Shown here in pieces: positions 1 through 64,000 of a stretch of 64,000 bases of DNA. The DNA is from an uncultured Gammaproteobacteria bacterium (GTDB lineage: Bacteria > Pseudomonadota > Gammaproteobacteria > UBA9214). Made by a program: the position numbers and the translations under genes. Within the stretch, counting starts at the first letter, position 1. Each line of letters starts with the position of its first letter. The stretch lies in contig CAVVHS010000008.1 of NCBI GenBank assembly GCA_963748215.1, positions 1-64,000 of the forward strand, given 5' to 3'. The notes under the pieces are model-generated. The model was not told the origin of the DNA and searched no databases. It saw only the letters and a program-made list of their open reading frames with translations.

Positions 1-419
1 AAACGTTTTTGCCAAGATTGCCCTCCTCGCTCCGGCCCCAACCGTCTTCGGGGGAGCTCCGATATAGGTGCAGGAGCCTCGTTAGACGGGTTGCGCGGAA
101 CGGATAAGAAATTCGGTAACAAGATTGGACAGTCTATCGCGTTGTCGCGGCCATGTGCGCATTGAAATGGCCTCGGATCCTGGTGGCGCTGCCGGATGCC
201 TGGTAAAAGGACTCGGCATGGCCGATAAGATAGGCGGTTGGGATGCAACGCTTCAGGTGAAGCTGAAGTGCTTATGTCATCTATTCCCGGCATAGAGTTT
301 TAGATTTGAATAATTGCTGCTTAATGGCTGTAACTGAGTGACTGCCGACCGTGTCTAAACTGCCGCTCGCATGAATTGCGGAATGACTTGATCTGGCCGC
401 TTGAGCCAATAAGTCAGCC

Positions 420-533
420 AAGGAATCTCTGATTAATTTGTCATGCCGGCGAAGGCCGGCATCCAGGTCATTGAAGAATCTGGATCCCGGCATGTACCGG
501 GATGACGATGGGTGAATTAATCAGAGGTTCCCT
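420..533. mobile_element. MITE-like palindromic element, copy 1
   Basis: Terminal inverted repeats AGGAATCTCTGATTAATT...AATTAATCAGAGGTTCCCT enclose the hairpins GCCGGC-GAAG-GCCGGC and ATCCCGG-N6-CCGGGAT; a near-identical copy lies at 36752-36867. Confidence 0.8.
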
Positions 534-740
534 AATATAAAAAGTCGGCTTTTGCCGACTCTTTGAACATTCAATTTAAACGCTGAACTTCATCATCGGG
601 GCGATTTCGAAGTTCAGCAATCGCAGGTTCATCTGTTTGATGCAACACCAGCCTGCAGCTTATCTGCTGGCGTTTCATATTCCAGGGTTTTCCCCGGTCG
701 CTTATTCAGTCTTCGGGTCGCATTCCGGCCATAACCGGGT

Positions 741-801
741 GTTCAACGCTGGCTATCAGCGGATGCGCACAAGACGTGATCCGCTGCATGGCTTGCTAGG
801 T
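741..801 (-). other. attC-like integron cassette recombination site downstream of usp
   Basis: Minus strand reads ACCTAGC (R''-like, overlapping the stop codon), inner palindrome CAGCGGA...TCCGCTG, then GTTGAAC (R', GTTRRRY). Confidence 0.6.
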
Positions 802-1266
802 GCGTTCATGTGTTGGGACAACAAGAATCGGGCATTCGGATTTACGAAGGACCCCTTCGCTGACGCTACCCATGAGAAGCTGATACATCGCACCTCGTCC
901 ATGCGAACCTACTACAATCATATCAACATCGAGTTTTGAGGCTTCCTTCAGAATTGTATCTACTGTTGCGCCTTGTACAAGAAGGGCCGTCGCATCCAGG
1001 CCTGCCTTGCGTAATCGATCTGCCATATCTTGTATTTGGCGGTGCTCTGCGCGGAATCTTTTCGCCAGTGAATCCCGGAGTGATTGTGGATCCACTTCCA
1101 ATCCAATGGAGTCTGGTTCAAAACCTGCGATAGAAAAGTCAACCGGCCGGGGTTCTGCTATATGCAGGAGCCACACCTTTGCTGATAATGCCTTGGCGAT
1201 TTCTTCGGCCTTGAACACAATCTTTTCTGAAAATTCAGAAAGATCAACTGCCACCAGAAGTTTCAT
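796..1266 (-). CDS. Universal stress protein (UspA family)
   Basis: N-terminal LLVAVDLSEFS and C-terminal IVVGSHGRG...LMGSVSEGVLRKSECPILVV USP motifs. Confidence 0.93.
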   Translation of the reverse strand: MKLLVAVDLSEFSEKIVFKAEEIAKALSAKVWLLHIAEPRPVDFSIAGFEPDSIGLEVDPQSLRDSLAKRFRAEHRQIQDMADRLRKAGLDATALLVQGATVDTILKEASKLDVDMIVVGSHGRGAMYQLLMGSVSEGVLRKSECPILVVPTHERT

Positions 1267-1552
1267 ATCTTCTCTCCATTAATTATGCATCCAGGCACAA
1301 CAACAGGTAGCGCGCCTTAGGCACAGATTAAATAAGGAAAATAAGCCTTGCTTGTCTGTATATCAAGATAAGTCATTGCGGACAGAGACCCGGTACGCTG
1401 AAAGTCTCATCAGGAAACAGACATTCGATATGTCGCATGCAGGTAGAGACTGAACATATCAACGTGGATTCACGCGCTCCAGCCAGTTCTCGAGACTGTG
1501 ACCGGTCAGCCTGCGAGATGGCATACAGCGAGCTGAAAACTGTCGGCTATCG

Positions 1553-4500
1553 CTAGTTCACCCATACCCGCGCGTTGCGGAACATGCGCAGCCAGGGCCC
1601 GTCCTCGCCCCACTCCGCCGGATGCCAGGAATTGGTGAGCGTGCGGAACACGCGCTCGGGGTGCGGCATCATGATGGTGACGCGGCCGTCGGCGCTGCTC
1701 AGCGCCGTGATGCCCAGCGGCGAGCCGTTCGGGTTGACCGGGTAACGCTCGGTCGCCGCGCCACGCCCGTCGACATAACGCGCCGCGACCAGGCCGCTGG
1801 CCAGCACATCCGCAGCACCGGCGTCGCCGAACTCGGCACGCCCTTCGCCGTGCGCCACCGCGACCGGCAGGATGGAGCCGGCCATACCATCCAGCAGCAG
1901 CGAGGGCGAGTCGAGGATCTCGAGTTGCGCGAAGCGCGCCTCGAACTGTTCGGACTCGTTGCGTACGAAGCGCGGCCAGTCCGCAGCCCCCGGGATGAGC
2001 TCCTTCAGGCTCGACAGCATCTGGCAGCCGTTACACACCCCGAGCGCGAAGCTGTCGCTGCGTTCGAAAAACGCCGCGAACATATCGCGCAGCTCGGCAT
2101 GGAACAGCACCGACTTGGCCCAGCCCTGGCCGGCGCCGAGCACATCGCCGTAGGAGAAGCCGCCACAGGACACCAGCCCCTTGAAGCTATCGAGTGACGC
2201 GCGGCCCGCCAGCAGGTCGCTCATGTGCACATCGACGGCCTCGAACCCGGCGCGGTGAAATGCCGCCGCCATCTCGATCTGGCCATTGACGCCCTGCTCG
2301 CGCAGGATGGCGACACGCGGCCGCTCACCGGTCATTATCAGCGCCGCGGCCACGTCCTCCTGCGCATCGAAGTTTAGCACCGGCCGGATGCCCGGATCAC
2401 CGGCATCCAGCACGGCGTCGTATTCCTGCCGCGCACAGGCCGGGTTGTCGCGCAGCGCCTGCATACGGTAGCTGGTTTCCGACCATGCGCGCTGCAGCTC
2501 GATGCGCGACTCTTGGAACAGGGTGTTCTCGCCGGCGCTGATTTCCACGCTGTCGCTGTCGTTCAGGCGGCCGATCGCGTGCGTGTCGGCTTCCAGGCCA
2601 TGCTGCTTGAGGATGCGCATGACATCATGCATGTCGGCATTGCGTACCTGCACCAGCGCGCCGAGTTCTTCGGCAAACAGCGCGGCGACGGCATCGCTGC
2701 CGAGACCGTCGATATGGACCGACACACCGATACGGCCGGCGAACACCATCTCGCACAGGCAGGCCAGCAGGCCGCCGTCGGAGCGGTCGTGATAAGCCAG
2801 CAACAGGCCCTGCCGGTTGAGCTGCTGAATGGCGGTGAAGAAGGCCTTGAGCAGTGCCGGGGCATCGACATCCGGCGGCGTGGCACCGACCTGCTTGTAT
2901 ACCTGAGCCAGCGCCGAACCGCCGATGCGGTTGCGCCCCTGCCCCAGGTCGATCAGCAGCAACTCGGTCGGCCCGGCGTCGGTGCACAACTGCGGGGTCA
3001 GCGTGCGGCGCACGTCACTGACCTTCGCGAATGCGGACACGATCAGCGACAGCGGCGCCGTGACCGCCCGGTCGCCATCGTCTTCCCGCCAGACCGATTT
3101 CATGGACATGGAATCCTTGCCGACCGGGATGGCGATACCGAGCGCGGGACACAGCCCGGCGCCGACCGCCTGCACCGTGTCGTACAGGGTCGCGTCCTCG
3201 CCGGGGTGCCCGGCCGGCGCCATCCAGTTGGCCGACAGCACGATATGGCCGATGGCGTCGATCGCGCTGGCCGCGATATTGGTCACCGCCTCGCCCACGG
3301 CCATGCGCCCGGCAGCCGGGCCGTGCAGCAGGGCGAGCGGCGTGCGTTCGCCCATGGCCATGGCCTCGCCGGTAACGGACCGGTAGTCGGATACCGTCAC
3401 CGCGACATCGGCGACCGGCACCTGCCACGGCCCCACCATCTGATCGCGCACCACCATGCCGGTCACCGAGCGGTCACCGATGGTGATCAGGAAGGTCTTG
3501 TCCGCCACCGCGGGCAGGCGCAGTACGCGATACGCCGCCTCGCGCACGTCGAGGTCGGCGCAGGCAAATTCGGTATGCGTGGCCGCCAGGCGCTGCACGT
3601 CGCGCTGCATCTTGGGCGGCTTGCCCAGCAGCAGGCTCAGTGGCAGGTCGATGGGTGAATTGTCGAAATGACTGTCGCTCAGCAGCAGCCGTTGCTGCTC
3701 GGTGGCCGTACCCAGCACCGCATACGGGCAGCGCTCGCGCCGGCACATGCGCTCGAAGTCCTCCAGGTGCGCCTTGTCGATGGCCAGCACGTAACGTTCC
3801 TGCGACTCGTTGCACCACACCTGCAGCGGTGTCATGCCGGGGTCGTCGTTGGGAATGCTGCGCAGCTCGAAGCTGCCGCCGCGGCCGCTGTCGTTGACCA
3901 GTTCCGGCACGGCATTGGACAGGCCGCCGGCACCGACATCGTGAATGGACACGATCGGGTTGGCATCGCCCAGCGCCCAGCAGGCATCGATCACCTCCTG
4001 CGCACGCCTTTCCATCTCGGGATTGCCGCGCTGCACGGAGGCAAAATCGAGTTCCTCGGCACTGGTGCCGCTGGACATGGACGAGGCGGCGCCACCGCCC
4101 AGGCCGATCAGCATGGCCGGGCCGCCCAGCACCACGATCGGTGTCCCGGGCGGGATGGTGCCCTTGTCCACGTGTCCGGCACGGATCATGCCGCAGCCGC
4201 CGGCCAGCATGATCGGCTTGTGGTAGCCGCGCAGCTCGGGGCCGCTGGCACCGGGCACCCGTTCCTCGAAGGTGCGAAAGTAACCGCACAGGTTGGGGCG
4301 GCCGAATTCGTTGTTGAAGGCGGCTGCGCCGAGCGGAGCCTCGAGCATGATCTCCAGCGCGGAAGCAATCCGTGCCGGCTTGCCGTGGTCGGTTTCCCAG
4401 GGCTGCTCGAATCCCGGGATACGCAGGTTCGACACGGAAAAGCCGCACAGTCCGGCCTTGGGCCTGGCACCGCGTCCGGTCGCGCCCTCGTCGCGGATCT

Positions 4501-5449
4501 CGCCGCCGGAACCGGTCGCCGCACCCGGAAACGGCGAAATGGCCGTCGGATGGTTATGGGTCTCGACCTTGATGACGAGGTGCGCCGACTCGGCGTGTTC
4601 CGCGTAACCATGGTCTTTCGGGTGGGCAAAGAACCGCTGCACGGGGTAGCCTTCCACCACGGCCGCGTTGTCGCTGTAGGCGGACAGGATGCCGGCCGGG
4701 CTGGCCCGGTAGGAGGCGCGGATCATGTCGAACAGGCTGCTGTCCTGAGCCTGCCCGTCGATCAGCCAGTCGGCGTTGAAGATCTTGTGCCGGCAGTGTT
4801 CCGAGTTGGCCTGTGCGAACATCATCAGCTCGATGTCCACCGGGTTGCGCCCGAGTGCGGTGAAATTTTCCACCAGGTAGTCGATCTCGTCCGCCGACAG
4901 CGCCAGGCCCAGCTCGCGGTTGGCAGTCTCCAGCGCGGCGCGGCCACCGCCCAGCACGTCGATGCGTTCACAGGGTGCCGGCACCGCGTGACGGAACAAT
5001 GCGCGCGTATCGTCGACGCTGGACAGCACGGTCTCGGTCATACGGTCGTGCAATAGCGGCAGCAGGACAGTGAGCCGCTGCCGGTCCGGCAGGCTGCCGG
5101 TTGCCAGCGTGAAACGGTAGACGATGCCGCGCTCCACGCGGCGCACCTTGTGCAGGCCGCAGTTGTGCACGATGTCGGTGGCCTTGCTCGACCAGGGCGA
5201 GATGGTGCCCGGGCGCGGCACCACGATAAGCGTCGGACCCTCGGCCGGCGCGGCCGTCTGGTGCGGCCCGTAATGCAGCAGTTTTTCCAGGATATCGCGC
5301 TCATGCGCGGAAAGCGGCTCATCGAGCTCGGCGATGTGCAGGTAATCGGCGGCAAGCCCCGCCAGGTCCGGTAACAGTTCGCGACACTGCCCGATCAGCT
5401 TGTCGAGACGGAATTGAGAATGGGCGGGACAACCGCGCAGGTACAGCAT
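1553..5449 (-). CDS. purL: Phosphoribosylformylglycinamidine synthase (large form)
   Basis: 1298 aa; [41 protein letters not shown]. Confidence 0.99.
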
Positions 5450-5546
5450 TACGACTCCAGGACAGGACCCCCGTGAAGCGGGGAATGATACTGGATCACC
5501 CCGGCAAAGTCAGCGCGGCCGCCGTTGCAATCCGTGGCCAACGGTC

Positions 5547-5662
5547 GTGAATACTCCACCAGCCAAACCCGGTGGCTTCGGGTTATGGCTGAAAGCCGGA
5601 TCGATCGGCCATGCGGCCGATTTAACCTGCCTCCTGAGGGGAACGCCGGGGAGTGGTACTAG
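5547..5662 (-). mobile_element. Possible internally deleted IS200/IS605-type element (ends only, no tnpA)
   Basis: Subterminal hairpin CCACCAG-CCAAAC-CCGGTGG next to GAATACT, plus an ATCGGCC-ATGC-GGCCGAT hairpin; resembles IS200-family end structures by recall; no ORF. Confidence 0.4.
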
Positions 5663-5665
5663 AAA

Positions 5666-5960
5666 TGCAGGTTGCGTTTCACGCACGGGCAACGGTGCGC
5701 ACAGCGCACCCTGCGATCATACGAACGCCTTTTGCGACACCCGGCGCAAGAAGTCGGGGTACAGCGTTTATTTCCGTGTCATTCCGTGTGATTCCGTGGC
5801 CATTTTCTTTTTACGTTTCACGTCTCGCGTCACATCGGATGTAGGGTGCACTCCGTGCACCGTTCCCGGTGCGTAAAACGCACCCTGCATCCGTGTTTCC
5901 GTGTATTTCCGTGTGGTTCCGTGGCCATCCAGAGCCGCAGCCGGTGTTCACATTTCACGC
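5666..5960. repeat. Composite repeat mosaic: GTAG/GCAG-type REP doublets, TTCCGTG(T/G) decamer arrays and TTTCACG units
   Basis: GTAGGGTGCAC...GTGCGTAAAACGCACCCTGC; TTCCGTGTCATTCCGTGTGATTCCGTGGCCAT; same modules recur at 50721-51114, 52419-52803 and 60134-60332. Confidence 0.85.
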
Positions 5961-6015
5961 CTCACTCCATGGAGCATGGTGGGCGGCATGGCGCAGGCGA
6001 GGCCTGCGGGATGCC

Positions 6016-6777
6016 CTAGCAGACGGCCCGCCATTCGAGACCGGCATCCTGATCGGCGACGCCGATCCAGTGCGGTTCGCAGCCCAGCGCGTCCGACAGC
6101 GCCGCGCGCGCCAGTTCCGGGCTGTTGTTCCGATCGCTCAGGTGGGCGGCAACCAGGTGCTGCAGGCGCGAGGTGTCGACCCGCGCGAGCAGTTCACCGG
6201 CCTGGGCATTGCTCAGGTGGCCGAGCGGTCCGCCGACGCGCTGTTTCAGCGAGGCGGGATAGGGTCCGCACGCCAGCAGCTCCGCATCGTGGTTGCACTC
6301 CAGCAGCAGCGCGTCGCAGTGATCGAGGCATTCGACGATGTGCGGCGTCATGCGCCCGGTATCGGTAATCACACCCAGCCGGTGCGCGCCATCGCCAAAC
6401 ACGTACTGGCACGGCTCGCGGGCGTCATGAGGCACGGTGAACGGCATGACCTGCAGGTCATCGATGGCAAACCCCTGGTGTCCGTCGCAATGGCGGACAT
6501 CGGGCAGATCGTTGTCGCGCAGCATGCGCCACGTACCGCGCGTCAGCCACACCGGGAGGTCGTACTTGCGTGCCAGCGCGGCCACGCCGCGCACGTGATC
6601 GCCGTGTTCATGCGTCACCAGCAGTGCACTGAGTTGCTGCGCGGATCGATCGAGGCGCGCCAGGCGGCGCTCGGTCTCGCGGCAGGAAAAGCCGCAATCG
6701 ACCATCACCAGCGTGTTGCCCGCCTCGACCAGGGTGGCATTGCCGCGGCTGCCGCTGCCCAGCGAGGCGAAACGCAT
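6016..6777 (-). CDS. MBL-fold metallo-hydrolase (YycJ/WalJ-like)
   Basis: MRFASLGSGSRGN start, THEHGDH metal motif, HDAREP, GHLSN; typical position downstream of bamC. Confidence 0.92.
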   Translation of the reverse strand: MRFASLGSGSRGNATLVEAGNTLVMVDCGFSCRETERRLARLDRSAQQLSALLVTHEHGDHVRGVAALARKYDLPVWLTRGTWRMLRDNDLPDVRHCDGHQGFAIDDLQVMPFTVPHDAREPCQYVFGDGAHRLGVITDTGRMTPHIVECLDHCDALLLECNHDAELLACGPYPASLKQRVGGPLGHLSNAQAGELLARVDTSRLQHLVAAHLSDRNNSPELARAALSDALGCEPHWIGVADQDAGLEWRAVC

Positions 6778-6941
6778 GCCTAGCAGCCGGTCCGGGCAGC
6801 GCTGAACCTGCTGCGAAAGCGCCATGACGACCCACCTGCGCGCCTGTCCTCAAACAGCATTCACCATGCGCCCCGCACGCGTATCCGTCTGTTTCCGCCG
6901 TGCCACTGCCTCGCGGCGGTCGCCATTACCCGGACAGGCAC

Positions 6942-8060
6942 CTAGCGGAGCTGCTCTTCCAGCAGGGTCAGAATACGTTTCGCCGTGGGGCTGGTATCGC
7001 GCTCGCCCTTGCTGTTCTTGACGATGGCATGCGTGTCCGCACCGCTGGCCTGCAACTCGATGCGGTACTCGTCGCCGTCTTTGTCATCGTCCGACGACCA
7101 GAACGCGAGCTTGTTGAGAATGCCCTTCTTGTCCTGCTCGCCGAGCGGATCGTTGTACTTGACGTAGTAGGTTCCGCTGGAACGGTCACGATCCTGTACG
7201 GTGAATCCGACCCGGTCGAGCGCCACGCCGGCACGGCGCCAGGCACGCGAGTAGTCTTCCCTGATGATCAGCATGGTCCCGCTGCCGTCAGTAAGCAGTT
7301 CCGCGCGCACCTCTGGCTCCGTGCGCTGCGCCAGCAGGGTCTGCGCCTTCTGTTCCTCGACGCCGAGGAAGACCAGCATGCGCTTGGTCATTTCCGCCTC
7401 CAGCTCGGGATCGGAGGGACGCGGTTGCCAGGTGGACGAGGCATCGGCGGCGCCGCCCTTGATGACTTCCTCGACACCGCGATGGGTCAGGTAGATCTCG
7501 GTGATACCGGCGTCACTGCCCCGTTCCAGGCGCACCCGGTACTTGTCGCGCGTGGCGGCCGAGTAGACCGCATCGAGCGCCTTGCCGATCAGATTGCGTA
7601 TCGCGCCCTGCGGAATGTCGGCACGGTTCTCTTTCCAGTCGGTTTCGAGAATGCCGAGCCGCGGGTCCTCGAGCGTGAGCAGGAAACCCTCCTGCAGCCA
7701 GAATTCCCTGATCCGCGGCCAGAGCTGTTCCGGGCTGCCCTTCACGACCAGCCATTGCTGGTCACCATCGCGCTCCACACGCACGTCGGAACTGACCGGC
7801 ATCACCCCCGTGGACTCGCGTGCCGGCTGGGTCGCGCCGAAATCCGACAGCGTGGCCTGCGCCGCGCTCAGTTGCTCGGGCGCTTCGTTGATGGTGGAGG
7901 AAGACAGCTCCGGCGGCACCTCGAGGGTGTCGATCGCCTTGCTCTTCTTGTAGTCGATCTTGTCGCGTCCCGGCGCCATCTTGTCCATGACGCCGCAGGA
8001 GGCCAGTAACAGACCGGCCAGCATGATCCCGAAAGCTCCGGATATGGATTTGCACTGCAT
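6942..8060 (-). CDS. bamC: Outer membrane protein assembly factor BamC (NlpB/DapX lipoprotein)
   Basis: Lipobox LLASC, LEVPPEL, GILETDW, RDKYRVRLE; directly downstream of dapA. Confidence 0.93.
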   Translation of the reverse strand: MQCKSISGAFGIMLAGLLLASCGVMDKMAPGRDKIDYKKSKAIDTLEVPPELSSSTINEAPEQLSAAQATLSDFGATQPARESTGVMPVSSDVRVERDGDQQWLVVKGSPEQLWPRIREFWLQEGFLLTLEDPRLGILETDWKENRADIPQGAIRNLIGKALDAVYSAATRDKYRVRLERGSDAGITEIYLTHRGVEEVIKGGAADASSTWQPRPSDPELEAEMTKRMLVFLGVEEQKAQTLLAQRTEPEVRAELLTDGSGTMLIIREDYSRAWRRAGVALDRVGFTVQDRDRSSGTYYVKYNDPLGEQDKKGILNKLAFWSSDDDKDGDEYRIELQASGADTHAIVKNSKGERDTSPTAKRILTLLEEQLR

Positions 8061-8064
8061 AGAT

Positions 8065-8952
8065 TTACCCTGCGGTTAGCGGCACGCCGGCCTGCCGGAG
8101 CGCCTGCCTGATTGTTTCATGGTGCCTCTCCGCCAGCGGCGTCAGCGGAAGCCGGATGCCGGGAGGAATCATACCCATTTCGTACAGCGCCCACTTGACC
8201 GGAATCGGGTTGGACTCCACGAACAGTGTGCGGTGCAGAATGTCCAGCCGGCTGTTGATGACTTCCGCCGCCTGCCGGTCGCCACGCATGGCCGCTGCAC
8301 AAAGTTCGTGCATCGCCGCCGGCACGATGTTGGCCGTGACGGAGATGTTGCCCCTGCCACCCATCAGCATCAATTCCATGGCCGTGGCATCATCACCGCT
8401 GTAGATTGCGAAATCCGTGCCGCAACGCTGCATGATGTCCCGCGCACGCTCAAGGTTGCCGGTCGCCTCCTTGATGCCGATGATGTTCTCGACCGGCGCG
8501 AGCCGCGCCACCGTTTCCGGCAACATGTCGATGGCGGTTCGTCCGGGCACATTGTACAGAATCTGCGGCACCGGTACGGCCTCGGCGATAGCCAGGTGAT
8601 GCCGGTACAGCCCCTCCTGGGTGGGCTTGTTGTAGTACGGCGTCACCAGCAGGCAGGCGTCGGCCCCCGCCTCGTGCGCACAGCGGGTCAGCTCGATGGC
8701 CTCGCGGGTGGAATTCGCACCGGTACCGGCGATGACCGGTAGCCGTCCGGCGGCCATGTCCACGATGCGCCGAATGAGGTAACAATGCTCTTCCTCGTCC
8801 AGGGTGGCGGATTCGCCGGTCGTGCCGACCGCAACCAGGGCGTCGGAGCGCTGGTCCACGTGGAAGTCGACCAGCCGCTGCAGGCTTTCCTCGTCGATGG
8901 CGCCGTCCGCGTGCATCGGGGTCACCAGCGCCACAATACTGCCTTGAAACAT
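8065..8952 (-). CDS. dapA: 4-hydroxy-tetrahydrodipicolinate synthase
   Basis: [39 protein letters not shown]; start set at MFQGSIVAL. Confidence 0.98.
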
Positions 8953-9115
8953 TACTGAATTCTCCACGCACGGAAGAAAACCGACATGGTACTGGCGGCA
9001 CCTGCGACTGACAAGGCAATCCTGCGACAGGCCCGGAGCGCCACGCGGGGCGTGGCAAAAGTGGTAAACTGGCCCTGACTGCAGCTATGCTCCCTGAAGT
9101 CTCCGGAAACGATGA

Positions 9116-9667
9116 ATGAACGAAAAATCCGCATCCAACAACCATCATCTGGTCATCGCCGCGCTGGGCGAGGACAAGACCGGCCTGGTCGACGAGTTTT
9201 CCCGCTGCATCCTGCAGAGCGGCTGCACCATCAGTGACAGCCGCATGGCCGTACTGGGCGGCGACTTCGCCCTGCTGCTGCAAGTAGCCGGCAACTGGAA
9301 CAATATCGCCAAACTGGAGGACCAGCTGCCGGGACTGGAACAACGGCTGAGTCTCACCATCACCGCACACCGCACCTCCGAACGCGCGGGCAGCCGGGAC
9401 CTGCTGCCCTACGGCGTCGACGTGGTGGCGCTGGACCAGCCCGGCATCGTGCACAACCTGGCCAGGTTCTTCTCCCGGCGCAATATCAACATCCAGGAAA
9501 TGCTGACGACCAGTTACGCGGCTGCGCATAGCGGCACGCCGATGTTCTCGGTGCACCTGACCGTCGAAATACCGGCCAGCCAGCAGATCTCCGCGTTGCG
9601 CGAGGAATTCATGGAATTTTGTGACCAGCTCAATCTCGATGCCGTGATCGAGCCGGTCAAGGGCTAG
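9116..9667 (+). CDS. gcvR: Glycine cleavage system transcriptional repressor (double ACT domain)
   Basis: LVIAALGEDKTGLV and ALDQPGIV ACT motifs; divergent from dapA and upstream of bcp. Confidence 0.93.
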   Translation: MNEKSASNNHHLVIAALGEDKTGLVDEFSRCILQSGCTISDSRMAVLGGDFALLLQVAGNWNNIAKLEDQLPGLEQRLSLTITAHRTSERAGSRDLLPYGVDVVALDQPGIVHNLARFFSRRNINIQEMLTTSYAAAHSGTPMFSVHLTVEIPASQQISALREEFMEFCDQLNLDAVIEPVKG

Positions 9668-9677
9668 CAACTTTAAA

Positions 9678-10025
9678 ATGGCCACGGAAACACACGGAAC
9701 AACACGGAAAGACAAAGGAAATATAAATCCCCATCATTAACTTCAGTGTGCTTTCGCGGCTGTTTTTTTCGGGGTTAATGGCCACGGAAAAACACGTAAA
9801 AATGACAAAACATTCCGTGTGTTTCAGTGTGTTTCCGTGGCCATTTAAATATCTGGAAATACAGACAGAAAGAAAAAACCAATCCATAGCCTATTGTTGC
9901 GTGGATTCCGTGGGTTCCGTGGATTCCGTGGATTCCGTGGCTATTTTTACAGGGTTAATGGCCACGGAATTCGCGGAAAAACACGGAACAATGACAAAAC
10001 ATTCTGTGTGTTTCCGTGGCCATTT
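9678..10025. repeat. Array of inverted GCCACGGAA/TTCCGTGGC decamer-repeat elements
   Basis: Repeated ATGGCCACGGAA(N)CACACGGAA...TTCCGTGTGTTTCCGTGGCCAT units and (GTGGATTCC)x4 at 9901-9940. Confidence 0.88.
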
Positions 10026-10055
10026 GAATTTCTGAAATAGTGAACCAGGAAATCA

Positions 10056-10250
10056 AGGGGTCAGGTCCGTAGGATGCGGTGAGCTTGCGAACCGCATCAA
10101 CCGCCACAGATGCAATAGGTGCAGGAGCGCTTCTTTCGGAAGGTGGAAGATCGCCGACGCGGTCCGCTCCTGCAGAAATATCTGATTTGGGTAGGAGCGG
10201 ATCTCATCCGCGATGCGCAATCACGGAAACTCCTTACGCACCGCCCATCA
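10056..10250. repeat. GTAG-type REP cluster (GTAGGATGCG and GTAGGAGCG families)
   Basis: GTAGGATGCGGT...ACCGCATC, CGCGGTCCGCTCCTGC and GTAGGAGCGGATCTCATCCGCGAT. Confidence 0.75.
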
Positions 10251-10278
10251 CATTCTTACCGCAAGGAGGTACAGACTC

Positions 10279-10746
10279 ATGAGCAAGGTGAAGATAGACA
10301 AGAAGGTGCCTGATTTCCGGTTACCCGCGACCGGCGACAAGGAGATCGCGCTCTCCGACTACCTGGGCAAACGCGTGGTGGTCTATTTCTACCCCAAGGA
10401 CAGTACCCCGGGCTGCACGACCGAGGGTCAGGATTTTCGCGACAGCATCCCTACCTTCAGGCGCCGCAACACCGTGATCCTCGGCATCTCCCGCGACAGC
10501 ATCAAGTCCCATGAGAATTTCAAGGCGAAGCAGCAATTCCCGTTCGAACTGTTGTCGGACGCCGACGAAAAGGCCTGCAAGCTGTTTGACGTCATCCGTG
10601 AAAAGAACATGTACGGCAGAAAGGTGATGGGCGTGGAGCGCAGCACCTTCCTGATCGACGAGCAGGGTATGCTGCGCCGGGAATGGCGCAAGGTGTCGGT
10701 TAAGGGGCATGTCGCGGAAGTGCTGGACGCGATCAATGAACTGTAG
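10279..10746 (+). CDS. bcp: Peroxiredoxin (Bcp/PrxQ)
   Basis: YFYPKDSTPGCTTE, ERSTFLID; RBS AAGGAGG upstream. Confidence 0.96.
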   Translation: MSKVKIDKKVPDFRLPATGDKEIALSDYLGKRVVVYFYPKDSTPGCTTEGQDFRDSIPTFRRRNTVILGISRDSIKSHENFKAKQQFPFELLSDADEKACKLFDVIREKNMYGRKVMGVERSTFLIDEQGMLRREWRKVSVKGHVAEVLDAINEL

Positions 10747-10796
10747 CAACGCCGTTAACGTGATACACCCGGCCGGTCAGGCCGGGCGCAAGGCAT

Positions 10797-11348
10797 TCAG
10801 ATAATAAGGTAATCGGTAATACCGTTAAGCGTGTTGTAGGTGATGATGCGGTACGGCGTGTTGTCCGGCTCATAGACATAGACACAGAACGTCCCCGCAC
10901 CGAGCGCACCCCAGCCGTCGGTATTCGGGTTATAGCCCGGGCTGGCCGGCGGCGGACTGGTCAGCACATCGGTCCAGACCGCGGCGCAGCGGGCATTCGT
11001 CATCACCGCCCCGCCGCTCGTCCCGACCGGCCAGCCGGCGCCGTTGGTGATCACCGCGCTGCTGCCGCGCACCGCCCATGCCGCGTGCAGGATACCGAGA
11101 CCGCTGGTAAAACCGCCATGGATGCTTTGCGTAGCGACGGTGTGGGCCTGCTCGCGGAGATCGACAAACCTGGGAATGGCAATGGACGCAAGCACGCCGA
11201 GTATCGCGATCACGATAACGACCTCGATCAAGGTAAATCCGCGCTGAACTGTTGCACTACCCGGCACTGGCTGGTCCTGTGTCAAGAGATGCCCCGTTAT
11301 CGGCAGACAATGACCAAGGATTAACACCGCGCCGGCTCCCGGCGCCAC
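10797..11348 (-). CDS. Type IV pilin / MSHA-like prepilin (true start probably downstream of 11348)
   Basis: QRG-FTLIEVVIVIAILGVLASIAIPRF prepilin cleavage/methylation motif; Cys pair in the C-terminal half. Confidence 0.85.
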   Translation of the reverse strand: MAPGAGAVLILGHCLPITGHLLTQDQPVPGSATVQRGFTLIEVVIVIAILGVLASIAIPRFVDLREQAHTVATQSIHGGFTSGLGILHAAWAVRGSSAVITNGAGWPVGTSGGAVMTNARCAAVWTDVLTSPPPASPGYNPNTDGWGALGAGTFCVYVYEPDNTPYRIITYNTLNGITDYLII

Positions 11349-11355
11349 GGGCGAC

Positions 11356-12462
11356 TTACGGGTTCTGCGCGTCGGCAGCTGCCTCTCCGGTGCCGTGCTC
11401 CGCCTCGCCCTCTAACCTGGCCTTGCGCGGCCAGGCCTGCATCACGGCCTGCACCAGGGTGGCGAGCGGGATGGCGAAAAACACGCCCCAGAAACCCCAT
11501 AGACCGCCGAACACGAGGATGGCGATGATGATCGCCACCGGATGCAGGTTGACGACCTCGGAAAACAGCAGTGGCACGAGCAGATAGCCGTCCAGCATCT
11601 GCAGCACGACGTACGCCATCAGCACCCAGCCGAAGTCCGGGCTCCAGCCCCACTTGAACCAGGCGATCATGGCCACCGGCAGTGTAACCACCACCGCCCC
11701 GATATAGGGGATGATGACGGACAGCCCGGTCATGGTCGCGAGCAGCAGCGCATAATCCAGACCCATCAGTGTGAAGGTTACGAAGGCCGCGCCACCGACG
11801 ATGAAGATTTCCCACACCTTGCCGCGCACATAATTGGATACCTGGATATTGACGTCCCTGGCGACGACGTCGACCAGCCGGCGTTGTTGCGGCAGCCGGT
11901 GGCTGAACCAGCCCATGATGCGATCCTTGTCCTTGAGGAAGAAAAACGCCAGCACCGGCACCAGGACGATATACACCAGGATCGTAATCAGGCCGAACAC
12001 GGCCGGCAACGACAGCGACAGCACGCGCTGGCTCAGCTCGGTGATTTCCATACGGATGGTCGCACCCAGGTCATTGACCTGCTCGACCGTGAACACGGCC
12101 GGGTATTTTTCCGGCAGCTGCAGCATCAGTCCCTGGACCGTCGCGATGATGTCCGGCAACTGCCTGAGCAACTGCGTGACCTGGACGGACAGCCGCGGCA
12201 CCAGCCAGAACAGGGCAAAGGCCAGAAAGGACATGAACAGCAGGAAAACCAGCACGACCGCCGATAAACGCGGCGCACCGAGCCGGTGCATCTTCTCGAC
12301 CACGCCATCCAGCAGGTAGGCAATCACCACGCCGGCCAGTACCGGCGCCAGCATCTGGCCAAGGGTCAGCATGACGATGAACCCGATCGCCAGCAATACG
12401 GCGAGGATCACGGCATGGGGATCGGACATGGTACGCTGGTACCATTCGTACACGATATTCAC
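11356..12462 (-). CDS. perM: AI-2E family transporter (PerM-like)
   Basis: Multi-TM protein, IPYIGA, LHPVAIIIAILVFGGLWGFWGVFFAIPLA. Confidence 0.9.
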   Translation of the reverse strand: MNIVYEWYQRTMSDPHAVILAVLLAIGFIVMLTLGQMLAPVLAGVVIAYLLDGVVEKMHRLGAPRLSAVVLVFLLFMSFLAFALFWLVPRLSVQVTQLLRQLPDIIATVQGLMLQLPEKYPAVFTVEQVNDLGATIRMEITELSQRVLSLSLPAVFGLITILVYIVLVPVLAFFFLKDKDRIMGWFSHRLPQQRRLVDVVARDVNIQVSNYVRGKVWEIFIVGGAAFVTFTLMGLDYALLLATMTGLSVIIPYIGAVVVTLPVAMIAWFKWGWSPDFGWVLMAYVVLQMLDGYLLVPLLFSEVVNLHPVAIIIAILVFGGLWGFWGVFFAIPLATLVQAVMQAWPRKARLEGEAEHGTGEAAADAQNP

Positions 12463-12465
12463 GCA

Positions 12466-12843
12466 CTAGCCTCCGCTTGCGGCTTTCAGTTGCCGGTAAT
12501 GCTGCGCGAATATGTCTTCCAGTTCATCGATGACCGGTGTGGCATCGGTCCCGCGCATGATGTGGGTCGCCACGATATCGGAGGTGGCACTCAGCATCTC
12601 GCTCTTGTCGAGCATCGGGTATGTGCGCGCAAGGCGTTTGAGTCCGGCCACGATCGATTCCTTCGCCGGGCGTTCGATCGGTTCGGGATCCGCTATCACG
12701 CGCGGTGCGCGCGGCGCCTGAGGCGTGACGCGCGGCGTGCCTGGTGCCCGCGCGGCGAGAAATTCCGCGAACGCCAGCAGGCTGGCCTGGTCACCGGCAT
12801 CCAGCCGGCTGAAGATCTCGAGCAGGTTCTGTTGCATGTTCAT
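12466..12843 (-). CDS. Conserved hypothetical protein
   Basis: Operon-packed ORF between the LysR gene and perM; contains ERPAKESIVAGLKRL..TYPML. Confidence 0.8.
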   Translation of the reverse strand: MNMQQNLLEIFSRLDAGDQASLLAFAEFLAARAPGTPRVTPQAPRAPRVIADPEPIERPAKESIVAGLKRLARTYPMLDKSEMLSATSDIVATHIMRGTDATPVIDELEDIFAQHYRQLKAASGG

Positions 12844-12870
12844 GTTCGTGTCAGTGCAGGCAGGCGGCGA

Positions 12871-13779
12871 CTAGCCATCATCCTTGTGTGACAGGCAGTA
12901 GGCGCGCGCGAATTCCAGCAACTCGTCCATGGCACGCTGGCGGAATTTCTGTTTCTGGTGCACGAAGGAAAACGGGCGCTCCAGCGGCGGGTCAAGTTCC
13001 AGCGCCACCAGCGTGCCGAGCTGCAATTCCTTGTGAATGGTCACTTCCGAGACGATGGAGACGCCCATGCCCGCCTCCACCGCGCCCTTGATGGCCTCGG
13101 GACTGCCGAGTTCCATGGCGATATTGAGATCAGTGGCCTTGAGACCCGCCTCGGCGATGTATTCCTCGATCACCTCGCGGGTACCCGAGCCTTCCTCCCG
13201 CGCAATGAAGGCCTGGTTCTGCAGATCCTGCAGGCTGACCTTGCGCTTGTCCGAGAGCGCATGCTGCGGCGGCACGATGGCGACCAGGCGGTCGTTGCGG
13301 CAGTTCTCGACGACCAGGTTCTTGTTCACCACCGGCGCCTCGACGACGCCCAGGTCGATATCGTTGTTCTCGACCATGTGCACGATGCCGTCCGAATTGG
13401 ACACCTTGAGATGTACGTTCACATCCGGATACTTTTTCTTGAAGTCGCCGAGCAGCGCCGGCAGCATGTATTCCGCGATGGTGGTGCTGGCACCGATGAT
13501 CAGCACGCCGCTGATCTCGCCGGTCATGTCGCGCACGGCATTGTCCATCTTGGCGTACAGGTCGAAGATCTGCGCCGCGTACTCGTAGACGCGCTCGCCG
13601 GCAGCGGTCAGGCTGATGCGGTTGTGGGTGCGGTCGAACAGGCGCGTATTGAAGTATTCCTCGAGCTGGCGCACCTGGAAGGTCACCGCCGGCTGGGTCA
13701 TGTGCAGACTCTCCGCCGCCTTGGTAAAGCTGAGCAACCGGGCAACGGTGTGAAAAACCTGTAATCTGCGATCCGCCAT
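12871..13779 (-). CDS. LysR-family transcriptional regulator (CysL/CmpR-like)
   Basis: HTH SFTKAAESLHMTQPAVTFQVRQLEE, GASTTI, REEGSGTR. Confidence 0.95.
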   Translation of the reverse strand: MADRRLQVFHTVARLLSFTKAAESLHMTQPAVTFQVRQLEEYFNTRLFDRTHNRISLTAAGERVYEYAAQIFDLYAKMDNAVRDMTGEISGVLIIGASTTIAEYMLPALLGDFKKKYPDVNVHLKVSNSDGIVHMVENNDIDLGVVEAPVVNKNLVVENCRNDRLVAIVPPQHALSDKRKVSLQDLQNQAFIAREEGSGTREVIEEYIAEAGLKATDLNIAMELGSPEAIKGAVEAGMGVSIVSEVTIHKELQLGTLVALELDPPLERPFSFVHQKQKFRQRAMDELLEFARAYCLSHKDDG

Positions 13780-14325
13780 GTTGTTTCCTGTTCCCGCGAC
13801 GGACATCGATGTCCGCGGAGCATCTTTCTAAGTCATTGAGACTATAAAGTAAACAGCAATCAGACTCCAATGCTTCCGGCACGCTTGCCGGGGGCAGTGA
13901 ACGACGTCTTCAACGGGCAGGCAACACGGCCGACCCTATTGCGCCTGCCGCGACGTAACACGCCGCCAGGCGGACATTGCGCCTCGCCGGCCGGCCGTGC
14001 AGCGGCGCCTCGACCCGCCTCAAACATTGATTTTTTCTGTTGTTTTTCAGTTAGATACAATCATTCATGCGATACGCCGGCGCGTCCCGTCCAGGGCTGC
14101 CGGGACGCAATGCCAGGACTGTCATGCGCGTGCAGCGAGCCACACCCGGTACATCACCTGTCCGCGCAGCCAATTGCAACAGACCGCGCATCCGCATGAA
14201 CTGACGGCATGAACCGGCGGTCTGATCGGCTGGCATGTGCAGCTTGACTGCCGTTACCATTGCCCGCTTGCGGCAACCGGGCCAGCCGCTCATGTCACTG
14301 CCGCTCAAAACACCGGGAGATACCG

Positions 14326-15114
14326 ATGACGAACAGATTGTACCTGCTGCCGGCATTGCTGCTGTGCCTGCTGCCGCTGGTAACCAGCGCCGAAACACCC
14401 GAGGAAAAGGCGCTGGCAATCGCCGTGGAAGCCGACCGGCGCGATTCCGGTTTTGGCGACTACACCAATGACATCAGGATGGTGCTCAGGAACAAGCAGG
14501 GTCAGGAAAGCACCCGGGAAATCCGCTCCAAGACGCTGGAAGTGGCTGACGACGGCGACAAGATACTCACCATCTTCGACGCGCCACGCGATGTCCAGGG
14601 CACCGCCCTGCTCAGCTTCACGCACCGGGAAGGTCCCGATGACCAGTGGCTGTACCTGCCGGCGTTGAAACGTGTCAAGCGCATCGCCTCGGACAACAAG
14701 TCCGGGCCGTTCATGGGCAGCGAATTCGCCTACGAAGATATCACCTCGCGCGAGGTCGACAAGTACACCTACAAGTATCTGCGTGACGAGCAGCTCGACG
14801 GCATGGACATGTTCGTCTTCGAGCGTTACCCGAAGGACGAAAAATCCGGCTATACCCGCATGATCATCTGGGTGGACAAGGAACACTACAAGGAACGCAA
14901 GATCGAATACTACGATCGCAAGGACAGCCTGCTCAAAACACTGCTGTTCACCGACTACCACCTGTACGACGACAGGTTCTGGCGTGCGCATGATATGTAC
15001 ATGGAAAACCACCAGACCGGCAAGAGCACGCGCCTGCTGCAGACCGGCTTCAAGTTCAACGTTGGCCTGACCGAGCGGGACTTCGACCAGAACTCGCTAA
15101 AGCGCGCCCGCTAG
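14326..15114 (+). CDS. Outer membrane lipoprotein-sorting protein (LolA-like)
   Basis: Signal peptide; DDQWLYLPALKRVKRI...SGPFMGSEFAYED family motif. Confidence 0.9.
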   Translation: MTNRLYLLPALLLCLLPLVTSAETPEEKALAIAVEADRRDSGFGDYTNDIRMVLRNKQGQESTREIRSKTLEVADDGDKILTIFDAPRDVQGTALLSFTHREGPDDQWLYLPALKRVKRIASDNKSGPFMGSEFAYEDITSREVDKYTYKYLRDEQLDGMDMFVFERYPKDEKSGYTRMIIWVDKEHYKERKIEYYDRKDSLLKTLLFTDYHLYDDRFWRAHDMYMENHQTGKSTRLLQTGFKFNVGLTERDFDQNSLKRAR

Positions 15115-15126
15115 GACATCCCGCCC

Positions 15127-16353
15127 ATGTCCAGGCTGTTGTGCATCGCCGTTTGCCTGCTGGCGGCGGCCACCGCCCGGGCCGGCGAGTGGCGCGGCTA
15201 TATGGCCGGCGAGCTGCTGGGTTTTATCGAGGACCCGGCGCAGCCGGCGCAGCACAATGGCTATGCGTCGCTGGCGATCGAACCCGAATATTTCCACGAA
15301 TGGAACGACCGCCACGACCTGTTCACCTTCAAGCCCTATCTGCTGGTTGATTCTCATGATTCGCGCCGCACGCATGGCGACCTGCGCGAGCTGTCATGGA
15401 TTCACGCGGCGCGCGACTGGGAAACCAATATCGGTATCAGCAAGGTCTACTGGGGCGTCACCGAAGCGGCGCACCTGGTCGATATCATCAACCAGACCGA
15501 CCTGGTGATCAACGAGGACGGTGAGGACAAGCTCGGGCAACCGATGCTGAAACTGGCGCTGATCCGCGACTGGGGCGTGCTTGACCTGTTCGTGCTGCCG
15601 GGCTTCCGCGAGCGCACCTTTCCGGGCCGTGAGGGCCGGCCGCGTTTTGCGATCCCCGTCAGCAAGGATGCACGGTACGAATCCGGCGCCGAAGACCTGC
15701 ACACCGATTTCGCGGTGCGCTGGTCGCATTCCATCGGCGCCTTCGATATCGGCCTCGCCCACTTCGCCGGCACGTCCCGCGAGCCGCGCTTCATCGCCCT
15801 GCCCGGCGCCATCAGCGGCCTGGCTATCAGCGAGATCACGCCCTACTACGAACTCATCAACCAGACCAGCCTGGACCTGCAGGCCATCACCGGCGGCTGG
15901 CTGTGGAAGCTCGAAGCCATCATGCGCAGCGGCCAGGGCAAGCGTATCCGTTCATACGCCGGCGGCTACGAATATACCTTCGTCGGCGTCAGCGAATCCG
16001 CGATCGACGTCGGGATCATCACCGAGTACCTGTATGACAGTCGTGGTGACAACATCGACCCGGCACCCATCCTTGCCAGCCAGCCGTTCACCCTCTCGCC
16101 CTTTCAGAACGACCTGGTGCTCGGAACCCGCATTACGCTCAATGACGCGGCCAGCTCGGAATTGCTGCTCAGCGTCGTGATCGATCTCGAGGGTGGCGGA
16201 CAAAGCTACAACCTGGAAGCCAGCCGCCGCCTCGGCGATGCCTGGAAGCTGTCACTGGAGGCGCGCGGGCAGGCCAACATCCCGGACAACAGCGTCTCCT
16301 CGAGTTTTGCAGACGACACCCGGGTACGCATGGAACTGGCGCGCTATTTCTAG
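15127..16353 (+). CDS. Probable outer-membrane beta-barrel protein partnered with the LolA-like gene
   Basis: Signal peptide, HLVDIINQTD, FRERTFPG, C-terminal aromatic RYF. Confidence 0.8.
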   Translation: MSRLLCIAVCLLAAATARAGEWRGYMAGELLGFIEDPAQPAQHNGYASLAIEPEYFHEWNDRHDLFTFKPYLLVDSHDSRRTHGDLRELSWIHAARDWETNIGISKVYWGVTEAAHLVDIINQTDLVINEDGEDKLGQPMLKLALIRDWGVLDLFVLPGFRERTFPGREGRPRFAIPVSKDARYESGAEDLHTDFAVRWSHSIGAFDIGLAHFAGTSREPRFIALPGAISGLAISEITPYYELINQTSLDLQAITGGWLWKLEAIMRSGQGKRIRSYAGGYEYTFVGVSESAIDVGIITEYLYDSRGDNIDPAPILASQPFTLSPFQNDLVLGTRITLNDAASSELLLSVVIDLEGGGQSYNLEASRRLGDAWKLSLEARGQANIPDNSVSSSFADDTRVRMELARYF

Positions 16354-16668
16354 TGGCAACCAGTCGTATTGACTTAGCTACGCATCGGCAAATCAAACGG
16401 TAGAAAGACCTGCCCTCCTTATAAGCGCTCACTGAGTCTGCGAAATCACGCCAAGGCATGCATAAAGCCTGCGTTTGAGTGGAGTTTAGAAGGTCTTCCA
16501 TCGACCCCATTCCGGTCCTACAGTCGCTACTTATATAAATAATCGCTTAACGGGAAAGAACGACCCAACTAGGATGTATGGCGTCTCAGATTGAATGTCT
16601 GGAAAGCCCAGTAGAAGCGGACGTTTGATTTTATCTGGCCATTTGGCTCTACCCGCTCTAATTTTCCT

Positions 16669-17370
16669 ATGCAGCTAACCGGAATCGAACTGGATGACGT
16701 ATACACCTGATTGTGCCGGCGACGTCGGCGTTATCCGTTGGATGCCGATGTGTTGCAGCTGCGCTTTCACTGGGTGCGTGAGAAAGCTCATGTGCGCAAG
16801 CTGCTAAACCATAAACGCTACCAGATTTCGCCCTTGCAGTCCGTGCAAAAGACCGATGGCGAGATTATTCAGCTGTGGTCGACGCCTGATGCACTGGTAC
16901 TCAAGGAGCTTTCCAGAGTACGAGCCGGGGTATTGCCGATTTTGTCGGCCTGCACCCACGTCAAGGGCCAGGGTGGGCTCAAGGCCACGATGAGCGGGGG
17001 TGCAGGGGGGCACTCCCTCGCTATCGCATTGTACAGCACACAGATGTAAAGGAATATTACGCGTCGCTCGACCACTTCATCCTGATGGAGCGACTCGCCG
17101 AATGCATAAAGGACAAATTCATCCTCAATCTGCTAAGGTTATACCTGCACCGGATGGTGGAACGCGCTGGGTTGTACAAGGAAATTCAGCGGGGCATCTC
17201 GTGGGGCTGACACTTATGCCCGCTGATCGGGGCGTTCTTTCTTTTCCGTCTGGATAAGCAATTTCATCGGGACGGGCTATTCTTTGTCCGTTACATGGAT
17301 AACATCTTGTTACTCGCACCCTCGTGCTGGAAGCTGGCCGTGACAGTCTGCAGAATCCGACGGGGTACGC
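16669..17370 (+). pseudogene. Degraded reverse transcriptase (group II-like RT), C-terminally truncated
   Basis: Reconstructed frames: MQLTGIELDDVYT*LCRRR...DALVLK...CTHVKGQGGLK, frameshift near 17000, then TDVKEYYASLDH...RGISWG*HLCPLIG...FVRYMDNILLL; TGA at 16708 and 17208; YMDD changed to YMDN. Confidence 0.82.
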
Positions 17371-17450
17371 CGGCTGAAGCTTTAGCACTGCCAGCCGATC
17401 AATACGCTGCATTGCGATGTTATCGACAGCAACTGATAAGGGAATACATC

Positions 17451-18365
17451 ATGCGTATAGTGATTGCGGGACTGGGCCGGATGGGCGCGAATATGGCACG
17501 ACGCTTGTGCCGGGGCAGCATCGAAGTTATCGGCCTCAATCGCACACAGTCAGTCGTGGACGAGCTCGCTGCCGAGGTCGGCGTAATTCCTGCCACCTCG
17601 CGAGAAGAAGCCGTCGCACAGCTGACTGCACCACGCGTGGTCTGGTTAATGCTGCCCAGCGGGAAGACGACAGAAGAAGCCGTTACGGCCTTTTCTGCCC
17701 TGCTGGAGAGCGGCGACATTCTTGTCGATGGTGGTAATTCCAACTACCACGAATCCCTGCGCCGTGCTGGAGGCCTCGCGGCAAAGGGTATCCATTATGT
17801 CGATGCCGGAACCTCGGGTGGGGTGTGGGGGCTGGACAACGGTTACTGCATGATGGTGGGCGGCGAGACAACCGCCATCAACATTATCAAGCCCGCGCTC
17901 CAGGTGCTGGCACCGGCACCGGATCGTGGATGGGCACATGTCGGCCCGGTTGGCGCAGGTCATTTTACCAAGATGGTCCATAATGGCATCGAGTACGGCA
18001 TGATGCAGGCATTTGCCGAGGGTCTGACTCTGTTGCGCGGCAAGCAGGAATTTGCACTTGACCTGGCACAGATTACGGAATTGTGGCGGCACAGCTCCGT
18101 GGTGCGCAGCTGGCTGCTCGACCTCACCGCCGAGGCATTGGCCGCGGACCAGGAACTGACCGATATCGCACCATTCGTAGCCGATTCAGGCGAAGGTCGC
18201 TGGACCGCGGTTGAGGCCATCGATCAGGGTGTTGCTACTCCGGTAATGACACTCGCACTGCAGGCCCGCTTCAGCAGCCAGGACGACTATGGTTACGGAA
18301 ATCGTCTTTTGTCCATGATGCGTAATGCCTTCGGCGGACATGCAGTGAAGAAAGGCAGCGGTTGA
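17451..18365 (+). CDS. gnd: 6-phosphogluconate dehydrogenase, decarboxylating (short GntZ/YqeC type)
   Basis: GLGRMG, DGGNS, VDAGTSGG, KMVHNGIEYG, DSGEGRW, RNAFGGH. Confidence 0.96.
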   Translation: MRIVIAGLGRMGANMARRLCRGSIEVIGLNRTQSVVDELAAEVGVIPATSREEAVAQLTAPRVVWLMLPSGKTTEEAVTAFSALLESGDILVDGGNSNYHESLRRAGGLAAKGIHYVDAGTSGGVWGLDNGYCMMVGGETTAINIIKPALQVLAPAPDRGWAHVGPVGAGHFTKMVHNGIEYGMMQAFAEGLTLLRGKQEFALDLAQITELWRHSSVVRSWLLDLTAEALAADQELTDIAPFVADSGEGRWTAVEAIDQGVATPVMTLALQARFSSQDDYGYGNRLLSMMRNAFGGHAVKKGSG

Positions 18366-18414
18366 TGACCGCACATAACAGATACCAGGATTTACCTATC
18401 ATAGTAGGTACAAG

Positions 18415-19908
18415 ATGCTAGATCCCTGCACCTTCGTCATCTTCGGTTCGACCGGCAATCTGTCATGCAACAAGTTGTTGCCCGCACTCTATCATCTGGA
18501 GGAAGCGGGACGATTGCCGCAGCAGATGTCGATCGTGGGCTTTGGGCGACGCGAGTGGGGCAGCGAGCGTTGGCGTGATGAAGTAAGCCGGGTGGTAAGT
18601 GAACGCTCGCGTAATCCTGTACAGGATGAGGTCCTGAAACGATTCTGCCAGCGACTGCACTATTTCTGCGGCGATCTGGACGATGCAGAAATCTATGCCG
18701 AATTACGTAACTTCCTTGTCGACAATCCGGCCTGCCTGCCCAATATTCTCTTCTATCTATCGATTCGACCGGCAGACTATGCCACCGTAGCAAGCTCGCT
18801 GGCTGCAGTCGATCTGCACCGCGAAGAGCAGGGATGGCGACGACTGGTGGTCGAAAAGCCGTTTGGCTATGACCTCGAGAGCGCCTCCGTCCTGGACAGG
18901 CAGCTACGCACAAATTTCGACGAAAATCAGATCTATCGCATCGATCACTACCTCGGCAAGGGTACAGTACAGAACGTGCTGGTGTTCCGTTTCGCCAACC
19001 TGATGCTCGAGCCGCTGTGGAACCGCAATTATATCGATCATGTACAGATCACCCATTCGGAGGCCAAGGGGATAGAGGGACGGGCGCCGTATTATGACGG
19101 CGCCGGGGCATTGCGTGACATGATACAGAGTCATCTGCTGCAGATGCTGACCCTGGTGGCAATGGAACCGCCGCCCGACCTGAGCCCCGAATCCATGCGT
19201 GACGAAAAGGTCAAGGTGCTGCGCTCGATCCGCCCGATAACACGTGCCTCGGTCAATGCACAGTCGTTTCGCGCTCAGTATCGCTCCGGTAGCGTCAATG
19301 GCAAGCCGGTAGCGGGTTACCTGAACGAGAAAGGTGTCGATCCAAAGAGTACGACCGAGACCTACGCGGCACTCAAGCTCTATATCGACAACTGGCGCTG
19401 GCGAAATGTGCCGTTTTTCCTGCGCACAGGCAAGGCGATGGAGAAATCGAATTCGTTGATTGCGATTCGCTTCAAGCACCCGCCACAACAACTGTTTCGC
19501 GAGACGCAGATTGAGCGCCTGGAACCAAACTGGATCTTGATGAATATACAGCCCAGCGAATGCCTGCGGATGGAACTGCAAGTCAAGCAGGAGGGTCTGG
19601 AGATGCGTACGGAGACCACCCGCCTCGACGCAGCCTCATGCATCCTGACTGGGACACAGATCGATGCCTACGAGGCATTGCTCCTGGATGTCATCGAGGG
19701 CGACCAGTCGCTGTTCCTGCGCTATGACGAAGTCAATCTGTGCTGGCAGATCGTCGACCAAGTACTTAAATCATGGGCCATGGAGCGCGATTACATTCCA
19801 ACGTACCCGGCAGGATCCTGGGGTCCTGACGGGTCCAGCCGTCTGTTCGACAGGGAAGATCAGCAGTGGCGCAATTCGATCAATGGCGACTTTAGCAAGG
19901 ACCGGTGA
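18415..19908 (+). CDS. zwf: Glucose-6-phosphate 1-dehydrogenase
   Basis: IFGSTGNL, VEKPFG, RIDHYLGK, RDEKVKVL, FLRTGK. Confidence 0.97.
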   Translation: MLDPCTFVIFGSTGNLSCNKLLPALYHLEEAGRLPQQMSIVGFGRREWGSERWRDEVSRVVSERSRNPVQDEVLKRFCQRLHYFCGDLDDAEIYAELRNFLVDNPACLPNILFYLSIRPADYATVASSLAAVDLHREEQGWRRLVVEKPFGYDLESASVLDRQLRTNFDENQIYRIDHYLGKGTVQNVLVFRFANLMLEPLWNRNYIDHVQITHSEAKGIEGRAPYYDGAGALRDMIQSHLLQMLTLVAMEPPPDLSPESMRDEKVKVLRSIRPITRASVNAQSFRAQYRSGSVNGKPVAGYLNEKGVDPKSTTETYAALKLYIDNWRWRNVPFFLRTGKAMEKSNSLIAIRFKHPPQQLFRETQIERLEPNWILMNIQPSECLRMELQVKQEGLEMRTETTRLDAASCILTGTQIDAYEALLLDVIEGDQSLFLRYDEVNLCWQIVDQVLKSWAMERDYIPTYPAGSWGPDGSSRLFDREDQQWRNSINGDFSKDR

Positions 19909-20203
19909 GTTTCCGCGTGAGTCAGTTTGGCATTGTCTGCTGCATCTAGGAAGTTCACCTGAATCTGGGGAATGTCGTGTTCTGGCCTACACGAACCGCT
20001 TATAAAAGAATCGGTAATCGACGGGAGCTGATAACCCAAATCGGACATTCGCTGTGGAAGTCTCCACACGGGAATCCGAATCCAAGAATCATAGTAGGTG
20101 GTCTTCAGGGAAAATGGCTATACACTCTGCACGTACGCAGCAGTGAGAAAATTAGTTCGTCTGTTTCTTCGCCTTGTAGGCCAACCTAAATAATGGAAAA
20201 GTC

Positions 20204-22012
20204 ATGAGCAACTATCGTCTTCTGACCATCGTGCTCGTTGGTTTGTTGCTATCGGCCTGTGCGCAGTTCACGCCTTATCGAACCGCAATTCCGAATCTGA
20301 AATCCGCTGATTTTCAACCGTTTGAGTGTGCAGTGGACCAAAGCGTGGTGGATAGAAAGCAAAATGGTGAAAAGGAAAAAGATAAACTCCTGCCGGATGG
20401 GCTCTGCGAGATTCGGAAATCTGCCGGACATGGGAATCGGAAATGCACCGATCCTGAGAGTCGGAACCACGTTGAATGCCAAGCCATTCAGCACCGTTTC
20501 TATCAAACGGAAGATGGACAGGAAGGGGACTACTACCTCTCTTTCGTGGAATTCGATGACCAGGGCTGGTTTGCCGACCGCGAGCAGATGAAAGCGCTTT
20601 TTGCACTTCTTGAGGATCTCGAGAAGAAGGACAAGGAGACCGGTGGCCACATCCTGATCCAGGTCTACGCACATGGATGGAAGCACAACGCAAGCGCCTG
20701 CGACAACAACGTGCTGTGCTTCTCGCGACTGCTCGAGCGTACTGACCTCGCAGAGAAGAATAAAGCGGTCATGCGCTACATGCTGACGGAGATACCTAAA
20801 CTCACAGAGGAGGAGCGCAGGGAGCTCAAGGAGCAGACACCTGAAGATGCCGCCAAGCGTCTCATGTTGAAAAAATCATATTCCATCATGCAAATTCAAC
20901 TAGATATTAGCCGAATGCCTCCTGAAGAGCAGAAGAGAGCGTTGGACAAAATCAAACCCCGGACTGTGGTTGGGGTTTATCTGGGCTGGCGGGGTCTGCC
21001 CTTCGACACCGCGCTCAATAACCTCTCATTCTGGTCCCGGAAGGACACCGCGGCACGCGTGGGCAGTGGGGGCGTCTTTGAGCTATTGACGCGCCTGAAG
21101 GACTACCGGGACATTCGGCAAAGAGATGAGTCTGCGGATACCGACAAGACCCAACTCGTGATCACGGGTCATAGCTTTGGCGGCCTCGTCATCTACTCGG
21201 CCCTGTCACGTGCTTTAATGGAGCGAGCAACGAAGACCTCGCGTCCCACGAAGGCCAACGAGTGTCCTGACCCTGCTACCGAATATGGCATCGCGAAAAG
21301 TTATGGCGACTTCGTGTTCTTGGTCAACCCGGCTTTTGAGGGCTCGCTGTACGAGCCGCTATTCAATATCGCCACGAATCGCTGCTACGAGGAGAAGCAA
21401 CCGCCGGTGATGATGATTGTGACCTCCAATGCCGATAAAGCCACCGGTATTGCGTTCCCGATTGGCCGGACCCTTGATACGCTCTTCCAGCACAAGGGGT
21501 CTGCCGAGCAGGGGGACAGCATGCGCGAGACCATAGGCCACAATGAGAGATACAAGACCCACGACTTGACCTTTGCAGGAGACAGAAACAGGCTTGATGA
21601 TGAATATATAGAGAAGAGCGCCTGCGACTGTCCCCATCTCCGGCCTACGTCTGAATTAACTCTTGATCAAATGCAGGGAGACAGCTTCGACGCCATGTTA
21701 AATGAAAACTACGGTAATGGGCTCTGTCTGAAACCCGTCTCGAGCCCGAAGTACGCAAGCAACTATCCGTATCTCGTGGTCACGACCGACGCGGATGTGA
21801 TAGCGGATCACAACGCCATCTATAATGGGAATTTCACCCTGTTTGCGCAGCAGTTCTTTCAAAAACACATTGCTCTTGAACAGCCCTTACCGCTTCCCAC
21901 CGACCCGTTAGCGTGCTGGCGCGAGCAGAGTGCGGCCAGCGGTCTGGTGCCCGCTGAGCGGTCTTGTAACGACAAAGGCGAATCCTGCAGCGGTCAAACG
22001 CCAACGAACTAA
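20204..22012 (+). CDS. Lipoprotein with alpha/beta-hydrolase (esterase-like) domain
   Basis: Lipobox LSAC; FVEFDDQG, YAHGWKHNA, GHSFGG nucleophile elbow, LVNPAFEG. Confidence 0.82.
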   Translation: MSNYRLLTIVLVGLLLSACAQFTPYRTAIPNLKSADFQPFECAVDQSVVDRKQNGEKEKDKLLPDGLCEIRKSAGHGNRKCTDPESRNHVECQAIQHRFYQTEDGQEGDYYLSFVEFDDQGWFADREQMKALFALLEDLEKKDKETGGHILIQVYAHGWKHNASACDNNVLCFSRLLERTDLAEKNKAVMRYMLTEIPKLTEEERRELKEQTPEDAAKRLMLKKSYSIMQIQLDISRMPPEEQKRALDKIKPRTVVGVYLGWRGLPFDTALNNLSFWSRKDTAARVGSGGVFELLTRLKDYRDIRQRDESADTDKTQLVITGHSFGGLVIYSALSRALMERATKTSRPTKANECPDPATEYGIAKSYGDFVFLVNPAFEGSLYEPLFNIATNRCYEEKQPPVMMIVTSNADKATGIAFPIGRTLDTLFQHKGSAEQGDSMRETIGHNERYKTHDLTFAGDRNRLDDEYIEKSACDCPHLRPTSELTLDQMQGDSFDAMLNENYGNGLCLKPVSSPKYASNYPYLVVTTDADVIADHNAIYNGNFTLFAQQFFQKHIALEQPLPLPTDPLACWREQSAASGLVPAERSCNDKGESCSGQTPTN

Positions 22013-22436
22013 CGCTCAGGAGATATCCGCACGCCTGACCATCCCCGGCAGCCCATAAGGATTACCGCCGGTACGGAGATACGTTGCTGGAGTTGGCAAC
22101 GTATCCACCTCACACGCCGCTCAAGCACACATTGAATTACCACTCTCGGGCGATGTGAATGTCCGCTTCTGGCTGAACCCGATACTACATGTAATCCTTA
22201 TAAACGATATCGACAATCGGCGGGAGTCGACCCTTCTCGGACGTTTTGTCGTTGCTAATATAAACAACGGCTTAACAGGGAAGAACGACCATAATCGGAC
22301 GTACATTTTAATTACAGATAATACTTTTATATTACCGTTAACCTATTGAAGATAAATTCTGTTTTGATTAGATTTACCTTACAAAAAATATATAGAAATT
22401 ATTACGGAGCATCCATAAAACCGGAGGAATCACGTA

Positions 22437-23141
22437 ATGAGAAAACCGTATCACCTCAGCATTTTCTTCCTGATGCTTTTGCTTACGTCAGGACTTGCCT
22501 CAGCCACAATCATTAATTTCAGCGGTCAGCTTGACGTGATAACCGATAACGGCGGAGCGCGATACTCGGGCTCGACTCTTGATCAGGTATTTTCCGGCAG
22601 CTTCAGCTACGGTCAGGAATCTGAGGCAACTACCGACCCCCTTTTTCCCGGTGATTATAATTTCACCTCACCACCCTACGGCGGTCTGATCACCGATGGC
22701 ACGACAGCTACCAGCGGGTCAACCACTGAACCCGTTCAGGTTACGATTGATGACAATGTGGTGCTCGACCTTGATACAGCAAATCTACTGAATAACCTGC
22801 TGGGGACATCTCTGAGTGTTGGCAGTGTGGTAGATATTGCGGACATCGACACCACATTCGTGTCGGCGACTGGCGTGCAAACCACTTTCGGACTGTCCTT
22901 CATTTCACTGGACTCCAACGCCTGGACGGGGGTGGACTTTGCCAACTTCCCTCTCGAATCGGGAAATTACGACCATGCGATATTTTTCATCAACGAGCTG
23001 GATGCCTCGGATAATCCGCTATTTGATGGTCTAGGTGTGCTAGACACAGTCGCCTCCGTACCAATCCCCGCAACAGTGTGGCTGTTCAGTTCCGGCCTGC
23101 TGGGTCTGATAGGAATATCCAGAAGAAAGAAAACGGCCTGA
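22437..23141 (+). CDS. PEP-CTERM/VPLPA-CTERM sorting-domain surface protein
   Basis: Signal peptide; C-terminal VPIPATVWLFSSGLLGLIGISRRKK. Confidence 0.92.
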   Translation: MRKPYHLSIFFLMLLLTSGLASATIINFSGQLDVITDNGGARYSGSTLDQVFSGSFSYGQESEATTDPLFPGDYNFTSPPYGGLITDGTTATSGSTTEPVQVTIDDNVVLDLDTANLLNNLLGTSLSVGSVVDIADIDTTFVSATGVQTTFGLSFISLDSNAWTGVDFANFPLESGNYDHAIFFINELDASDNPLFDGLGVLDTVASVPIPATVWLFSSGLLGLIGISRRKKTA

Positions 23142-23155
23142 CAGTATGCTGAAAG

Positions 23156-23177
23156 ACGGCCCTTCGGGGCCGTTTCT
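23156..23177 (+). terminator. Probable intrinsic terminator
   Basis: ACGGCCC-TTCG-GGGCCGT hairpin followed by TTCT, just after the stop codon. Confidence 0.6.
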
Positions 23178-23312
23178 CATCGCGCTGAATGTCTGAGTTT
23201 GCCGGTTCAGGAAGTTTAGCCAGTTCTTCTATTCGGATCGGTTGAACTGGCAATCCATGTCGATCATTCACGGCCTCGCCTAGTTTCACGAGAGGATCAG
23301 GTATCACGCGGA

Positions 23313-23987
23313 TTATCCTCGTCGGCGTACGGGCATGAACATCAATGCAATGGTCAGCATGGCGCCAGCAGGCAGTATCATAGCCTCGGGTGCTTCCAGC
23401 ACCCACAACGTAGCACCGGTTACGAAGCACCAGGCCACAGGAATCACCGCCAGCCAGGCGGCAACTCGCCCTTTCGCCAGCAGCAACAGGCCGAGTGTGG
23501 CCAGCGCGGTTGCGTCGGGGGTCATCGCGAACAGCTCCGCCTGCATCCACTCGCGTCCGGTGAGGTGAGCGGTCATCGGCATTACCAGCAGCGCGCCCAG
23601 CAGGACGAAAACGCCGATGCCTGCGCGCGCTGAATTTCCGATTTCAAATTCCACCCTTCGACGCGATACCCCGTAGCTGAACAGCAGCAACGCCTGGAGA
23701 AAGAAGACAACCGCGTACCAGTCCGCGATCCAGTGGATGGGGGCGAAGCGAAGATGAAGGAACGCCCAGCCCACCCAGGCCCAGCTCTCGGCCAGCAGGA
23801 TGGCGATCACCCGGCCGCTCCAGGCGGGTTTCAGCCACAGGCTCAGCAAAATGACCACGGCCATGGTTTTGCACGCCAGCTGCATAGGCCACCAGTCGCG
23901 GTGGTAGAACTCAAACAGGCGGAAATAGGTTTCTGGCGTGAACAGCACAAGATCGGCGATGCCGTACGTCCACCATTCATCCATCAC
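23313..23987 (-). CDS. Membrane protein (DUF6064-like)
   Basis: EWWTYGIADLVLFTPETYFRLFE start, many TM segments, PDATALATLG; overlaps the AKR stop. Confidence 0.8.
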   Translation of the reverse strand: MMDEWWTYGIADLVLFTPETYFRLFEFYHRDWWPMQLACKTMAVVILLSLWLKPAWSGRVIAILLAESWAWVGWAFLHLRFAPIHWIADWYAVVFFLQALLLFSYGVSRRRVEFEIGNSARAGIGVFVLLGALLVMPMTAHLTGREWMQAELFAMTPDATALATLGLLLLAKGRVAAWLAVIPVAWCFVTGATLWVLEAPEAMILPAGAMLTIALMFMPVRRRG

Positions 23988-24916
23988 AGGTTTCCGACGT
24001 AAGCGATCATGCGGGCTCGCATGTCGGCATCGGGCAGCGCGCCGTAGCAGGCGCCCATGTTCTCCTTTACGTGCTCGACCTGCGAGGTCGCTGGTATCGC
24101 GCAGGTCACCGCCGGGTGCGAGACGATGAACTTGAGCAGGAACTGCGGCCAGTTGGCGCAGCCGATCTCACCGGCCCATCCAGGCAACGGGTACTTCTCG
24201 AGGCGGTGGATGAGGTCGCCTCGCTGGAATGGGCGGTTAACGATGACTGCGAGGCCGCGTTCAGCCGCCAGCGGCAGCAGGCGCCGCTCGGCCTCGCGGT
24301 CGACAAGGTTGTAGCTGAACTGGACGAAATCGAGTTCGCGGCTTTTCATCACTTCCTCGAACTCTTTGTGACGGCGGCCGTGCGAGGTGGTGATGCCGAC
24401 ATAGCGTATGTTGCCGGCTTTCTTCATCTCGTACAGGTTCTCGAGGTGCTCCTGCCACGAAACCAGATTGTGCACCTGCATGAGATCGAAGCCCGGCACG
24501 CCCCAGTACCTGCGCGAGTCCTCCATCTGCTGGCGGCCCTTGTCCGGCGTCGAGATCCATACCTTGTCGGCGGAGAAAACCTTGCTCGACTTACCGAGCT
24601 TATCCAGCGCGTAACCGATCACCGGCTGCGAGCTGCCGTACATGGGCGAGGAGTCGATCATGCGGCCGCCGGCATCGAGGAAGTGCCGGATCACCTCGGT
24701 GCAGGTGTCGCGTGCGTCGATGTCATCGCCGACATTGAAGGTGCGCGAGCTGCCGAGACCGATCACCGGCATGGCTTCGCCGCTGGACGGGACCGGCTTG
24801 CGGATGAGCTTCTCCCGGCTGGCCGCCTTTGTGGCGGGCACGAGGGCACTGGCACAAAGCACAGCGAGCGTTTTCATCAATTCGCGCCGGGAGAGTCGTT
24901 CAGGAAAAGTCATCAC
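23984..24916 (-). CDS. Aldo/keto reductase with Tat-like signal
   Basis: SRRELMK twin-arginine motif; IGLGS, IDSSPMYG, DLMQVHNL, YVGITTSHG. Confidence 0.93.
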   Translation of the reverse strand: MMTFPERLSRRELMKTLAVLCASALVPATKAASREKLIRKPVPSSGEAMPVIGLGSSRTFNVGDDIDARDTCTEVIRHFLDAGGRMIDSSPMYGSSQPVIGYALDKLGKSSKVFSADKVWISTPDKGRQQMEDSRRYWGVPGFDLMQVHNLVSWQEHLENLYEMKKAGNIRYVGITTSHGRRHKEFEEVMKSRELDFVQFSYNLVDREAERRLLPLAAERGLAVIVNRPFQRGDLIHRLEKYPLPGWAGEIGCANWPQFLLKFIVSHPAVTCAIPATSQVEHVKENMGACYGALPDADMRARMIAYVGNL

Positions 24917-25430
24917 TGTTAGATCTGTTGGAAAATGGCGGTCGCCAAGTCAGTCCAGTGTACTCCAGCCACGGGCTTGCCGGTGATATCGCTGCCTGCG
25001 CATGCAAGTCTCCATACTTCCACGCGTTTCATGCGCAGGCGATCCCGATGAACAATCACCGTACGTCGACGCATGCCGCATACGAAAGGGGTGTCAGCCA
25101 CCTAAGCGCCTCCTCAGATCGATCGTCTATTTGCGTATGGATAGGAATGCTTTCCGGGAAAGGAGGTTCTGTGAGAGATGGATGTCCGATTTTGGCGTAC
25201 TCGGAAGTACCAGCGCAAATACCCGGGTAATTCAGCCAGATAACCGGCTCCGACACACTCCGGAGGTACGACGGGAATTGTCAAATACCAGGTAAGGGTG
25301 GTTACCGGTCGCTGTGATTGCCTTGCATGTGATAAATTCAGAATTCTGACGGTAATCGTGTTGCTTACGGCCATCTGATGGGATAGCGTTTGGCCTCCCA
25401 ATAGAAACTGATCGCTTTAAGGAGTTACTT

Positions 25431-25889
25431 ATGTCCCGTATTTTCAGGATCGTACTTGTTCTTGGCACTGTTTTTATGATGTCGACTACTTTGGTCAGCG
25501 CATCCGATGAGCCGTCGTCCGGCGCCAAAGGGATGCCTGGCGCCGCAGGTACCTTCGAGTTCAAACCTGCCGACTGGATGGAGGGTACCACCTCCTGGTG
25601 GAAGGACAGCGACGGTGTCGATCCTGGCACGCCGGGTTGCCATATCGGCACCGATGAGAAGGGTGCGCCCAACGGCCGCATGTTCGGCGAAGCCTGCCTG
25701 CCAGACGGAATGCTGGTGGAATCCAACCCGGGCTTCGAGGAACTGCACAGCCACAAGAACGACGTCGGCCATCACGATATGTTCGACTGCGACGCCTGGT
25801 GTACCGGCGAGGGCTTCGCCAAGGGAGCTTGCGTTGTGGCAGCTGCACCACCCTGCGAGCAGTCCGCGATGTGTAAGTGCGAGTTGTAA
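25431..25889 (+). CDS. Secreted cysteine-rich hypothetical protein
   Basis: RBS AAGGAG, signal peptide, 8 Cys, GC3-rich codon usage. Confidence 0.8.
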   Translation: MSRIFRIVLVLGTVFMMSTTLVSASDEPSSGAKGMPGAAGTFEFKPADWMEGTTSWWKDSDGVDPGTPGCHIGTDEKGAPNGRMFGEACLPDGMLVESNPGFEELHSHKNDVGHHDMFDCDAWCTGEGFAKGACVVAAAPPCEQSAMCKCEL

Positions 25890-26131
25890 GTGCGAATGAT
25901 CTATTCGGGGCGCCTCAAATACCTCCCTTTCGATCAACAGTGAGTGGTGTTAAGCACCCTATAATGCCCCTGGAATCCATGACGTGAATGGAATTGGATC
26001 ATGCTCACCAAGTCCTGCAGGTATTCGAGAGTAACTTCTTCTGTTTTTGACCTGGTACGGACGGCGGAATACAGCCCCGCTCCGGTACACCGCCAGGTCG
26101 ACCCATAGTCCTCTGCGCTTGCTGTTCGGGC

Positions 26132-26896
26132 TCAGCCGGTTGCAGATTGCTGCTCGGGCAGGCGGAATGCCTGCAGGCCCTGCTGGAACAGGCCGGTGAT
26201 ACTGTCAACCGGGCTCACCTCGTCCAGCGCACTGAGAATCAGCTGGGAGCGGTTCTTGACATGGAATTTTCTGAACAGGGTGGTCAGGTGCGCCTTGACC
26301 CCCTGGTGTGACAGGAAGATGCGTTCGGCGATCTCGCCGGTGGACAAGCCCTGCAGTATCAGCTCGAGCACCTCGAGTTCGCGGGGGGTCAGGCGCTCGC
26401 CCAGTTCCCTGACCCGAGTGTTGATGTCGTTCAGTATCGACTGCTCGGTGATGAAGCGCTGCATGATATGGCGTTCCACCCAGTACTCGCCCCGGCTGAC
26501 TGCATCGAACGCCTTGATGATGTGTTCGCCGGTCATCTTCTCATTGAAATAACCGTGCGCCCCGGCCTGTATCAGACGGTACAGGTAGTCGTCCGACATG
26601 GACTGTCCGAACACCAGCAGGCGCATGCCGGGAAATCCATCCACCATTTCGCGGATGAACGCATCGAAGGGTTCCGGCTTGGAGTTTTCCTGGATCAGCA
26701 GGAAGTCGGGATTGCCGCCGACGAAATGCCTGGTGCAGGGCTCGCCCGGCTCCACGCAGGTGATCGCGCCGGCGGTCGGGCTGGTCTTGAGGATGCGTAC
26801 GATGCCGTCAACAAAGAAATCCTGACGGGCAACAATCAGCGTCTTGTTGCGTGAGGCGCTGTGTACAGCGGCTTTATCCGAGCTGCAGGCAAACAT
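26132..26896 (-). CDS. LuxR/NarL-family regulator with atypical receiver domain
   Basis: LTPRELEVLELILQGLSTGEIAERIFLS HTH; GAHGYF; RBS GGAGGA before MFACSS. Confidence 0.88.
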   Translation of the reverse strand: MFACSSDKAAVHSASRNKTLIVARQDFFVDGIVRILKTSPTAGAITCVEPGEPCTRHFVGGNPDFLLIQENSKPEPFDAFIREMVDGFPGMRLLVFGQSMSDDYLYRLIQAGAHGYFNEKMTGEHIIKAFDAVSRGEYWVERHIMQRFITEQSILNDINTRVRELGERLTPRELEVLELILQGLSTGEIAERIFLSHQGVKAHLTTLFRKFHVKNRSQLILSALDEVSPVDSITGLFQQGLQAFRLPEQQSATG

Positions 26897-27297
26897 ACCT
26901 ATTCCTCCGGCTACCTGGTGATTTAGAAAGTTAGAGGATTTTAATATTATCATTTGTTGTTTGTCAATCCTGCGATTTCTATACTTTTATGTTTTTTTTC
27001 ATGTACTTGTTATTTTTCAGGGCAGACGGCACGCCGTTATCAGCCTGGCATTGCCAGGTATACCCCCGACGTATGTCCAGCCGCATTGCCCCTTGAACAT
27101 AGCCGGCCGTACAGTTGCGGGACGAGCCTGCCTTACCCGGCGTACAGTCAGTGCACGCCAGTCGTGGCCGGACACAAACCAGGGTCAGGTAGCCGACCGC
27201 CGCGCCGGCGGCCTCGCCGGCACAAGCGCGGGGACTGTTGTCGCGAGAACCGCGGCGTTGGCAGGTTGAATCCGGCTACGGGTGCCGGTAACGGAAA

Positions 27298-28029
27298 TCA
27301 CGGTTCGAGAAAACGGCTAACGACCGCCTTGTCGATACCGTCCGTACCGAGTACCGCGATGGCCAGCACATGCTCAGTCGTCGGTTTCTGTACAGCAAAT
27401 TGCCACTGTCCGGCGGCACCGTGCAGCCTGACGGCATCGCACCCGTCCAGGTCGAACCAGACAGACCTGTCCTCATGGGCAAGCCCGGTACCCAGCGCCT
27501 TGCACCACGCCTCGCGCAGCGTCCAGTAGGTGAAGAAGCGTTCGTGATAGACCGCGCTCCCTTCCCGATCGAGCAGGTCTTGCACCTCGGGCCCGGCGAA
27601 CAGCTTCGCGGCAATCGCGCGCATCCGGGGTCGCCTGTCGAGCCTTTCCGCATCGATACCGCAGGCGTCATTCAGCGTCACCACGCATGCTGCCAGGCCG
27701 CTCGTATGGCTCAGGTTGAAACGCAGGTTTACCGGCAACGGGGGCGCCGCGACCTCGGGTCGTCCGTGTGCGCCGCTGACAAAGTGCCAGTCAGCCGGAC
27801 CGACATCGACATAGCAAGACAGTACCCGGCGTACCAGCGCATGCGCGACCAGGAACAGATGGCGGTCCTTTTCGAATCGAAAGCGGCGGTAACGTTCGCG
27901 CTCGTCGTCACCGAGCATGGCAATACAGTCAGCCAGGTATGCGGCATCCGTTACAGCGTCCGGCCTGGCAAGCCAGACATGAACCTCGGATTCCAGCGCA
28001 TCAACATACGAAACATTGCTTGTGGACAC
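27298..28029 (-). CDS. Sfp-type 4'-phosphopantetheinyl transferase
   Basis: GRPE, FNLSHT, CGIDAE, WTLREAWCKALGTG. Confidence 0.93.
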   Translation of the reverse strand: MSTSNVSYVDALESEVHVWLARPDAVTDAAYLADCIAMLGDDERERYRRFRFEKDRHLFLVAHALVRRVLSCYVDVGPADWHFVSGAHGRPEVAAPPLPVNLRFNLSHTSGLAACVVTLNDACGIDAERLDRRPRMRAIAAKLFAGPEVQDLLDREGSAVYHERFFTYWTLREAWCKALGTGLAHEDRSVWFDLDGCDAVRLHGAAGQWQFAVQKPTTEHVLAIAVLGTDGIDKAVVSRFLEP

Positions 28030-28672
28030 AGACGAGACCCTTCAGAGTCCAGGTGCGATTTCCGCTGCGAGAGCCTGCCTGACTTTTCGTGCGGGGCGAC
28101 GACCGGAATCAGTTTACCGGAATGGTCGCGGGATTGTGACATGAAACCCGGGCTGCATGCCCCGACTCGATGGCCGCACAGGACGGCCTCAACAGTACAA
28201 ACAACAATACCCTGCAGGCACAGGGAACTCGCGACTGATATTCAGGTCGTTACGTGAGTGCAGGCGCCGACCCTGATACAGGCCTGTATAGACCTGGCAG
28301 CGAACCCTTGCCGGCGCTGTCGGTTACTGCCGGTTATATTACATGCTCATGATATCAGTATAATTATCGCAACGTTAGCTACCCGAACCGCAACGGCCAG
28401 GCCAGCAAGCAGCGGCGCGATTCCGGCCCGGGCCCGACACCGGGTGCAGATTACAAACCGGCAAGGACGCGACGGTGATCGGCTGCCATCCCCACCAGCC
28501 GGCGTGTTGCTGTGGCTTGTGTGCGCGGAGCAAGGACAAAGATCGCTGTTCAGGACAAGCACGAGCCTGCTCCGTTGACGCTCGCCGCGGGAACCGGGCA
28601 GGACTGCAAGTCAGGCGGCAGTGTAATCCGGGCCATTCTGCCGGGCATCGGGATGTCTATAGATTCCATCTC

Positions 28673-28692
28673 ACCGGACAGGCCGGTTTTTT
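28673..28692 (+). terminator. Terminator-like hairpin upstream of the small secreted-protein gene
   Basis: ACCGG-ACAGG-CCGGT followed by TTTTT. Confidence 0.5.
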
Positions 28693-28718
28693 CGATACGG
28701 TAAAAACGAGAGGACAAC

Positions 28719-29027
28719 ATGAACTGGATAACAGTAACGCCGATCATCCTGGCCCTGTCTGCAACGGTATTTGCCGCGCCGGAACCTGCAGTCGACGCCA
28801 GCAGCCTGTGGAAAGGCTATGTCTGTCGCGTGACCGACTGGCCCGATTGTGAACAGAACAGGAACAACAAGCGCGTCTATCCAGACGAGCGACTGTACCC
28901 GGATAAAAATACCTGTCTCGACAGCTTCGGTCAGTTGTTTGAAAATGACCCGGTGATGTCGGAAAAATACCCGCAAACGAACGATGCCAGCAACAGCTAC
29001 GTCTTCGATTGCGAGGCGGTGCGATAA
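28719..29027 (+). CDS. Small secreted hypothetical protein (4 Cys)
   Basis: RBS GAGAGGA, signal peptide ending VFA, four cysteines. Confidence 0.75.
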   Translation: MNWITVTPIILALSATVFAAPEPAVDASSLWKGYVCRVTDWPDCEQNRNNKRVYPDERLYPDKNTCLDSFGQLFENDPVMSEKYPQTNDASNSYVFDCEAVR

Positions 29028-29275
29028 TCTCACCGCTCATTGCATGCGCGCACTACAGGCGGCCCGGGCAGGTCGCCACCACCTGCCGGCAGGATCAGAC
29101 AGACAGCGCTATCGACACGGGGACAGGACATACATATCCCGGACTGTACGGCGCTCGCCCTGGCAATGACAGGCGCGTAAACATGGGACTGGGCACACTA
29201 CGAAGACCGGCGGGCAGCCCGGCAGGCAGGCGCGCCCTCCTGCCATGGCGTGAATTGAACCTCAGCGGGACAGGC

Positions 29276-29376
29276 AAAAAAAACTGCGGCAACCTTGAGC
29301 AGACCAGGGAGGAGGCAGGAGTCTGCGAGAGGCCGCCGCAAAGCGTGTGAGTTTTCACAGGATTGGCTTTTGACAG
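29276..29376 (-). ncRNA. Predicted small RNA with CCUCCUCCC (anti-Shine-Dalgarno) loop
   Basis: Minus strand: TAGAAT -10 (29382-29387), small TGTGA/TCACA hairpin, long stem TGCGGCGGCC/GGTTGCCGCA plus GCAGAC/GTCTGC around loop TCCTGCCTCCTCCCTG, then T8. Confidence 0.62.
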
Positions 29377-29411
29377 TGAATATTCTAGCGGGCATCAGTC
29401 GCCGGCAGAAT

Positions 29412-29441
29412 GTGACATGGTGCCGCGCGACATTCGGTCGC
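29412..29441. promoter_or_regulatory. Tandem RegA/PrrA/RegR binding boxes
   Basis: GTGACATGGTGCCGC (one mismatch) and GCGACATTCGGTCGC (exact) match the RegR box GNGRCRTTNNGNCGC; located just upstream of regB. Confidence 0.7.
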
Positions 29442-29536
29442 ACCCGGATACGCATGCGGCATACACAGCACGACAACAGCTGTCGCCTGCCGGCACGGGA
29501 CTTGTCGCCTGCTGACCACCCATGCATTATCCGGAT

Positions 29537-30826
29537 ATGAGTTCACAGACCGCAAGGTTCCCCGAGGACATTGCCCGCCGCAATTACTATCGACTGTTCA
29601 TGCTGCGCAATGCCGAGATCGTGCTGATTACGCTCGGCCTGGCGGTCGCGACCGTCTATTTCAAACAGCAGCTGCCGCTGCCGCCATTGCTGGTTACACT
29701 CGCCCTGATCACCAGCCTGAACATCTACACCTGGCTGCGCCTCGCAGCCGGTCAAAGCTACAGCAACAACGAAATCTTCATCCTGATGCTGCTCGACGTG
29801 ACCGGGTTGACCGCCGTCTTCTTCTTTACCGGCGGCGCCTCGAATCCGTTTGTCTGGTTCTACCTGCTGCCGTTGATGATCGCCGCCACCATCCTGCCAC
29901 GAGGTCACACCTGGACCATGGCCGCCGTTACCGTGCTGTGTTACTCGGCCCTGTTCCTGATCGACACGCCCGCCAACGGCGAACACGTCCATCACCATGC
30001 GGAAGGTTTTCAGATGCATGTGTTCGGCATGTGGCTCGGGTTTGTGATGAGTGCCGGTTTCGTTGCCGTGATTATCGTGGGCATGGCGTACAGCCTGCGC
30101 GAGCGCGACCAAAAACTCGCCGAGGCACGCGAGCAGGCGCTGAAGAACGAGCGGCTGGTGGCACTCGGCACACTGGCCGCCGGCACGGCACACGAACTGG
30201 GCACGCCGCTAGGCACCATGGCCATCCTCACCGCGGAATTGCAGCAGGACTATGCCGGCGAGGACAACAGCGGGCTGCAGAGGAAACTCGCTATCCTGCA
30301 GCGCCAGATAGAACGCTGCAAGGAAGCGCTGTCGGGCCTGTCGTCCAGCGTCGGTGCCGGGCGCGCGGAATCCGGCCACCGCATGAAGGTGGCAAGCTAC
30401 CTCGACGCGGTGATCGCGGAATGGCGCGAGCAACATCCCGCGGCGCAGCTGGCCCTGCAGATCGGGGATGGCGCGCCGGACGCCGATATCATCGCGGAAC
30501 GCACGCTGACCCAGGCGCTGATCAACGTGCTCGACAATGCGGCCGACGCCTCGCCTGATCACGTCAAGCTGAACGCCACCTGGACAGAGGCCGAGCTGGC
30601 ACTCAATATATCCGACCGGGGTCCGGGCCTGAGCACAGAGCTGATCGCCCGTCTCGGCAAGCAGCCGATCAGCACCAAGCAGGAAGGGCTCGGCGTCGGG
30701 CTGTTTCTGTCACACGCCACCATCGAGCGACTCGGCGGCAGGCTGTCCATCAGCAACCGTGAACAGGGCGGCACCCTGATCAGCATCGTGCTGCCGTTGC
30801 TGGCAAACCGGGACCACAGGGCATGA
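29537..30826 (+). CDS. regB: RegB/PrrB/ActS-family redox sensor histidine kinase
   Basis: TM region with GGASNPF (GGxxNPF quinone-site motif), AAGTAHELGTPL H-box, QIERCK, DRGPG, GLGVGL. Confidence 0.93.
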   Translation: MSSQTARFPEDIARRNYYRLFMLRNAEIVLITLGLAVATVYFKQQLPLPPLLVTLALITSLNIYTWLRLAAGQSYSNNEIFILMLLDVTGLTAVFFFTGGASNPFVWFYLLPLMIAATILPRGHTWTMAAVTVLCYSALFLIDTPANGEHVHHHAEGFQMHVFGMWLGFVMSAGFVAVIIVGMAYSLRERDQKLAEAREQALKNERLVALGTLAAGTAHELGTPLGTMAILTAELQQDYAGEDNSGLQRKLAILQRQIERCKEALSGLSSSVGAGRAESGHRMKVASYLDAVIAEWREQHPAAQLALQIGDGAPDADIIAERTLTQALINVLDNAADASPDHVKLNATWTEAELALNISDRGPGLSTELIARLGKQPISTKQEGLGVGLFLSHATIERLGGRLSISNREQGGTLISIVLPLLANRDHRA

Positions 30827-31383
30827 ACATGGCAAGCGAACAAACACCATCCGAGCTGCCGGCGCTGCTGCTGGTGGACGACGACGAGGTCTACTGCGAA
30901 GTGCTCGGCGATGCACTGTCCAGACGCGGCTACGCGGTCACCGTCGCCCACAACCTGGCGGATGCCCTGCAACAGGCGCGCGACAACGAGCCCGAGTATG
31001 CCGTGGTCGATTTGCGCATCGGCACCGATTCCGGCCTGGAACTGGTCAGGCAGCTGTCAGCGCTGGACGAGAACACCCGCATCGTGATGCTGACCGGCTA
31101 CGCCAGCGTGGCCACCGCGGTGGAATCCATCAAGCTGGGCGCCGTGCACTATCTCACCAAGCCCGCCACCGCCGACGAAGTGGTCGCCGCCCTGCACCGC
31201 GATGAGGGCGACAGCAGCGTCGCACCGGCAGGAGCGCCGCTGTCCGTCAGGCGCCTGGAATGGGAACACCTGCAAAAGGTTCTGACCGAACACAACGGCA
31301 ACATCTCGGCCGCGGCCCGTGCACTGAACATGCACCGCAGGACGCTGCAGCGCAAACTGGCGAAGAAACCGGTGAAGGAGTAA
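30823..31383 (+). CDS. regA: RegA/PrrA/ActR-family response regulator
   Basis: Receiver domain, LTGYASVATAV, WEHLQKVL...NISAAARALNMHRRTLQRKLAK. Confidence 0.96.
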   Translation: MNMASEQTPSELPALLLVDDDEVYCEVLGDALSRRGYAVTVAHNLADALQQARDNEPEYAVVDLRIGTDSGLELVRQLSALDENTRIVMLTGYASVATAVESIKLGAVHYLTKPATADEVVAALHRDEGDSSVAPAGAPLSVRRLEWEHLQKVLTEHNGNISAAARALNMHRRTLQRKLAKKPVKE

Positions 31384-31414
31384 CCCGCCCTCGAACACCG
31401 ATACACGAATCGTT

Positions 31415-31516
31415 CGCGCATGAGATGCGCTCCTACAGGTGTGTCAATTCATGTGTAGGAGCGCTTCGCAAGCGCGAGCTTGTTTCGAAAATATCGCGGA
31501 TGAGATCCGCTCCTGC
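31415..31516. repeat. GTAGGAGCG-family REP cluster between convergent genes
   Basis: TCGCGCATGAGATGCGCTCCTAC, GTAGGAGCGCTTCGCAAGCGCGA, TCGCGGATGAGATCCGCTCCTGC. Confidence 0.8.
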
Positions 31517-31570
31517 AGGAGCCTCTATAGCGGGTATGAGCGCGAATAAGATGATCTATTTCGTCACGGA

Positions 31571-32461
31571 TCAGCTCACCGGGTTGCGCAGCTGCCCGAC
31601 GCCGGTCACCTCGACCACCACCTCGTCACCCGCCTGCAGGTATTTTGGCGGCGAGAAGCCCATACCGACGCCGGCGGGCGTACCGGTCGCGATGATGTCG
31701 CCCGGCAGCAGGGTCATGCCGGCCGAGAGAACCGAGATAATCGTCGGTACATCGAAGATCAGCCTGTCGAAGCGTGCGCACTGGCGCTGTTCGCCGTTGA
31801 CGTAACATTTCACCTCGATGTCTTTCACTTCCGGCATCGCACTGCGGTGCACCACGACCGGGCCCATGGGCGCGAAGCCGTCGAGGCTCTTGGCACGAAA
31901 CCATTGCAGGTGGTCCTTCTGCAGGTCACGCGCAGAGATGTCATTGATCGCGGTATAGCCGAACACGTGCTCCCACGCCTGTTCCGGCGCGATATCGCGC
32001 CCGCCGCGGCCGATGATGAGCGCGAGCTCGGCCTCGTAATCGAGTTTGCGCGTGAACTGCGGGTAGCTGGGGATCGACGCACCGGGCGCGATCACGGCCG
32101 TGGTCGCCTTGGTGAAGATGATCGGTTTTGCCGGCGCATCGGCAGAGGTATGCATCTTCTGCGCGACTTCCTGAGCATGCTCCAGGTAGTTCTTGCCCAG
32201 ACAGAGAATGTTGCGTACCGGCACCGGGATCGGCGCCTGCGGCCTGACCTCGTCAAAGGCGCGCGCGGCGATCCCCTGCTGCGACGCCTGTTGCGCCAGG
32301 GCGAACACGGCGGCGGCCGCGGCATCGCCGGCTGTTACCAGTTCGGCCAGCGTGCCAGGCGCCGTGCCGGCCTGCAATGCCGCGGTGGCGGCCGGGATGT
32401 CGATGACCGTGGCATCGAGCAGGACACCGAGCTGACCGGCTTCAAGGGTGAGAAATTTCAT
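31571..32461 (-). CDS. Fumarylacetoacetate hydrolase family protein
   Basis: CLGKNY, DYEAEL, NDISARD, AKSLDGF, IATGTPAGVG. Confidence 0.95.
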   Translation of the reverse strand: MKFLTLEAGQLGVLLDATVIDIPAATAALQAGTAPGTLAELVTAGDAAAAAVFALAQQASQQGIAARAFDEVRPQAPIPVPVRNILCLGKNYLEHAQEVAQKMHTSADAPAKPIIFTKATTAVIAPGASIPSYPQFTRKLDYEAELALIIGRGGRDIAPEQAWEHVFGYTAINDISARDLQKDHLQWFRAKSLDGFAPMGPVVVHRSAMPEVKDIEVKCYVNGEQRQCARFDRLIFDVPTIISVLSAGMTLLPGDIIATGTPAGVGMGFSPPKYLQAGDEVVVEVTGVGQLRNPVS

Positions 32462-32537
32462 GACATGCAAGGGCCGGTGATGTGATCGATCATCGGACTG
32501 TCCCTAGAGCGGACCTGGCGCATTCAGCACGCTGGTA

Positions 32538-32698
32538 ATGGCCACGGAACCACACGGAAAAAGACTGACAAAATTTTCCGGGACAGGCAGGAGCAACCCG
32601 TTCAGTCCGGCAGAGTACCGTACATGGCCCGGCGTATGAAGGCCCTTTGTTATTATCATTTTTATTTTTCCGTGTTCTTCCGTGGATTCCGTGGCCAT
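32538..32698. repeat. Inverted GCCACGGAA/TTCCGTGGC repeat element
   Basis: ATGGCCACGGAACCACACGGAA...TTCCGTGTTCTTCCGTGGATTCCGTGGCCAT enclosing a unique spacer. Confidence 0.82.
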
Positions 32699-32714
32699 TA
32701 TAATTTAGGGCCGT

Positions 32715-33557
32715 TTATTCAAATGTATTGCAGGCGCTCGCATCGCCCTGCGACATGCCCTGCCTGAACCAGTGCACGCGCTGTTCCGAGCTGCCGTGCG
32801 TGAACGACTCCGGCACCACGTAGCCCTGGCTTTCCTTTTGCAGGCGGTCATCGCCGATGGCCGTGGCCGCGTTCAGCGCCTCCTCGATATCACCTTCCTC
32901 CAGCACCTGCCGGCTGCGATCGGCATGGTTGCCCCACACACCGGCAAAGCAGTCGGCCTGCAATTCGAGTTTCACCGACAGGGTGTTGGCATCCGCCTTG
33001 CCGAGACCCTGTTGTGCGCTGCGCACCTGGTCGCTGGTACCGAGCAGCTTCTGCACATGGTGACCGACCTCGTGCGCGATCACGTAGGCCTGGGCGAAAT
33101 CGCCGGGCGCGCCGTGGCGGCGCTTGAGATCGCCGAAAAAAGCCAGGTCGATATAGACCTTGCGGTCGGCCGGGCAGTAGAACGGGCCCATGGCCGCACT
33201 GGCCATACCACAGGCCGAACGCACCGACCCGGAAAACAGTACCAGCCCGGGTTCCTCGTAGCTGAGCCCGGCCTTCTGGAAGATCGCATGCCAGGTATCC
33301 TCGGTATCCGCCAGCACCACCGACACGAAATCGGCCTGTTCCTGCTCCTCGGCGGTAGGCTGATAGGGCTCGCCCGTTTCCGCCGGCCCGAAACCCTGCG
33401 TGAGCTGCAGCAGGACACTCGGATCGATACCGAGGAAGTAACCCAGCGCCAGGGCGATGACAATCGTCCCGACACCGCCCTTGAAGGCACCGACCCCTGC
33501 ACGGCTGCCCCGCCGGTCCTCGATATTGCTGCTTCTGCGGCCTGTTCTCCAGCGCAT
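32715..33557 (-). CDS. ypfJ: Neutral zinc metallopeptidase (YpfJ/KPN_02809 family)
   Basis: MRW...SSNIEDRR, GPFYCPAD, AHEVGHHVQ, ELQADCFAG, FTHGSSEQR. Confidence 0.93.
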   Translation of the reverse strand: MRWRTGRRSSNIEDRRGSRAGVGAFKGGVGTIVIALALGYFLGIDPSVLLQLTQGFGPAETGEPYQPTAEEQEQADFVSVVLADTEDTWHAIFQKAGLSYEEPGLVLFSGSVRSACGMASAAMGPFYCPADRKVYIDLAFFGDLKRRHGAPGDFAQAYVIAHEVGHHVQKLLGTSDQVRSAQQGLGKADANTLSVKLELQADCFAGVWGNHADRSRQVLEEGDIEEALNAATAIGDDRLQKESQGYVVPESFTHGSSEQRVHWFRQGMSQGDASACNTFE

Positions 33558-33674
33558 GTCACATCCCTCGTAGTCAGCGTCGTATTATAGTGCAACTCGC
33601 ACAATCCCGGTCCAGACTTCCCTCCCCGGGCATTGACCGTTGTCTGACCACGGTTTTTGCGTCACTATTGACGC

Positions 33675-34382
33675 ATGGAAACCACGCCGGAAGCCATCGA
33701 GCCCGATCAGCCGCGCCGCCGCAGCGGCTGGACGATCTTCCTCATTGTACTGATCACCATCCTGGTCACGGCCGCGCTGTCGTACTGGGTGATCCGCACC
33801 TATATCTTTCCCGCCGAGTTCAAGCCGGTGGAGCTGTCCCAGAAGGAAGAGCGAGTGCTGGAAGATAAACTCGCGCGCCTGGACAACCTGCAAACACGGC
33901 GCACCCGCGGCCAGGCCAAGGCGCAGGAAGAACGCGCCGGGGCAGACGCCGAAGTCCTCCAGCCCGAGGCCTACAGCGAGGAAGGGGCCGACCGCAGCAT
34001 CACCCTCTCCGAGCGCGAAGTGAATTCACTGCTGGCGAAGAATACCGACCTGGCGAAGAAGCTCGCCATCGACCTGTCCGAGGGCCTGGTGAGCGCCAAG
34101 CTGCTGGTGCACGTAGACCCGGATTTTCCGATCCTCGCCGGGCAGATCATCAAGGTGCGCGCCGGCGTGGAGACGGCCTATCGCAACGGCCGGCCCATCG
34201 TGATCCTCAAGGGGGTCAGCATCATGGGCGTACCGATACCGAACGCCTGGCTCGGCGGCCTGAAGAACATCGACCTGGTCGAACAGTACGGCGGCAATTC
34301 CGGCTTCTGGAAGGCGTTCGCCGACGGCGTCGACAACATCGAAGTTCACGACGGCACCCTTCGGCTGGTACTGAAGGAATAA
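33675..34382 (+). CDS. Conserved hypothetical membrane-anchored protein
   Basis: Single N-terminal TM, GVPIPNAWLGGLKNIDL; GC3-rich codon usage. Confidence 0.82.
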   Translation: METTPEAIEPDQPRRRSGWTIFLIVLITILVTAALSYWVIRTYIFPAEFKPVELSQKEERVLEDKLARLDNLQTRRTRGQAKAQEERAGADAEVLQPEAYSEEGADRSITLSEREVNSLLAKNTDLAKKLAIDLSEGLVSAKLLVHVDPDFPILAGQIIKVRAGVETAYRNGRPIVILKGVSIMGVPIPNAWLGGLKNIDLVEQYGGNSGFWKAFADGVDNIEVHDGTLRLVLKE

Positions 34383-34442
34383 CCCGTATTCAGCGTGCCG
34401 CGCACACCGCGCCGGCAAGCAACCGCCAGGATTCACACCGGT

Positions 34443-35726
34443 ATGCAAATGAAAACATTTGGTCCGGCCATCATTGTTGTACTCGCCGGCCTGGTCATCG
34501 CCTGGCAGTTCGTCAATCCCGCCCCACCCCGCAGCATCACCATCGCCACCGGTCAGCCGAATGGCGCCTACTACCTGTTCGCAACGCGCTACCGCGAGCG
34601 GCTGGCCGGGCTGGGCATAACCCTGGATATTCGCGAAAGCGCCGGCTCGGTCGAGAATATCGCCCTGCTGCAGGCGCCGGACGCAGCGGTCGACCTGGCC
34701 TTCGTGCAGGGCGGCACCGGTGACCGGTCCTCAGCGGCTGCACTCAAGTCACTGGGCAGTCTGTACTTCGAACCGCTATGGTTATTCTACCGCGAGCCAA
34801 AGACCGACCGGCTGACCGACCGGCTGACCGACCTGGCGGGCATGCGCACCGCGATCGGCGAACCCGGCAGTGGCACGCGCCGCATCACGCTGACCCTGCT
34901 GGCGGACAATTTCATCGATGCCGGTGCCGACACCATCCTGCCGCTCGGTGGGCAGGCCGCCGCCGATGCGCTGCTCGATGGCAGTATCGACGCGGCGTTT
35001 TTCGTCGCCTCACCCGAGGCACCGGTGGTACAGCGCCTGCTGCACCGGCCCGACATCCGGCTGCTGTCGTTCGCGCGCGCCGCGGCCTATGTGCAAACCC
35101 ATCACTACCTGTCCGCCGTCACGCTGCCGGAAGGCATTATCGACCTGCAGGCCAACATCCCGGCACGCGACACCACCCTGCTCGCCCCCACCGCGAACCT
35201 GGTTGCGCGCGCGGACTTCCACCCCGCCCTGATCAGCCTGCTGCTGCAGATCGTCAGCGACATGCATCGCCACGGCAGCCTGTTCTCGCAGCCCGGCGAA
35301 TTTCCCAATGCACAACACCTGGAATACCCGCTCGACAAGACTGCCGAACGCTTCTACAAGTACGGTCCACCACTGCTGCAGCGCTACCTGCCGTTCTGGA
35401 CCGCCGACCTGGTCGATCGCATGAAGGTCATGCTGGTGCCGCTGCTGACGCTGCTGTTCCCGCTGATAAAGATAATGCCGCCCGTGTACCGCTGGCGTGT
35501 GCGCAAGAAGATCTACCGCTGGTATCGCTTGCTGCGCAAACTGGAAACCGGCGACAGCGCGGCACTGGACGGAAAGCGGCGTGATGAACTGCTGCGGCAG
35601 CTCCAGTCGATTGACGACGATGTGCGCAAGCTGCACGTGCCGCTGTCCTACTCGGACGAACTCTACAACCTGCGCCTGCACATCGACATGGTGCGGAAGA
35701 AACTGCTGGCGACAGCCAGGCCCTGA
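34443..35726 (+). CDS. TAXI-family TRAP solute-binding-type protein with C-terminal TM/helical extension
   Basis: IATGQPNGAY, SAGSVENI, AFVQGG, YFEPLW, GEPGSGT; start uncertain. Confidence 0.88.
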   Translation: MQMKTFGPAIIVVLAGLVIAWQFVNPAPPRSITIATGQPNGAYYLFATRYRERLAGLGITLDIRESAGSVENIALLQAPDAAVDLAFVQGGTGDRSSAAALKSLGSLYFEPLWLFYREPKTDRLTDRLTDLAGMRTAIGEPGSGTRRITLTLLADNFIDAGADTILPLGGQAAADALLDGSIDAAFFVASPEAPVVQRLLHRPDIRLLSFARAAAYVQTHHYLSAVTLPEGIIDLQANIPARDTTLLAPTANLVARADFHPALISLLLQIVSDMHRHGSLFSQPGEFPNAQHLEYPLDKTAERFYKYGPPLLQRYLPFWTADLVDRMKVMLVPLLTLLFPLIKIMPPVYRWRVRKKIYRWYRLLRKLETGDSAALDGKRRDELLRQLQSIDDDVRKLHVPLSYSDELYNLRLHIDMVRKKLLATARP

Positions 35727-35810
35727 TCGTTGACCGGGGTCAGATCCTCATTCCTGCTTATATGGGTTACCAGGACCTGACCCACGTTTTCCTGAAATAA
35801 GGGTAATGAC

Positions 35811-36098
35811 CTACTCAACCAGAAATTGCAGTCGTGCATCGGATTTTGCAGGCGTGATCTCGAGGATTTCCGCGCTTACTACATTATGGGCCACAAACGG
35901 ATCATCATTTACTCTGGCCTGCAGGTCAGTCAGTGACGTATTGTGAGCGACAATCCCGCCACCCAGGCTGGGCTGAAGACTGCCGGCCAGCAAAAATACG
36001 TCGTCATCAAAACCGCATTTTATCCATTCGTTGTGGCCCTTCATAAAGTCACTTGCCTGTCTTTTATTGTCGGAAAATTTCAGCAGTACGATAAACAT
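35811..36098 (-). CDS. YciI-like protein (probable gene cassette)
   Basis: H..WIK.GF...FLLAGSL...GGG...VNDDPF; lower GC. Confidence 0.85.
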   Translation of the reverse strand: MFIVLLKFSDNKRQASDFMKGHNEWIKCGFDDDVFLLAGSLQPSLGGGIVAHNTSLTDLQARVNDDPFVAHNVVSAEILEITPAKSDARLQFLVE

Positions 36099-36164
36099 CG
36101 GATGAATTCTACTCTTGACTTGAAATGGCGTGTAAATTCAACCCTAATTCGTTTATGCCAATTG

Positions 36165-36237
36165 CCCTGACGATAGCATTAACCGGCCGAAGGGGTGCGC
36201 AGCGGCCCGAACTACCTTGTTGAATGGATAGTTCGGC
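36165..36237 (-). other. Degenerate attC site
   Basis: Minus strand GCCGAAC (R'') TATCCATTCAAC...GGTTAATGCTATC GTCAGGG (R') between the SRPBCC and yciI-like genes. Confidence 0.55.
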
Positions 36238-36253
36238 ACTGGACGCACGTTGA

Positions 36254-36688
36254 TTACTGCCGAATTTCGGGCTCAATGAGTTTTTCGGGTAAAACGAACG
36301 ACTCCTGCCACCCGAGATAACACATTTCGTCAGGAATACCTTCCTGCACGACATTCAACCCGATTCCACACGAGATAGTCTTCAAAGACACTGTCGCGTT
36401 TATGATGCCGGGAAGGCTGGGATCCTCGAATTGATCTGTGTAGCGGTTCAGTTCGTTTGGCACCAGTTCCAGGTATTCACCACCGAAGGCATGGCTCTGT
36501 TGGGTTGTGTAATTTGTGAATGACATTCTGAATGTCCCGCCAACTCGTGCATCGATGCGGTGCACCTTTCCGGTAAAGCCGTTCGAAGGAAGCCACTTGA
36601 CCATCGCGTCAGCATCGAGGGATGCGCGATATACCCGTTCGGGTGGCGCACGGAAAACACGGTGGAGACGAACAGTGTTGGTGGCCAT
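36254..36688 (-). CDS. SRPBCC/AHSA1-family protein, possibly decaying (cassette)
   Basis: VRLHRVFRAPPERVY, GGTFRMSF, GGEYLELVP, MCYLGWQES; the upstream ORF extension is MITE-derived. Confidence 0.82.
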   Translation of the reverse strand: MATNTVRLHRVFRAPPERVYRASLDADAMVKWLPSNGFTGKVHRIDARVGGTFRMSFTNYTTQQSHAFGGEYLELVPNELNRYTDQFEDPSLPGIINATVSLKTISCGIGLNVVQEGIPDEMCYLGWQESFVLPEKLIEPEIRQ

Positions 36689-36751
36689 GAATATTCTCAC
36701 CTTCGCGTGCTGGATTACAGCGCCTGCTTCCACAAAACATTTTGAAAACGC

Positions 36752-36867
36752 TAAGGAATCTCTGATTAATTCGTCATGCCGGCGAAAGCCGGCATCCAGG
36801 CTATTGAAAACACTGGATCCCGGCATGCCTCGGGATGACGATGAGTGAATTAATCAGACGTTCCCTA
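36752..36867. mobile_element. MITE-like palindromic element, copy 2
   Basis: TIRs AGGAATCTCTGATTAATT/AATTAATCAGACGTTCCCT flanked by TA; near-identical to 420-533. Confidence 0.8.
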
Positions 36868-36882
36868 ACTTATTCCCGCAGG

Positions 36883-36937
36883 CGCCCCACGTTTTCCATA
36901 ACCGGCGCTTTTGCGCATGTGCAACCGTTTGTTATGT
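36883..36937 (-). other. Degenerate or shortened attC site
   Basis: Minus strand ACATAAC (R'') AAACGGTTGCAC...GCGCCGGTTATGGAAAAC GTGGGGC. Confidence 0.5.
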
Positions 36938-36952
36938 CGTGGCACTCAATTT

Positions 36953-37324
36953 CTAAACGAAAGCATAGATAAGAAACCCGCCGAATGCTGCTGCAAAGAC
37001 ACCGCCAACACGAGCAAACGGCTTTAAACCAGATAGCGCCCAGGACATTAACCGGTAAAAGTTGTGGCGTCCCATTACAGCTAGAGCAAAAGCGGCGACA
37101 ATAGAGAACCAACCAAGAATTTCAATTACTAACGGATACTTCGATAGACTGTTTTGAGTTATCAGTAAAACGCCAATAATCAGTCTCACTACAACAGCAA
37201 GAATATGTATTGCCAGCTTATCAATGTTAGTTCGCAGATATCCGAATATAACTTCCGGGTTTATTACGATTACCACTCCAGCCAGTAGAATCAGTGCGCC
37301 GAATATAATTATCAATGCGGTCAT
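36953..37324 (-). CDS. Small 4-TM membrane protein (cassette)
   Basis: Hydrophobic AT-rich ORF starting MTALIIIFG, bounded by attC-like sites. Confidence 0.78.
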   Translation of the reverse strand: MTALIIIFGALILLAGVVIVINPEVIFGYLRTNIDKLAIHILAVVVRLIIGVLLITQNSLSKYPLVIEILGWFSIVAAFALAVMGRHNFYRLMSWALSGLKPFARVGGVFAAAFGGFLIYAFV

Positions 37325-37344
37325 AATCTGTTTTTCTAGGGAAA

Positions 37345-37418
37345 CATCACGTTGGAACTCTGCCGCTGCCGAAGGAGCGCTAGCGACGAAGGCAGTCGGC
37401 AGGAGTGACTTGTATGGC
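37345..37418 (-). other. Degenerate attC site
   Basis: Minus strand GCCATAC AAGTCACTCCTGCCGACTGCC...GGCAGCGGCAGAGTTCCAAC GTGATGT; imperfect palindrome between the stop and the next start. Confidence 0.6.
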
Positions 37419-37424
37419 GTCACT

Positions 37425-37805
37425 TTATATCACTTTTAAAATGAACACCTCTGAAAAAAGTGGCAGTGAGACCTCACACCCTGAACCTTGGGAGCTCTCT
37501 AATACTGTTTCCATATGATACATGTTACCTTCCACATACTCTTCACACACAGATTCCGAGTTATTTTCATCTCCATAACTAACCTTGTATGTCGCATCAC
37601 CGGATTTTGGAAGGAATATGAATCGACTTTCCCCAGGAAGCAGATCTCCTAACTTGGTTTTCTTATCATCAACATGCACGATTACGGAACTTATTGCATC
37701 TGTCCCTCCATTTGTTATGCGTGCCGTTGAATTAGCAAGCCAAATAAGATTTGGCGCAAATATGCAGACAGCCAAGATGAAAATAATGAGTGCAGTTGTC
37801 TTCAC
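37425..37805 (-). CDS. Hypothetical exported protein (cassette)
   Basis: GTG start a few nt after the attC R', N-terminal hydrophobic segment, AT-rich. Confidence 0.72.
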   Translation of the reverse strand: MKTTALIIFILAVCIFAPNLIWLANSTARITNGGTDAISSVIVHVDDKKTKLGDLLPGESRFIFLPKSGDATYKVSYGDENNSESVCEEYVEGNMYHMETVLESSQGSGCEVSLPLFSEVFILKVI

Positions 37806-37814
37806 GTTCTAAGC

Positions 37815-37898
37815 ATATAACGTTTGAGTTGAGGGGCTGGGCGCCGCAGGCGGCCAGCCCCAGTGAGCGAAGCGAACGACTCGAACGATGGGTTAGGC
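37815..37898 (-). other. attC site (best preserved)
   Basis: Minus strand GCCTAAC CCATCGTTCGAG...GGGGCTGGCCGCC-TG-CGGCGCCCAGCCCC-TCAACTCAAAC GTTATAT. Confidence 0.82.
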
Positions 37899-37905
37899 GT
37901 TGTCT

Positions 37906-38505
37906 TCATTTGACAAAGAATGCTTCAGCTTTCTTTACGACCTCGGCGTAGTAGTTGAGGGCAGCCTCTGCCGTAGCTGGAAGATCCTCGGGGTTAATGG
38001 AGCTTCCATTGTGGGCGGTGGGCACTTCGTATGTTCGCCCTCGGTTCACGACACGTGACATTCTGGCTCTCGCCGGTTCGAATTCGAACTTGAGAGGTTG
38101 CTTAGAGCGAACGTGAATGCCACGTTCGTTAGACCGGATTTCAAGACGCTCGATAAGGACCGAACCGTCGGGCTGCAGACCGACGCCATCTGCGAGGCCT
38201 ATTCCAACACCACCGGGTTTTCGCTCGGTAATTTCATTGACTGTGTGCTCTTCCGCACCACGGGCGTTGCAGAGGTAAGCAAGAAGAGGATCTTTCCGAC
38301 GGAACTCCTCGACGGGAGCAGCCCAATTGCCAAACTTTGGGCTTCTCCCGTAGTGCGCCTTTGTCTTGTTCAATACCCGCTCGATCCGGTGCAAGAAATC
38401 TTTCCAGTGTTCTTCGAACTCGTCAAGGGAGGCGGCTGACCTCATGCACGCGATCGCCTCGCCCGCGCGCTCAAGCTCTGCATGTGGGGCTTTGGAAGGT
38501 TGCAT
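37906..38505 (-). CDS. Hypothetical cassette protein with RxxxxH (HEPN-like) motif
   Basis: YLCNARGAEEH; bounded by GTCGGGCGTT upstream and AACGCCTAAC downstream. Confidence 0.72.
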   Translation of the reverse strand: MQPSKAPHAELERAGEAIACMRSAASLDEFEEHWKDFLHRIERVLNKTKAHYGRSPKFGNWAAPVEEFRRKDPLLAYLCNARGAEEHTVNEITERKPGGVGIGLADGVGLQPDGSVLIERLEIRSNERGIHVRSKQPLKFEFEPARARMSRVVNRGRTYEVPTAHNGSSINPEDLPATAEAALNYYAEVVKKAEAFFVK

Positions 38506-38828
38506 GCTTCAAAAGACCTAGCAGTGAGTAGAGCACGATATTCGTGCAAAACAATGCGTGAACGCCCGACACTTGTTACCGCACTTCTCGATTTATCAAC
38601 GCCTTATACCGGAATCACCCTGAACAGGCCGATGCAAACGATGAATGGCCTTGCCTGCACTATATTCCGACTATACGACCACGCTGACCTCATGCGATAG
38701 AATAAAAGGCTAGTGGGATTTCTGGCAGAACGAGGGCAGTGATAGCTGGAAACAGACCTTGCGCAAGACATCCATGCTATTCATTGTGTCTATGCGTCCT
38801 GGCGCGAGATGCTTACTGAATAACACCA

Positions 38829-39674
38829 CTACCACAGCAACCCGACCGCCCGCTTCCCCAGCACCTCTGCATCGAACACCACACGTGCCGGACCGCCGGC
38901 AATCCCGTAGCAAACGTGCAGCGGCAACAGGTGTTCCGCGCGCGGGTGGCAATAACGGGCATGCGGCGCCTGCTCCCACTCGACAAGACATTGCTCGCGT
39001 GCCTGTTCTGTCAGACCGGGGCCGGTACAGGTCTCGACCAGCCAGTCCTGGAAGGACTCGTTGTCCGTATCGGACGTGCCCGGCCGGCTGGTGAAAAAGG
39101 CGCGCATGTTGTGAAAGGAAAATCCGGACCCGACGACAAGCACGTTGCGCGCACGCAGCCCGGCCAGCGCCTTGCCCATGCGGATATGCAGACCTGCATC
39201 GAGGCCGCGCACCAGCGACAGCTGCAGGCAGGGAATCGCGGCTTCCGGGTACATGAGCCTGAGCGGCACGAATACACCGTGGTCGAAGCCGCGTGTCGCG
39301 TCCAGTTCCGCAGCGATACCGGCGTCCTGCAGTATGTCCCGGATATCCGCGGCCAGTGCCGGTGCGCCCGGCGCCGGGTACTCGATGCTGTAGGAGGCTT
39401 CAGGGAAACCGGTGTAGTCGTAGATCAGCGCCGGTCGTGCACCACCGGTAAGCGTCGGCACCTGTGCCTCCCAGTGCGCACTGATCACCAGGATGGCGTC
39501 GGGCTGGCCCAGCTCCGCGGCGATGGCGCCGAGAAAGCGCACCAGTCCCGCATGGTGCGGGTCGCCCAGCAACGGCAGCGGTCCACCGCCGTGCGGCAGG
39601 AATAAAACGGGGCTCGTCGGACTGGCAGCGCCAGGTTGCTTCATAAAAGGGGCCGGATACGTTTTCCGGTACAC
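38829..39674 (-). CDS. DODA-type extradiol ring-cleavage dioxygenase (LigB/YgiD family)
   Basis: HGGGP, ISAHWE, GFDHGVFVPL, GSGFSFHN, HPRAEHLLPL. Confidence 0.94.
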   Translation of the reverse strand: MYRKTYPAPFMKQPGAASPTSPVLFLPHGGGPLPLLGDPHHAGLVRFLGAIAAELGQPDAILVISAHWEAQVPTLTGGARPALIYDYTGFPEASYSIEYPAPGAPALAADIRDILQDAGIAAELDATRGFDHGVFVPLRLMYPEAAIPCLQLSLVRGLDAGLHIRMGKALAGLRARNVLVVGSGFSFHNMRAFFTSRPGTSDTDNESFQDWLVETCTGPGLTEQAREQCLVEWEQAPHARYCHPRAEHLLPLHVCYGIAGGPARVVFDAEVLGKRAVGLLW

Positions 39675-39713
39675 AATATCACCGGAAAACGTATCCGGCC
39701 CCTTATTGTACGA

Positions 39714-40151
39714 TCAGTCACACTTCGCGCTGATGAACTTGCCCTGCCAGGTATTCCGGATTTCCATATTCATGCCGTTGAAGGACATCGACATGACCAT
39801 CTCGCCGCTTGCGGTCTTGCCCTGCGACTCGAAATGCCCTTCGGCGTTCATGTCCGGCATGCCCTCGCCGGCACTGCAGGCCATTTTCCACGTCACCGAG
39901 TTGCCGTCGTCCTGCATATCCAGCATGCGGCATTCCTGGTTGTCGGTCATCATTTGCGAGGGATCGTAGCTGCCTTCCTCGATACATTCTACGCTCGTCC
40001 GGTTGACGGGCTGCCCGGTCATCGGGTTCTGGCTGGTGACACTCATCTCCCACTTGCCCGGCTCGAGTGTGACGGCGGCGGCAGGCAGCGCACACGCGAA
40101 CAGCAGGCAGCCCAGCAGCGTGCGCGGCGTATGTTTTGTACTGAACATCAT
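39714..40151 (-). CDS. DUF3617-family secreted protein
   Basis: Signal peptide, LEPGKWEM, ECI, VTWKMAC, C-terminal GKFISAKCD. Confidence 0.85.
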   Translation of the reverse strand: MMFSTKHTPRTLLGCLLFACALPAAAVTLEPGKWEMSVTSQNPMTGQPVNRTSVECIEEGSYDPSQMMTDNQECRMLDMQDDGNSVTWKMACSAGEGMPDMNAEGHFESQGKTASGEMVMSMSFNGMNMEIRNTWQGKFISAKCD

Positions 40152-40232
40152 ATTGTTCTCCTCGGAATGGCTTGCCGAATCATGCAGTCCATTGTTTGCT
40201 TAACATGCCGCGTCCGTCGGCATGGCAGTGGA

Positions 40233-40673
40233 TCAATCGCACGCGGCCGCGATAAAACGGCCCTGCCATCGGCTTTGCTGCTGCATCTCCATACCGCCGA
40301 ATGACAGGGTCATGTTCAGTTCACCCCGGGCAGCCCTGCCCTGCGATACGAAGCGGCCGTCACCCTGCATCATCGGCATGCCGCCGCCGGCGGCAGCGCC
40401 GCAGGTCATGTGCCAGGTCACGGTATTGCCCCGCTCCTGCAGGTTGGTGACGTCGCACATGCCTTCCGCCATACCGGCAAGCTGCACCGGATCATGCTCG
40501 CGTTCGGGGATGCATTCGATGGTCGTACGCGACATCTGCGAGCCATTCATCGGGTTGAAACCATCGAACTGCATTTCCCACTTGCCCGGTTCCAGCTGGA
40601 TGGCCTGCACGCCAGCTGCGGCAAACAGCAGGCTGCCGCCAATCACCGCCTTGTACAAGATGTTCATATTCAT
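40233..40673 (-). CDS. DUF3617-family secreted protein (tandem paralog)
   Basis: LEPGKWEM, ECI, VTWHMTC, GRFIAAACD. Confidence 0.85.
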   Translation of the reverse strand: MNMNILYKAVIGGSLLFAAAGVQAIQLEPGKWEMQFDGFNPMNGSQMSRTTIECIPEREHDPVQLAGMAEGMCDVTNLQERGNTVTWHMTCGAAAGGGMPMMQGDGRFVSQGRAARGELNMTLSFGGMEMQQQSRWQGRFIAAACD

Positions 40674-40685
40674 ACCCTCTCCCTC

Positions 40686-41072
40686 TCAGTATTTCCTGCC
40701 CAGTAATTCGATTTGATAGCCGTCCGGGTCCTCGATGAACGCGATGATGGTGGTGCCGGCATTCATCGGCCCGGCCTCGCGGATAACCTTGCCACCGCGC
40801 GCCTGCAAATCCTCCACCGCCTTGTAGACATCGTCGACCTCTATCGCGATATGTCCGAAGCCCTCGCCGAGATCGTATGCTTCGGTGTCCCAGTTATAGG
40901 TCAGCTCGAGGACCGTATTGTCCCGCTCGTCACCGTAGCCGACGAAGGCCAGCGTGAACTTGCCGTCCGGATACTCTTTCTGCCGCAGCAGGCGCATGCC
41001 CAGCACATGGGTATAGAAATCGATGGAACGCTGCAGGTTCCCGACCCGCAGCATGGTGTGTAACAGTCGCAT
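40686..41072 (-). CDS. gloA: Lactoylglutathione lyase (glyoxalase I)
   Basis: [34 protein letters not shown]. Confidence 0.98.
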
Positions 41073-41182
41073 GATTCGACCCTCCGGTTAACAGGTGGTT
41101 CAGCGCACGGCCAGCTTGAACGCGCGGCGCGGCAGCAGGGTGATCAGACGGTAGCACATGATGGCATCGGGTTAGAAATAAT

Positions 41183-41477
41183 CGGCCATGGAACCACACG
41201 GAATGCATTTGCGGGAACAAGCGCAGAGACCACGTTGATCAACCCGGGTTCCGCGGCCTTTGCCTTAAAAAACAGCCGCGGGAATATCTGGAATGTATTT
41301 GATTTTTCCGTGTTCTTTGGTGGATTCCGTGGCGAATTCAACGAATAAACAGCCACGGAAGCACACGGAAAAATTTTCCTTTCCATATTTTTTCGTTGAC
41401 CTCAAACAATATCCACGGACGCACCTGGAACGACTTTATTTTCCTTCCGTGTCATTCCGTGTGGTTCCGTGGCCATT
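41183..41477. repeat. Two inverted GCCACGGAA/TTCCGTGGC repeat elements
   Basis: CCACACGGAA...GGATTCCGTGGC followed by GCCACGGAAGCACACGGAA...TTCCGTGTCATTCCGTGTGGTTCCGTGGCCAT. Confidence 0.8.
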
Positions 41478-41519
41478 ACCGTGTATGCACAAAAATATGG
41501 CCCGTTTTCGGCTACCGGT

Positions 41520-42737
41520 TTACTTGCGCCTCTTGCGGTTGGCCGCGATGCGCATGCGCAGGGCGTTGAGCTTGATGAAGCCTTCCGCGTCTTTCTGGTT
41601 GTAGGCGCCGGCATCGTCCTCGAAAGTCGCGATGCGCTCGTCGAACAGGCTGTCGCTGTCGGACTTGCGCCCGACCAGGACAACGTTGCCCTTGTAGAGC
41701 TTGAGCCGCACCGTGCCGTTAACGTGTTCCTGCGAGGCATCGATGAGTTCCTGCAGCAGGCGGCGCTCGGGGCTCCACCAGTAACCGTTGTAGATCAGGC
41801 TGGCATAGCGCGGCATCAGGTCGTCCTTCAGATGTGCCGCCTCGCGGTCCAGCGTCAGTGATTCGATGGCACGGTGGGCCTTCAGCAGGATGGTGCCGGC
41901 CGGGGTTTCGTAACAGCCGCGCGACTTCATGCCGACATAGCGGTTCTCGACGATGTCCGTGCGCCCGACACCGTTTGCCCCGCCCACCTTGTTGAGAATC
42001 TCCATGACCCGGCCCGGGCTGCTTGACTTGCCGTCGACGGCCACGGCATCACCGCGCTCGAAGGTGATCTCGACATAGGTCGGCGTATCCGGCGCCTTCT
42101 CGGGCGATACGCTCCACAGCCACATATCCTCTTCCGGCTCCGCCCACGGATCTTCCAGGATGCCGCCCTCGTAGGAGATATGCAGCGAATTGGCGTCCAT
42201 GGAGTACGGACTCTTCTTGCCTTGCTTGTGCTCGACGGGGATGCCGTGCTGTTCGGCATAGGCCAGCAGCGTCTCGCGCGAGGTCAGGTCCCATTCGCGC
42301 CACGGTGCGATGATCCTGATATCGGGATTGAGGGCGTAGGCGCCGAGTTCGAAGCGCACCTGGTCGTTACCCTTGCCGGTCGCGCCATGCGCGATGGCGT
42401 CGGCGCCGGTCTCGTGCGCGATTTCCACCAGGCGCTTGGCGATCAGCGGGCGCGCGATGGAGGTACCGAGCAGGTACTCGCCCTCGTAGAGGGTGTTGGC
42501 GCGGAACATCGGGAACACGAAATCGCGCGCGAATTCCTCGCGCAGTGTCTCGATATAGATCTCCTTGACGCCCATGGCCTTGGCCTTGGCGCGCGCCGGC
42601 TCGATCTCCTCGCCCTGGCCGATGTCGGCGGTGAAGGTCACCACTTCGCAGCCGTAGGTCTCCTCCAGCCACTTGAGGATGACGGAGGTATCCAGCCCGC
42701 CCGAGTAGGCGAGTACAACTTTTTTTATGTCAGACAT
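41520..42737 (-). CDS. argG: Argininosuccinate synthase
   Basis: [33 protein letters not shown]. Confidence 0.99.
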
Positions 42738-42758
42738 TCCACTGTAACCCTTTTAACG

Positions 42759-43085
42759 CCCTCTCCCTAAGGGAGGGGTTGGGGAGAGGGGATAGAATAC
42801 AGGACGCTGGCCTGTTCAAACTCCCTCAACCCCCGCCTGCGCGGGGGCAGGCCTGGCCTTCTCCCGGCGTACCCAAAAAGGCGGGTATTAAGGAGGAGGA
42901 ATTCTTTTAAGCTCACGGTGCGCAGAGCGCACCCTACACCCCCTCTCCCCCGGGAGAGGGTTGGGGAGAGGGGATAGAATACAGGACGCTGGCCTGTTCA
43001 AACTCCCTCATCCCCCGCCTGCCCGGGGGCAGGCCTGGCCTTCTCCCGGCGTACCCGAATAACGGGCAAATGGAGAAGGAATTCT
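42759..43085. repeat. Tandem duplication (~182-bp period) of a CCCTCTCCC/GGGAGAGGG palindromic element with nested repeats
   Basis: Two near-identical copies starting at 42759 and 42941, each containing CCCCCGCCTGC(G/C)CGGGGGCAGG, separated by the REP half CGGTGCGCAGAGCGCACCCTAC. Confidence 0.85.
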
Positions 43086-43131
43086 CTGTTCACGTTCTTG
43101 CCTGTTTCCACACAGGAAAGCTATCCGACTG

Positions 43132-45792
43132 TCACGCCGTTGTCTTTTTCGTGCTGCGGCGCAGGCGCGACAGCAGGCGCCGCGCCAGGTCACCGAACAG
43201 TTCGGTCTGGGTCGGGTGCGGATGGATCGCCTCGCCCACCTGCTCCAGGGTCAGTCGGCCTGCCACCATCATCACTGCCTCGCCGATCAGGGTGTCGGCA
43301 TGGTCGGCGAGGAAATGCACGCCGACCACCCGGTGCGTAGTCTTGTCCGCGACGAGCTTGATCATGCCATGCGTCTCGTGGTTGATCATCGCCTTGGCAT
43401 CGATGTTCATCGGCACCTTCACCTCTGCGACATCCATGCCCTTCGCCTTCGCCTGATCGACAGACAGGCCGACGAACGCGGCCTGCGGGCGCGAGAAGAT
43501 CACGCCGCAATCCCGGTCCTGATCGTATTGCATATTCTCGCCGAGGATGGTCGCGGCTGAGACGCGCCCCTGCTGCGCGGCGGTATGCGCCAGCATCAGG
43601 CCACCGATGACGTCGCCGACGGCGAAGATGTGCGGCACACTGGTGCGGCAGCGGCTGTCGGCGGTGACGATGCTGCGTTCGCTGGCAACACCGGCTGCCT
43701 CCAGGTTGAGCCCGCCCAGCACCGGTCGCTTGCCGGTCGCCATGATGACGCAGTCCACGGACAGGTTACGCGAGTTGCCGTCGCTGTCGGTACAGCTCAC
43801 CTTCATCGCACCGGGCGTGCCGCTGATCTTGTTCACGGCGGCACCGGTCAGCACTTCGAGGCGCGGCTCGGCGACCAGGATCCCGGTCAGGGCCTTGGCG
43901 ATCTCCGGCTCGACCTCGGCCAGGATGCGCGGCTGCGCCTCGAGCAGCGTGACCTTGGCGCCGAAGTCTTGGAAGATCTGCGCCATCTCGACACCGATGG
44001 CACCGCCGCCGATGACGGCGAGTTTTTTCGGCGGCGCGTCCAGCGTCCACACCGTGTCCGAGGTGAGCACGCCGCCGTTATCCAGGCCTTCCTGCGCGCC
44101 GGGGATCGGCGGCACGAACGGCGGTGCGCCGGTGGCGATCACGGCGGCGCCGAAGCTGATGCTGCGGGCGGCCGGTGCCGTCGGCGCAGCGGTACGATTG
44201 TGCGGATCGTCGCTGTTGGTCGAGGTATTGATCGCCAGCGTGTGCGCGTCCACGAACTGGCCAAAGCCCTGGATGTAGTCGATGCGCACACCCTTGTCGG
44301 TCTTCAACGCCATCTCGCCGCGCGTCTCCAGCACCTGGCGGCGATGGGCCTCGAGGTCCTTCCACACCAGCTTCGCCTTGTTGGTGCCGGTGACACCGAG
44401 GAGAGCGTCTTCCGCGCGGTCGCGCATGCGGTCGGCCGCGGCACGCCAGGCCTTGGACGGGATACAACCGCGCCACAGGCATTCGCCACCGGGGAACGGC
44501 GCGTCGTTGATCAGTGCGACCTTCAGCTTGTGCCCGGCCAGGTCACGCGCACAGTCCTCGCCACCCGGGCCGCCGCCGACCACGACCACGTCGTAGTCCC
44601 AGTCGCCTTCCGGTATGGCCGGTCCGCCCGGCCCCATCCAGTCACCGGGCTGCTGCACGAATTCCTTCAGCGTCTGCAGGAACAGCGCCACATCGGCGCC
44701 GTTGATTACGCGGTGATCGGCAGTAACGGTAAAGGCGCTGCCCTTGTCGGTGTTCGATGCAATGGCCAGGATCGCGGCCAGTCCCGGCGTGGCAATGGCG
44801 TCGAAGTGGCTGACGTCGAACATGCCCATGTTGGAAATCTGGAACGTCGCGCCGGTGAATTCCTCCAGGTTGAGGTGACGGGTGCGTGCCCGCGCCACCA
44901 GGTCTTTCCAGTCCGTGTTCAGTTCGGCGAGTTCGCGCGACTCGCAGCCGCGCAGGATCGGCACTACCAGCCCGCCGTCGTCGGCGGCCACCGCCATGCC
45001 GATATCGACCTGGCTGCGCTCGATCAGCTTGTCATCCGGCTGGTAACACCAGTTGATCTTGGGATGCCTGGTGATGGCCAGCCCGCAGGCCCGTGCGATC
45101 GCCACTGTCACCGACACACCGGCCGATTTGGCCTCGGCCATCAGCGCCTCGAGGTGGATGTGCGTGGTTACGCGGAAGGTCGGCATGGAAATCGAGGACG
45201 CCATGGCGCGCGCGATCGCCTTTTCCATCGATTTCATCGGCCGGCCATTGCCGGGCACGGCCATCTCGAACGGCGCCGGCGCACGCTGTATATCGGCGGC
45301 CGTCACCACGCCGCCCGGACCCGATCCGCTCAGTCGATCGATGTCGGTACCGGCTTGTGCAGCCAGCCGGCGTGCCAGCGGCGAAGCCTTGTTGCCCTGC
45401 GGGCGCGGCGCCGGCGCGGCGCCCGTGGCGGCAGGCACAGCCGCTGCCGGTGTGGGTGCCGCGGCCGGTTGTGCTGCCGCCGCAGGTGCCGATGCCGGCT
45501 GCGCGCCAGCCGCGGCGGGTTTTGCCGTGCTGGCATCGACGTCGGATTTCGATTCCACCAGGTAGCCGATCGCGTGGGTCACCGGCACCACGGCATCCAC
45601 CGGGGCCAGCGGTCCGGACAGGTAGCCGTCGCGGAACACCTCGACGTCCATGACGGCCTTGTCGGTCTCGACCGTGGCGACGATGTCGCCGCGCTTGACC
45701 GCGTCGCCGATGTTCTTTTCCCAGCTGACAATGACACCTTCCGTCATGGTGTCGGACAACTGGGGCATCTTGATTACATAGGGTTCAGCCAT
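43132..45792 (-). CDS. pdhC: Fused dihydrolipoamide acetyltransferase-dihydrolipoamide dehydrogenase (E2-E3) of pyruvate dehydrogenase
   Basis: Lipoyl VETDKA, Ala/Pro linker, E3-binding ASPLARRLA, E2 core DHRVING, then GGGPGG, GGECLWRGCIPSK, GGGAIG, HPHPTQTE. Confidence 0.93.
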   Translation of the reverse strand: MAEPYVIKMPQLSDTMTEGVIVSWEKNIGDAVKRGDIVATVETDKAVMDVEVFRDGYLSGPLAPVDAVVPVTHAIGYLVESKSDVDASTAKPAAAGAQPASAPAAAAQPAAAPTPAAAVPAATGAAPAPRPQGNKASPLARRLAAQAGTDIDRLSGSGPGGVVTAADIQRAPAPFEMAVPGNGRPMKSMEKAIARAMASSISMPTFRVTTHIHLEALMAEAKSAGVSVTVAIARACGLAITRHPKINWCYQPDDKLIERSQVDIGMAVAADDGGLVVPILRGCESRELAELNTDWKDLVARARTRHLNLEEFTGATFQISNMGMFDVSHFDAIATPGLAAILAIASNTDKGSAFTVTADHRVINGADVALFLQTLKEFVQQPGDWMGPGGPAIPEGDWDYDVVVVGGGPGGEDCARDLAGHKLKVALINDAPFPGGECLWRGCIPSKAWRAAADRMRDRAEDALLGVTGTNKAKLVWKDLEAHRRQVLETRGEMALKTDKGVRIDYIQGFGQFVDAHTLAINTSTNSDDPHNRTAAPTAPAARSISFGAAVIATGAPPFVPPIPGAQEGLDNGGVLTSDTVWTLDAPPKKLAVIGGGAIGVEMAQIFQDFGAKVTLLEAQPRILAEVEPEIAKALTGILVAEPRLEVLTGAAVNKISGTPGAMKVSCTDSDGNSRNLSVDCVIMATGKRPVLGGLNLEAAGVASERSIVTADSRCRTSVPHIFAVGDVIGGLMLAHTAAQQGRVSAATILGENMQYDQDRDCGVIFSRPQAAFVGLSVDQAKAKGMDVAEVKVPMNIDAKAMINHETHGMIKLVADKTTHRVVGVHFLADHADTLIGEAVMMVAGRLTLEQVGEAIHPHPTQTELFGDLARRLLSRLRRSTKKTTA

Positions 45793-45814
45793 GGTTTTCC
45801 ATTCAGAAAAATTC

Positions 45815-45960
45815 AGCCACAGAGCGCGCAGAAAATTAACAATTCGCGGACGCGGTCCGCTCCTACAGGAACGTTAACAGGCGTAGGAGCGCATCTCATG
45901 CGCGATGAATCCAGGCAAAGCCTGGTTCAGCTTTAATTTCCTCTGTGTACTCTGTGGCAA
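45815..45960. repeat. GCCACAGAG/CTCTGTGGC inverted element enclosing a GTAGGAGCG REP doublet
   Basis: GCCACAGAGCGCGCAGA...CGCTCCTAC...GTAGGAGCG...CTCTGTGTACTCTGTGGC between pdhB and pdhC. Confidence 0.78.
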
Positions 45961-45976
45961 TGTGTTTTGAAATACC

Positions 45977-46957
45977 CTAAATACCGAGCATCTTGCGCAC
46001 GGCCTCGACCACGTCGTTCTCATCGGGCAGCGCGGCCTTTTCCAGGGCGTGGTTGTAGGGAATCGGCACGTTCAGTGCGGACACCCGCACCGGCGCGGCA
46101 TCCAGCTCGAAGAAGCATTCCTCGTTGATGATCGCCATGACCTCGGCGCCGACGCCGACGGCGGGCTCGGCCTCCTCGACGATCACCGCGCGGTGGGTCT
46201 TGCTCACCGAGTTACGGATACCGGCGCGGTCCAGCGGGCTCAGCGCGAACAGGTCGACGACCTCGGCCTCGATGCCGTGGTGCTGCGACAGCAGCTCGGC
46301 GGCCTTCATGCACCAGTGCACGGAAATGTTGTAGCCGAACAGCGTGACGTCGCGGCCCTCGCGGGCGACCTCGGAGCCTTCCAGGGGGTGGAAATATTCC
46401 TCCTCCGGTACCTCGCCCTTCATGTTGTACATGAGTTCGTGTTCGTTGATGAACACCGGGTCGTTGCAGCGCACGGCGGATTTCAGCAGGCCATAGGCCT
46501 GGCGCGGGCTGGACGGCGTCACCACGCGCAGGCCGGCGATGCCCATGAACACCTTTTCCATGCGCGCGGAATGCTGCGAACCGAGCTGGTGGGCGGTGCC
46601 GCCCGGGGAACGCACCACGATCGGCGCCGTCAGCTGGCCGCCCGACATGTAGCGCACCTTGGCGGCCGTGTTGAAAATCTGGTCCATGGCCAGCCAGGAA
46701 AAGTTCACCGACATGATTTCGATGATCGGCCGCACACCGAGGAAGGAGGCGCCGATACCCAGGCCGGTATAACCGTTCTCCGAAATCGGCGTGTCGATAA
46801 TGCGTTTCTCGCCGTATTTTTCGTACAGGCCCAGCGTCGCCTTGTAGGTACCGCCCACCACGCCGATGTCCTCGCCCATCGCGATCACCATCGGGTCATT
46901 GGCCAGTTCTTCATCATGGGCGCGCCGGATCGCCTCCCAGTACATAATCTCGGCCAT
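45977..46957 (-). CDS. pdhB: Pyruvate dehydrogenase E1 beta subunit
   Basis: GEDIG, DTPISE, RPIIEIM, QLGSQHS, ELDAAPVRV. Confidence 0.95.
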   Translation of the reverse strand: MAEIMYWEAIRRAHDEELANDPMVIAMGEDIGVVGGTYKATLGLYEKYGEKRIIDTPISENGYTGLGIGASFLGVRPIIEIMSVNFSWLAMDQIFNTAAKVRYMSGGQLTAPIVVRSPGGTAHQLGSQHSARMEKVFMGIAGLRVVTPSSPRQAYGLLKSAVRCNDPVFINEHELMYNMKGEVPEEEYFHPLEGSEVAREGRDVTLFGYNISVHWCMKAAELLSQHHGIEAEVVDLFALSPLDRAGIRNSVSKTHRAVIVEEAEPAVGVGAEVMAIINEECFFELDAAPVRVSALNVPIPYNHALEKAALPDENDVVEAVRKMLGI

Positions 46958-47949
46958 TACGCTGTCCCGCCCCTGACCCACGGGTCATTCTCTGCAAGGA
47001 CGTATTTCCCGACGTCGGCGATGTGCGGCTCGGGCGATTCCGTGGCGAAGCGGATCACCTCGTCCTCGATCTCGTCCAGTATTTCGGTATCCATGTCCTT
47101 GAATTCCTTCAGCGTCAGCTTGCCGGCCTCGATCAGGCGGTCGCGCAGCATGATGACCGGGTCGCGCTTGCTCCACATGCGCTCCTCGGTCTTGGCCCGG
47201 TAGGCGTTGGAGTCGGACATGGAATGACCGCGGTAGCGGTAGGTCATCAGTTCCAGGAAGTACGGGCCCTTGCCGCCGCGCACGTGTTTGACTGCCTTGA
47301 CCGCGGCCTTGTGCACCAGCTCGACGTCCTGGCCATTCACCTGCGCCGAGGGAATGTTGTAGGCAGCGACACGCTTGTACTGGTCAATCACCGCGGTGGA
47401 GCGTTCGATGCGCGTGCCGATGCCATACAGGTTGTTCTCGCACACGTAGAGCACGGGCAGGTTCCACAGCGCGGCCATGTTCAGCGACTCGTGGAAGGTG
47501 CCCTGGTTGTTGGCCGCGTCGCCGAGGAAACAGATGCAGATCTCGTCGCCACCCTGCATCTGGATGGCCTTGGCAATGCCGGCCGCCAGCGGGAACGGTC
47601 CGCCGACCAGCGCGTAGCCGCCCATGAAGCGGTGCTTGACGTCGAAGATGTGCATGGAGCCGCCGCGTCCCTTGCTGACGCCGGTCTCCTTGGAAAACAG
47701 TTCCGCCATCACCGCGCGCGGGTCCGAGCCGGCCTTGATGGCATGCACGTGGTCACGGTAGCTGGTGATGACGTAGTCGTGACCGACCCGGGCGGCTTCC
47801 AGTACGCCGTGGGCGCAGGCCTCTTCACCCGGATACAGGTGCAGGAACCCGCCGATGTTGCGTTCGACGTAGGCCTCGTAGCAGCGCTCCTCGAAGCGGC
47901 GCGCGAACAGCATTTCCCGTAGCAGGCGTATTTTATCGGCGTCTTTCAT
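46957..47949 (-). CDS. pdhA: Pyruvate dehydrogenase E1 alpha subunit
   Basis: GFLHLYPGEEA, GRGGSMH, GDAANNQG...CENN (TPP motif), TYRYRGHSMSD. Confidence 0.95.
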   Translation of the reverse strand: MKDADKIRLLREMLFARRFEERCYEAYVERNIGGFLHLYPGEEACAHGVLEAARVGHDYVITSYRDHVHAIKAGSDPRAVMAELFSKETGVSKGRGGSMHIFDVKHRFMGGYALVGGPFPLAAGIAKAIQMQGGDEICICFLGDAANNQGTFHESLNMAALWNLPVLYVCENNLYGIGTRIERSTAVIDQYKRVAAYNIPSAQVNGQDVELVHKAAVKAVKHVRGGKGPYFLELMTYRYRGHSMSDSNAYRAKTEERMWSKRDPVIMLRDRLIEAGKLTLKEFKDMDTEILDEIEDEVIRFATESPEPHIADVGKYVLAENDPWVRGGTA

Positions 47950-48092
47950 ACGATGGCAGTTAGCGTCGGATTTCCGGCACCCTCTTTCCCAGGCAGCTTG
48001 TGCAGGTCGATGGCAGGTTTCACTATCCGGTGGTATCGCCATCCCCCTGAATTCAAAGGGGACAGTGGTATCAGAAACCCGGCAAGCGCGAT

Positions 48093-49646
48093 ATGATCAG
48101 CGTTTTGCAGCAACAGGTCAAGGCAATCAGCATGGACATCCCCTACCGGCATAGCGAAAAAATCAAGCTGAATCAGCACCCAAAAGACCTGACACCGTCG
48201 GCGGTCGACGCCCTGGCGGCGGTCATCCTGCTGGTGCCGGACAAGCCTGGCAAGGCGGTGTGGGAACGGCTGCCCTATGCGGACATTCTCAAGCCGCGCT
48301 GGCAGCGTCAGCTGCGCCGCGATCCGGACAGCGACTGCCTCATCACCGACCTGCCCAATCGCAGCGGCACCCGCATCTTCCTGCAGGCCATCAAGCCGGA
48401 TGGCACGGCGTATGCCGGCCTGGACCGGGCGCGCAAGCTGGCCGACGCGCTGCGCAAGCTCGATCCGGCCGTGGCCGGCATCCAGCTCGCCGGGTTCGAC
48501 CCGGCCAGCGGCGACCGCCTGCTGGAACAGCTGGCCGCCGCGTTGCTGGCCGGTGCCTGCCCGATGCCGAGCTTCAAGTCGAAACCCGAACCCGCAGCCG
48601 CGCTGAAACAGCTGGACATCCATGGCCTGCAGGAGACGGTCGACCTGGCCCAGGTCCGGGCAGAGACGGTCGGCAATCACCTGGCACGCTGGCTGTCCGC
48701 GCTGCCGGGCAATGAACTGACGCCCGGCAGCTACCGCGCCTTCGTGGCGACACTCGCCAGACAGGAAGGCTGGCGCCTGCAGTTCCTCGACCGCAAGGCG
48801 CTCGCCAGGAAAAAGGCCGGCGCGTTTCTCGCCGTCTGCCAGGGCAGTCCGGAGCCGGATGCCGGCATCGTGCACCTGCAATACCGTCCGCAGGCGCGCG
48901 GCAAAAAACTCGCCCTGGTCGGCAAGGGCATCTGTTTCGACACCGGCGGCGTCAACGTGAAACCGGCGAAGTACATGAACGGCATGCACGAGGACATGCA
49001 GGGCAGCGCGGTGGCGCTCGGCACCCTGCTGGCACTGAGCCGGCTGAAAACGAAGCACCCGGTCGACTGCTGGCTGGCGCTGGCGGAAAACCACATCGGC
49101 AGCCGCGCCTACAAGCCCAACGACGTGGTCACCGCCTGCAACGGCACAACCATCGAGGTCAAGCACACCGATGCCGAGGGCCGCATGATCCTGGCCGACA
49201 CCCTGGCGCTGGCGAGCCGGACCAAACCGGCCGTCATGATCGACTACGCGACGCTGACCGGCGCCTGCATCTACTCGCTGTCCTCGCGCTACAGCGGCGT
49301 GTTCAGCAACCGCGATGCGCTCAATGCGACCCTGATCCAGGCCGGGCGTGACAGCGGCGAACGCGTATGGCCGTTCCCGCTGGACGAGGATTTCGACGAG
49401 GCACTCAAGTCGGACGTCGCCGACACCCTGCAGTGCACCCTGGAGGGCGAGGCCGATCATATCCTCGCGGCACGCTTCCTGAAGCGTTTCGTCGACGACA
49501 GCATCGACTGGATCCATGTCGACCTGGCCGCCAGCAATCACAAGGGCGGGCTTGCGCATGTGCCGACCGACACTACCGGCTTCGGCGTACGGCTGACCCT
49601 GAACCTGCTGCGCCAGCAGGCCATCCTGGACGGCACGTGGAACTGA
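48093..49646 (+). CDS. M17 leucyl aminopeptidase family protein
   Basis: LVGKGICFDTGG, DMQGSA, HTDAEGRMILAD, DYATLTGA, WIHVDLA; start uncertain. Confidence 0.93.
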   Translation: MISVLQQQVKAISMDIPYRHSEKIKLNQHPKDLTPSAVDALAAVILLVPDKPGKAVWERLPYADILKPRWQRQLRRDPDSDCLITDLPNRSGTRIFLQAIKPDGTAYAGLDRARKLADALRKLDPAVAGIQLAGFDPASGDRLLEQLAAALLAGACPMPSFKSKPEPAAALKQLDIHGLQETVDLAQVRAETVGNHLARWLSALPGNELTPGSYRAFVATLARQEGWRLQFLDRKALARKKAGAFLAVCQGSPEPDAGIVHLQYRPQARGKKLALVGKGICFDTGGVNVKPAKYMNGMHEDMQGSAVALGTLLALSRLKTKHPVDCWLALAENHIGSRAYKPNDVVTACNGTTIEVKHTDAEGRMILADTLALASRTKPAVMIDYATLTGACIYSLSSRYSGVFSNRDALNATLIQAGRDSGERVWPFPLDEDFDEALKSDVADTLQCTLEGEADHILAARFLKRFVDDSIDWIHVDLAASNHKGGLAHVPTDTTGFGVRLTLNLLRQQAILDGTWN

Positions 49647-50668
49647 CCCTGACCCGGCCCGATGACTGGCACCTGCATGTGCGCGACGGTGCCGCGCTCG
49701 CGGCCGTGATCGCGCACACGGCACGCCAGTTCGCGCGCGCCATCATCATGCCGAACCTGCAACCGCCGGTCACCAGCGTCGAGCAGGCGCGCGCCTACCG
49801 CGCACGCATCCTGGCGGCCCTGCCTGCGGACAGCGGATTCGATCCCCTGATGACACTGTATCTGACCGACAACACCACGGCATCCGACATCGAGGCGGCC
49901 GCGGCCGACGACAGCGTGTACGCCGTGAAACTCTACCCCGCCGGCGCCACCACCCATTCGGATGCCGGCGTGACCGACATCAGCAATACCTGGGCGGCAC
50001 TGGAGGCGATGCAGAGCCGCGGCCTGCCGCTGCTGGTGCACGCCGAGATCACCGATACGGTGGTTGACGTGTTCGACCGCGAACGGGTGTACATCGACCG
50101 GGTGCTGGAACCGCTGGCGCGCCGCTTCCCGGCGCTGAAGATCGTGCTGGAACACGTCACCACACAGGACGGCGTGGATTTCGTGCAGGCCGGAGGCAGC
50201 AACATCGCGGCGACCGTCACCGCGCATCACCTGCTGCTGAACCGCAATGCCATGTTCCAGGGTGGCCTGCAGCCGCATGCCTACTGCCTGCCGGTCCTGA
50301 AACGCGAAACCCATCGCGACGCACTGGTGAAGGCCGCGACCGGCGGCAGCGGCAAATTCTTTCTCGGCACCGACAGCGCACCGCATGCCCGCGAACGCAA
50401 GGAAAGCAGTTGCGGCTGTGCCGGCATCTACACCGCGCACGCCGCGCTGGAACTGTACGCCCAGGCCTTCGAGGATGCCGGCGAGCTCGACAAGCTGGAG
50501 GGCTTTGCCAGCCACTTCGGCGCGGATTTCTACGGCCTGCCACGCAACTCCGGCAGCATCACGCTGGTCAGGGAAGACTGGCAGGTGCCGGACAGCTATC
50601 CCCTGGGTGATTCCACTGTCATACCGATGCACGCCGGCAAAACACTGCACTGGCGGCTCAGGGACTGA
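49637..50668 (+). CDS. pyrC: Dihydroorotase (homodimeric type)
   Basis: RPDDWHLHVRD, KLYPAGATT, YCLPVLK, GTDSAPH; GTG start overlaps the preceding gene. Confidence 0.97.
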   Translation: MELTLTRPDDWHLHVRDGAALAAVIAHTARQFARAIIMPNLQPPVTSVEQARAYRARILAALPADSGFDPLMTLYLTDNTTASDIEAAAADDSVYAVKLYPAGATTHSDAGVTDISNTWAALEAMQSRGLPLLVHAEITDTVVDVFDRERVYIDRVLEPLARRFPALKIVLEHVTTQDGVDFVQAGGSNIAATVTAHHLLLNRNAMFQGGLQPHAYCLPVLKRETHRDALVKAATGGSGKFFLGTDSAPHARERKESSCGCAGIYTAHAALELYAQAFEDAGELDKLEGFASHFGADFYGLPRNSGSITLVREDWQVPDSYPLGDSTVIPMHAGKTLHWRLRD

Positions 50669-50720
50669 CGTCTTGTGGCGGCCATCCGTTTCCGGTGGCA
50701 GCTGTTGTATAACTTCACTA

Positions 50721-51114
50721 ATGGCCACGGAAACACACGGAACTTCACGGAAGAACACTGAAAAATTACATCCATGTAGGGTGCGTTTTACGCACCAGGG
50801 CTGGTGCACGAAGTGCACCCTACAACCTTTTCCCTGGATTCCGGTCTGCGCTGGAATGACGGAATTAATCAGCGGTTCGTCAATCATCTGAATTCAGCTG
50901 TCTGTCATTATCAACTGCCTCGCAACCGCATTATAATTTTTCCGTGTTCTTCCGTGGATTCCGTGGCAATTTTTCTTTTCACGTTTCACGCCCCACCTCA
51001 GCCGCAGGGAGGCACCCCGGGCGCTGTCACGGTGCGTAAAACGCACCCTACACCTGCGCCCTGGGGTACGGGTAAGGCAACCTTCCGTGTCATTCCGTGT
51101 GTTTCCGTGGCCAT
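50721..51114. repeat. Left arm of ~390-bp inverted composite repeat
   Basis: Reverse complement of 52419-52803 in the same module order (CACGGAA array, REP doublet, GGAATCC palindrome, TTTCACG, REP, CACGGAA array). Confidence 0.9.
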
Positions 51115-51186
51115 TACCTTGCATGCTTCAGCGTGGCCGTCAGTGATTGCATCGCATTGGCCGCCCCGATTCGGTATGCTAGGCGG

Positions 51187-51852
51187 ATGCTGACAGAGTC
51201 CGAAAAATCACCGATCGCGCGACGTTTCCGCGGCTTTCTTCCGGTCGTGGTGGATATCGAGACCGGCGGGTTCAACGCGAAACGCGACGCCATGCTGGAG
51301 ATCGCCGCCGTTACCCTGGACATGGATGAAGAGGGTTTCATCTGCCGCCGGGAAACCATCGCCTGTCACGTCGAACCGTTTCCCGGCGCCAACCTGGACG
51401 CGGAGTCGCTGGCGTTCACGGGTATCGATCCCTACAACCCGTTTCGCATGGCCAAGCCGGAGCGCGATGCACTGGAGATCATCTTCAAGCCGGTGCGACG
51501 GCTGATCCGCTCCAGTGGTTGCAATCGTGCGATCCTGGTCGGCCATAACGCCGCCTTCGACCTGTCGTTCCTGAACGCCGCCGTCACGCGCAGCGGCATC
51601 AAGCGCAATCCGTTTCATCCCTTCAGCACCTTCGACACGGTGCCGCTGGCGGGGATGGCATACGGCCAGACCGTGCTGGCCCGAGCCGTGGAAGCGGCCG
51701 GCTTCGACTGGAGTAATGACAAGGCCCATACCGCCATTTACGATACCGAAAAGACAGCCGATCTCTTCTGTTCCATCATCAATCGCTGGAACGAGCTCAG
51801 CCTGCACCACGCAGGTTCCGACACTCACCGGCAGCAACAGCAAGGTAATTAA
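51187..51852 (+). CDS. rnt: Ribonuclease T
   Basis: [44 protein letters not shown]. Confidence 0.98.
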
Positions 51853-51855
51853 CAC

Positions 51856-52410
51856 ATGTCAGACTTACCCGACCTGAACGAACAGATCCTGATATCCCAT
51901 ACAGGACTGATACACCGCGTGGTCATGCACTGCAATAACCCCGGCTCGGTACCGGATATCGAACAGGTACTGCAGCAGGCAGAAGCGAATGACTGGAAGC
52001 AGCTGGTTACTGCCATCCGCGACATCATGTCCGGCAAGCGCGACGAAAGCGTCCTCCTGGGACTGGATGACGAGGACCGGGTGATTGCCGAGTCAATCCT
52101 GAAGGGATTGCAGGACCCGGCCACGCTGCCGCCGCTGCAGACGGACATCGAGTCCGGCATGGCTGCCCCGGGTATCGCCGGTCTCATCCACGCCTCGCGG
52201 AATGGCAATGCACAGGCCCTGCACATCATCGGCAACATCGCCCAGCAGATGCTGTCAGCCGGCGGTGACATGGGCATTCTGGCCGGTCGCCTGCGCCCGC
52301 TGGTGGAAGGCGAACGCGACACGGACAAGCTCACCGAAAAGATGTCTGACAAGGGTCAGAAACTGATGATGGACATCATCGAGGAACTGCTCAAACTCGA
52401 GGCGAACTGA
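51856..52410 (+). CDS. Conserved hypothetical helical protein
   Basis: Starts 4 nt after the rnt stop; normal codon usage. Confidence 0.82.
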   Translation: MSDLPDLNEQILISHTGLIHRVVMHCNNPGSVPDIEQVLQQAEANDWKQLVTAIRDIMSGKRDESVLLGLDDEDRVIAESILKGLQDPATLPPLQTDIESGMAAPGIAGLIHASRNGNAQALHIIGNIAQQMLSAGGDMGILAGRLRPLVEGERDTDKLTEKMSDKGQKLMMDIIEELLKLEAN

Positions 52411-52418
52411 TTTAATTT

Positions 52419-52803
52419 ATGGCCACGGAAACACACGGAATGACACGGAAGGTTGCCTCACCCGTACCCCAGGGCGCAGGCGTAGGGTGCGTTTTACGCA
52501 CCATGACAGCGCCCGGGGTGCCCTCCCTGCAGCTGAGGTGGGGTGTGAAACGTGAAAAGAAAAATGGCCACGGAATCCACGGAAGCACACGGAAAAATTT
52601 CAATGCGGGTGCATTGTGGTTAATAACGACAGACAGCTGAATTCAGCCGCTTGACGAATTGCTGATATACCCCGTCATTCCGGCGCAGGCCGGAATCCAG
52701 GGAAAAGGTTGTAGGGTGCACTTCGTGAACCAGCTCTGGTGCGTAAAACGCACCCTACATTGATGTAATTTTTCCGTGTGCTTTCGTGTGATTCCGTGGC
52801 AAT
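52419..52803. repeat. Right arm of ~390-bp inverted composite repeat
   Basis: Reverse-complement match to 50721-51114, including the unique spacer sequences. Confidence 0.9.
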
Positions 52804-52809
52804 TTATAA

Positions 52810-53136
52810 TTACCCCGCCGCACCCGCCATGGCTTCCTTGACCAGCTTCTGCAACTCGCCCTTCTGGTACAGCTCCAGCGTGATGTCGCAGCCGCCGATC
52901 AGTTCCCCGTTGATGTAGATCTGCGGGAAGGTCGGCCAGTTGGCATAGCGCGGCAGGTTCTGGAAGACCTCCTGGTCGGCCAGCACGTTGACATGTGCAA
53001 ACGGCTCGCCACAGGCGGCCAGCGCCTGCGCCGCACGGCTGGAATAGCCGCACTGTGGCAGTTGCGGCGTGCCCTTCATGAAAATGACCACCGGGCTGCC
53101 TTTCACCGCCGTATCGATACGCTCCATTACATCCAT
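52810..53136 (-). CDS. grxD: Monothiol glutaredoxin Grx4
   Basis: FMKGTPQLPQCGYS, WPTFPQ, GGCDI. Confidence 0.97.
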   Translation of the reverse strand: MDVMERIDTAVKGSPVVIFMKGTPQLPQCGYSSRAAQALAACGEPFAHVNVLADQEVFQNLPRYANWPTFPQIYINGELIGGCDITLELYQKGELQKLVKEAMAGAAG

Positions 53137-53220
53137 TATCTTACCCTCGTGAATTTAGAACAGGTACAAATCCTATTGGGGCAGTGTACCCCTGTTACAA
53201 GGCTGAAATAAAGCGACCGC

Positions 53221-55003
53221 TTACAGGGATTTGTCGATATTGCACTGCAACCAGAACTCGAGCAGGGCCAGATGCCACAGCTTGTTGCCCTGGATGCGCG
53301 TGTGCTGCCCTTCCGGGTTTGCCAGCAGTTCGTCCACGTAGTCACGCCGGTACAGGCCACGATTCCGGCAGGCGTCGGAATTGACCACGTCGCGCACGAA
53401 CGCCAGCACCTCGCCGCGCACGAACTTCAGCGCCGGCACCGGAAAATAACCCTTGGGACGGTCGATCACGATATCCGGCAACAGGCCGCGCGCGATGACC
53501 TTGAGCGGGTGCTTGCCACCGGAACGCAGTTTCACCTCGGGTGGCATGCATGCCACCAGCTCGACCAGGTGCTGGTCGAGGAACGGCACGCGCGCCTCCA
53601 GACCCCAGGCCATGGTCATGTTATCCACGCGCTTGACCGGATCGTCGACGATCAGCGTGGTCACGTCATAGGCCAGCACGCGGTTGATGAAGCGGTCGGC
53701 GCGGAAGCCAGCCAGCCCGTGCGCCACCCGCGGCGTGGTGTAGTCGATGCCGTGATAACGTGGATCGACCATGCGTTGCCACTCTTCGTGGTCACGATCG
53801 AAGTAATGCGGCGCGAATCGCTCGATGTCGGTACCATGTGCATCCTGCATGCGCGGATACCAGAAGTAACCGCCGAACACCTCGTCCGCGCCCTGCCCGC
53901 TCTGCACCACCTTGACGTGCTGCGACACGCGCTCGCCGAGCAGGTAGAACGCCACGGCATCCTGGCTGACCATCGGTTCGGCCATGTTGGCGACGGCCTC
54001 GGGCAGACGCGCCAGCACTTCGCTGTTGGGAATGGTGAAACGGTGATGGCGCGTACCATACAGCTCCGCGACCAGGTCGGAATACTGGAACTCGTCGCCC
54101 TTTTCCTCCGGCTGGTCCTCGAAGCCGACCGAGAAGGTGAGCAGATCGCTGCAGCCGGCCTCGGCCAGCAGCGCCACCAGCAGGCTGGAGTCCAGTCCGC
54201 CGGACAGCAGCAGGCCAACCGGCACATCCGCGATCTCGAGGCGTTTCCTGATCGCCTGTTTCAGGGTCTCGTGTGCCGCCTCGATCCATTCCCATTCGGT
54301 GTACTGCTGGCGGCAATTCGCGGACATCGAGGTGCCAGTAACGGCGCAGCGTCCTGCGCGGCTGCGGCGTGACCGTCAGGCTGTAGCCAGGTGCCAGCTT
54401 GCGCAGGCCGCGCAGCAGGGTGCGCGGCGCCGGCACCACGGCATGGAGTGTGAAATGATGATGCAGGGCCACCGGGTCGATGGCGGTATCCAGCCCGCCG
54501 GCCGCCAGCAGTGCCTGGCTGGTCGAGGCGAAGCGGATACCCTGGCGCGTGAAACTGTAATACAGCGGCTTGATGCCGAATCTGTCGCGCGCCAGGAACA
54601 GCTGTTGCCGGCGGCTGTCCCAGATCGCGAAGGCGAACATGCCGTGCAAGCGGGTCGGACAGTCCTCGCCCCACTGGGCATACGCCCTGAGAATGACCTC
54701 GGTATCGCCGTCGGAAACGAAATGATGACCGAGCGCCTGCAGCTCCTTGCGCAGTTCCGGGTAGTTGTAGATGGTGCCATTGAAGACCAGTGCGAGTCCG
54801 GCCGCGTCATCGCGCATGGGCTGCGCGGCACGTTCCGACAGGTCGATGACCGCCAGTCGCCGGTGTCCCAGCGCGACCGGGCCGTTGAACCAGGTGCCGC
54901 TGCCGTCCGGTCCGCGCCGCGCGAGCGCATCCGTCATCCGGCCGAGCATGCCCCGGTCCGGCGTCTGTCCGTCAAAGCGCAACTCACCGCAGATTCCGCA
55001 CAT
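53221..55003 (-). pseudogene. Asparagine-synthase-family amidotransferase (N-acetylglutaminylglutamine amidotransferase-like), split by a frameshift near 54305-54330
   Basis: Frame 1 MCGICGE...GHRRL...RDRFGIKPLYY; frame 2 LLSGGLDSS, SGQGADE, VKRVDNMTMAWGLEARVPFLD; single-base indel (real or an error). Confidence 0.85.
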
Positions 55004-55039
55004 CGTCTTTAGTCAGCCCCGTCCCATCATGCAACAGTA

Positions 55040-55368
55040 AAAGGTGTCAGATCCCTTTTTCTGTCATCACGAAAAATTATTCATGTCTCATTTGCCAGAA
55101 AAGGGTTCTGATCCCACTGCTGTCCAGCAAATACTCCCTCTCCCTCCGGGAGAGGGTTGGGGAGAGGGGCTCAAATCAAGCCATCTTCCTGATTTTCTAT
55201 CCCCTCTTCCTGTCCTTCTCCCGGCGGGAGAAGGGACGCAGTGTTTGTAGAGCTAGGCCCGGGTTTCATGTTCTTGCGCGTTCAACCAGCAAGCAAAACA
55301 CTGTCATTCATGGATTTGCCGATAGTTCAGTTTATGCTTATGGGACAGCACTGATCTGATCCCTTTTT
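55040..55368. repeat. Repeat mosaic (CCCTCTCCC/GGGAGAGGG element plus TCAGATCCC units)
   Basis: CCCTCTCCCTCCGGGAGAGGGTTGGGGAGAGGG...TTCTCCCGGCGGGAGAAGGG; three (G/T)C(A/T)GATCCC units. Confidence 0.7.
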
Positions 55369-55370
55369 AC

Positions 55371-56909
55371 TTACTGCGGACTGCCCCAGCCGCCACCGCC
55401 GGGGGTCTCCAGCACCAGTGTTTCTTCACTGGCAACTTGCAGGGTGATCTTGCCCGGCAAAAGTTCCGCGCCGCGCCGGTTGACACCGCATGCGCCGGGC
55501 GCGCCGCCATTGAGGCCCCAGGGTGCATGCCGGCGACGCTCGGTCAGCAAGGTGACCGTGGCCGGTGCGAGAAAGCAGAATTCGCGCACCAGCCCGTCAC
55601 CGCCGCGGTGCAGGCCCGCCCCGCCGGAACCGTCGCGCAGCTGGTAGCGGTTGATGCGCAGCGGGAAATTCATCTCCAGCACTTCGATCGGTGTATTCAG
55701 CGTATTGGTCATGTGTGTCTGCACGGCGCTCAGGCCATCGTACACAGGGCCCGCACCCGCGCCACCGGCGAGGGTTTCGTAGTAATCCCAGCAAAAGCCT
55801 TTCGAACGCGCGCCCATGGCCAGGTTGTTCATCGTACCCTGACTGGCGGCCGGCACGCTATCGGGCAGGGCCTGCGCAAGCGCGCCCATGACCGCATCGA
55901 CAATCCGGCTGCTGGTCTCCACGTTGCCGGCCGCCACCGCCGCGGGATAGCCTGCGTTCAGCAGGCAGCCGGCCGGGGCCCGGAGACGGATGTTGCAAAA
56001 ACTGCCGGCACAGGCCGGTGTCTGTGCCGGCATCAGGCAGCGGAACACGTACAGCACGGCGGCGGCGGCCACGGACAGCGGGCAATTGATGTTGCCTTCC
56101 ACCTGCGCGGCCGTGCCTGCGAAGTCGACCTCGACAGCGCCGTTGCTGACGCGCAGGGTGACGGCAATGCGGATATCCTGCTGCCCCTGCCCGTCATCGT
56201 CCATGACGTCCTCGAAGCGATAGCTGCCATCCGGGATGCCCGCCAGCGCCCGCTGCGCCAGGCGCGCACCGTAATCGTTGACCGCGTCCAGTCCGGCGCG
56301 GTAGCGATCGACACCGGCCTGCGCGGCCAGCGCCGCCAGTTGCCGCACGCCGGAATGGTTGGCGCTGATCTGCGCCGCCAGGTCGCCGCGCATCTGCAGC
56401 GGGCTGGCGGTGGCCTGCGTGATGCGCTGCATGACCTCCGCCACGGCTTGCCCGGCCCGCAGCAGGTGCACCGGCGCGATGACCAGGCCCTCCTCCTCCA
56501 GGTGCCGCGACACCGGCATCGAGCCCGGCGTGTGAGCCCCGATATCCGCGTGATGGGCACGGTTGGCGACGAAGCCGACCAGTTCCCGGTCGACGTGCAC
56601 CGGCGCGATCAGCGTGACATCCGGCAGGTGGGTGCCTCCCAGGTACGGATCATTGACGATCACCATGTCATCCTGCGCCCAGTCGAGCCGCGCCACCAGG
56701 TCGCGCATGGCGAACGCCATGCTGCCGAGATGGACGGGAATGTGCGCCGCCTGTGCGCACAGCTCACCGTCAGCGTCGAACACCGCGCAGGAATAATCCA
56801 GCCGGTCCTTGATGTTGGTCGAGAACGCGGCTCGCCGCAGCACGGCGCCCATCTCGTCGCAGACGGCAGTGACCTGGCTGACAAACAGGCTGAGCTCGAT
56901 GGCATTCAC
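55371..56909 (-). CDS. Hydantoinase B/oxoprolinase family protein
   Basis: NIKDRLDYSCA, HIPVHLGSM, NDPYLGGTHLPD, GNVETS, ETPGGGGWG. Confidence 0.94.
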   Translation of the reverse strand: MNAIELSLFVSQVTAVCDEMGAVLRRAAFSTNIKDRLDYSCAVFDADGELCAQAAHIPVHLGSMAFAMRDLVARLDWAQDDMVIVNDPYLGGTHLPDVTLIAPVHVDRELVGFVANRAHHADIGAHTPGSMPVSRHLEEEGLVIAPVHLLRAGQAVAEVMQRITQATASPLQMRGDLAAQISANHSGVRQLAALAAQAGVDRYRAGLDAVNDYGARLAQRALAGIPDGSYRFEDVMDDDGQGQQDIRIAVTLRVSNGAVEVDFAGTAAQVEGNINCPLSVAAAAVLYVFRCLMPAQTPACAGSFCNIRLRAPAGCLLNAGYPAAVAAGNVETSSRIVDAVMGALAQALPDSVPAASQGTMNNLAMGARSKGFCWDYYETLAGGAGAGPVYDGLSAVQTHMTNTLNTPIEVLEMNFPLRINRYQLRDGSGGAGLHRGGDGLVREFCFLAPATVTLLTERRRHAPWGLNGGAPGACGVNRRGAELLPGKITLQVASEETLVLETPGGGGWGSPQ

Positions 56910-57117
56910 GCGCAAATTCACCCGACGGCTTTCGCCCGCAGCAATTTGCGGGCACAGGAACAACTACTCTAACTCAATGCTTTAATGACAGAAAACGGTA
57001 ATCAAGCATATTGCAAATGGGCCAACGCTCCCGTATCCTCCATTTCCCGACTGTTTCAGTCACCTATTTCAAACAATCCACGTGGCGCACGTCACGGGCC
57101 TAGGGAGTCAAAAAGCA

Positions 57118-57705
57118 ATGAATCCGTTAACTTCTATCTGGGGAACCATCATTTCCGGCTTTGTCCTGGCAGTACTGATCGTGCTGGGTGTGGGCGTATC
57201 GGAAGTCAGACTGTGGGCCATTGAGGTCTGGGCACACGTGCTGGTCGGCATCACCTGGATTGGCCTGCTCTACTACTTCAACTTCGTCCAGGTACCGGCC
57301 GTCGGCGAGGCGCTGGGTGACAAGGACGGCCCCGGCCCGGCCGCCATCAACAAGTACGTCGCGCCGCGCGCCCTGCTGTGGTTCCGCTGGGCCGCCGTCG
57401 CCACCTGGCTGACCGGCGCCGCGGCACTGGAAACCATGCCAGGCAGCAGCCTTGTCGGCGCGTTCACGTTGTCAGAAGGGCTGGTTGTCATCGGCATCGG
57501 CGCCTGGCTGGGCACCATCATGCTGTTCAACGTCTGGGTGCTGATCTGGCCGAACCAGAAAAAGATCCTCGGCATGGTACAGGCCAGCCCCGAAGAGATT
57601 GCCGGCGCCAAGAAGGTTGCCCTGATGGCCTCGCGCACCAACACCCTGCTCTCCATCCCCATGCTGATGTGCATGACCGGCCATATGCACGGTCTGCCGT
57701 TCTGA
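57118..57705 (+). CDS. PuuD-like (urate hydroxylase family) membrane protein
   Basis: HVLVGITWIGLLYYFNF, WFRWAA, NVWVLIWPNQKK, SRTNTLLSIPM. Confidence 0.82.
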   Translation: MNPLTSIWGTIISGFVLAVLIVLGVGVSEVRLWAIEVWAHVLVGITWIGLLYYFNFVQVPAVGEALGDKDGPGPAAINKYVAPRALLWFRWAAVATWLTGAAALETMPGSSLVGAFTLSEGLVVIGIGAWLGTIMLFNVWVLIWPNQKKILGMVQASPEEIAGAKKVALMASRTNTLLSIPMLMCMTGHMHGLPF

Positions 57706-57769
57706 TCCAGGGCAGGGCTTCCTGACGAAGCAGTCGTAACGACAGGCCGGTTTGTCTCCGGCACAGGCA

Positions 57770-57802
57770 GCAAACCCGGTCCCTGACCGGGTTTGCGCTT
57801 TT
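57770..57802 (+). terminator. Intrinsic terminator
   Basis: GCAAACCCGGTC-CCT-GACCGGGTTTGC followed by GCTTTT. Confidence 0.65.
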
Positions 57803-57883
57803 CCGGCCCGGGACTATAGAATCGGCCTTCGTCATACTGGCAGTCTGCACAGGCTGCCTTTTCTATTTTGGGTAGTACGAACC

Positions 57884-59068
57884 ATGTCCGAGCATCTTAT
57901 GTCGACCTATAACAGGCTGCCCGTGCAATTCGAGCGTGGTGAAGGCGTCTGGCTGTGGGACAGCGAGCACCGGCAATACCTCGACGCCCTGGCCGGTATT
58001 GCCGTGTGCGGCCTGGGCCACGCCCACCCCGCGGTCACCCGGGCCATCTGCGAGCAGGCGGGCAAGCTGGTGCACACCTCGAACCTGTACGGCATCGACC
58101 TGCAGACGCAGCTGGCCGATCGCCTGTGTGCGTTGTCGGGCATGGACCGCGTGTTCTTCTGCAACTCCGGCGCGGAATCCAACGAGGCCGCCATCAAGAT
58201 CGCACGCCTGTACGGCCACAGCCAGGACATTGCCTGCCCGGCCATTATCGTGATGGAAAAGAGTTTCCACGGCCGTACGCTGGCCACGCTGACCGCGACC
58301 GGCAACCGCCGCATCCAGGCCGGTTTCGAACCGCTGGTACAGGGTTTTCTGCGCGTGCCCTACAATGACATCGAGGCACTGCGCAGTATTGCCGCCGGCA
58401 AAAACGACGCCGTTGCCGTGCTGGTCGAACCGGTGCAGGGCGAGGGCGGCATTAACATACCGGACCCGACCTACCTTGCGGACATCCGCGCCATCTGTGA
58501 TGAACAGGGCTGGCTGATGATGCTGGACGAGATCCAGACCGGCATGGGCCGCACCGGACAGTGGTTTGCCTGGCAGCACACGAATGCACAGCCTGACGTG
58601 TTCACGCTGGCGAAATCGCTCGGCAACGGCGTGCCGATCGGCGCCTGCCTGGCGCGCGGCAAGGCAGCCGAATTGCTGCAGCCGGGCATGCATGGCACCA
58701 CCTTCGGCGGCAACCCGCTGGCCTGCAGCGCGGCCCTGGCTGTGCTCGACAGCATCGAGGACGAACAGCTGGTCGCGCATGCCGCCACGCTCGGCAAGTA
58801 CCTGCTGGACGGTTTCAACGCCGTCCTGTCCGGTGTCACGGGCGTCGTGGCGGTACGCGGCCACGGCCTGATGCTGGGCATCGAACTCGACCGTCCCTGC
58901 GCGGCACTGGTCGGCAAGGCACTTGACCAGGGACTGCTGATCAACGTCACCGCGGAGCGGGTGATACGCCTGCTGCCGCCGCTGATCATCACCCAAAAAC
59001 AGGCCGACTTGATCATCGAAGGGGTCAGCGGCCTGGTCAGCGATTTACTCAACGGACCCGCGACATGA
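57884..59068 (+). CDS. argD: Acetylornithine aminotransferase
   Basis: [49 protein letters not shown]; upstream of argF. Confidence 0.95.
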
Positions 59069-59970
59069 GCACCAGACACTTCCTGACCCTGATGGACCTG
59101 AGCGCGGACGAACTGGAGCGGCTGGTGCAGCGCGCCATCGAGTTGAAGGCCTGGAACCGCGCCGGCAGGCTGCATGAACCCTTCAAGCACCGCGTGCTGG
59201 CCATGGTGTTCGACAAGTCATCGACCCGCACGCGCATGTCGTTCGAGGTCGGCATGGCGCAGCTGGGCGGACACGCGGTATTCCTGTCGCCGCGCGATAC
59301 CCAGCTGGGACGCGGCGAGACCGTCGAGGACAGCGCGCGCGTGCTCTCGCGCATGTCAGATGTCATCATGATCCGCACCTACGAACACGAGAAGCTCGAG
59401 CGCTTCGCCAGCTACTCCAGCGTGCCGGTCATCAACGCCCTGACCGACCTGTATCACCCCTGCCAGCTGCTGGCCGACATGCAGACCTGGGTCGAGCACC
59501 GCGGCGACATCCGCGGGCGGACCGTGGCCTAGATCGGCGATGGCAACAATATGTGCCATTCCTATATCAATGCAGCGCGCCAGTTCGGTTTCACCCTGAA
59601 CATCGCCTGTCCGGACGGCTATGCGCCGGATGCGAACATCCTCGCCGCCGCCGGCGACCGCGTGACCGTCATGGCCTCCGCGCTCGATGCGGCACGCGGC
59701 GCCGACCTGGTCATCACCGATGTCTGGGCCAGCATGGGCCAGGAAGACGAACAGGACAAGCGCGCACGTGCCTTCGCCGACTACCAGGTGAACACGGCCA
59801 TCATGCAGGCCGCGGCAGCCGACGCCCTGTTCATGCACTGCCTGCCGGCGCACCGCGGCGAGGAAGTCGCGGCCGAGGTGATCGACGGCCCGCAGAGCGT
59901 GGTGTGGGACGAGGCGGAAAACCGCCTGCATGCCCAGAAGGCCCTGCTGGAACTGCTGTTGAGCCGCTAG
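59065..59970 (+). pseudogene. argF: Ornithine carbamoyltransferase interrupted by an in-frame TAG at 59530-59532
   Basis: SSTRTR, HPCQ, then TVA*IGDGNN (a conserved Trp position), WASMG, FMHCLP, AENRLH all in one frame. Confidence 0.9.
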
Positions 59971-60002
59971 CGCCGGTCCGGCGCACGCCGGAGTTGAGCA
60001 GG

Positions 60003-60332
60003 TGTAGGGTGCGTTTCACGCACCGGGAATAGTGCATTGTAGGAGCGGACCGCGTCCGCGATCCTGTTGCGTCCACAAAAGATCGCGCTTGAGAAGCGCT
60101 CCTACAGCAATCGACGCGCGGGTTGATGTGGTTGATGCAGGGTGCGTTTTACGCATCGGGAATGGTGCACGAAGTGCACCCTACAAATGAATCCGAGGAC
60201 GTGAGATGTGAAAAGAAGAATGGCCACGGAAGCACACGGAACTACACGGAAGGGCACGGAATAACAGATTATTGCAGTAATGCAGGGTGCGTTTCACACA
60301 CCGAAAATGATGCGCGCAGCGCACCCTGCGAC
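60003..60332. repeat. Composite REP/decamer repeat mosaic
   Basis: GTAGGGTGCG, GTAGGAGCG...CGCTCCTAC, GCAGGGTGCG...GCACCCTAC, GCCACGGAAGCACACGGAACTACACGGAA. Confidence 0.85.
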
Positions 60333-60355
60333 TGCGCAAGGGGGGGTATGAGTCC

Positions 60356-61727
60356 ATGGACATCATCCGGCAACTGACCGACTGGACCGGCACACTCTCC
60401 GGGCTGCTTTGGGGCAACCCGATCACCCTGCTCGTCCTGCTCGGTACCGGCCTGTACCTGACCCTGCGCATGGGGCTGATCCAGCTGCGCGGCTTCCGCC
60501 ACGCCACCCACCTGATCGCCGGCAAGTACAGCAGTCACGCCGACGTCGGCGAGGTCTCGCACTACCAGGCCCTGTCCACCGCCCTGTCAGCCACCGTCGG
60601 CACCGGCAACATCGCCGGCGTCGCCACCGCGATCTCGCTGGGCGGTCCCGGCGCACTGTTCTGGATGTGGGTCACCGCGCTGTTCGGCATGGCCACCAAG
60701 TTCACCGAATGCACACTGGCCATCCGCTTCCGCACGGTGTCGCCCACCGGCGAGGTGGCGGGCGGTCCCATGTACACGCTGCTCAACGGCCTGCAGATGA
60801 AGCGCACGGCCGCGCTGTTCGCGGTCTGCGCGCTGGTGGCCTCGTTCGGCATCGGTAACATGGTGCAGGCCAATTCGGTAATGGACGGCCTGGGCTACAT
60901 CTTTCCGCAACTGCACGACTACAAATGGTACAGCGGCACCTTGCTCGCCGTGCTGGTCGGGCTGGTGATACTGGGCGGCGTGAAGCGCATCGCGCGCGTG
61001 GCCGGCACCATCGTGCCGTTCATGGCCATCACCTACATCGTCGCGGCCCTGCTGGTGCTGATCAATTACGCCGCCGCCATCCCCGCCGCCTTCGGCACCA
61101 TATTCGACCATGCCCTGAATCCCTGGTCGGTAGGTGGCGCGGCAGTCGGTGAGGCGATCCGCTGGGGCGTGGCGCGCGGCCTGTTCTCCAACGAGGCCGG
61201 GCTGGGTTCCTCGCCCATGGCGCATGCCGCGGCGCGCACCAACGAACCGGTACGCGAGGGACTGGTCGCGATGATGGAGCCGTTCATCGACACGCTGGTG
61301 ATCTGCACCATGACCGGCCTGGTCATCGTGGTGACCGGCGCCTGGCAGGACAGCAGCGATGCCCTGATGGGTGCGGCCCTCACCGCGCACGCCTTCAGCG
61401 GCGCCCTGGGCGATGCCGGCGCCTGGGTGGTCGGCGGCGGACTGACGCTGTTCGCCTACTCCACCATCATCGCCTGGTCCTACTACGGCGACCGCTCGGC
61501 TTATTACCTGTTCGGCGAGCGTGCCGTCATGCCCTACCGCGTGATCTACACGCTGCTGGTGGTGATCGGCTCCGCGGTACCGTCTGCAACTGGTGTGGAA
61601 CCTGGCTGACATCACCAATATCCTGATGGCGCTGCCCAACCTGCTCGGGCTGTTGCTGCTGGCCGGCCTGGTGAAGAAACTGAAGGACGATTATTTTTCC
61701 CGCCCGCACCGGGTGACCGGCGAGTAA
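60356..61727 (+). pseudogene. Alanine/glycine:cation symporter (AGCS family) with a +1 frameshift near 61583
   Basis: TVGTGNIAGVA, GGPGALFWMW, GGPMY, GLFSNEAGLGS; removing one T restores LQLVWNLADITNILMALPNL...TAA at 61725. Confidence 0.87.
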
Positions 61728-61831
61728 AACGGGCCGGATACATTTTCCAGGTGACAGGCTTTCCTTTGTTGACCATGGGATGGAAAATGTATCCGGCCCC
61801 CTACTGGTACAAACCCGACGAGGAATCGAGC

Positions 61832-62182
61832 ATGACTGAAACCACCACCGACACCGGCCTTCGCTACACCGACGAAAAAACCGGCACGGGCGACACTGTC
61901 ACCGGCCGCGGCCAGACGGTCATCGTGCACTACACCGGCTGGCTGGAAGACGACACCAAGTTCGATTCCAGCCGCGACCGCGACGACCCGTTCAGTTTCC
62001 CGGTCGATTGCGGTTTCGTGATTCCCGGCTGGGACGAAGGCGTGAAAGGCATGCAGGTCGGCGGTATCCGCCGTCTGGTGATCCCGCCTGAACTCGGCTA
62101 CGGCGCGCGCGGCGCCGGTGGCGTCATCCCGCCGAATGCCACGCTGGTGTTCGAAATCGAGCTGCTGGAAATTTCCACTTAA
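61832..62182 (+). CDS. FKBP-type peptidyl-prolyl cis-trans isomerase
   Basis: VHYTGWL, FDSS, VIPGWDEG, LGYG, IPPNATLVFEIEL. Confidence 0.96.
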   Translation: MTETTTDTGLRYTDEKTGTGDTVTGRGQTVIVHYTGWLEDDTKFDSSRDRDDPFSFPVDCGFVIPGWDEGVKGMQVGGIRRLVIPPELGYGARGAGGVIPPNATLVFEIELLEIST

Positions 62183-63045
62183 TGCTGATCGAGGTCCTCG
62201 ACGAGACGCTGCTGCACTGCGTGCGCGCGGCGCTGGCGGAAGATGTCGGCCCGGGCGACATCACGGCCGACCTGATTCCCGCCAATCGCCAGGCGCAGGC
62301 CACGGTCATCGCGCGCGAGGCCGCGGTATTGTGCGGTATGGCCTGGTTCGACGCCGTGTTCGCGGAACTCGATACTGCCATCACGGTTGACTGGCGTGTA
62401 AAGGACGGCAGCCGCATCGAGGCCGACCAGACGCTGTGCACGCTGGCGGGGCCGGCACGCGCGATCCTCACCGGCGAGCGGACCGCGCTGAACTTCCTGC
62501 AGACGCTGTCCGGCACCGCCACCCTCGCCAATCGCTACGCCGCACGCGTGGCCGACCTGCCGGTGCAGGTTCTCGATACGCGCAAGACCATTCCCGGCCT
62601 GCGCGATGCACAGAAATACGCCGTGCGCACCGGCGGCGCGAGCAATCACCGCACCGGCCTGTTCGACGGCATCCTGATCAAGGAAAACCACATCAGCGCG
62701 GCCGGCACCATTCGGCAGGCCGTGCAGGATGCCGCACGGCTGCATCCCGGCATCCTGATCGAGGTGGAGATCGAACGGCTGGAACAGATCGACGAGGCCA
62801 TCCCGGCCGGCGCCGGACGGCTGTTACTGGACAACTTCAACCTCGCGCAACTCGCCGACGCCGTGCGCCAGGTCGACGGACGCGTGCCACTCGAGGCCTC
62901 CGGCGGCGTCACCCTCGACAACCTGCGCGACATCGCCCTCACCGGCGTCGACTTCATCTCCGTCGGTACGCTCACCAAGCACGTGCACGCCATCGACCTG
63001 TCGATGCGCTTCGAGAAACCGGGGTCAGAGAGCAATTGTGGCTAA
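62182..63045 (+). CDS. nadC: Nicotinate-nucleotide diphosphorylase (quinolinate phosphoribosyltransferase)
   Basis: ERTALNFLQ, DTRKT, LIKENH, LLDNF, EASGG. Confidence 0.98.
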   Translation: MLIEVLDETLLHCVRAALAEDVGPGDITADLIPANRQAQATVIAREAAVLCGMAWFDAVFAELDTAITVDWRVKDGSRIEADQTLCTLAGPARAILTGERTALNFLQTLSGTATLANRYAARVADLPVQVLDTRKTIPGLRDAQKYAVRTGGASNHRTGLFDGILIKENHISAAGTIRQAVQDAARLHPGILIEVEIERLEQIDEAIPAGAGRLLLDNFNLAQLADAVRQVDGRVPLEASGGVTLDNLRDIALTGVDFISVGTLTKHVHAIDLSMRFEKPGSESNCG

Positions 63046-63049
63046 TATT

Positions 63050-63184
63050 TAGGGAAGCTCTGATTAATCCGTCATTCCGGGCGAAGCGCAGCGGAGACCC
63101 GGAATCCAGGTGTTACAATTCAGGCCGTTACTGGATTCCGGCCTGCGCCGGAATGACGAGCATTGAATTAATCAGAGCTTCCTC
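63050..63184. mobile_element. MITE-like palindromic element, copy 3 (divergent core)
   Basis: TIRs GGAAGCTCTGATTAAT/ATTAATCAGAGCTTCC; core GTCATTCCGG...CCGGAATCCAG...CTGGATTCCGG...CCGGAATGAC. Confidence 0.78.
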
Positions 63185-63364
63185 AGTAACTATATTCTCT
63201 GACACCAATCATTCGTTCGGTCTATGCACGAGGCCGTCGTGTATATCAGACAAAAAGAATCACACCCACGCTGGTACGCGGGGTGTGATAGTGGCAAATA
63301 TTCGGAGGAGAATTATTATGCTGCCACTGGTTAGTACGATAGCGATATAAATACCCTGTGGATA

Positions 63365-63850
63365 TTGTCCTTTGGTATGAACAGCATCGACGAAATCGCG
63401 GACACCTCGGCACTGGAATTTTCCTACGCGACGCCGTACGAGACCGATACGGACCTGGTCATCCTGATCCAGGGCGCGGGGGAAATTCCGAACGGTGCCT
63501 ACACGACGACTGCAACCTCGGCCCATCTGGCAGTGACGACGCCGACGGAGTTCCTCGTCATTCGTTGCGTCGTCAACCTTATCACCGCCGACTTCAACTG
63601 CGCCCCCACGACTCCCGTCACGTTCGATCTCACCTGGGTCAGGAACGGCCTGGGGTCGGTGTTAGAAAAAACGAAGCGAACAGAGACTCTCGGGCCAGTC
63701 ACCACGAAATTCAAGGGGGAATACGTCAGCGTAGCGGCGACCGTGAACGGGATATGGAACGGACATTCCCCGGCGGACCTTGCCGGGAATCTGCTGGACA
63801 GCCAGAGTACGACGCACATTCGGGAAATCACGCTGGAGGCGAACCCATAG
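63365..63850 (+). CDS. Hypothetical beta-rich protein, probably 5'-disrupted
   Basis: 161-aa ORF with plausible composition; the strong RBS GGAGGAG and ATG at ~63318 lead only to a short frame. Confidence 0.5.
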   Translation: MSFGMNSIDEIADTSALEFSYATPYETDTDLVILIQGAGEIPNGAYTTTATSAHLAVTTPTEFLVIRCVVNLITADFNCAPTTPVTFDLTWVRNGLGSVLEKTKRTETLGPVTTKFKGEYVSVAATVNGIWNGHSPADLAGNLLDSQSTTHIREITLEANP

Positions 63851-64000
63851 CGCTGTAATGCACTTGCTTTCAAAAATGGTTTTGGTGAATTGGAGGCGGG
63901 CACCGCGCTTGAAATGCTCCGTGGCACAGCACAGAATGCCGGTGTGAGTGAACAGTTAACCCTGAAAGAGCTGCAGCAGCAAGCCATCGCATTCCGCATG

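Follow-up and report, generated by a model that had tools for sequence, protein, structure and literature searches.

The segment 29375..29276 on the minus strand of the window (the whole stretch of 64,000 nucleotides that was analysed) is probably the gene of a base-pairing small RNA that is activated by RegA, and we assign a probability of roughly 0.58 to this reading together with the full mechanism proposed for it. The anatomy of the unit, its non-coding status, the conservation of its promoter, and its linkage to the regBA operon were established in silico. According to the proposed mechanism, a promoter with a poor -35 element would need an activator, which would bind to two tandem boxes of the RegA type in a class-II-like arrangement, and the likeliest activator would be the product of the divergent regBA operon. 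In RegBA systems, low oxygen or a reduced quinone pool is sensed by RegB and leads to the phosphorylation of RegA. It is under such conditions, with the respiratory chain or the quinone pool reduced or with oxygen scarce, and with RegA in its phosphorylated form, that the RNA would be made. The transcript would end at an intrinsic terminator, the large apical loop of which is C-rich, is poor in G, and contains CCUCC. The U-tail of the RNA, together with the hfq gene that is present in the genome (104 bits), makes binding by Hfq probable, and the loop would pair with ribosome-binding sites of the GGAGG type in target mRNAs and thereby block the initiation of translation. RegA binding, expression, Hfq dependence, and the anti-Shine-Dalgarno mechanism are what we infer from these features, and with them RegA would gain a post-transcriptional arm like the one that PcrZ gives to PrrA in Rhodobacter.

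The genes that lie divergently from the RNA were named regB and regA in the first-pass annotation, and their domains, best NCBIfam models, and helix-turn-helix matches fit this assignment. The regB gene (29522..30826, plus strand, with a true start that may be the ATG at 29537) encodes a redox-sensing histidine kinase with the Pfam domains HisKA and HATPase_c and a six-transmembrane domain. Its best NCBIfam model is ActS/PrrB/RegB, with 229.7 bits, which is under the cut-off of 350. The protein carries GGASNPF at residues 104-110, His224, and Cys266, which we take to be the quinone-site heptapeptide, the H-box histidine, and the redox cysteine, respectively. The regA gene (30823..31383, plus strand) encodes a response regulator with a Fis-type helix-turn-helix (Response_reg and HTH_8), and its best NCBIfam model is ActR/PrrA/RegA, with 190.4 bits under a cut-off of 250. 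Residues 128-182 of RegA match the DNA-binding domain of PrrA (1umq, E 5e-11), and the helix-turn-helix segment ends in NMHRRTLQRKLAKKPV, where it is identical to the aligned RegA-type PDB chain 3rqi. Judged by these sequence matches, the neighbours are a RegB/RegA two-component system, a group also known as PrrBA, ActSR, or RoxSR. When 10 flanking ORFs were compared with Pfam, they comprised regB, regA, a LuxR-type gene, and ORFs without a family match.

Two boxes of the RegA/RegR type lie directly adjacent to each other, in tandem, in front of the unit. The distal box, GCGACATTCGGTCGC (29427..29441, plus-strand reading), is an inverted repeat of the form GCGAC-N5-GTCGC and agrees at 15 of 15 positions with GNGRCRTTNNGNCGC, the RegR consensus as it is quoted in a passage of PMC5506826. 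The proximal box, GTGACATGGTGCCGC (29412..29426, or GCGGCACCATGTCAC on the minus strand), agrees at 14 of 15 positions and has G instead of the consensus T at position 8. This proximal box abuts the -35 region: the bases ATTC follow directly after it, and a weak -35-like hexamer, TTCTGC (29405..29410, minus strand), begins one base past it. The -10 hexamer, TAGAAT (29382..29387, minus strand), is 17 nt from the -35 hexamer and exactly 24 nt from the end of the box. Counted from the predicted start, the box ends at -37, and the box centres are near -44 (proximal) and -59 (distal); this placement suggests a class-II-like activator position, which would fit the poor -35 element. The tandem box is also kept in four genomes of the order, namely G061, G062, G022, and G019.

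The predicted transcript is a non-coding RNA of approximately 100 nt (29276..29375, minus strand), the start of which is placed 7 nt past the -10 hexamer and the end of which is a U8 run. The RNA is a single copy in the genome and folds with -34.3 kcal/mol (z -3.60), and only 1 of 200 dinucleotide shuffles was as stable. A small 5′ hairpin of 5 bp with the loop AAAA (29346..29359, minus strand) is followed by a long terminator-type hairpin (29285..29340, minus strand) that consists of 11 bp, an internal loop, and 7 bp. The 14-nt apical loop of the long hairpin, CCUGCCUCCUCCCU (29306..29319, minus strand), is the candidate anti-Shine-Dalgarno seed and contains CCUCCUCCC at 29315..29307. The U8 tail (29276..29283, minus strand), which is preceded by AG, is an intrinsic-terminator run and possibly an Hfq-binding 3′ end. 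With respect to the promoter and the RNA, the first-pass annotation is borne out by the sequence: the two adjacent RegR-box matches at 29412-29441, the weak TTCTGC next to the box with TAGAAT at a spacing of 17 nt on the minus strand, and the approximately 100 nt with a long hairpin, the motif displayed in its loop, and U8 are all found as described there.

A composite pattern, GYGNC-N5-GNCRC-ATTC-N20-TANNNT, was used to search for the promoter in other genomes. In this pattern the start of the -10 is fixed at 24 nt past the end of the box, so that the distance is invariant among the matches by construction; the distance was first noticed by reading the sequences upstream of regB on the opposite strand. 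The pattern occurred 30 times in 19 of the 54 genomes of the order and the reversed control 0 times, and in the genome of the window, which comprises 3.5 Mb, it occurred at only 2 sites. Among 401 sampled Gammaproteobacteria, 61 listed matches were found in 43 genomes (a tally that takes in three unpublished genomes and is 40/398 without them), compared with 4 matches of the reversed control. The tandem-box form, with at most one mismatch, was found in 43 of the 401 genomes (41/399 without the unpublished genomes) against 9 control matches, and when a stricter tandem-box expression was used, regB or regA lay alongside in 11 of the 18 class-level loci that were inspected. A metagenome scan with the tandem-box pattern returned 5 contigs; 2 of them are identical to the type of G022 and 3 to that of G061, so that no new variants were obtained. 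Single boxes were not enriched in the genome (20 strict matches versus 16-30 in 5 Markov simulations); therefore, one box alone means little. The combination of a tandem box and a -10 at a fixed distance is far beyond chance.

According to passages of PMC5506826, the binding motifs of RegA are degenerate, dissimilar between species, and hard to predict, and a motif search for RegA sites failed in Acidithiobacillus. The box of the present study is most likely a RegA box by association, that is, by its match to the consensus, by the conserved helix-turn-helix, and by the persistent linkage to regBA. The searches described above support the view that the RegA-type promoter is real and is conserved across the order and the sampled Gammaproteobacteria.

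The RNA itself has a narrower distribution. A covariance model (R1), which was built from three sequences, matched 29277-29375 of the window and the loci in G061 and G062 only among the 54 genomes. Two further matches of the model, in G020 (E 0.03-0.05), were rejected as copies of a repeated palindromic element without a box. Compared with G061 and G062, the promoter and the boxes have changed least within the region (1.5-4.8% divergence), the RNA differs by 7-8%, and the intergenic DNA just downstream differs by 16-18%. The third codon positions of regBA differ by 8-12%, and the divergence of the RNA is only slightly under this value. The 18 pairs of the long hairpin are kept in all three sequences, with two one-sided changes (G-U/A-U and U-A/U-G), and the 5 pairs of the small 5′ hairpin are invariant. 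The three orthologues vary most in the apical loop, where the seed is supposed to lie, and most of the differences fall there and in the T-run. The loops of the orthologues read CCUACCCCUCCCU in G061 and CCCACCCCUCCU in G062, and the corresponding motif across the three species is CCUCCUCCC, CCCCUCCC, and CCCCUCC. Conservation of the hairpin and its loop next to regB in relatives was expected from the first-pass annotation, and it was found only in part: the hairpin pairs are kept, but the exact CCUCCUCCC occurs only in this genome of the three, and CCUCC alone is common to all of them. Covariation gave no support, with 0 of 23 pairs changed on both sides in the three orthologues, which are too close to each other to test the structure.

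The sequences downstream of the 30 order-level promoters fall into two groups. Seventeen of these promoters lead into protein genes. The second site of the genome of the window (C1:42994-43053) precedes a cluster of ExbB and a TonB-dependent receptor according to Pfam, and the other protein genes, which were labelled by reading their translations only, appear to encode receptors, outer-membrane proteins that resemble CopB, and a conserved, Cys-rich protein that is secreted. Two of the outer-membrane or secreted genes, which lie at box promoters of relatives (regB-divergent or other), had no copies in the genome of the window when their first 103 and 119 residues were used as tblastn queries (E up to 1e-3). 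The remaining 13 promoters drive short units that lack an ORF and carry a stable hairpin together with a T-run. The units represent four body types, which could not be related to each other by sequence. Type A is that of the window itself (G000, G061, and G062). Type B (G019 and G022) has two hairpins and lies downstream of regA. Type C (G042, G044, G045, G001, G065, and G068) has a hairpin of 14-16 bp with a C-rich loop of 20-25 nt, and a type C copy with a weaker -10 in G047 is a 14th unit. Type D (G021 and G004) has UCCUCCCU in its loop.

All 14 of these RNAs (the 13 and that of G047) fold with z values of -2.9 to -6.8, and the unpaired positions of the 13 contain 29-46% C and 0-10% G. All 13 units are within 2.5 kb of regB or regA, a distance that was determined for 11 of them by tblastn within the 3-kb locus and for those of G021 and G004 by contig coordinates. 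The motifs CCUCC or CUCCC are found in 12 of the 13 RNAs (24 motifs). Dinucleotide shuffles had on average 5.1 RNAs with a motif (at most 10) and 7.3 motifs (at most 16), and 0 of 500 shuffles reached the observed values; the 13 RNAs represent about four independent lineages, so that this statistic overstates their independence. In 12 other genomes of the order, analogous small C-rich units lie next to regBA. Compensatory changes were seen in type C at 2 of 15 pairs, which both belong to the base of the stem. The hairpins of types A and D could not be aligned in register by MAFFT; by eye, the two share the base of the stem and the 3′ end, and the upper stem is replaced, a resemblance that was not counted as covariation. 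The search of the 13 related loci against Rfam returned only an off-target match to Xoo8 (20.6 bits; gathering score 90).

The boxes might be mainly the operator by which regBA regulates itself, and the minus-strand RNA, which the hairpin brings to an end, might be a divergent by-product without a role in trans, which would have at most an effect in cis on the transcription of regB through promoter competition or supercoiling. The regA gene was found in 35 of the 54 genomes of the order; 33 regBA loci were fetched and, together with the window, made 34 loci, of which 26 have a box GNGNC-N5-GNCNC within approximately 130 nt upstream of regB. Because of this frequency, the same boxes may also be used for the autoregulation of regBA. 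In these loci the box mostly faces what appears to be a chance divergent gene, such as one for an outer-membrane protein, a phosphopantetheinyl-transferase-like protein, or a LysR-type protein. The variable loop among the closest relatives points in the same direction, as does the search for targets, in which none was found. Near ORF starts, 129 loop-complementary 8-mers were counted compared with 96 for the reversed control, and no target stood out; the 10-mer matches include a COX2-domain ORF (C6:320420-320962) and a DUF6866 ORF, together with many repeats and sites inside genes. The duplex energies of the whole RNA with 8 co-regulated mRNAs, which were computed by a crude method, were no better than those of shuffled RNAs (z -1.4 to +0.9).

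However, four observations argue against a mere by-product of autoregulation. The first is the arrangement in G019 and G022, where the tandem-box promoter is homologous to that of the window (BLAST E 1.5e-5 and 1.9e-8, with a match that covers the boxes, the promoter, and the first transcript bases) but lies downstream of regA and convergent with it, apart from the promoter of regB, which has a separate single box of its own. In these two genomes the tandem-box promoter drives only an RNA of 83-86 nt with two hairpins and a U7 end; therefore, the boxes serve the small RNA there and not merely regB. The second is that loci of the window type have approximately 55 extra nt between the boxes and the conserved regB promoter-like block. 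The third is that the body of the RNA has diverged about half as much as the intergenic DNA that flanks it. The fourth is that unpaired C-rich motifs recur in four body types that could not be related by sequence, which would not be predicted for a functionless by-product. Considering both sides, we regard autoregulation with a functionless divergent RNA as unlikely, though worth keeping in mind, and we believe that the boxes probably serve both the RNA and regB in general and the RNA in particular.

A second alternative to the RegA-activated small RNA would be that the hairpin and the T-run do no more than separate regBA from the convergent genes upstream, as a terminator or insulator, and that the promoter-like elements have no function in this genome. 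A hairpin followed by U8 does look like an intrinsic terminator, and a generic promoter and terminator scan of the window called neither this promoter nor this terminator. The scan misses both because its rules require at least 4 of 6 matching positions in the -35 and a loop of 3-8 nt, whereas the -35 is poor here and the loop is longer than 8 nt. The contigs of the RNA run, which is 1 of the 21 listed sequencing runs, cover 29000-29121 and 29377-29549 and not the body of the RNA; libraries of this kind often miss small RNAs, and contigs cannot show absence. Against a terminator alone, it is only on the minus strand that a T-run comes after the hairpin, and that strand has no gene upstream (regB is on the plus strand); the plus-strand ORF ends 250 nt away, at 29027. 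Moreover, the promoter pattern is highly specific (30 matches against none in the control) and is the best conserved part of the region. We therefore consider this alternative to be very improbable.

The absence of a credible ORF from the unit, another statement of the first-pass annotation, was confirmed by comparison with G061 and G062, which are the closest relatives and are 85-89% identical across the upstream 3 kb. The minus-strand ORFs across the unit have no excess of third-position changes: for ORF 29095-29358(-), the changes at the three codon positions are 10/10/11 and 8/9/13 in the two relatives, and for ORF 29109-29246(-), they are 7/9/6 and 5/11/4, with indels present in both ORFs. 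Indels of 1 and 2 nt distinguish the loops of the three orthologues, and the length of the T-run also varies; therefore, every frame that crosses the hairpin is broken. By the same test of codon phase, the plus-strand ORFs 28719-29027 and 28258-28578 and the minus-strand ORF 27298-28029 appear to be coding. It could still be proposed that the unit is the mRNA of a very small protein, or the leader or attenuator of a downstream minus-strand gene, as reading frames with GTG and TTG starts cross the hairpin (ORFs 29095-29358(-) and 29198-29527(-)) and some small RNAs are dual-function, but the lack of a codon-phase pattern, the broken frames, and a downstream neighbourhood in which two convergent plus-strand genes come first and the closest gene on the minus strand (27298-28029) follows only after more than 1.2 kb make this scarcely credible. 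The unit is non-coding as judged from these substitutions and indels, and it is not a leader, since it leads no downstream gene.

A small RNA that depends on RegA or PrrA is not new in principle, as PcrZ of Rhodobacter sphaeroides is one. According to the passages that describe it, PcrZ is a PrrA-dependent, trans-acting small RNA of 136 nt that forms part of an incoherent feed-forward loop and is restricted to R. sphaeroides, and its gene is located between rhlE2 and a hypothetical gene. PcrZ is the closest functional match to the RNA of the window: its promoter has a PrrA/RegA-type motif, as is the case here with the tandem boxes at 15/15 and 14/15 positions, and the proposed logic is the same. 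The differences are that the passages place pcrZ away from prrBA and describe no C-rich anti-Shine-Dalgarno loop in PcrZ, whereas the present RNA adjoins regBA, and that the host of PcrZ is Rhodobacter, whereas the present host is an uncultured gammaproteobacterium. No Rfam family matches the RNA, and the comparison with PcrZ is one by description. A search of titles and abstracts outside the subscription journals found no small-RNA arm of a RegBA-type system outside Rhodobacter.

The first-pass annotation had linked the RNA to the cuckoo/CcsR RNAs. In the passages of PMC8034643 and PMC4615179, the loop CCUCCUCCC of these RNAs is read as an anti-Shine-Dalgarno motif, and the loop motif persists while the stems vary; the same passages report control by RpoHI/HII in Rhodobacter and a CIN1 subgroup that adjoins a DUF1127 gene. 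Members of the group (RSs0680, ar14, and NfeR), which are found in Alphaproteobacteria, have 2-4 adjacent hairpins with the motif in each, according to a passage of PMC4615179. The RNA of the window resembles them in a hairpin loop that displays CCUCCUCCC, but it differs in that it has one motif hairpin, the 5′ loop being AAAA, and a RegA-type promoter. Membership was rejected: there is one motif hairpin against 2-4, the exact motif is not kept in the two closest relatives, no DUF1127 match was found in the 10 flanking ORFs by Pfam, and Rfam matched nothing in the whole window at the gathering score. When 28900-29700 was searched against Rfam with E up to 10, only a spurious 10-bit match to a eukaryotic lncRNA model was obtained. 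The cuckoo link is thus an analogy and not a membership. The wider proposal of a RegBA and small-RNA module in a gammaproteobacterium fares better, as the regBA linkage, the conserved promoter, and the stably folded non-coding unit speak for it; it is the kinship with cuckoo/CcsR that is not supported.

Other comparisons concern mechanism rather than kinship. Small RNAs with C-rich loops pair with G-rich leaders or Shine-Dalgarno sites in Staphylococcus, where RNAIII and RsaE are examples, and in Helicobacter, where RepG uses a C/U-rich terminator loop. The candidate RNA is like these in the C-rich, G-poor seed that it would present in an apical, even a terminator, loop for pairing of the GGAG type, but the phyla, regulators, and sequences are unrelated, so that the comparison is by mechanism only. 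FnrS is a redox- or oxygen-responsive small RNA under the control of FNR and ArcA in enterobacteria, and it is not known to be encoded beside its regulator. The likeness to FnrS would be that an Hfq-type small RNA provides a global redox or oxygen regulator with a means of repression, and the difference is that the regulator family and the sequence are other ones. The features of an Hfq-type small RNA that are present in the window are a predicted promoter of its own, the lack of an ORF, and a GC-rich 3′ hairpin with a U-run.

RegBA-type systems are global redox regulators, and the promoter rule that emerges here, namely a tandem GCGAC-N5-GTCRC box, ATTC, and a -10 exactly 24 nt past the box, marks a small regulon, among uncultured as well as sampled Gammaproteobacteria, together with recurrent candidate small RNAs. 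If the rule is confirmed, RegA regulons would be directly predictable from it, and the regBA-linked units would provide a natural case in which small RNAs are exchanged while the promoter and the location in the genome stay the same. We put forward more tentatively, as a possibility that is rather doubtful at present, that regBA-linked small RNAs with a CCUCC/CUCCC seed, driven by RegA boxes, constitute a general and unrecognised post-transcriptional arm of the RegBA/RoxSR regulon in Gammaproteobacteria. According to this proposal, the body of the RNA would have been replaced or have diverged at least four times in one family, while the promoter with its 24-nt spacing, the regBA address, and the seed persist. 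Outside the order there are two candidate genomes, in one of which (G231) the unit lies beside regB: a tandem box is divergent from regB (43% identity), and the unit behind it has a terminator and loops that contain CCUCC. In the other genome (G392), the tandem box is followed by a unit of approximately 70 nt with a C/U-rich stretch and a terminator.

A recurring set of genes was found downstream of composite promoters that follow the rule RegA-type box, ATTC, N20, TANNNT, both within the order (54 genomes; loci L094-L123) and in the sample of the class (L134-L200). The downstream genes were labelled by eye from their translations, without a family search. On these labels, the set that recurs across the Gammaproteobacteria comprises TonB-dependent receptors and outer-membrane proteins that resemble CopB and have a His-rich N-terminus. 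It also includes a secreted protein in which a Cys-rich segment is conserved (…YVGLCCGKCGGNMPMN…), and the gene for this protein is often directly divergent from regB. Because these genes recur behind promoters of this type, the sequences suggest that RegBA is linked to metal or outer-membrane functions.

In the window's own genome, a pattern search of the whole genome identified only one other composite RegA-type promoter, which lies outside the window and forms, with the genes behind it, the region C1:42994-46500 (loci L109 and L132). This promoter, at C1:42994, consists of a tandem box followed by TATATT at 24 nt. Downstream of it lie an ORF that matches no family, a gene of the ExbB family, and a gene for a TonB-dependent receptor (Plug and barrel). 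The same promoter and gene set is present in the two closest relatives, G061 and G062, and in the genome G002.

Just upstream of regB, the conserved block TTGTCG-N17-CATTAT (29502-29537) would place the start of transcription of regB near 29535, and the annotatable ATG at 29522 would therefore fall inside the -10 region. Judging from this arrangement, translation of regB may instead begin with the ATG at 29537, on an mRNA that is nearly leaderless. A 175-nt contig from the sediment metatranscriptome run X20 maps to 29377-29549 with six differences and spans exactly the box and the promoter region up to the regB start; it may stem from carried-over DNA, or from an unexpected transcript that crosses the intergenic region.

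Downstream of the predicted RNA gene, the block conserved in the three type-A genomes extends approximately 60 nt beyond the T-run and contains a small GC-rich hairpin. Opposite 29217-29225, just downstream of the gene, G061 (C65) carries approximately 215 extra bases. Through the complementarity of their G-rich stretches to the RNA loop, two multi-copy repeat families came to light at many sites in the window's own genome (for example, C2:151797, C6:876428, C7:303062, C9:414348; C6:568583, C6:661110, C9:20301). One family is approximately 40 nt long with a terminal T-run, plus a conserved tail, and the other is a G-rich conserved block of approximately 50 nt. These families may be the ends of mobile elements, or introns.

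To the left of the RNA gene, the ORFs at 27298-29027 were judged by codon-phase counts against G061 and G062. These counts indicate that the minus-strand ORF 27298-28029, rather than the overlapping plus-strand ORF 27370-28257, is the real gene. The plus-strand ORFs 28258-28578 and 28719-29027 have the appearance of coding sequences by codon phase, and neither has a Pfam or NCBIfam family match. The LuxR/GerE-type regulator gene at 26132-26953 (minus strand) was confirmed as coding by a codon phase of 11/7/38 against G061.
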